Shown here one piece after another: positions 1-11,478 of a stretch of 11,478 nt of DNA (the stretch's first letter is position 1; each line of letters begins with the position of its first letter). The DNA lies in the UHGV virus genome UHGV-0377753; one strand, written 5' to 3'. The stretch comes from a virus. A model generated the notes under the pieces. The model made no database searches, had not been told where the DNA came from, and was given only the letters and a program-made list of their open reading frames with translations. The position numbers were made by a program, and so were the translations under genes.

Positions 1-46
1 AGGTTGCTCCGGGCTATGAAATAGAAAAATGAATCCGTTGAAGCCT
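1..46. other. Host chromosomal flank (bacterial B arm of attL) abutting the prophage
   Basis: The sequence ccgttgaagcct immediately left of the 15-bp core matches the E. coli attB(lambda) left arm as I recall it, not the phage P arm. This is a memory-based call on only 46 bp. Confidence 0.6.
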
Positions 47-61
47 GCTTTTTTATACTAA
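47..61. other. attL: attL core (common core O, GCTTTTTTATACTAA) of lambda site-specific recombination
   Basis: Exact 15-bp lambda att core, followed by the phage P' arm (agttggcattataaaaaagcattgcttatcaatttgttgcaacgaacaggtcactatcagtcaaaataaaatcattat) and the int gene. Confidence 0.85.
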
Positions 62-84
62 GTTGGCATTATAAAAAAGCATTG

Positions 85-138
85 CTTATCAATTTGTTGC
101 AACGAACAGGTCACTATCAGTCAAAATAAAATCATTAT
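85..138. promoter_or_regulatory. P' arm protein-binding sites: IHF H' site (atcaatttgttg, 88-99) and Int arm-type sites P'1-P'3 (caggtcactat 107-117, cagtcaaaat 118-127, aaaatcattat 128-138)
   Basis: Matches the IHF consensus WATCAANNNNTTR and tandem arm-type Int sites of the C/AAGTCACTAT family; the position relative to the core is as in lambda attP. Confidence 0.6.
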
Positions 139-1205
139 TTGATTTCAATTTTGTCCCACTCCCTGCCTCTGTCATCACGATACTGTGATGCCATGGTGTC
201 CGACTTATGCCCGAGAAGATGTTGAGCAAACTTATCGCTTATCTGCTTCTCATAGAGTCTTGCAGACAAACTGCGCAACTCGTGAAAGGTAGGCGGATCC
301 CCTTCGAAGGAAAGACCTGATGCTTTTCGTGCGCGCATAAAATACCTTGATACTGTGCCGGATGAAAGCGGTTCACGACGAGTAGATGCAATTATGGTTT
401 CTCCGCCAAGAATCTTTTTGCATTTATCAAGTGTTTCCTTCATTGATATCCCGAGAGCATCAACATGCAATGTTGTTGGGATGGCAATTTTTACGCCTGT
501 TTTGCTTTGCTCGACATAAAGATATCCATCTACGATATCAGACCACTTCATTTCGCATAAATCACCAACTCGCTGCCCGGTAACAACAGCCAGTTCCATT
601 GCAAGTCTAAGCCAACATGGTGATGATTCTGCTGCTTGATAAATTTTCAGGTATTCGTCAGCCGTAAGTCTTGATCTCCTTACCTCTGATTTTGCAGCGC
701 GAGTGGCTGCGACCGGGTTTGTTGTTATATGGCCTTCAGCTATAGCCTCTCGGAATGCATCGCTCAGTGTTGATCTGATTAACTTGGCTGATGCCGCCTT
801 GCCCTCGTCTATGTATCCATTGAGCATTGCCGCAATTTCTTTTGTGGTGATGTCTTCAAGTGGAGCATCAGGCAGACCCCTCCTTATTGCTTTAATTTTG
901 CTCATGTAATTTATGAGTGTCTTCTGCTTGATTCCTCTGCTGGCCAGGATTTTTTCGTAGCGATCAAGCCATGAATGTAACGTAACGGAATTATCACTGT
1001 TGATTCTCGCTGTCAGAGGCTTGTGTTTGTGTCCTGAAAATAACTCAATGTTGGCCTGTATAGCTTCAGTGATTGCGATTCGCCTGTCTCGGCCTAATCC
1101 AAACTCTTTACCCGTCCTTGGGTCCCTGTAGCAGTAATATCCATTGTTTCTTATATAAAGGTTAGGGGGTAAATCCCGGCGCTCATGACTTCGCCTTCTT
1201 CCCAT
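135..1205 (-). CDS. int: Integrase (tyrosine recombinase), 356 aa
   Basis: The ORF translation MGRRRSHERRDLPPNLYIRNNGYYCYRDPRTGKEFGLG... is recognisable as lambda Int over its full length; TAA stop at 135-137 overlaps arm site P'3. Confidence 0.97.
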   Translation of the reverse strand: MGRRRSHERRDLPPNLYIRNNGYYCYRDPRTGKEFGLGRDRRIAITEAIQANIELFSGHKHKPLTARINSDNSVTLHSWLDRYEKILASRGIKQKTLINYMSKIKAIRRGLPDAPLEDITTKEIAAMLNGYIDEGKAASAKLIRSTLSDAFREAIAEGHITTNPVAATRAAKSEVRRSRLTADEYLKIYQAAESSPCWLRLAMELAVVTGQRVGDLCEMKWSDIVDGYLYVEQSKTGVKIAIPTTLHVDALGISMKETLDKCKKILGGETIIASTRREPLSSGTVSRYFMRARKASGLSFEGDPPTFHELRSLSARLYEKQISDKFAQHLLGHKSDTMASQYRDDRGREWDKIEIK

Positions 1206-1401
1206 TTCTGATCCTCTTCAAAAGGCTACCTGTTACTGGTCGATTTAAGTCAACCTTTACCGCTGATTCGTGGAACAGATACTCTCTTCCATCCTTAACC
1301 GGAGGAGGGAATATCCTGCACTCGCGTACCCATCGACGAACTGTTTCAAGGCTTCTTGGGCGTCGCTGGCGTGCGTTCCACTCCTGAAGTGTCAAGTACA
1401 T
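1183..1401 (-). CDS. xis: Excisionase, 72 aa
   Basis: Translation MYLTLQEWNARQRRPRSLETVRRWVRECRIFPPPVKDGREYLFHESAVKVDL... is lambda Xis; overlaps the int start by 23 nt as in lambda. Confidence 0.95.
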   Translation of the reverse strand: MYLTLQEWNARQRRPRSLETVRRWVRECRIFPPPVKDGREYLFHESAVKVDLNRPVTGSLLKRIRNGKKAKS

Positions 1402-1430
1402 CGCAAAGTCTCCGCAATTACACGCAAGAA
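1380..1430 (-). promoter_or_regulatory. pI promoter region with cII-binding TTGC-N6-TTGC repeat (1414-1427) overlapping the xis start
   Basis: Minus strand reads cTTGCgtgtaaTTGCggagactttgcgATG; TTGC-N6-TTGC is the cII recognition motif and its position at the xis 5' end corresponds to lambda pI. Confidence 0.6.
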
Positions 1431-1448
1431 AAAACCGCCATCAGGCGG
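1429..1448 (-). terminator. Short hairpin plus U-run at the 3' end of orf55 (putative intrinsic terminator)
   Basis: ccgcc (1435-1439) / ggcgg (1444-1448) stem with a 4-nt loop; the minus-strand RNA continues into UUUUUU (1429-1434). Confidence 0.4.
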
Positions 1449-1608
1449 CTTGGTGTTCTTTCAGTTCTTCAATTCGAATATTGGTTACGTCTGCATGTGC
1501 TATCTGCGCCCACAGCATCCAGTGGTCATAGCAGTCGCTGATGTTCTCGGCTTCGATAACTCTGTTGAATGGTTCTCCATTCCATTCACCTGTGACTCGG
1601 AAGTGCAT
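1441..1608 (-). CDS. Small conserved lambda protein (orf55-like), 55 aa
   Basis: ATG at 1608 preceded by GGAG Shine-Dalgarno (ggagatgataaATG); translation MHFRVTGEWNGEPFNRVIEAENISDCYDHWMLWAQIAHADVTNIRIEELKEHQAA. Falls below the ORF-track length cutoff; position and size match the small ORF between xis and ea8.5 in lambda (from memory). Confidence 0.6.
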   Translation of the reverse strand: MHFRVTGEWNGEPFNRVIEAENISDCYDHWMLWAQIAHADVTNIRIEELKEHQAA

Positions 1609-1620
1609 TTATCATCTCCA

Positions 1621-1647
1621 TAAAAAAAACTCGCCGTAGCGAGTTCA
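1621..1647 (-). terminator. Intrinsic terminator (7-bp stem aactcgc/gcgagtt, loop cgta, followed by U8 on the minus-strand RNA)
   Basis: Forward ataaaaaaaactcgccgtagcgagtt; on the minus strand a perfect hairpin is followed by UUUUUUUU. Confidence 0.6.
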
Positions 1648-1804
1648 GATAAAAGAAATCCCCGCGAGTGCGAGGATAGTTATTCATTGTCGATATTTAC
1701 ATTTATTTCGAATATCTTTACTGGGTAATCGCCAAAGTCATATATTTTTTATTCTGTTTTATAAGCACTACCAAGTACTGCTTATTACAAATAAGAAAAG
1801 GCTG

Positions 1805-1834
1805 AAAAAAATATTTAAGGCCACAACTGTGGCC
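1805..1834 (-). terminator. Intrinsic terminator immediately downstream of the DUF1311-like gene
   Basis: Palindrome ggccacaactgtggcc (1819-1834) followed on the minus strand by UUAAAUAUUUUUUU. Confidence 0.65.
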
Positions 1835-1844
1835 CTAAATTTAC

Positions 1845-2543
1845 TTACGGCACTGCGTTAATCAGATTACAAATACCTCTTTTGGCAGGGTCTGAATTCA
1901 ACTTCTGAAAATTGGCGTTCAACATAGCCGTGTGTAAGTGATTCTCAACCTCAAAGAATAGGTCGATTTTGCCCTCTTTGGCTGCCTGTTTCTTCCAAAT
2001 ATTCACTTGGTCATCAGCAATACGACTAGCGCAAGTGAACAAGAACGAACTGCCTCTAGGAATGGATGTCGTGCTGTAATACTCACCATCTACTTCTACA
2101 TATTTAGCTCGGAATGACTCTAAGGTTAGCTTATTGCCGTTCTTGACCGACTTAGCTTCTGCCTTACTTGTATCTTCCTGCTCTTTAGAATGTTTCTGCG
2201 CCGACGTGGGTATGTCATTGGCCGCTGTTACGCTGACTGAACTCCCCAAACCTTTGAGGCCATTAATTTGGATAAGATAAGCCAGCTCCAGAGCCTTATT
2301 ATCAGTGAGTTTTCCACGCATATTTACCCACTGACGTTGAACCATTTTTAGGGTGTCTGCGTTCTCTGGGTTTCCTTTGAGGGCACTAGAATAGGCAGAG
2401 CTAAGCTGTTCGTCTAATTTTGACAGACGTTCGTTATCGCAGATTTTATGTTCGATTGCTGTCGAAGCCTTTTGGCAGTCAAAGCTGGCTGCAAATGCAC
2501 CCGGCGATGCCACTAACAATGATGCCAGTAGGATATTTTTCAT
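1845..2543 (-). CDS. Secreted (periplasmic) protein with N-terminal DUF1311 / LprI-like domain, 232 aa; occupies the position of lambda ea8.5
   Basis: Preferred start ATG 2543 with GGAG Shine-Dalgarno (gtatttatGGAGtgaatATG); the track ORF extends to 2570. Signal peptide MKNILLASLLVASPGAFA|AS. The motif FDCQKASTAIEHKICDNERLSKLDEQLSSAYSSALK fits the DUF1311 C..A.T..E..IC....L..LD..L...Y pattern. Much larger than the 93-aa Ea8.5. Confidence 0.75.
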   Translation of the reverse strand: MKNILLASLLVASPGAFAASFDCQKASTAIEHKICDNERLSKLDEQLSSAYSSALKGNPENADTLKMVQRQWVNMRGKLTDNKALELAYLIQINGLKGLGSSVSVTAANDIPTSAQKHSKEQEDTSKAEAKSVKNGNKLTLESFRAKYVEVDGEYYSTTSIPRGSSFLFTCASRIADDQVNIWKKQAAKEGKIDLFFEVENHLHTAMLNANFQKLNSDPAKRGICNLINAVP

Positions 2544-2571
2544 ATTCACTCCATAAATACAAAAGCGCATT

Positions 2572-2612
2572 ACTATAGCACTTAACCGATCGCTTATCTC
2601 GCCCGTTCGTCA
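2572..2612 (-). promoter_or_regulatory. Putative sigma70 promoter for the DUF1311 moron (extended -10 TGcTATAGT)
   Basis: Minus strand reads ...gttaagTGcTATAGTaatgcgcttttgtatttatggagtgaatATG; the -35 is weak. Confidence 0.35.
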
Positions 2613-2673
2613 TTCTTATCTAACCAGAACATGCGACTGCCACAGCACATGTCGAGGATTGCTGCATGTCCAG

Positions 2674-3222
2674 TCACTGGTTGCCTCCTTTGCGAAGCTG
2701 GGCGGCTAACTCATCACATATGTGCGTCAAAGAGCAAAGTTTGATTGATGGATGTTCGCGCATCATCTCCACCCCCTGCGCCCGTACTTCAGCCAGGAAA
2801 GCATCGGTGGCTGGCATATTTCCTGTTGCCTTCATGGCCTCCAAAATAACCAGAACACCATCTCTCCCAATCTCCTCGCAGATAACCTCGGTGCTGTCGC
2901 CAACAACATCGCAGAATTCCTGAACTGCTTTACGAGCCAGCTCATTCTCCGCCGCCAGCGCCGAAAACTTCTCGTGTGCCAACTTAACAGCTGCATCAGC
3001 CTGCTTAATTGACTCAGTCGCTTTCTGGTGGTCTTCGGCCAGCCCTGCTAAATCAGCCTCCAGTTCGGCTAGGCGTTCATTTAATGCATCTCGTTCATCC
3101 AGTAGAGCCAGCACAACCTGAGGTGTGACTTTCATACGAAATGCCAGCAATTTTTGAGGTGTTGCTACTGTTTCAATTGCTACTGCCGCCTCACGCAGTG
3201 CCTGAGAGTTAATTTCGCTCAC
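2674..3222 (-). CDS. ea22: Ea22-like early protein, 182 aa, coiled-coil rich
   Basis: N-terminus MSEINSQALREAA... and the 182-aa length match lambda Ea22; the start overlaps the orf73 stop (ATGA). Confidence 0.8.
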   Translation of the reverse strand: MSEINSQALREAAVAIETVATPQKLLAFRMKVTPQVVLALLDERDALNERLAELEADLAGLAEDHQKATESIKQADAAVKLAHEKFSALAAENELARKAVQEFCDVVGDSTEVICEEIGRDGVLVILEAMKATGNMPATDAFLAEVRAQGVEMMREHPSIKLCSLTHICDELAAQLRKGGNQ

Positions 3223-3440
3223 TTCGAACCTCTCTGTTTACTGATAAGTTCCAGATCCTCCTGGCAACTTGCACAAGTCCGACAACCCTGAACGGCCAAG
3301 CGTCTTCGTTCATCTATCGGATCGCCACACTCACAACAATGAGTGGCAGATATAGCCTGGTGGTTCAGGCGGCGCATTTTTATTGCTGTGTTGCGCTGTA
3401 ATTCTTCAATTTCTGATGCTGAATCAATGATGTCTGCCAT
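3219..3440 (-). CDS. TraR/DksA-family C4 zinc-finger protein (lambda orf73-like), 73 aa
   Basis: 73 aa with CxxC...CxxC (HCCECGD ... CRTCASC), the same size and architecture as F-plasmid TraR; lambda Orf73 is a described TraR homolog. Shine-Dalgarno aggga upstream. Confidence 0.8.
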   Translation of the reverse strand: MADIIDSASEIEELQRNTAIKMRRLNHQAISATHCCECGDPIDERRRLAVQGCRTCASCQEDLELISKQRGSK

Positions 3441-3490
3441 CTTTCATTAATCCCTGAATTGTTGGTTAATACGCTTGAGGGTGAATGCGA

Positions 3491-3516
3491 ATAATAAAAA
3501 AGGAGCCTGTAGCTCC
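3491..3516 (-). terminator. Intrinsic terminator-like hairpin within the leftward early operon (possibly tL3-equivalent)
   Basis: Stem ggagc (3502-3506) / gctcc (3512-3516) with loop ctgta, followed on the minus strand by UUUUUUAUUAUU. Confidence 0.45.
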
Positions 3517-3538
3517 CTGATGATTTTGCTTTTCATGT

Positions 3539-3820
3539 TCACCGTTCCTTAAAGACGCCGTTCAACATGCCGATCGCCAGGCTTAAATGAGTCGGTGTGA
3601 ATCCCATCAGCGTTACCGTTTCGCGGTGCTTCTTTAGTACGCTACGGCAAATGTCATCGACGTTTTTATCCGGAAACTGCTGTCTGGCTTTTTTGATTTC
3701 AGAATTAGCCTGACGGGCAATGCTGCGAAGGGCGTTTTCTTGCTGAGGTGTCATTGAACAAGCCCCATGTCGGCAAGCATAAGCACACAGAATATGAAGC
3801 CCGCTGCCAGAAAAATGCAT
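3539..3820 (-). CDS. Hypothetical protein in the lambda orf61 frame, 93 aa (alternative start 3754 gives 71 aa)
   Basis: Open frame MHFSGSGLHILCAYACRHGACSMTPQQENALRSIARQANSEIKKARQQFPDKNVDDICRSV...; an in-frame ATG at 3850 is cut off by TGA at 3821-3823 directly before this ATG. It ends just upstream of the terminator at 3491-3516. Confidence 0.45.
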   Translation of the reverse strand: MHFSGSGLHILCAYACRHGACSMTPQQENALRSIARQANSEIKKARQQFPDKNVDDICRSVLKKHRETVTLMGFTPTHLSLAIGMLNGVFKER

Positions 3821-3830
3821 TCAGTGGTTG

Positions 3831-4022
3831 TCATACCTGGTCTCTCTCATCTGCTTCTGCTTTCGCCACCATCATTTCCAGCTTTTGTGAAAGGGATGCG
3901 GCTAACGTATGAAATTCTTCGTCTGTTTCTACTGGTATTGGCACAAACCTGACTCCAATTTGAGCGAGGCTATGTGCCATCTCGATACTCGTTCTTAACT
4001 CAACGGGAGATGCTTTGTGCAT
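3831..4022 (-). CDS. Lambda Orf63-like protein, 63 aa
   Basis: Translation [63 protein letters not shown]; position and size as lambda orf63. Confidence 0.8.
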   Translation of the reverse strand: MHKASPVELRTSIEMAHSLAQIGVRFVPIPVETDEEFHTLAASLSQKLEMMVAKAEADERDQV

Positions 4023-4177
4023 ACAGCTCCCCGTTTATTATTTATCTCCTCAGCCAGCCGCTGTGCTTTCAGGGGATTTCTGATAACAGAAAGGCCGGGA
4101 AATACCCAGCCTCGCTTTGTAATGGAGTAGACGAAAGTGATCGCGCCTACCCGGATATTATCGTGAGGATGCGTCAT
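3995..4177 (-). CDS. Lambda Orf60a-like protein, 60 aa (the track ORF extends 2 codons further upstream)
   Basis: Translation [60 protein letters not shown]; overlaps the exo stop by 4 nt and orf63 by 28 nt, as in lambda. Confidence 0.7.
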
Positions 4178-4854
4178 CGCCATTGCTCCCCAAATACAAA
4201 ACCAATTTCAGCCAGTGCCTCGTCCATTTTTTCGATGAACTCCGGCACCATCTCGTCAAAACTCGCCATGTAATTTTCATCCCGCTCAACCACGACATAA
4301 TGCAGGCCTTCACGCTTCATTCGTGGGTCATAGTTGGCAAAGTACCAGGCATCTTTTCGCGTCACCCACATGCTGTACTGCACCTGGGCCATGTAAGCCG
4401 ATTTTATGGCCTCGAAACCACCGAGCCGGAACTTCATGAAATCCCGGGAGGTAAACGGGCATTTCAGTTCAAGGCCGTTGCCGTCACTGCATAAACCATC
4501 GGGAGAGCAGGCGGTGCGCATACTTTCGTCGCGATAGATGATCGGGGATTCAGTAACATTAACGCCGGAAGTGAACTCAAAGAGGGTTCTGGCGTCGTTC
4601 TCGTACTGTTTTCCCCAGGCCAGCGCCTTAGCGTTAACTTCCGGAGCCACACCGGTGCAAACCTCAGCCAGCAGGGTGTGGAAGTAGGACATTTTCATGT
4701 CAGGCCACTTCTTTCCTGAGCGGGGCTTTGCTATCACGTTGTGAACTTCTGAAGCGGTGATGACGCCGAGCCGTAATTTGTGCCATGCATCATCCCCCTG
4801 TTCGACAGCTCTCACGTCGATCCCGGTACGCTGCAGGATAATGTCCGGTGTCAT
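4174..4854 (-). CDS. exo: Lambda exonuclease (Red alpha), 226 aa
   Basis: Full-length match to lambda Exo ([65 protein letters not shown]...). Confidence 0.97.
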
Positions 4855-5636
4855 GCAGCCACCTTCTGTTCAGAGGCTTTCTGTTTCAGGAATCCAAGAG
4901 CTTTCATTGCTTCGGCCTGTGTCAGTTCTGACGATGCGCGAATGTCGCGGCGAAATATCTGGGAACAGAGCGGCAATAAGTCGTCATCCCATGTTTTGTC
5001 CAGGGCAATCAGCATAGTGTTAATCTCCTGCATGGTTTCATCGTTAACCGGAGTGATGTCGCGTTCCGGCTGACGTTCTGCAGTGTATGCGGTATTTTCG
5101 ACAATGCGCTCGGCTTCATCCTTGTCATAGATACCAGCAAATCCGAAGGCCAGACGGGCACACTGAATCATGGCTTTATGCCGTAACATCCGTTTGGGAT
5201 GCGACTGCCACGGTCCGGTGATTTCTCTGCCTTCGCGGGTTTTGAATGGTTCGCGGCGGCATTCATCCATCCACTCGGTAACGCAGATCGGATGATTACG
5301 GTCCTTGCGGTAAATCCGGCATGTACATGATTCATTGTCCTGCTCAAAGTCCATGCCATCAAACTGCTGGTTTTCATTGATGATACGGGACCAGCCATCA
5401 ACGCCCACCACCGGAACGATGCCGTTCTGCTTGTCAGGGAAGGCGTAAATTTCTTTCGTCCACGGATTAAGGCCGTACTGGTTGGCGACGATCAACAATG
5501 CGATGAACTGCGCATCGCTGGCATCGCCTTTAAATGCCGTCTGGCGAAGAGTGGTGATCAGTTCCTGTGGGTCGACAGAATCCATGCCGACACGTTCAGC
5601 CAGCTTCCCTGCCAGCGTTGCGAGTGCTGTACTCAT
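4851..5636 (-). CDS. bet: Red beta single-strand annealing protein, 261 aa
   Basis: Full-length match to lambda Bet ([261 protein letters not shown]); 4-nt overlap with exo. Confidence 0.97.
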
Positions 5637-5641
5637 CCGTT

Positions 5642-6058
5642 TTATACCTCTGAATCAATATCAACCTGATGGTGAGCAATGGTTTCAACCATGTACCGGA
5701 TGTGTTCTGCCATGCGCTCCTGAAACTCAACATCGTCATCAAACGCACGGGTAATGGCTTTTTTGCTGGCCCCGTGGCGTTGCAAATGATCGATGCATAG
5801 CGATTCAAACAGGTGCTGGGGCAGGCCTTTTTCCATGTCGTCTGCCAGTTCTGCCTCTTTCTCTTCACGGGCTATCTGCTGGTAGTGACGCGCCCAGCTC
5901 TGAGCCTCAAGACGATCCTGAATGTAATAAGCGTTCATGGCCGAACTCCTGAAATAGCTGTGAAAATATCGCCCGCGAAATGCCGGGCTGATTAGGAAAA
6001 CAGGAAAGGGGGTTAGTGAATGCTTTTGCTTGATCTCAGTTTCAGTATTAATATCCAT
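5642..6058 (-). CDS. gam: Gam (RecBCD inhibitor), 138-aa long form; the internal start MNAYYIQ gives the 98-aa GamS form
   Basis: Translation [138 protein letters not shown] matches lambda Gam. Confidence 0.95.
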
Positions 6059-6156
6059 TTTTTATAAGCGTCGACGGCCTCACGAAACATCTTTTCATCG
6101 CCAATAAAAGTGGCAATAGTGAATTTTGTCTGGATAGCCATAAGTTTTTTATCCAT
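6013..6156 (-). CDS. kil: Kil (host cell-division inhibitor), 47 aa
   Basis: ATG at 6156; translation [47 protein letters not shown]; overlaps the gam start and the cIII 3' end as in lambda. Below the track cutoff as a separate start (the track shows an 89-aa extended frame). Confidence 0.85.
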
Positions 6157-6289
6157 TTTTGGGTACTCCTGGCTGATTAAGTATGTCGATAAGGCGTTTC
6201 CATCCGTCACGTAATTTACGGGTGATTCGTTCAAGTAAAGATTCGGAAGGGCAGCCAGCAACAGGCCACCCTGCAATGGCATATTGCAT
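6149..6289 (-). CDS. cIII: cIII (FtsH/HflB inhibitor), 46 aa here, C-terminally shorter than the 54-aa lambda protein
   Basis: ATG at 6289 with Shine-Dalgarno AGGAGC; translation [46 protein letters not shown] then TAA at 6149-6151. The track ORF carries a spurious upstream extension. Confidence 0.85.
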   Translation of the reverse strand: MQYAIAGWPVAGCPSESLLERITRKLRDGWKRLIDILNQPGVPKNG

Positions 6290-6361
6290 GGTGTGCTCCT
6301 TATTTATACATAACGAAAAACGCCTCGAGTGAAGCGTTATTGGTATGCGGTAAAGCCGCAC

Positions 6362-6730
6362 TCAGGCGGCCTTGATAGCCATATCATCTGAATCAAATAT
6401 TCCTGATGTATCGATATCGGTAATTCTTATTCCTTCGCTACCATCCATTGGAGGCCATCCTTCCTGACCATTTCCATCATTCCAGTCGAACTCACACACA
6501 ACACCATATGCATTTAAGTCGCTTGAAATTGCTATAAGCAGAGCATGTTGCGCCAGCATGATTAATACAGCATTTAATACAGAGCCGTGTTTATTGAGTC
6601 GGTATTCAGAGTCTGACCAGAAATTATTAATCTGGTGAAGTTTTTCCTCTGTCATTACGTCATGGTCGATTTCAATTTCTATTGATGCTTTCCAGTCGTA
6701 ATCAATGATGTATTTTTTGATGTTTGACAC
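6362..6730 (-). CDS. ea10: Ea10 (lambda Ssb-like early protein), 122 aa, apparent GTG start
   Basis: Translation MSNIKKYIIDYDWKASIEIEIDHDVMTEEKLHQINNFWSDSEYRLNKHGSVLNAVLIMLAQHALLIAISSDLNAYGVVCEFDWNDGNGQEGWPPMDGSEGIRITDIDTSGIFDSDDMAIKAA matches lambda Ea10; GAGGA Shine-Dalgarno lies upstream of GTG 6730. Confidence 0.9.
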   Translation of the reverse strand: MSNIKKYIIDYDWKASIEIEIDHDVMTEEKLHQINNFWSDSEYRLNKHGSVLNAVLIMLAQHALLIAISSDLNAYGVVCEFDWNDGNGQEGWPPMDGSEGIRITDIDTSGIFDSDDMAIKAA

Positions 6731-6748
6731 CTATTCATATCCTCATAG

Positions 6749-6776
6749 ATAAAAAATCGCCCTCACACTGGAGGGC
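6749..6776 (-). terminator. Intrinsic terminator in the pL operon upstream of ea10 (tL-type)
   Basis: Stem gccctc/gagggc (6759-6764 / 6771-6776) with loop acactg, followed on the minus-strand RNA by GAUUUUUUAU. Confidence 0.6.
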
Positions 6777-6899
6777 AAAGAAGATTTCCAATAATCAGAA
6801 CAAGTCGGCTCCTGTTTAGTTACGAGCGACATTGCTCCGTGTATTCACTCGTTGGAATAAATACACAGTGCAGTGTTTATTAGTATGCCTGTCTTTTAA

Positions 6900-7797
<898 letters not shown>

Positions 7798-7955
7798 CTG
7801 GATTCTCTTGTCAGTTAGCTTTGGTGGTGTGTGGGAGTCGTAGTCCTGAACGAAAACACCCCACGATTGGCTCATTTGCAGCTAATCCGGATTCGCACTT
7901 CCGGCCAATGTTTCGTTTCGTATCACACACCCCAAAGCCTTCTGCTTTGAATGCT

Positions 7956-7987
7956 GCCCTTCTTCAGGGCTTAATTTTTAAGAGCAT
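7956..7987 (-). promoter_or_regulatory. nutL: nutL (boxB hairpin 7956-7970, GCCCTGAAGAAGGGC on the minus strand; boxA 7978-7986)
   Basis: Exact lambda nutL boxB on the minus strand; the adjacent boxA reads TGCTCTTAA on the minus strand. Confidence 0.85.
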
Positions 7988-8019
7988 CACCTTCATGTGG
8001 GTTAGTGCGTCCTGCTGGT

Positions 8020-8090
8020 GTGTTTAGTATCACCGCTAGTGGTATTTGTGTCAACACCGCCAGAGATAATTTATCACCGCAGATGGTTAT
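8020..8090 (-). promoter_or_regulatory. pL promoter with operators oL1 (8028-8044), oL2 (8052-8068), oL3 (8072-8088)
   Basis: -35 TTGACA (revcomp of 8049-8054) and -10 GATACT (revcomp of 8026-8031) on the minus strand. Three 17-bp CI/Cro operator half-site pairs: tatcaccgctagtggta, caacaccgccagagata, tatcaccgcagatggtt. Confidence 0.9.
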
Positions 8091-8242
8091 CTGTATGTTT
8101 TTTATATAGATTTATTTTTTGCAGGGTTGTGTGGCTTGGGAGGTGATCGAGAGATCAGAATTGCGTTGTTTAGTGAGTTGCACCTATTAATTTTAAAATA
8201 AATACAATTGGTTATGTGTTTTTAGGTGGGGCGATCGTGAGG

Positions 8243-8269
8243 CAAAGAAAACCCGGCTCGGTGGCCGGG
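8243..8269 (-). terminator. Intrinsic terminator ending the cI-distal immunity transcript, immediately after the NYN gene stop
   Basis: Stem cccggc/gccggg (8252-8257 / 8264-8269) with loop tcggtg, followed on the minus strand by UUUUCUUUG. It sits where lambda has the terminator after rexB. Confidence 0.7.
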
Positions 8270-8278
8270 TTGATGGGA

Positions 8279-9136
8279 TTATCGTTTATTTCTTTGATGT
8301 TTCTTTGCAGACTCAGCTTGAGTGTTTCCATACCTGCGTTTACCGCTATTGTTTTTTCCCCTAGGCTTGCCTTTTTTTCGATCTTCCCACCAGTCAGGTG
8401 CCGGGTCTGGCTCAACATGTAAAGCATCGGCAAGTCCTGATATCAAGCTGTATGACTGAACTCCATCAATGTGCTCTGACAGTGATGGGGTAACATTCTG
8501 TCTTAGTGGATCAAGAATAAAATCAATACCTTTAATTCTGGCGTGTTTGGCGGCAGGCACAAAGTCTGAGTCCCCAGCAACAAGGACAATTACATCAACA
8601 AGTTTTTCATAAGCTAAAGTCGTGATATCCATCCCTAGCTTGATATCAACTTGTTTTTGTTTGATGTCATAGTAAAAATCATCATTTGTCAGTTCATCCC
8701 ATTTTTTCGTTCCTTTCATCAGAGCATCAAGGGAGAATGTAGTTAGTTGCCATCGCTTATTATCAACAAGATTCCCTAATCTTAAGGCTGTTTTTCGAGT
8801 TTTTCTTAACTCTTCATGCAGCTCCGTTCTCAGAATATATGATTTTTCGAGTTTGAAATTCTTGCGACCAGGCGTCTTATTGCCAGGCTCAGGAAGTGGA
8901 AGGCGTGTTTGAATGTCGAGTGGTGGACAGTCATAGAAGTAAATTCTATAAAGCTCAAGCGGTTCCCTACGTTCTTGTGATTGACGTTTTCCATTAAGAT
9001 GGGAAAGAACCATTGACCATATTACTTTCATTATGCATTGCGCAGTCAGTTCATGCTCGGCGAAGTGTTTACGATGCGTAGCATGAACACGCTGCATGAA
9101 AAAACCCGCATCAATTAAAATTGCTGCTTTCTTCAT
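8279..9136 (-). CDS. NYN-domain (PIN-like, LabA/YacP-type) predicted RNase with a highly basic C-terminal tail, 285 aa; occupies the rexA-rexB slot between cI and pL
   Basis: N-terminal motif MKKAAILIDAGFF and C-terminal motif DIKLGMDITTLAYEKLVDVIVLVAGDSDFVPAAKHARIKGIDFIL match the two conserved NYN blocks (Asp in IDAG; GDSDF). The tail WWEDRKKGKPRGKNNSGKRRYGNTQAESAKKHQRNKR is Lys/Arg-rich. AT-rich codon usage. Confidence 0.8.
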   Translation of the reverse strand: MKKAAILIDAGFFMQRVHATHRKHFAEHELTAQCIMKVIWSMVLSHLNGKRQSQERREPLELYRIYFYDCPPLDIQTRLPLPEPGNKTPGRKNFKLEKSYILRTELHEELRKTRKTALRLGNLVDNKRWQLTTFSLDALMKGTKKWDELTNDDFYYDIKQKQVDIKLGMDITTLAYEKLVDVIVLVAGDSDFVPAAKHARIKGIDFILDPLRQNVTPSLSEHIDGVQSYSLISGLADALHVEPDPAPDWWEDRKKGKPRGKNNSGKRRYGNTQAESAKKHQRNKR

Positions 9137-9216
9137 AAGAGTCCCAAAAAAATAGCCCAGAGCCGTTATGCAGATATTAACAATTGTCTGCGAACGGGGC
9201 TGGGCTTGGTTTAATT

Positions 9217-9246
9217 AATCTATGCCAAGTTGACTGTGCCGTCAAC
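9217..9246 (-). promoter_or_regulatory. Predicted sigma70 promoter for the NYN gene (-35 TTGACG, 17-bp spacer, -10 TAGATT) overlapping a perfect inverted repeat GTTGAC-N6-GTCAAC (9229-9246)
   Basis: Minus strand reads TTGACGgcacagtcaacttggcaTAGATT; the palindrome gttgactgtgccgtcaac spans the -35 and spacer. Confidence 0.55.
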
Positions 9247-9263
9247 ATAAAACTTACTTCCTA

Positions 9264-9980
<717 letters not shown>

Positions 9981-9983
9981 TTA

Positions 9984-10052
9984 AATCTATCACCGCAAGG
10001 GATAAATATCTAACACCGTGCGTGTTGACTATTTTACCTCTGGCGGTGATAA
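9984..10052. promoter_or_regulatory. Right operator: oR3 (9988-10004), oR2 (10011-10027), oR1 (10035-10051); pRM on the minus strand (-10 9984-9989, -35 10007-10012); pR on the plus strand (-35 TTGACT 10025-10030, -10 GATAAT 10047-10052)
   Basis: tatcaccgcaagggata / taacaccgtgcgtgttg / tacctctggcggtgata are the lambda oR3, oR2 and oR1 sequences. Confidence 0.93.
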
Positions 10053-10068
10053 TAGTTGCATGTACTAA

Positions 10069-10278
<210 letters not shown>

Positions 10279-10285
10279 ATAACCC

Positions 10286-10317
10286 CGCTCTTACCCATCC
10301 CCGCCCTGAAAAAGGGC
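10286..10317 (+). promoter_or_regulatory. nutR: nutR (boxA CGCTCTTAC 10286-10294; boxB GCCCTGAAAAAGGGC 10303-10317)
   Basis: Canonical lambda nutR boxA and boxB hairpin sequence. Confidence 0.9.
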
Positions 10318-10390
10318 ATCCAATTAAACCACACCTATGGTGTATGCATTTATTTGCATACATTCAATCAATTGTTATCTAAGGAAATAC
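10318..10390 (+). terminator. tR1 region (Rho-dependent terminator between nutR and cII)
   Basis: Positional equivalence to lambda tR1; C-rich, unstructured RNA (accacacctatggtgtatgcatttatttgcatacattcaatcaattg). No intrinsic hairpin plus U-tract is expected here. Confidence 0.5.
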
Positions 10391-10425
10391 TTACATATGG
10401 TTCGTGCAAACAAACGCAACGAGGC
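10385..10425 (-). promoter_or_regulatory. pRE with cII-binding TTGC-N6-TTGC (10406-10419) inside the 5' end of cII
   Basis: Minus strand reads cgTTGCgtttgtTTGCacgaaccatatg, the direct repeat recognised by CII at pRE. Confidence 0.7.
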
Positions 10426-10690
10426 ACTACGAATCGAGAGTGCGTTGCTTAACAAAATCGCAATGCTTGGAACTGAGAAGACAGCGGAAGCTGTGGGAGT
10501 TGATAAGTCGCAGATCAGCAGGTGGAAGAGAGACTGGATTCCCAAGTTCTCAATGCTGCTTGCTGTTCTTGAATGGGGGGTCGTTGACGACGACATGGCT
10601 CGATTGGCGCGACAAGTTGCTGCGATTCTCACCAATAAAAAACGCCCGGCGGCAACCGAGCGTTCTGAACAAATCCAGATGGAGTTCTGA
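10397..10690 (+). CDS. cII: CII transcriptional activator, 97 aa
   Basis: Translation from MVRANKRNEALRIESALLNKIAMLGTEKTAEAVGVDKSQISRWKRDWIPKFSMLLAVLEWGVVDDDMARLARQVAAILTNKKRPAATERSEQIQMEF matches lambda CII; the track ORF is extended upstream. Confidence 0.95.
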   Translation: MVRANKRNEALRIESALLNKIAMLGTEKTAEAVGVDKSQISRWKRDWIPKFSMLLAVLEWGVVDDDMARLARQVAAILTNKKRPAATERSEQIQMEF

Positions 10691-10712
10691 GGTCATTACT
10701 GGATCTATCAAC
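10636..10712 (-). ncRNA. oop: oop antisense RNA (approximate ends), overlapping the 3' end of cII
   Basis: The minus-strand RNA ends in a GC-rich hairpin (gccgccgggcg) followed by UUUUUUAUU (forward 10634-10652); location between cII and O as in lambda. Ends are estimated from memory of the lambda map, not measured. Confidence 0.5.
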
Positions 10713-10722
10713 AGGAGTCATT

Positions 10723-11451
10723 ATGACAAATACAGCAAAAATACTCAACTTCGGCAGAGGTAACTTTGCCGGACAGGAGCGTAATGTGGCAGATCTCGAT
10801 GATGGTTACGCCAGACTATCAAATATGCTGCTTGAGGCTTATTCGGGCGCAGATCTGACCAAGCGACAGTTTAAAGTGCTGCTTGCCATTCTGCGTAAAA
10901 CCTATGGGTGGAATAAACCAATGGACAGAATCACCGATTCTCAACTTAGCGAGATTACAAAGTTACCTGTCAAACGGTGCAATGAAGCCAAGTTAGAACT
11001 CGTCAGAATGAATATTATCAAGCAGCAAGGCGGCATGTTTGGACCAAATAAAAACATCTCAGAATGGTGTATCCCTCAAAACGAGGGACAATCCCCTAAA
11101 ACGAGGGATAAAACATCCCTCAAATTGGGGGATTGCTATCCCTCAAAACAGGGGGACACAAAAGACACTATTACAAAAGAAAAAAGAAAAGATTATTCGT
11201 CAGAGAATTCTGGCGAATCCTCTGACCAGCCAGAAAACGATCTTTCTGTGGTTAAACCGGATGCTGCAATTCAGAGCGGCAGCAAGTGGGGGACAGCAGA
11301 AGACCTGACCGCCACAGAGTGGATGTTTGACATGGTGACCATCTGTGCGGCGATGTTTTTCATAAATCCACCCCGTAAATCCAGTCAGTGTTTGTCAGGT
11401 CGAGTTTTGGTTTGCTGGCTGTCACGCCTGCCTGTTGCTTGTTACGGTTGA
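10723..11451 (+). CDS. O: Replication initiator O, N-terminal about 205 codons intact (iteron-binding domain); the frame departs from O after ...EWMFDMV at 11338 and ends in 36 unrelated residues
   Basis: Translation MTNTAKILNFGRGNFAGQERNVADLDDGYARLSNMLLEAYSGADLTKRQFKVLLAILRKTYGWNKPMDRITDSQLSEITKLPVKRCNEAKLELVRMNIIKQQGGMFGPNKNISEWCIPQNEGQSPKTRDK... matches lambda O up to FDMV; the tail TICAAMFFINPPRKSSQCLSGRVLVCWLSRLPVACYG is the antisense of the O/P junction. Confidence 0.8.
   Translation: MTNTAKILNFGRGNFAGQERNVADLDDGYARLSNMLLEAYSGADLTKRQFKVLLAILRKTYGWNKPMDRITDSQLSEITKLPVKRCNEAKLELVRMNIIKQQGGMFGPNKNISEWCIPQNEGQSPKTRDKTSLKLGDCYPSKQGDTKDTITKEKRKDYSSENSGESSDQPENDLSVVKPDAAIQSGSKWGTAEDLTATEWMFDMVTICAAMFFINPPRKSSQCLSGRVLVCWLSRLPVACYG
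11071..11200. repeat. ori-lambda: four O-binding iterons (11071-11088, 11091-11108, 11115-11132, 11137-11155) followed by an AT-rich unwinding region
   Basis: Iterons atccctcaaaacgaggga / atcccctaaaacgaggga / atccctcaaattggggga / atccctcaaaacaggggga, then acaaaagacactattacaaaagaaaaaagaaaag. Confidence 0.9.
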
Positions 11452-11478
11452 TTTCGAGCTGGGTCCACTTGTCGCGGA
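11339..11478 (-). pseudogene. Inverted fragment carrying the O 3' end (at least 38 codons, ...RDKWTQLEINRNKQQAGVTASKPKLDLTNTDWIYGVDL*) and the first 8 codons of P (MKNIAAQM) on the minus strand
   Basis: The reverse complement of 11341-11478 reads cgcgacaagtggacccagctcgaaatcaaccgtaacaagcaacaggcaggcgtgacagccagcaaaccaaaactcgacctgacaaacactgactggatttacggggtggatttATGAaaaacatcgccgcacagat, i.e. the O C-terminus with the O-stop/P-start ATGA overlap. Confidence 0.75.

What the first reader, a model, noticed from the sequence alone, without database searches (positions are those of the whole stretch)
1650..2673. ea8.5 slot replaced by a secreted DUF1311-like protein as a self-contained moron
Between orf55 and ea22, lambda has the 93-aa ea8.5 gene. 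Here there is instead a 232-aa protein with a cleavable signal peptide and a DUF1311-type N-terminal domain (the two-Cys motif FDCQKAS...EHKICDNERL...LDEQL...Y). It is flanked by its own candidate promoter (extended -10 TGcTATAGT), a good Shine-Dalgarno and a hairpin plus U-tract terminator, the classic moron layout. A periplasmic prophage-encoded factor could be a lysogenic-conversion or envelope-protection function (some DUF1311/LprI proteins are lysozyme inhibitors).
Basis: partly seen in the sequence, partly recalled or inferred. Interest (0 to 1): 0.55.

Follow-up and report, generated by a model that had tools for sequence, protein, structure and literature searches.

The report
Phage moron encoding periplasmic DUF1311 protein
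A lambda-like E. coli prophage carries, where lambda has ea8.5, a self-contained gene cassette for an exported two-domain protein (a DUF1311 domain plus an unknown domain) that occurs only in phages and whose function has never been tested; it is real but a fairly ordinary phage accessory gene.

Summary
The window is 100% identical here to Escherichia phage ev099. A 232-aa gene lies at 1845-2543 (minus strand), between orf55 and an ea22-like gene. It has a Sec-type signal peptide (AFA|AS), a GGAG ribosome site, a Pfam LprI/DUF1311 hit above the curated cut-off, and a strong hairpin plus T-run terminator. RefSeq already calls it "lysozyme inhibitor LprI family protein".

The moron reading is supported by comparison. 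Homology to the unrelated SSU5-type phage-plasmids (83%) runs only from about 35 nt upstream of the conserved TGnTATAGT to the terminator T-run (1805-2612). In E. coli the cassette sits in lambdoid prophages with different integrases and neighbours. Promoter activity is unproven.

The protein has a DUF1311 helical domain, a disordered linker evolving neutrally, and a confidently modelled C-terminal domain with no Pfam or PDB relative. Both folded domains are under strong purifying selection.

The "lysozyme inhibitor" label is weak, because the MliC domain that does that job in mycobacterial LprI is absent. Full-length homologues also occur as early genes in virulent T4-like Aeromonas phages, which argues against a purely lysogenic-conversion role.

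Best guess: a periplasmic binder or inhibitor of a cell-wall-cleaving enzyme, target unknown. Interest is moderate to low.

The parts
1845..2543 (-). Coding sequence of the 232-aa precursor, stop codon included. RefSeq YP_009909933, named 'lysozyme inhibitor LprI family protein'; PHROG 4675.
   Evidence: ORF list; RefSeq annotation; PHROG 4675 full-length match, E 3.5e-94; dN/dS 0.17-0.23 against SSU5-type copies.
2490..2543 (-). Signal peptide, residues 1-18 (MKNILLASLLVASPGAFA, predicted cleavage before AS). Sec/signal-peptidase-I type, no lipobox.
   Evidence: Hydrophobicity profile and the -3/-1 rule. pLDDT below 50 for residues 1-17. The same layout occurs in all homologues.
2244..2489 (-). 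N-terminal DUF1311/LprI domain, residues 19-100. It is helical, with invariant Cys23 and Cys35 and the motifs ASFDCxKA..E..IC, LD, Y and Q..W...R.
2136..2243 (-). Disordered, low-complexity linker, residues 101-136.
   Evidence: pLDDT about 30. dN/dS 0.56-1.2, about 1 in most comparisons, consistent with little or no constraint. Length is variable across homologues.
1848..2135 (-). C-terminal domain of unknown family, residues 137-232: a short helix, a beta-hairpin and three helices. Cys171, Asn209 and Cys225 are invariant.
2549..2552 (-). Shine-Dalgarno GGAG, 5 nt upstream of the ATG at 2543.
   Evidence: Read directly from the sequence; identical in all SSU5-type copies.
2572..2580 (-). Candidate extended -10 promoter element TGcTATAGT. 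The -35 is poor (GAGATA at 2600..2595).
   Evidence: Read from the sequence. TGnTATAGT is invariant in every lambdoid and SSU5-type copy examined. It was not called by the two-hexamer scan, and the motif alone is not above chance. Activity is untested.
1805..1840 (-). Intrinsic terminator: hairpin 1840..1813 (AUUUAGGGCCAC-AGUU-GUGGCCUUAAAU) followed by AUUUUUUU.
   Evidence: Terminator scan. Folding energy -17.6 kcal/mol, z -5.1. In SSU5-type copies the GGCCAC/GUGGCC stem is invariant while the loop varies.
1805..2612 (-). Mobile cassette proper: the stretch shared (about 83% identity) with SSU5-type phage-plasmids, from upstream of the -10 element to the terminator T-run.
   Evidence: Megablast limits; alignments. 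Sliding identity falls from about 0.9 to about 0.2 at both edges. No flanking direct or inverted repeats.
2594..2677 (-). 27-codon remnant ORF (VTGHAAILDMCCGSRMFWLDKNDERAR, then a stop). It is the N-terminus of a SAM-dependent methyltransferase gene truncated by the cassette, and its GTG overlaps the ea22 stop codon (GTGA).
   Evidence: Translation. PGAP annotates the same stretch as a methyltransferase pseudogene in strain S1-CAM-01-C. Conserved in all four lambdoid copies.
1684..1804 (-). Junction DNA between the cassette and the lambda-like backbone. 1684-1738 is the 3' remnant of an HK022-type gene; 1739-1804 is an AT-rich spacer of unknown origin.
   Evidence: Lambda homology ends at 1683; alignment with HK022.
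1627..1677 (-). Two tandem backbone terminators (1677..1658 and 1646..1627) shared with HK022 (annotated tL4) and 434. They are not part of the cassette but reinforce insulation of orf55, xis and int.
   Evidence: Terminator scan; folds of -12.1 and -11.9 kcal/mol; alignment and annotation.

Best explanation
This is a horizontally mobile promoter-to-terminator cassette (a moron). It sits in the variable slot between orf55 and ea22 of a lambdoid prophage.

The cassette encodes a Sec-exported, soluble periplasmic protein that is probably disulfide-bonded. The protein has a DUF1311/LprI helical domain and a second, uncharacterised helical domain, joined by a floppy linker.

In the lysogen the gene would be read from its own weak extended -10 promoter and stopped by its own terminator, so that xis and int stay silent. 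During lytic growth N-antiterminated pL transcripts would read through it.

The most likely activity is stoichiometric binding and neutralisation, in the periplasm, of an enzyme that cleaves peptidoglycan. That is the theme common to all studied DUF1311 proteins. Which enzyme is unknown.

Shown here:
- the gene, its export signal, its domain membership and fold;
- purifying selection on both folded domains;
- the cassette boundaries and its spread among unrelated phages.

Inferred:
- promoter activity;
- periplasmic location and disulfides;
- binding to a hydrolase.
For: Gene, ribosome site and signal peptide.

Selection: both domains are constrained (dN/dS 0.07-0.28) and the linker evolves about neutrally.

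Cysteines: two invariant pairs, 23/35 and 171/225, fit an oxidising compartment.

Cassette behaviour:
- The boundaries coincide with the promoter region and the terminator.
- The cassette is in 108 chromosomal E. coli places, in prophages with different integrases and neighbours.
- It is in 126 phage-plasmid-sized plasmids and 34 IMG/VR contigs.
- Among species-representative genomes only one contig carries it, of phage-plasmid size.
- The terminator is strong.

Literature on DUF1311 proteins:
- Etsi4 rescues E. coli from the periplasm-acting cell-wall effector Etse4 (PMC12981562).
- LprI-domain proteins with signal peptides are predicted immunity proteins next to lysozyme-like T6SS effectors (PMC9796082, PMC12135965).
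- ScwA is periplasmic, disulfide-bonded and controls the lytic transglycosylase MltD (PMC7933661).
Against: - No experiment exists on this protein or on any close relative.
- The extended -10 motif is not statistically distinguishable from chance and the -35 is poor.
- Conservation of the 5' UTR between phage groups (90-93%) is about the same as third-codon-position identity in the adjacent first 40 codons (0.8-0.95). It may therefore reflect recent exchange rather than constraint.
- The Pfam hit is only 3 bits above the cut-off and covers 70 of 106 profile positions.
- DUF1311 is a very large family with heterogeneous roles. ScwA has no lysozyme-protective effect (PMC7933661).
- The most constrained part, the C-terminal domain, has no known relative, so the real activity may lie there and be unrelated to cell-wall enzymes.
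Confidence: 0.45

Rival explanations
1. Spackle-like superinfection exclusion. The periplasmic protein inhibits the virion-borne wall-degrading enzyme of incoming phages, as T4 Spackle inhibits the gp5 tail lysozyme. This would protect the lysogen, or an infected cell, from superinfection and from lysis from without.
For: - The two-domain family is confined to phages, both temperate and strictly virulent. Full-length homologues are early genes in T4-like Aeromonas phages; the C-domain match has hhalign probability 94%, E 1.4e-7.
- Only a function useful to the phage itself explains both lifestyles.
- In 44RR2.8t and Klebsiella Marfavirus the gene lies in the early 41-61-56 region that holds sp in T4.
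- T4 Spackle is likewise a small periplasmic lysozyme-binding protein (PMC7677548).
- tblastn for Spackle lists no Aeromonas phages among its main host groups, whereas 65 Aeromonas phage records carry the DUF1311 homologue.
Against: - The slot in T4-like phages (between genes 61 and 56) is near the sp slot but is not the same slot.
- Klebsiella phage PWKp16 carries both Spackle and an LprI-domain protein.
- The complementary distribution rests on tblastn summaries only.
Confidence: 0.22
2. Orphan type VI secretion immunity, a form of lysogenic conversion. The protein neutralises a periplasm-acting peptidoglycan-hydrolase effector injected by competing Enterobacteriaceae, giving lysogens and phage-plasmid carriers a competitive advantage.
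For: DUF1311/LprI proteins with signal peptides are experimentally (Etsi4, PMC12981562) or by context (PMC9796082, PMC12135965) immunity proteins against cell-wall-targeting T6SS effectors, including orphan copies. The moron layout suits expression in the lysogen.
Against: - No effector gene or T6SS gene lies near any copy.
- Outside phage-type elements the family was found in no species-representative genome.
- Homologues in virulent T4-like phages are hard to explain this way.
- The C-terminal domain has no counterpart in the known immunity proteins that were examined.
Confidence: 0.15
3. Inhibitor of animal lysozyme, as the database name implies. This would protect lysogens in the gut, in egg white or in macrophages.
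For: RefSeq name and Pfam family name. Many carriers are avian or clinical E. coli. M. tuberculosis LprI inhibits lysozyme (Sethi et al. 2016, as cited in PMC7933661).
Against: - In mycobacterial LprI the MliC domain is the part shown to suffice for inhibition, and it is absent here (PMC7933661).
- The Salmonella LprI-domain protein ScwA gave no lysozyme protection (PMC7933661).
- There are no hits to the Ivy, MliC/PliC or PliG families.
- Homologues in virulent phages of the fish pathogen Aeromonas do not fit this role.
Confidence: 0.08
4. Modulator of the cell's own or the phage's own murein enzymes. It would act like ScwA on MltD, or as a brake on the phage endolysin and so on lysis timing, and would work mainly in the lytic cycle as an ordinary pL-operon gene rather than as a lysogen-expressed moron.
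For: - The gene is co-oriented with the pL operon, and no terminator lies between ea22 and it, so it will be transcribed early in lytic growth.
- In SSU5 and in T4-like phages it lies within early-gene strings.
- ScwA is a precedent (PMC7933661).
- ev099 uses a true lysozyme (RrrD type) as its endolysin.
Against: The conserved private terminator and -10 element, and cassette boundaries that coincide with them, suggest autonomous expression. There is no linkage to lysis genes in any context seen.
Confidence: 0.1

Closest known systems
Pfam PF07007 LprI / DUF1311 family (for example Pseudomonas putida PP0307, PDB 3gi7; Salmonella ScwA; EHEC Etsi4; M. tuberculosis LprI)
   Different: - It lacks the MliC domain of mycobacterial LprI.
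- It is not a lipoprotein.
- It carries a C-terminal domain with no known relative.
- It is encoded only on phages.
- It is not adjacent to any effector gene.
Classical lambdoid morons (lambda bor and lom; HK97 gene 15; the porin gene between Q and the lysis genes)
   Same: It is a single accessory gene in a variable slot of a lambdoid genome, bracketed by a candidate promoter and an intrinsic terminator. The same unit is found in otherwise unrelated phage backgrounds, and its product is exported to the envelope.
   Different: It is co-oriented with the early left operon, so it is also an early lytic gene. Promoter activity in lysogens has not been shown. The GC difference from neighbours is modest (44% against 51-52%).
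T4 Spackle (gene sp / 61.3)
   Same: It is a phage-encoded, signal-peptide-bearing, small helical periplasmic protein. Relatives of the present family lie in the same early 41-61-56 region of T4-like genomes. Spackle works by stoichiometric inhibition of a lysozyme (PMC7677548).
   Different: There is no detectable sequence or structural similarity. The present protein is twice as long and has two domains. Some phages carry both proteins.
PHROG 4675 (with PHROGs 14799, 33858 and 4895)
   Same: The protein matches PHROG 4675 end to end (E 3.5e-94). The other three PHROGs match the N-terminal part, which shows that DUF1311 proteins recur in phages.
   Different: All four are listed as 'unknown function', so membership gives no mechanism.

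Membership tests
Pfam PF07007 LprI / DUF1311 | Profile HMM score at or above the curated gathering score | tested here: met
   25.2 bits against 22, E 2.2e-5, residues 23-78, profile positions 1-70 of 106. Also precomputed PF07007 hits on nearly all close homologues.
Pfam PF07007 LprI / DUF1311 | Conserved cysteines at the start of the domain | tested here: met
   Cys23 and Cys35 are invariant or nearly invariant across distant homologues.
Pfam PF07007 LprI / DUF1311 | Helical fold like the solved DUF1311 structure | tested here: met
Functional lysozyme inhibitor (as in M. tuberculosis LprI) | Presence of an MliC/PliC-type domain (PF09864), the part shown to suffice for lysozyme inhibition | tested here: not met
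   No such Pfam hit at E up to 1. The argument for MliC being the active part comes from PMC7933661.
Functional lysozyme inhibitor (as in M. tuberculosis LprI) | Inhibition of lysozyme activity in vitro or protection in vivo | not testable with these tools
   Needs purified protein or isogenic strains.
Moron (sense of Hendrix and colleagues) | A discrete extra gene unit present in some related phage genomes and absent from or replaced in others at the same position | tested here: met
   Lambda has ea8.5 at this position; 434 has two opposite-strand membrane-protein genes; HK022 has another gene. Sequence matching window 1400-2900, which also includes the cassette, is found in 2988 of 5426 complete E. 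coli genomes; the cassette itself is in about 125.
Moron (sense of Hendrix and colleagues) | Own intrinsic terminator | tested here: met
   conserved in SSU5-type copies with loop variation.
Moron (sense of Hendrix and colleagues) | Own promoter, active in the lysogen | tested here: inconclusive
   TGnTATAGT is invariant in all copies. However, the motif is not above chance, it was not called by the two-hexamer scan, and its conservation is not clearly above the local neutral level. Activity needs transcript mapping.
Moron (sense of Hendrix and colleagues) | The same unit in unrelated phage backgrounds | tested here: met
   Lambdoid prophages with three integrase/attB types and SSU5-type phage-plasmids. 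Homology is limited to 1805-2612.
T6SS immunity protein | Encoded next to its cognate effector or inside a T6SS or orphan-immunity island | tested here: not met
   All contexts seen are phage early regions with no effector or T6SS genes.
T4 Spackle family | Sequence or fold similarity to Spackle | tested here: not met

The most novel reading that the evidence does not exclude
The protein would found a phage-specific family of periplasmic inhibitors of virion-associated cell-wall-degrading enzymes. It would be a functional analogue of T4 Spackle built from a DUF1311 domain plus a new C-terminal domain. Temperate phages (lambdoid prophages and SSU5-type phage-plasmids) and virulent T4-like phages would both use it to exclude superinfecting phages, and it would spread between them as a promoter-to-terminator cassette.
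Probability: 0.2. Interest if true: 0.6.

Novelty: new member of a known kind. Interest (0 to 1): 0.35.

Why it matters
If the protein neutralises a cell-wall-cleaving enzyme, it would be a prophage-borne trait carried by about 2% of complete E. coli genomes and by many SSU5-type phage-plasmids of Salmonella, Enterobacter, Citrobacter and Klebsiella. It could affect phage susceptibility (relevant to phage therapy), bacterial competition or host-lysozyme resistance.

It would also give a first function to a phage-restricted DUF1311 subfamily and to an orphan C-terminal domain.

The work also shows that the database name 'lysozyme inhibitor' is an unsupported transfer. As it stands, this is an uncharacterised accessory gene of a common type.

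Tried and rejected
- Sequence search of the PDB with the protein, and with profiles of each domain, gave nothing meaningful. The only related hit was a weak match of the N-domain to 6ar7.
- Foldseek against the PDB found nothing.
- The afdb50 library was not available.
- I tested whether the C-domain is a diverged second DUF1311 repeat. It is not: hhalign probability 0.1%.
- PADLOC defence models gave no hit. NCBIfam gave only sub-threshold noise.
- The word-index protein search with the C-domain profile returned only fragments of the same family.
- I looked for genomic context of distant homologues. All lie on metagenomic contigs of about 0.5-1.5 kb and are uninformative.
- There are no flanking direct or inverted repeats, so transposition is not indicated.
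- Rfam found no RNA family in or near the cassette.
- The literature search found no paper on this phage gene. One recent preprint found by the search could not be opened.
- I considered a lipoprotein and rejected it because there is no lipobox. I considered the longer 241-aa start and rejected it because that ATG is missing in the SSU5-type copies.
Full report
**Identity of the region**

The window is the early-left and immunity region of a lambdoid phage. Positions 1400-2900 are 100% identical to Escherichia phage ev099 (NC_049953) and to about a hundred E. coli chromosomes.

The gene order on the minus strand is:
- int, 135-1205
- xis, 1183-1401
- orf55, 1441-1608
- the gene in question, 1845-2543
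- an ea22-like gene, 2674-3222
- a DksA-like zinc-finger gene, then exo, bet, gam and the rest

Nucleotide homology to lambda covers only window 47-1683 and 3178-4200. The substituted block is therefore 1684-3177 and also includes a different ea22 allele.

**The observation**

All listed features are there.

- *Start codon.* The 232-aa frame starts at the ATG at 2543, preceded by GGAG five bases upstream. The longer 241-aa frame listed mechanically begins at an ATG that does not exist in the SSU5-type copies. RefSeq uses 2543.
- *Signal peptide.* The N-terminus is a textbook Sec signal peptide: MK, the hydrophobic core ILLASLLVA, then SPG and AFA|AS, with no lipobox. AlphaFold gives it pLDDT below 50.
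- *Domain.* Pfam LprI (PF07007, the former DUF1311) matches residues 23-78 at 25.2 bits against a cut-off of 22.
- *Terminator.* The hairpin at 1840..1813 followed by ATTTTTTT was found by the scan. It folds at -17.6 kcal/mol, z -5.1.
- *Promoter.* The extended -10 TGcTATAGT is at 2580..2572. The two-hexamer scan did not call it, the best -35 is 3 of 6, and the motif with one mismatch is as frequent as in shuffled sequence (9 against 10.7). The promoter is a positional and comparative inference, not a statistical one.

**The protein**

An exhaustive HMMER search found 5040 relatives at E up to 0.001. Almost all match only residues about 5-110, the DUF1311 domain. A handful of proteins of 210-230 aa match end to end at 27-37% identity.

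AlphaFold2 gives three parts:
- a helical N-domain, residues 20-100;
- a disordered linker, residues 101-136, pLDDT about 30;
- a C-domain, residues 140-230.

The C-domain modelled alone is confident (pLDDT 91.3, pTM 0.82): a short helix, a beta-hairpin and three helices. It has no relative by any test:
- Pfam;
- PDB sequence search;
- hhalign against the N-domain, which rules out a diverged DUF1311 repeat.

Cys171, Asn209 and Cys225 are invariant in the C-domain, as are Cys23 and Cys35 in the N-domain. Two cysteine pairs behind a signal peptide fit a DsbA-oxidised periplasmic protein. This is an inference, although the same was shown for the LprI-domain protein ScwA (PMC7933661).

Against the SSU5-type copies, dN/dS is 0.07-0.28 for the N-domain, 0.07 for the C-domain and about 1 for the linker. 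Both folded parts are functional and the linker is a tether.

**The cassette**

The gene recurs at about 83% nucleotide identity in Salmonella phage SSU5 and in 126 plasmids of about 110 kb (SSU5-type phage-plasmids of Enterobacter, Escherichia and Citrobacter, plus one Kluyvera and one Shigella record).

Homology spans exactly window 1805-2612. It starts about 35 nt upstream of the -10 element and stops at the terminator T-run. Identity falls from about 0.9 to about 0.2 within 60 nt at either edge.

TGnTATAGT, the 5' UTR and the ribosome site are essentially invariant. The terminator stem is invariant while its loop varies.

In E. coli the cassette is found in 108 chromosomal places. These are lambdoid prophages inserted at the lambda site (ybhC), at thrW-proA and at mdtA, with ea22 or a DUF2737 gene upstream.

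Upstream of the cassette all lambdoid copies keep a 27-codon N-terminal remnant of a SAM-dependent methyltransferase (2594-2677). This remnant is joined to what in SSU5 is the 3' end of the preceding gene. The unit therefore probably entered a methyltransferase gene of a lambdoid phage from an SSU5-like arrangement.

Downstream, 1684-1738 is a remnant of an HK022-type gene, followed by the two backbone terminators shared with HK022 (tL4) and 434. There are no flanking repeats.

Phage 434 carries quite different, opposite-strand genes in the same slot. All this fits the genomic definition of a moron.

*A caveat on the promoter.* Third-codon-position identity between the two phage groups is 0.8-0.95 in the first 40 codons and 0.5-0.7 in the 3' half. 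The near-identity of the 5' UTR may therefore reflect more recent exchange of the 5' half rather than selection. Within the SSU5 group the upstream 40 nt are 97% identical against 85% at third positions, which is only modest evidence for constraint.

**Function**

The database name is weak.
- In mycobacterial LprI an MliC domain accompanies the LprI domain, and MliC is what has been shown to suffice for lysozyme inhibition. The Salmonella LprI-domain protein ScwA is periplasmic and disulfide-bonded. It gave no lysozyme protection, and it controls the lytic transglycosylase MltD (PMC7933661).
- No MliC, Ivy or PliG domain is present here.

Other DUF1311 proteins are immunity proteins against periplasm-acting cell-wall effectors of type VI secretion. 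This is experimental for Etsi4 (PMC12981562) and based on context in Pantoea and for WHIX effectors (PMC9796082, PMC12135965).

The common denominator is binding of a peptidoglycan-cleaving enzyme in the periplasm, and I take that as the most likely activity (confidence about 0.45).

**The likely target**

A protein-level search of phage genomes changed the picture. 154 phage records carry homologues, including 65 Aeromonas records, 24 Klebsiella records (those sampled are Marfavirus-type) and RB49-like coliphages. Every one of these examined or sampled is a virulent T4-like (Straboviridae) phage.

- In Aeromonas phage 44RR2.8t the homologue (ORF027c) is full length. The C-domain match has hhalign probability 94%, E 1.4e-7. 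The gene lies between genes 61 and 56.
- In Klebsiella phage PWKp16 an LprI-domain protein lies just upstream of gene 56, and a Spackle gene lies between genes 41 and 61.
- In T4 the order is 41-dmd-61.4-sp-61.2-61.1-61-dam-56.

The family thus sits in the same early, variable region as the superinfection-exclusion gene sp, though not in the same slot.

Outside phage-type elements the family was found in no species-representative genome; the only close hit was a 108-kb Kluyvera contig.

A function that serves the phage directly would explain its presence in temperate and virulent phages alike. One candidate is Spackle-like inhibition of incoming virion lysozymes (PMC7677548). Orphan T6SS immunity or resistance to animal lysozyme would not explain this.

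There is, however, no sequence or fold similarity to Spackle, and some phages carry both proteins. I rate this reading at about 0.2 and list it as the novel case.

**Verdict**

The gene is already annotated and belongs to a known domain family and a known kind of phage element.

What is new here:
- a precise delimitation of the mobile unit;
- recognition of an orphan, strongly constrained C-terminal domain;
- the restriction of the family to phages, including virulent ones;
- the weakness of the 'lysozyme inhibitor' label.

Novelty: a new member of a known kind. Interest: 0.35.

Noticed in passing
window 11338-11478: The last 141 bases are the reverse complement of the ev099 record's O-end/P-start segment. 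About 165 bases of the record are skipped. As a result the O-like replication gene (10723-11451) runs into an out-of-frame tail and is truncated at about residue 205, whereas the RefSeq record has an intact 299-aa O. This is an inversion or rearrangement in the source genome, or an assembly or window artefact.
   Followed up: partly
window 6978-7481 (+) versus 7167-7433 (-): A 167-aa plus-strand ORF (coiled coil plus a C-terminal CxxC...CxxC) matches PHROG 1244 at E 4.6e-53. RefSeq instead annotates the overlapping 88-aa minus-strand ORF, which has no PHROG hit. This is probably a wrong-strand annotation, and another opposite-strand accessory gene between N and the DUF2528 gene.
   Followed up: partly
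window 8279-9136 (-): A 285-aa NYN-domain protein (Pfam E 6.8e-9; PHROG 5783; weak PADLOC hits to HEC-09 and a NYN nuclease) occupies the place of rexA/rexB next to the cI repressor gene. It is a candidate lysogen-expressed defence or exclusion gene.
   Followed up: partly
window 6149-6361 (-), Rfam hit 6244-6302: The lambda cIII thermoregulator RNA element is present at 88.5 bits, and a cIII-like ORF (MQYAIAGWPVAG...) lies there. The RefSeq record, however, annotates only an 89-aa 'Kil' ORF (6013-6282) that overlaps it. cIII appears unannotated and Kil over-extended.
   Followed up: no
window 1845-2543 compared with L002, L009 and L036: There is a steep gradient of synonymous divergence along the gene between lambdoid and SSU5-type copies. 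Third-position identity is about 0.9 in the first 40 codons and 0.5-0.7 in the C-terminal half; dS is about 0.15 in the signal peptide and about 1.2 in the C-domain. This suggests an internal recombination breakpoint or a constraint on the 5' mRNA.
   Followed up: partly
L049 5001-5666; L051 5001-5753; L050 5001-5759: Homologues are early genes in virulent T4-like phages. They are full length in Aeromonas phage 44RR2.8t (between genes 61 and 56), share the N-domain plus a partial match in Klebsiella Marfavirus (next to gene 56, with Spackle nearby), and share the N-domain only in RB49.
   Followed up: partly
window 2594-2677 (-) and 1684-1738 (-): Two gene remnants flank the cassette: a 27-codon N-terminal stub of a SAM-dependent methyltransferase whose GTG overlaps the ea22 stop codon, and the 3' end of an HK022-type gene. 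They are scars of the recombination events that built this mosaic.
   Followed up: yes
L045 2218-2994 (phage 434): In phage 434 the same slot, between orf55 and the zinc-finger gene, holds two opposite-strand 'putative membrane protein' genes with an annotated CII-binding site. The slot is a general hotspot for accessory cargo.
   Followed up: no
L047 8429-9511 (ev099 record, outside the window): The same phage carries an OmpD-like porin gene on the opposite strand between Q and the holin gene. It uses an RrrD-type true lysozyme as its endolysin, which is relevant if the DUF1311 protein inhibits lysozymes.
   Followed up: no

What the first reader, a model, noticed from the sequence alone, without database searches (positions are those of the whole stretch)
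8243..9263. rexA-rexB slot replaced by a single NYN-domain RNase gene with its own promoter
Lambda-like sequence runs up to the cI stop codon (9264) and resumes at the terminator hairpin at 8243-8269, but the roughly 1-kb between them is not rexA/rexB. It encodes one AT-rich 285-aa protein whose N- and C-terminal blocks (ILIDAGFF ... VLVAGDSDFVPAAKHARIKGIDFIL) are hallmark NYN/LabA-type nuclease motifs, followed by a Lys/Arg-rich tail suggesting RNA binding. The cI-to-pL interval is a known defence-island hotspot in lambdoid prophages, and this gene would be expressed in the lysogen, either with cI or from its own promoter. I do not recognise it as a described system.
Basis: partly seen in the sequence, partly recalled or inferred. 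Interest (0 to 1): 0.85.

Follow-up and report, generated by a model that had tools for sequence, protein, structure and literature searches.

The report
Prophage NYN nuclease with RNA leader
In this lambda-like phage the rexA-rexB exclusion genes are replaced by a self-contained cassette that encodes an uncharacterised NYN-type nuclease. The cassette has its own promoter and a conserved, terminator-like RNA hairpin in front of the gene, so it is a good but untested candidate for a new lysogen-expressed toxin or defence gene.

Summary

The 127-bp spacer carries a conserved promoter followed by a ~53-nt three-tier hairpin and a U7 run, ending 10 nt before the ATG. This leader travels with NYN homologues across phyla and shows strong covariation. 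It is 65/65 nt identical between E. coli and Pantoea copies although their coding DNA is only 74% identical. It is absent from Rfam 15. Orphan copies sit beside other toxin genes in phage contigs. A defence function is plausible but unproven.

The parts
9264..9977 (-). cI repressor of lambda immunity. This is context: it forms the upstream boundary of the cassette.
   Evidence: 237-aa ORF. 97.8% nucleotide identity to lambda cI and onward. Annotated as a LexA family regulator.
9229..9246 (-). Perfect 6-6-6 palindrome GTTGAC-GGCACA-GTCAAC overlapping the -35 hexamer. It may be an operator; its function is unknown.
   Evidence: Read from the sequence. TTGAC-N5-9-GTCAA-like repeats recur in the Tatumella, Yersinia, Edwardsiella, Photorhabdus and P. 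syringae copies, but not in all copies.
9217..9245 (-). Cassette promoter: -35 TTGACG (9245-9240), 17-nt spacer, -10 TAGATT (9222-9217). The inferred transcription start is near 9210.
   Evidence: Consensus scan gives 9 of 12 matches. 30 of 39 homologous loci have a match of at least 8 of 12, with the -10 ending a median of 7 nt (27 of the 30 within 4-9 nt) before the start of the RNA model, which lies 3-5 nt upstream of the hairpin.
9154..9206 (-). Conserved leader hairpin with three stacked helices. P1 is AGCCCAG/CUGGGCU (9206-9200 with 9160-9154). P2 is CCGUU/AACGG (9197-9193 with 9167-9163). P3 is GCAGA/UCUGC (9191-9187 with 9174-9170). The apical loop is CAAUUGUUAAUA (9186-9175).
   Evidence: RNA fold. 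In alignment A2, 95.1% of cells are paired and 10 of 17 pairs show compensatory changes (shuffles give 4.4+-1.2, 0 of 500 reach the observed value; slid controls give 0-3). Covariance model R1 scores 81.3 bits on the sense strand and 27.2 bits on the antisense strand. Rfam 15 has no hit.
9146..9152 (-). U7 run immediately 3' of the hairpin. Together with the GC-rich P1 helix it forms an intrinsic-terminator-like element 10 nt before the start codon.
   Evidence: Read from the sequence. A T-run follows the hairpin in nearly all homologous loci.
8279..9136 (-). NYN (LabA/MARF1-type, PIN-like) nuclease gene, 285 aa. Residues 1-250 form the globular domain and residues 258-285 form a basic, disordered tail.
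8243..8271 (-). tIMM-like intrinsic terminator shared with lambda. It forms the downstream boundary of the cassette.
   Evidence: Terminator scan: 8 pairs, 6 of them GC. Fold z = -3.2. Lambda homology resumes at 8271.

Best explanation
The 988-bp insert is an autonomous cargo ('moron') cassette that has replaced rexA-rexB downstream of cI. It is read leftward from its own sigma-70 promoter. The first ~60 nt of the transcript fold into a conserved three-tier hairpin that ends in a U7 run, so most transcripts probably stop there. This would apply to transcripts from the cassette promoter and also to those arriving from PRM/PRE through cI. Only read-through would reach the ORF, which would keep the nuclease low and insulated in the lysogen.

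The ORF encodes a metal-dependent NYN (LabA/MARF1-like, PIN-superfamily) endonuclease with a complete set of conserved acidic residues and a conserved basic surface. RNA is its most likely substrate. Its most likely biological role is a lysogen-expressed toxic effector that interferes with superinfecting phages or competing elements. That would be an exclusion or abortive-infection role like the one RexAB plays in the same slot. The leader RNA would control the nuclease's dose, by attenuation and possibly also as a binding site or substrate of the nuclease itself.

Shown: the gene is intact and under purifying selection; the fold and active-site residues are conserved; the promoter and leader structure are conserved; the cassette is modular and mobile. 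Inferred: RNase activity, termination at the leader, expression in the lysogen, and the anti-phage role.
For: Identity and fold:
- The Pfam NYN hit is above its cut-off.
- Foldseek's top hit is the MARF1 NYN domain, E = 2.8e-4.
- Asp9/164/170/189/191 are invariant, as are many Arg/Lys/His, in 40 homologues down to 41% identity.

Selection: dN is 0.10-0.23 with synonymous sites saturated.

Own transcription unit:
- The promoter is at a fixed distance from the hairpin in 30 of 39 loci.
- The promoter type changes to TAnnTTTG in Bacteroidales copies.

Leader:
- Covariation is strong.
- The covariance models hit once per locus, on the sense strand, directly upstream of the NYN ORF. R1 finds the type-A copies and R2 finds 24 copies at E<=1e-3 in 1.02 Mb.
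- G-U pairs and the U tail favour an RNA on the sense strand.
- The leader is 65/65 nt identical between ev099 and Pantoea, against 74% for the coding DNA.

Cargo and defence-like context:
- The cassette replaces rexAB exactly.
- The same cassette follows a different repressor in phage 2B8, and follows cI plus a DUF3024 gene in Stx2a phages.
- A homologue lies directly after the CI-like repressor in Proteus phage Brookers, and between repressor and integrase in Streptococcus phage Javan84.
- Homologues lie next to the integrase in Pseudomonas, Halomonas and phiE202 prophages.
- A homologue lies in the Q-holin slot in Edwardsiella.
- 170 plasmids carry a homologue, 129 of them conjugative.
- The gene never has a conserved partner gene.
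- The cI-adjacent slot is known to hold validated defence genes (DS-34), and a one-protein split-PIN defence (DS-3) exists (PMC13092281).
Against: - There are no functional data for this protein or any close homologue.
- PADLOC matches are weak and partial: HEC-09 at E = 2e-4 and NYN at E = 1.4e-3.
- Another E. coli NYN-domain protein (NYND, WP_001399740.1, 215 aa) was cloned and scored 'defensive = FALSE' in DefensePredictor's screen. Its relation to this family is unknown.
- In Rhodanobacteraceae the orthologue sits in a conserved chromosomal neighbourhood of housekeeping-type genes. In Proteus it lies beside glmS. Both suggest a cellular role.
- Termination at the leader is inferred from its shape only. 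The simple terminator scan does not call it, because its single-stem, 3-8-nt-loop criteria do not fit this interrupted three-helix hairpin with a 12-nt loop.
- Orphan leader copies without an NYN gene show that the leader is not strictly tied to this nuclease.
Confidence: 0.5

Rival explanations
1. RNA-antitoxin toxin module (type III-like TA or addiction system). The abundant short leader RNA, terminated at the U run, would bind and neutralise the NYN nuclease or be its preferred substrate. Loss of transcription, through phage shut-off or loss of the element, would free the nuclease. The module's primary role would be to stabilise the prophage or plasmid, with or without abortive infection.
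For: - The layout promoter / short structured RNA / terminator / endonuclease gene is that of ToxIN-type systems (established knowledge).
- No protein partner is ever conserved next to the gene.
- The leader is conserved in sequence, not only in structure. It is 65/65 nt identical between two copies, and AGUA and CCGA are invariant in the type-B internal loop.
- The family is frequent on plasmids.
- Orphan leader copies in other phage contigs could be decoys.
- Truncated or deleted gene copies that keep the leader are common. About 200 O157:H7 genomes and the Stx2a phage remnant are examples.
Against: - There are no tandem repeats. TRF returns 0 rows and there is a single hairpin per locus.
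- The toxin fold is NYN, not ToxN/AbiQ.
- Nothing shows that the RNA binds the protein.
- Chromosomal orthologues with conserved synteny are unusual for TA modules.
Confidence: 0.18
2. An RNA-processing or regulatory RNase with a physiological role that phages and plasmids have borrowed. It might adjust host or element transcripts in the lysogen. It would be autoregulated through cleavage of, or binding to, its own 5' leader, as RNase III and RNase E regulate their own mRNAs. On this reading it is not an immune gene.
For: - The chromosomal neighbourhood is conserved in Rhodanobacter, Dyella and Frateuria: LysR, NYN, a methyltransferase-like gene, an RluE-like pseudouridine synthase and TatD.
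- The position beside glmS is fixed in Proteus.
- The family is very large and old: 7035 proteins at E<=1e-3, and at least 589 hits confirmed in the one-genome-per-species GTDB collection, across several phyla.
- An E. coli NYN protein was not defensive in a screen.
Against: - In Enterobacterales, Pseudomonas, Acinetobacter, Campylobacter, Streptococcus and Burkholderia the gene is on prophages and plasmids. It sits in cargo slots next to repressor, integrase or toxin-antitoxin genes.
- It is patchy within E. coli: intact in 74 of 5426 complete genomes.
- Here it occupies exactly the rexAB slot.
Confidence: 0.2
3. A counter-defence or competition factor for mobile elements. The nuclease would destroy RNA components of host or rival systems, such as CRISPR RNAs, retron RNAs, RNA antitoxins or rival phage transcripts, and so help the element that carries it.
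For: - 136 Campylobacter plasmid records carry a homologue, and 129 of the 170 plasmid hits overall are conjugative.
- Temperate phages of five phyla carry it.
- It always occurs as a single gene.
Against: - Its placement in the lysogeny module with a constitutive-looking promoter points to expression in the established lysogen, not at entry.
- No target is known.
- No similarity to known anti-defence proteins was seen.
Confidence: 0.08
4. Neutral or decaying cargo with no current function.
For: Truncated copies occur in about 200 O157:H7 genomes, and an internally deleted remnant occurs in Stx2a phages.
Against: - The 285-aa ORF is intact and identical in many unrelated E. coli strains and in 4 isolated Escherichia phages plus 45 of 48 Stx2a phages.
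- Purifying selection is strong.
- The active site is invariant.
- The promoter and leader are conserved.
Confidence: 0.03

Closest known systems
NYN domain nucleases of the LabA/MARF1 branch (Pfam PF01936; structures 5YAA for the MARF1 NYN domain and 2QIP for Vibrio VPA0982)
   Different: Sequence identity is only 16-18%. Pfam matches only residues 158-205. The region between strand 2 and the VD helix (about residues 70-160) has long elaborations. There is a PxWW motif and a variable basic tail. The family lacks the OST-HTH/LOTUS domains of MARF1. No member has been characterised.
Lambda RexAB (the occupant of the same slot)
   Same: The position is the same, between the cI stop codon and tIMM. 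The orientation is the same as cI. In lambda, this slot is expressed in the lysogen and excludes other phages.
   Different: There is no sequence or architectural similarity: one soluble nuclease against a sensor plus a membrane protein. RexAB is co-transcribed with cI. Here a promoter and a terminator-like hairpin separate the gene from cI.
Type III toxin-antitoxin / abortive-infection systems (ToxIN, AbiQ, CptIN, TenpIN)
   Same: The order is promoter, short structured RNA, Rho-independent terminator, endoribonuclease gene. There is no protein antitoxin. These systems are carried on phages and plasmids.
   Different: The RNA here is a single hairpin, not tandem repeats. The nuclease is NYN/PIN-like, not the ToxN fold. 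RNA-protein neutralisation has not been tested.
DS-3 of DefensePredictor (WP_022645725.1), a one-protein defence with a PIN domain split between the N and C termini (PMC13092281)
   Same: It is a single-gene, PIN-superfamily nuclease whose catalytic residues lie at the two ends of the chain around a large insert. It has no cognate antitoxin. It comes from E. coli accessory DNA.
   Different: There is no detectable sequence homology (BLASTP E = 0.38). DS-3 is validated and this gene is not. No leader RNA is reported for DS-3.
PADLOC candidates HEC-09 and 'NYN' (PDLC01154, LabA-like NYN nuclease)
   Same: The GDSDF region is shared.
   Different: The matches are weak and partial, at 19 and 16 bits over about 45 residues. 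The protein is not a member of either model.
Autoregulated RNases (the rnc and rne 5' leaders)
   Same: In both cases a conserved hairpin sits in the nuclease's own 5' untranslated region.
   Different: Those leaders are not terminator-like and are not at the extreme 5' end with a U run. Self-cleavage has not been tested here.

Membership tests
NYN domain (PF01936, PIN-like superfamily) | Profile match above the curated cut-off | tested here: met
   36.8 bits against a gathering score of 24.2, E = 6.8e-9. Only residues 158-205 match (profile positions 72-119 of 145). TIGR00288 scores 29.6 bits, far below its 178 cut-off.
NYN domain (PF01936, PIN-like superfamily) | Three-layer alpha/beta/alpha fold of NYN nucleases | tested here: met
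NYN domain (PF01936, PIN-like superfamily) | Cluster of conserved acidic residues (strand-1 Asp, VD/D helix, GDSD) | tested here: met
   D9, D164, D170, D189 and D191 are invariant in 40 sequences down to 41% identity.
NYN domain (PF01936, PIN-like superfamily) | Metal-dependent endoribonuclease activity | not testable with these tools
   This needs biochemistry.
RexAB exclusion system | Homology to RexA and RexB, a two-gene sensor/membrane pair | tested here: not met
   Lambda homology is absent from 8272-9259. There is a single soluble protein and no Rex family hit.
Type III toxin-antitoxin (ToxIN/AbiQ type) | Antitoxin RNA made of tandem direct repeats upstream of the toxin gene | tested here: not met
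   TRF returns 0 rows for 8200-9300. There is one hairpin per locus.
Type III toxin-antitoxin (ToxIN/AbiQ type) | Rho-independent terminator between the RNA and the toxin ORF | tested here: inconclusive
   A GC-rich stem plus U7 run ends 10 nt before the ATG and is conserved in homologues. Termination itself was not measured.
Type III toxin-antitoxin (ToxIN/AbiQ type) | Toxin of the ToxN/AbiQ fold | tested here: not met
   The fold is NYN and there is no ToxN_toxin Pfam hit.
Type III toxin-antitoxin (ToxIN/AbiQ type) | The RNA binds and inhibits the toxin | not testable with these tools
   This needs co-expression and binding assays.
Known or candidate anti-phage systems (PADLOC-DB 2.0; DefensePredictor DS systems) | Significant full-length match to a system protein | tested here: not met
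   The best PADLOC hits are 19 and 16 bits over about 45 residues. DS-3 gives BLASTP E = 0.38.
Any Rfam 15 RNA family (for the leader) | Covariance-model match to the leader | tested here: not met
   There is no relevant hit at E<=1 in the window. There is none at the gathering score in 11 homologous loci, and none at E<=10 around two type-B leaders.

The most novel reading that the evidence does not exclude
The conserved leader is not merely an attenuator. On this reading it is a trans-acting small RNA that binds and neutralises the NYN nuclease, or is its preferred substrate. That would define a repeat-less, hairpin-type class of RNA-antitoxin abortive-infection module.

Orphan copies of the RNA in other phages lie next to toxSAS, Abi_2 and ToxN genes. 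They could act as decoys or as a shared control element for toxic cargo.

The AGUA/GAN internal loop of the widespread variant resembles the bulged-G (sarcin-ricin) module. This hints that the natural target could be an rRNA loop of that type. The resemblance is judged from my own knowledge of that motif and was not tested.
Probability: 0.17. Interest if true: 0.85.

Novelty: new variant of a known kind. Interest (0 to 1): 0.6.

Why it matters
The region between cI and N in lambdoid prophages is a classic home of exclusion genes. This window adds an unstudied single-gene nuclease to that slot. The gene is intact in 74 of 5426 complete E. coli genomes (1.4%), many of them avian and livestock isolates. 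It is also intact in 48 sequenced Stx2a-converting phages, and about 200 O157:H7 genomes carry a truncated copy.

The nuclease family comes with a conserved structured 5' leader found from Proteobacteria to Bacteroidota and Firmicutes. That leader is not in Rfam. It gives a concrete, testable handle on how a partner-less toxic nuclease is kept harmless in a lysogen.

If the leader proves to be an RNA antidote or a self-target, this would be a new way of building toxin-antitoxin or abortive-infection modules. It would also be a new RNA-protein pair for NYN nucleases, whose bacterial functions are almost unknown.

Tried and rejected
- **PDB sequence searches** with the protein and with a 40-sequence profile found nothing. 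Only fold comparison worked.
- **PADLOC, NCBIfam and PHROGs** gave no functional name.
- **DS-3 of DefensePredictor.** I suspected it (a split-PIN, one-protein defence) might be this gene. Its sequence in Table S8 is unrelated.
- **NYND.** The 'NYND' construct in the same paper is a 215-aa protein and scored not defensive. I could not obtain its sequence, so its relation to this family remains open.
- **Literature searches** for ev099, for mEp332 and the HK phages, for NYN with prophage or defence, and for NYN with riboswitch or RNA motif found nothing relevant. The Brenes and Laub prophage-defence paper is cited by others but is not held in the library.
- **Rfam** found nothing for the leader.
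- **RNAalifold on type-B leaders.** On the first MAFFT alignment (A4) it returned almost no structure, because bulges and U-U pairs shifted the register. I re-aligned a cleaner subset (A5) and supplied the structure by hand. P1 is supported there, but the P2 columns remain poorly aligned at 60% paired.
- **IMG/VR pattern scan.** The scan for GGCAGTAMGC-N15-45-GCCGANCC was dominated by chance hits in GC-rich coding DNA. 105 of 120 stretches had no NYN gene downstream. Only about 15 carry the full motif.
- **PGAP split annotation.** PGAP splits the gene into two pieces in E. coli chromosomes. I rejected the idea that this reflects a real frameshift, because the DNA is 100% identical to the intact ev099 ORF.
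- **The -35 palindrome** is not conserved in all lineages, so I rejected it as a general feature.
- **Tandem repeats** were sought as a type III antitoxin and none were found.
Full report
**What is there.** The window is 100% identical to Escherichia phage ev099 (NC_049953.1, a lambda-like Radostvirus) and runs from int to the O gene. BLASTN against lambda places the junctions precisely. Window 9260-10298 aligns with lambda from the end of cI onward (97.8%). Window 7800-8271 aligns with lambda up to the rexB stop codon and tIMM hairpin (89.8%). So 8272-9259 (988 bp) replaces rexB, rexA and the cI-rexA spacer. It is moderately AT-rich at GC 0.37-0.43, against 0.46-0.49 in cI. The only corrections are the exact boundaries and the numbering of the GDSD aspartates, which are D189 and D191.

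**What the protein is.**
- Pfam NYN (PF01936) matches above its curated cut-off, at 36.8 against 24.2 bits. The match covers only residues 158-205.
- PHROG 5783 ('unknown function') matches full length at E = 1.5e-119.
- PADLOC gives only weak partial hits, to HEC-09 (E = 2e-4) and to a LabA-like NYN model (E = 1.4e-3).
- No solved structure is detectable by sequence.
- An AlphaFold2 model built on 40 homologues is confident, with pLDDT 87.2 and pTM 0.79. Only residues 51-54 and the tail from about residue 258 are poorly modelled.
- Foldseek ranks the MARF1 NYN domain first.
- Across 40 homologues down to 41% identity, D9, D69, D164, D170, D189 and D191 are invariant. So are R22, H46, R64, R114, K115, R119, W129, Q160, K161, K166, K197, R200, H222 and D224.
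- The segment QKxVDIKLGMDI...VLVAGDSDFVPAAK is, from my knowledge of the family, the LabA-type NYN signature.
- The basic C-terminal tail is not conserved in sequence, is absent from the ~215-230-aa forms, and is modelled as disordered.
- Against relatives from Pantoea, Tatumella, Yersinia, Photorhabdus, Xenorhabdus and a Proteus phage, dN is 0.10-0.23 while dS is saturated. The protein is under purifying selection.

**Distribution.**
- The family is large, with 7035 proteins at E<=1e-3. The hits span Proteobacteria, Bacteroidota, Acidobacteriota, Elusimicrobiota and Firmicutes.
- In E. coli the intact cassette is in 74 of 5426 complete genomes. Many of these are avian, pig, dog or human isolates.
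- About 200 O157:H7 genomes keep only the leader plus the first ~118 codons. PGAP labels this fragment 'hypothetical' or 'PIN domain-containing'. This probably explains why PGAP splits the intact, 100%-identical ORF into two features in other genomes.
- 67 phage records carry a homologue. They include 48 Stx2a-converting phages, Escherichia phages ev099, 2B8, E212 and EC.P3, Proteus phage Brookers, Moraxella Mcat4, Burkholderia phiE202, Streptococcus Javan84, and Dorea and Lactococcus phages.
- 170 plasmids carry one. 136 of them are from Campylobacter, and 129 of the 170 are conjugative.

**Genomic context.** The gene is always solitary. Its positions are:
- after a different CI in phage 2B8;
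- after cI and a DUF3024 gene in Stx2a phages;
- directly after the LexA-type repressor in Proteus phage Brookers;
- between an XRE repressor and the integrase in Javan84;
- beside the integrase in Pseudomonas, Halomonas and phiE202 prophages;
- between Q and the holin in an Edwardsiella prophage;
- on Acinetobacter Rep3 plasmids among toxin-antitoxin genes.

There are exceptions. In Rhodanobacter, Dyella and Frateuria it lies in a conserved chromosomal neighbourhood (LysR, NYN, a methyltransferase-like gene, an RluE-like gene, TatD). In Proteus it lies beside glmS.

The 127 bp between the cI stop and the NYN ATG are part of the cassette, not of lambda. On the minus strand they hold, in order:
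- a -35/-10 pair, TTGACG-17-TAGATT, at 9245-9217;
- about 10 nt further on, a three-tier hairpin at 9206-9154, with the 7-bp helix P1 (AGCCCAG/CUGGGCU), the 5-bp helix P2 (CCGUU/AACGG), the 5-bp helix P3 (GCAGA/UCUGC) and a 12-nt loop (CAAUUGUUAAUA);
- a U7 run at 9152-9146;
- a weak GGGA Shine-Dalgarno sequence and the ATG at 9136.

The same arrangement precedes NYN homologues in Pantoea, Tatumella, Yersinia, Photorhabdus, Xenorhabdus, Ewingella, Edwardsiella, four Pseudomonas species, Halomonas, Acinetobacter plasmids and Proteus phage Brookers. The genomic contexts of these copies are unrelated.

In a 12-sequence alignment, 95.1% of cells are paired and 10 of 17 pairs carry compensatory double changes. 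Column shuffles give 4.4+-1.2, and 0 of 500 shuffles reach the observed value. Sliding the 3' partners gives 0-3. U-G pairs and the U tail point to an RNA on the sense strand. Covariance model R1 scores 69-86 bits on the sense strand against 15-28 bits on the antisense strand. It hits once per locus, directly upstream of the gene. The 65-nt leader is identical between ev099 and Pantoea although their coding DNA is only 74% identical with saturated synonymous sites. The constraint therefore acts on sequence as well as on shape.

**A second, more widespread leader variant.** This 'type B' form precedes homologues in beta- and gammaproteobacteria, Acidobacteria, Elusimicrobia, phiE202 and Mcat4, with related forms in Bacteroidales, the Proteus chromosome and Streptococcus phage Javan84. 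It has an 8-bp GC-rich P1 helix. Its internal loop reads CAGUAC on the 5' side and CGAnC on the 3' side, with AGUA and C-C-x-A invariant. A variable P2 hairpin and a U tail follow. P1 is 88.5% paired and 4 of its 8 pairs show compensatory changes. P2 is poorly aligned. Model R2 finds 24 copies at E<=1e-3 in 1.02 Mb, all on the gene's strand and directly upstream of it. From my knowledge of RNA motifs, AGUA opposite GAN resembles the bulged-G (sarcin-ricin/loop E) module. I did not test this.

**The promoter.** It is conserved with the leader. 30 of 39 loci have a sigma-70 match of at least 8 of 12, with the -10 ending a median of 7 nt (27 of the 30 within 4-9 nt) before the start of the RNA model. 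Bacteroidales copies have TAnnTTTG at the corresponding place, which from my knowledge is the Bacteroidetes -7 element. The hairpin is therefore at the extreme 5' end of a dedicated transcript in every lineage.

**Comparison with Rfam.** Rfam 15 has no match in the window at E<=1. It has none at gathering scores in 11 homologous loci and none at E<=10 around two type-B leaders. A literature search linking NYN with RNA motifs found nothing.

**Orphan leaders.** A pattern scan of IMG/VR for the type-B core returned mostly chance hits. About 15 stretches carry the whole motif, and R2 scores them at 37-64 bits. Eight are followed by an NYN ORF. Five have no NYN homologue anywhere in the held locus. 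Their neighbours are:
- in L140, an S24 CI-like repressor and an XRE gene upstream, with a RelA_SpoT (toxSAS-like) gene 250 nt downstream;
- in L220, two Abi_2 genes upstream;
- in L226, an Ltp lipoprotein gene upstream, a truncated ToxN on the other strand, and an integrase.

The element therefore recurs in prophage lysogeny and cargo modules beside other toxic genes. These copies could be relics of cassette exchange, a shared control element, or decoys.

**How it most likely works.** Three things are shown. The cassette is an autonomous unit of promoter, structured leader, NYN gene and terminator. The nuclease has a conserved active site. The leader is under selection for both structure and sequence. 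The rest is inferred. The hairpin plus U7 run probably terminates most transcription, both from the cassette promoter and from PRM/PRE through cI, so the nuclease is made at a low level. The nuclease probably cleaves RNA, as the characterised NYN enzymes MARF1, Regnase-1, PRORP and Rae1 do (established knowledge). Its probable role in the lysogen is exclusion or abortive infection, in the slot RexAB occupies in lambda. I put about 0.5 on this composite. Component by component I put about 0.9 on an NYN nuclease, about 0.85 on an own transcription unit with a functional leader, about 0.6 on attenuation, and about 0.45 on defence.

**Rivals.**
- An RNA-antitoxin or addiction module: 0.18.
- A physiological, self-regulated RNase borrowed by mobile elements: 0.2.
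- A counter-defence or competition factor: 0.08.
- Inert cargo: 0.03.

The main arguments against defence are the complete lack of functional data, the housekeeping-like chromosomal orthologues, and the negative result for another E. coli NYN protein (NYND, 215 aa) in DefensePredictor's screen.

**Comparison with known systems.** The protein is a member of the NYN domain family. Profile, fold and acidic residues are met; activity is untested. It is not RexAB. It is not a type III toxin-antitoxin system in the defined sense, because it has no tandem repeats and no ToxN fold, but it shares their promoter / RNA / terminator / RNase layout. It is analogous, not homologous, to DS-3, a validated one-protein defence with a split PIN domain and no antitoxin. 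The same study validated a gene next to a CI repressor as DS-34, so the slot is a proven home for defence genes.

**Verdict.** The finding is real, and its domain assignment is right. The gene has no experimental description that I could find, although databases already annotate it as an NYN protein. The added value is the conserved, Rfam-absent leader RNA that accompanies this nuclease family across phyla. I rate it a new variant of a known kind, namely single-gene nuclease cargo with RNA-level control, with interest about 0.6.

Noticed in passing
window 9146-9246 (minus strand); also L007, L015, L019, L022, L025, L028-L042, L057, L064, L072-L111 just upstream of each NYN ORF: A conserved promoter plus a structured leader hairpin with a U run precedes NYN homologues from Proteobacteria, Bacteroidota, Acidobacteriota, Elusimicrobiota and a Streptococcus phage. 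There are at least two variants. The enterobacterial form has three helices. The widespread form has an AGUA/GAN internal loop. Covariation is strong and Rfam 15 has no match.
   Followed up: yes
L140 9214-9279; L220 758-823 (minus strand); L226 9251-9314; L128, L225, L150, L118: Orphan copies of the type-B leader motif (37-64 bits with model R2) lie in viral contigs. Five have no NYN gene anywhere in the held locus; in L150 and L118 the motif lies near the end of the held stretch, so those two are inconclusive. The orphan copies lie beside a RelA_SpoT (toxSAS-like) gene, two Abi_2 genes, an Ltp lipoprotein gene and a truncated ToxN, in lysogeny modules.
   Followed up: partly
window 9229-9246 (minus strand): A perfect palindrome GTTGAC-GGCACA-GTCAAC overlaps the -35 of the cassette promoter. 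Similar TTGAC-N5-9-GTCAA repeats occur in several enterobacterial copies and the P. syringae copy, but not in all. It may be an operator for an unknown regulator.
   Followed up: partly
L002 4037-4894 and L004 6037-6894 (E. coli chromosomes); about 200 O157:H7 genomes: PGAP annotates the intact ORF, whose DNA is 100% identical, as two features: a 117-aa 'NYN' protein and an N-terminal pseudogene labelled 'PIN' or 'hypothetical'. O157:H7 genomes carry a truncated copy that keeps the leader and about 118 N-terminal codons. That copy probably seeded the split annotation.
   Followed up: partly
L003 (Stx2a-converting phage LC616031) 292-6196: This phage has a composite early region with two N genes and two immunity remnants separated by an IS3-family element. 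One NYN copy is internally deleted (it matches window 8151-8397 and 9043-9294) and lies next to a truncated repressor. The other NYN copy is intact and is preceded by a DUF3024 gene between cI and the leader.
   Followed up: partly
window 6978-7481 (plus strand): A 167-aa ORF lies on the opposite strand just left of N, where lambda has sieB. It looks like a coiled-coil region followed by a Cys-rich, zinc-ribbon-like C terminus, and it has no Pfam or PADLOC match. RefSeq's ev099 record annotates a different small minus-strand ORF here, whereas E. coli chromosomes annotate the plus-strand one. It may be another replaced exclusion gene.
   Followed up: partly
L043-L085 (Rhodanobacter, Dyella, Frateuria and related): Short (~215-220 aa) orthologues lie in a conserved chromosomal neighbourhood: LysR, NYN, a methyltransferase-like gene, an RluE-like pseudouridine synthase and TatD. 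They have a simpler GC-rich 5' hairpin after a TAGAAT/TAAAAT -10 element. This points to a cellular role in that clade.
   Followed up: partly
plasmid hits H161-H193; L108 (phiE202 gp9, 'Cpp15'): Homologues are present in 136 Campylobacter plasmid records; 129 of the 170 plasmid hits overall are conjugative. The phiE202 copy is labelled Cpp15, which from memory is a Campylobacter plasmid protein name. I did not examine their position on the plasmids or whether they have a leader.
   Followed up: no
window 1845-2570 (minus strand): An LprI-family (lysozyme inhibitor-like) secreted protein gene lies between xis and the ea22-like gene, in the b2/early-left cargo region of this phage.
   Followed up: no

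What the first reader, a model, noticed from the sequence alone, without database searches (positions are those of the whole stretch)
11300..11478. Inversion or rearrangement breakpoint inside replication gene O: the O 3' end and P 5' end are present in reverse orientation
The plus-strand O frame follows lambda O through ...AEDLTATEWMFDMV and then reads into unrelated residues. The reverse complement of 11341-11478 encodes the authentic O C-terminus (...TNTDWIYGVDL stop) fused by the ATGA overlap to the start of P (MKNIAAQM). The junction at 11338/11339 forms a quasi-palindrome (catggtga|ccatctg) built from ATGGT copies present in both O and P, with 1 nt of microhomology. This is consistent with a short inversion spanning the O 3' end to P codon 8 (whose other junction would lie just outside the window), a larger rearrangement, or an assembly artefact. 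If real, both O and P are disrupted and the prophage is replication-defective.
Basis: partly seen in the sequence, partly recalled or inferred. Interest (0 to 1): 0.65.

Follow-up and report, generated by a model that had tools for sequence, protein, structure and literature searches.

The report
Inverted tail at prophage contig end

Summary
Window 1-11338 is an integrated lambda-like prophage (attL at lambda attB, int to O). It matches Escherichia phage ev099 and about 50 complete E. coli genomes almost perfectly. At 11338/11339 gene O stops being colinear after residue 205. The sequence then jumps 306 bp ahead to P codon 9 and reads backwards, 100% identical, with 1 nt of microhomology.

Whether this is a real inversion cannot be settled without the reads. 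I lean to artefact (about 0.6).
- The junction is absent from 5,426 complete E. coli genomes, the phage records searched, IMG/VR, JGI metagenomes and the GTDB species genomes.
- None of about 4,400 O-P loci in complete genomes has the O C-terminus inverted.
- The only base difference from strain 104 over 11.3 kb lies 24 nt from the junction.
- The inverted tail is exactly 141 nt including the shared base. That is what a k=141 de Bruijn contig gives when it ends at a node shared with the normal sequence, so normal P DNA was probably in the same read set.

A real private rearrangement (about 0.33) stays open. One IMG/VR contig (L076) carries an independent, clean 757-bp inversion of the same O-P segment.

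Either way the finding is of low general interest.

The parts
1..46 (.). E. coli chromosomal flank (ybhC side of lambda attB). Window base 1 is the first base after the ybhC coding sequence.
   Evidence: 100% match to E. coli chromosomes. In strain 104 (L003) ybhC ends at 4000 and the window starts at 4001. ev099 homology starts only at window 47.
47..61 (.). att core GCTTTTTTATACTAA of attL (B-O-P')
   Evidence: Read directly. The phage/host boundary is at 46/47. The lambda core sequence is from my own knowledge.
135..1205 (-). Integrase (356 aa), the first prophage gene
   Evidence: ORF. Annotated as integrase in ev099 and strain 104.
10723..11337 (+). O replication initiator, residues 1-205, colinear with wild type (N-terminal Phage_rep_O domain intact)
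   Evidence: Pfam PF04492, E = 3.7e-36.
11071..11157 (.). Four ori iterons (ATCCCTCAAAACGAGGGA-like) inside O, followed by an A-rich stretch to about 11195. The origin is intact and lies upstream of the junction.
   Evidence: family D1 (4 copies, spacing 20-24 nt) and D3.
11314..11314 (+). Private G->A substitution (Ala->Thr, AEDLTAAEW -> AEDLTATEW), 24 nt left of the junction. It is the only difference from strain 104 in 11,338 nt.
   Evidence: The 26-mer carrying A is absent from IMG/VR, JGI metagenomes and GTDB genomes. The 26-mer carrying G is in at least 120 IMG/VR contigs. The best complete-genome matches are 238/239.
11338..11339 (.). The junction. A at 11338 belongs to both alignments (1-nt microhomology). 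The local quasi-palindrome ATGGT-G-ACCAT spans 11332-11342.
11338..11478 (-). Inverted tail of 141 nt. It holds P codons 1-8 plus 2 nt (11338-11363), the O stop (11360-11362) and O residues 262-299 (11363-11476). It is 100% identical to ev099 38406-38546 and strain 104.
   Evidence: The length equals one k=141 node (simulation).
10723..11451 (+). The resulting fusion ORF (242 aa): O residues 1-205 plus 37 residues read from the antisense of P and the O C-terminus.
   Evidence: Its exact product is not on record in 153 billion gene positions, and a search with a junction-spanning 51-aa peptide that contains the whole 37-residue tail found no homologue.

Best explanation
The inverted 140-141 nt is most likely not part of the bacterial chromosome as it exists in the cell. 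It looks like a chimeric DNA molecule or read (O up to residue 205 joined to the opposite strand 306 bp downstream) that a de Bruijn assembler attached to the tip of a contig.

The window itself looks like a provirus cut out of a longer contig. Its left edge falls exactly at the end of the host gene ybhC, and its right edge is the contig end. Its last 141 bases are exactly the first k-mer (k = 141, MEGAHIT's usual final k) that lies wholly in normal sequence. This is the node where the odd path rejoins sequence that other reads also reach from the normal P side.

**Shown:** the junction, its uniqueness, the adjacent private SNP, the 141-nt tail, and the intact state of O-P in all close relatives.

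**Inferred:** that 11478 is a contig end, that the assembler used k = 141, and that the junction and SNP come from one aberrant molecule.
For: - **Uniqueness.** The 25-mer across the junction has 0 hits in GTDB genomes, IMG/VR and JGI metagenomes. No alignment spans it in 5,426 complete E. coli genomes or in the 332 phage records that match this region, where every listed alignment stops at 11338. The fusion protein is not on record and its tail has no homologue.
- **Relatives are intact.** About 50 complete genomes carry this prophage at about 100% identity, and every alignment stops at 11338. In strain 104 and ev099, O (299 aa) and P (233 aa) are intact and colinear.
- **No inversion in finished genomes.** A synthetic query (O N-part plus reverse-complemented O C-part) reaches at most 52% coverage in any complete genome. 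So none of about 4,400 O-P loci has this segment inverted.
- **SNP next to the junction.** The single mismatch to strain 104 in 11,338 nt lies 24 nt from the junction. The chance of that is about 0.004. The variant is unseen elsewhere, while the control 26-mer is common.
- **Tail length.** The tail is 141 nt including the shared base. In a k = 141 unitig simulation, this end point appears only when the normal P codon 9|10 adjacency is also in the graph. It does not appear for a clonal inversion or a snap-back palindrome. k-max 141 is in common use with MEGAHIT.
- **Left edge.** The window starts exactly after ybhC, which fits a host-trimmed provirus whose other edge is the contig end.
- **Literature.** In Salmonella, candidate inversion junctions with less than 12 bp of inverted homology failed experimental verification (PMC3411829). 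In vitro polymerase chimeras are mostly inverted joins of nearby segments (PMC1855051).
Against: - **No branch at the SNP or junction.** The contig runs straight through both. In a unitig graph this means the normal path was absent or pruned there. That requires low coverage with a gap in the 306-bp stretch (scenario S2c), or else the junction allele was the majority.
- **Microhomology is short.** One nucleotide is less than most described in vitro chimera mechanisms use: 93.5% of proximal inverted MDA chimeras have at least 2 nt.
- **Not a graph artefact.** A shared k-mer cannot have created the join, so at least one physical molecule or read carried it.
- **Other contig ends look normal.** About 15 IMG/VR contig ends inside O-P are colinear to the last base.
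- **A real precedent exists.** L076 shows that a clean inversion of the same segment can occur inside a contig, and it shares some junction features with the window.
- **No reads.** None of this could be tested on reads.
Confidence: 0.6

Rival explanations
1. A real, private rearrangement of the prophage. It could be a simple 306-bp inversion (O codon 206 to P codon 9), or a more complex inverted duplication, formed by illegitimate (homology-independent) recombination or by replication template switching close to ori. O would lose its C-terminal P-binding part, P would be cut from its start, and the prophage would become replication-dead. The contig ends inside the inverted piece because another copy of the same O-3'/P-5' sequence (another lambdoid prophage, or a wild-type subpopulation) is present in the sample.
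For: - The contig passes the SNP and the junction without a branch. The k = 141 simulation reproduces the exact end point for 'real inversion plus a second P copy' (scenario S3).
- The 141-mer is at least 99% identical in 464 complete-genome records and occurs up to 5 times per genome, so a second copy is plausible.
- L076 (IMG/VR 2609459774_000006) has an independent, conservative, reciprocal 757-bp inversion of O codon 215 to P codon ~176, internal to a 25.8-kb contig, with 2-nt microhomology.
- L076's left breakpoint is 25 nt from the window's. Its junction also forms a 5-bp-stem palindrome (p about 0.03 each). Both right breakpoints fall in a GTTAAC.
- A mutation cluster (SNP plus junction) is compatible with error-prone replicative repair (my own knowledge).
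Against: - None of about 4,400 O-P loci in complete genomes is inverted.
- The junction and the SNP are both singletons everywhere.
- L076 is itself a singleton.
- The closest complete genomes listed each hold only this one O-P copy, so a second copy must come from elsewhere.
- The reciprocal junction is unseen.
- Verified spontaneous inversions in Salmonella needed at least 12 bp of inverted homology, and none lies at these breakpoints.
Confidence: 0.33
2. A programmed or recombinase-driven invertible segment (Hin/Gin/Pin-type or tyrosine-recombinase switch), or an inversion by recombination between inverted repeats flanking the O-3'/P-5' segment.
For: The junction is locally palindromic. A native imperfect inverted repeat (GATGTTTGACAT / ATGAAAAACATC, 10/12) lies 5 and 14 nt from the two breakpoints.
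Against: - The exchange points are outside that repeat.
- Only 1 nt is shared at the crossover.
- No pair of inverted recombination sites exists. The ATGGT copies are direct repeats.
- The inverted orientation is found in none of about 4,400 loci. A switch would show both states.
- L076 uses different breakpoints.
Confidence: 0.02
3. A long-read fold-back read (missed hairpin adapter, or template plus complement read as one strand), or a large chromosomal inversion by homologous recombination between two oppositely oriented lambdoid prophages.
For: Both are common sources of inverted joins (my own knowledge).
Against: - A fold-back read would turn back at one point and give a perfect palindrome. 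Here the forward part ends at ev099 38240 and the reverse part starts at 38546, skipping 306 bp.
- Homologous exchange between prophages joins O to O in the same reading direction and needs shared sequence at the crossover. Here O is joined head-to-head to P codon 9 with 1 nt shared.
Confidence: 0.03

Closest known systems
Lambda-type O-P replication module, as in Escherichia phage ev099 (NC_049953.1) and the attB-lambda prophage of E. coli strain 104 (NZ_CP029164.1)
   Same: Window 47-11338 is 99.97% identical to ev099, and window 1-11338 is 11,337/11,338 identical to strain 104. It has the same attL, int, xis, exo/bet/gam, N, NYN-domain gene, cI, cro, cII and O with four iterons.
   Different: In the references O continues colinearly (299 aa) and overlaps P by ATGA on the same strand. 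In the window the last 141 nt are that O-end/P-start piece on the opposite strand, with 165 nt (O residues 206-261) unseen.
Inverted chimeras made in vitro by polymerases (MDA chimeras, Lasken & Stockwell 2007, PMC1855051) and other chimeric library molecules
   Same: An inverted join of two segments a few hundred bp apart on the same molecule, with an intervening skipped stretch. This is the predominant chimera geometry: 85% inverted, with frequency falling as distance grows.
   Different: Most such chimeras use at least 2 nt of complementary priming; here there is 1 nt. Nothing shows that the source DNA was amplified.
Spontaneous inversions in enterobacterial chromosomes (Salmonella chemostat study, PMC3411829)
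   Same: A split-mapping junction with the two halves on opposite strands.
   Different: All verified inversions there had at least 12 bp of inverted homology at the endpoints, and candidates with 7-9 bp failed verification. The window has 1 nt.
L076 (IMGVR_UViG_2609459774_000006): a 757-bp inversion of O codon 215 to P codon ~176 in another lambdoid prophage
   Same: The same gene pair and the same kind of event (O C-terminus plus P N-terminus flipped). The left breakpoints are 25 nt apart. Microhomology is 1-2 nt. Junction 1 forms a 5-bp-stem palindrome, and the right breakpoint lies in a GTTAAC.
   Different: L076 shows both junctions inside a contig and is exactly conservative. It has a different O N-terminal type, a different P allele and a different right breakpoint, and it is also seen only once.

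Membership tests
Lambda O replication initiator (Pfam Phage_rep_O) | N-terminal origin-binding domain | tested here: met
   PF04492, residues 22-115, E = 3.7e-36, the same as wild-type O of strain 104.
Lambda O replication initiator (Pfam Phage_rep_O) | Origin iterons inside the gene | tested here: met
   Four 18-20-nt iterons at 11071-11157.
Lambda O replication initiator (Pfam Phage_rep_O) | Contiguous C-terminal part (residues 206-299) on the same strand, overlapping the P start | tested here: not met
   The frame leaves O after residue 205. Residues 262-299 are on the opposite strand. Residues 206-261 are not in the window.
Simple reciprocal inversion | First junction: colinear sequence joined to the reverse complement of downstream sequence | tested here: met
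   Window 11338 | ev099 38546 on the minus strand, 100% identity over 141 nt.
Simple reciprocal inversion | Second, reciprocal junction (inverted O codon 206 joined to P codon 9/10) | not testable with these tools
   It would lie about 165 nt beyond the end of the window. The source contig and reads are not available.
Simple reciprocal inversion | Seen in independent assemblies or supported by independent reads | tested here: not met
   0 hits for the junction in all collections. Read support is not testable.
Site-specific invertible DNA switch (Hin/Gin/Pin-type) | Pair of inverted recombination sites at the two breakpoints, with an identical crossover core | tested here: not met
   1 nt is shared; the flanking similarity is direct, not inverted.
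Site-specific invertible DNA switch (Hin/Gin/Pin-type) | Both orientations found among related genomes | tested here: not met
   None of about 4,400 O-P loci in complete genomes is in the inverted state.
Inverted-repeat-mediated inversion | Inverted repeats (about 12 bp or more) containing the exchange points | tested here: not met
   The nearest native inverted repeat (10/12) lies 5 and 14 nt away from the breakpoints.
Chimeric contig end (assembly or library artefact) | Odd segment confined to the contig tip, no longer than one read or k-mer | tested here: inconclusive
   The tail is 141 nt, which matches a k = 141 node. The left edge of the window coincides with a host gene end. That 11478 is a contig end is an inference.
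Chimeric contig end (assembly or library artefact) | Supported by one or very few molecules, while normal reads exist | not testable with these tools
   Needs the raw reads. The indirect hints are the private SNP 24 nt away and the need for the normal P adjacency in the graph.

The most novel reading that the evidence does not exclude
Both the window and L076 are real, and they mark a recurrent class of small (0.3-0.8 kb), homology-independent, conservative inversions. These flip the O C-terminus / P N-terminus segment just downstream of the lambda origin, with left breakpoints clustered within about 25 nt (O residues 205-214) and junctions that become short palindromes. That would point to a specific break-and-rejoin or template-switch process tied to origin firing, and to a one-step route to replication-dead prophages.
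Probability: 0.06. Interest if true: 0.45.

Novelty: not a real feature. Interest (0 to 1): 0.12.

Why it matters
If the junction is an artefact, the lesson is practical. The ends of short-read contigs, including host-trimmed proviruses in viral catalogues, can carry one k-mer's worth of chimeric sequence. That sequence creates false fusion genes (here a 242-aa 'O' protein) and false rearrangements.

If the junction is real, it is one more private way for a common lambda-like prophage to lose replication, which is ordinary prophage decay.

It would deserve attention only if the similarity to the independent L076 inversion reflects a true hotspot beside the lambda origin.

Tried and rejected
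- **Exact look-ups.** I searched for the junction 25-mer, the A-variant 26-mer, the fusion protein and its tail in every available collection. All were empty. A control 26-mer with the wild-type G worked.
- **False join in the assembly graph.** Rejected, because the two sides share only 1 nt. A physical read must carry the join.
- **Fold-back long-read chimera.** Rejected, because the turn is not symmetric; 306 bp are skipped.
- **Homologous recombination between prophages.** Rejected on geometry and lack of homology.
- **Invertase pseudo-sites.** I compared the L076 left site by eye with hix/gix half-sites recalled from memory. A GAAAACC match exists, but the crossover is 3-4 nt away from where an invertase would cut. 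Dropped.
- **Gyrase-type 4-bp staggered exchange.** The spacer lengths at the two junctions (1 and 3 nt) do not fit a 4-nt stagger cut at the shared 5-mers. Unresolved and not pursued.
- **Is the G->A at 11314 templated?** It raises the similarity of a 23-nt direct repeat within O (DLTAAEW / DLTNTDW regions, pair I1) from 17/23 to 18/23. A random substitution would do that about one time in three, so I gave it no weight.
- **HpaI-like cleavage at GTTAAC.** It fits L076 but is off by 1 nt for the window. This was a post-hoc idea.
- **L076 junction peptide search.** It found only a normal antisense-P ORF on a Logan contig, not a second case.
- **Two further IMG/VR scans.** They mostly returned the same contigs and no further inversion.

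Full report
**What is in the window**

The window is the left arm of a lambda-like prophage integrated at the lambda attachment site of E. coli.
- Bases 1-46 are chromosomal. Base 1 is the first base after the ybhC coding sequence of strain 104.
- The att core GCTTTTTTATACTAA is at 47-61.
- It is followed by int, xis, the recombination genes, N, an NYN-domain gene, cI, cro, cII and O.
- Window 47-11338 matches Escherichia phage ev099 (NC_049953.1) 26949-38240 with 3 mismatches.
- Window 1-11338 matches the chromosome of E. coli strain 104 with a single mismatch.
- About 50 complete E. coli genomes, many from poultry, hold the same prophage at this site.

**Checking the observation**

- The O frame (10723 onward) follows wild-type O through residue 205 (...EWMFDMV) and then reads 37 foreign residues to a stop at 11451.
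- The opposite strand of 11363-11476 encodes O residues 262-299. The stop overlaps the ATG of P, and P codons 1-8 follow.
- BLAST places window 11338-11478 on the minus strand of ev099 38406-38546 at 100% identity.
- The colinear and inverted alignments share only the A at 11338.
- So the sequence runs along O to ev099 38240, jumps 306 bp ahead and comes back.
- The ori iterons (11071-11157) and the N-terminal Phage_rep_O domain are intact upstream.
- The local quasi-palindrome ATGGT-G-ACCAT is produced by the join itself, from two ATGGT copies that are direct repeats in the native phage. They therefore could not have paired to prime an inversion.
- A 5-bp stem at a random O-P inversion junction occurs about 3% of the time.

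**Is the junction seen anywhere else? No.**
- No complete E. coli genome (5,426) has an alignment crossing it. All stop at 11338. None of the 332 matching phage records listed crosses it either.
- The junction 25-mer is absent from the GTDB species genomes, IMG/VR and the JGI metagenome contigs.
- The 242-aa fusion product is not among 153 billion recorded gene positions. A junction-spanning 51-aa peptide that contains the whole 37-residue tail has no homologue in 5.8 billion protein clusters.
- To ask the broader question I built a synthetic query: O N-part followed by the reverse complement of the O C-part. Any genome with this segment flipped, whatever the breakpoints, would match it in one piece. 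The best coverage in any complete genome was 52%.
- The O-end/P-start 141-mer occurs at 4,411 places in 3,217 genomes. So none of about 4,400 O-P loci in finished genomes is inverted.

**The neighbouring SNP**

The only difference from strain 104 in 11,338 nt is G->A at 11314, 24 nt from the junction.
- The chance that a lone substitution falls that close is about 0.004.
- The A variant is absent from all three sequence collections and from all complete genomes, where the best matches are 238/239. The G version is in at least 120 IMG/VR contigs.
- Junction and SNP therefore share one origin. Either they come from one aberrant molecule, or from one complex mutational event.

**The end of the window**

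Two coincidences suggest the window is a provirus trimmed from a longer contig, with 11478 as the contig end.
- The left edge abuts the ybhC coding sequence exactly.
- The inverted tail is exactly 141 nt when the shared A is included. MEGAHIT's usual final k is 141 (for usage). To my knowledge its contigs are unitigs that include the full terminal k-mer of the branching node.

I simulated k = 141 unitigs on the strain 104 sequence.
- A contig that passes the junction and stops exactly 140 nt after the shared base arises only if the normal adjacency on the P side (codon 9|10) is also present in the graph.
- Two scenarios give that result. One is a wild-type copy whose dead-end tips were clipped at a coverage gap, plus a chimeric fragment. 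The other is a real inversion plus a second lambdoid copy of the same P region.
- A clonal simple inversion gives an uninterrupted contig. A snap-back palindrome breaks elsewhere.
- So normal O-end/P-start DNA was very probably in the same read set. This alone does not separate artefact from real event.

**An unexpected precedent**

I screened 173 IMG/VR contigs containing this O-P type for pieces on the wrong strand. This gave one case, L076.
- In L076, O reads to ...KTIAPSAR (residue 214). The next 757 bp (the O C-terminus and P codons 1 to ~176) are inverted.
- Both junctions are internal to a 25.8-kb contig. The event is exactly conservative, and the microhomology is 2 nt (AA/TT).
- No complete genome and no other IMG/VR contig has it. 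A peptide search found only a normal antisense ORF.
- L076 shares three features with the window. The left breakpoints are 25 nt apart. Its first junction also forms a 5-bp-stem palindrome (GCCAG-AAA-CTGGC). Its right breakpoint also lies in a GTTAAC.
- These parallels are suggestive, but they rest on two singletons and were partly noticed after the fact.
- About 15 IMG/VR contigs that end inside O-P are colinear to their last base. Inverted tails are therefore not routine at these ends either.

**Weighing the two readings**

Points for an artefact:
- The junction and the SNP are both unique.
- The SNP clusters with the junction at a contig tip.
- No inversion appears among about 4,400 finished loci.
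- Inverted joins of nearby segments are the predominant in vitro chimera type (PMC1855051).
- In Salmonella, candidate inversions with less than 12 bp of inverted homology were not verified (PMC3411829).

Points for a real event:
- The contig passes the SNP and the junction without a branch.
- The microhomology is only 1 nt, which is atypical for polymerase chimeras.
- L076 is a precedent.

I put the artefact at about 0.6, a real private rearrangement at about 0.33, and other explanations at a few per cent. Only the reads or the DNA can decide.

**Consequences if real**

O would lack residues 206-299. From established lambda biology these include the part that recruits P, and P would be severed after codon 8/9. 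The origin and the O DNA-binding domain would remain, but the prophage could not replicate. This step is inference and was not tested.

**Novelty**

An artefact is not a feature. A real event would be one more private inactivating rearrangement in a very common prophage. The only reading with some reach is a recurrent origin-proximal inversion hotspot, which I rate at about 6%.

Noticed in passing
L076 4574-6276 (IMGVR_UViG_2609459774_000006): An independent, exactly conservative 757-bp inversion of the O C-terminus plus P codons 1 to ~176 in another lambdoid prophage. Both junctions are inside the contig, with 2-nt AA/TT microhomology. The left breakpoint is 25 nt from the window's. It is seen only once.
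   Followed up: partly
window 1 / L003 4000-4001: The window starts exactly one base after the ybhC coding sequence. It looks like a provirus cut from a longer contig at a host-gene boundary, not a random slice.
   Followed up: partly
window 8279-9136 (-): A 285-aa NYN-domain protein sits between N and cI, where lambda has rexAB. In strain 104 the identical DNA is annotated by RefSeq as a 117-aa protein plus a pseudogene fragment, although the ORF is open.
   Followed up: no
window 6978-7481 (+): A 167-aa ORF with no Pfam match lies on the strand opposite to the pL operon, between the DUF2528 gene and N. It is annotated as a hypothetical protein in strain 104.
   Followed up: no
window 11302-11324 and 11379-11401: Native O contains a 23-nt imperfect direct repeat encoding DLTAAEW (residues ~194-201) and DLTNTDW (~289-296). 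In the window the two copies face each other as an inverted repeat. The private G->A at 11314 makes them one base more alike.
   Followed up: partly
relatives of the window: NZ_AP038246.1, NZ_CP126952.1, NZ_CP024138.1: In three complete genomes the same prophage arm is interrupted by an IS2 (IS3-family) insertion: the match comes in two pieces spanning 12.7 kb instead of 11.3 kb.
   Followed up: no
IMG/VR loci L066, L045, L053, L047, L089, L040 and others: Many draft-genome provirus contigs end inside the O C-terminus or P, so this shared module is a frequent assembly break point. All of these ends are colinear with the reference.
   Followed up: partly
window 3130 and 8360: The two other differences from phage ev099 (T/C at 3130 and C/T at 8360) are shared with strain 104. 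The window therefore belongs to the chromosomal lineage seen in poultry and human isolates, not to the ev099 isolate itself.
   Followed up: no
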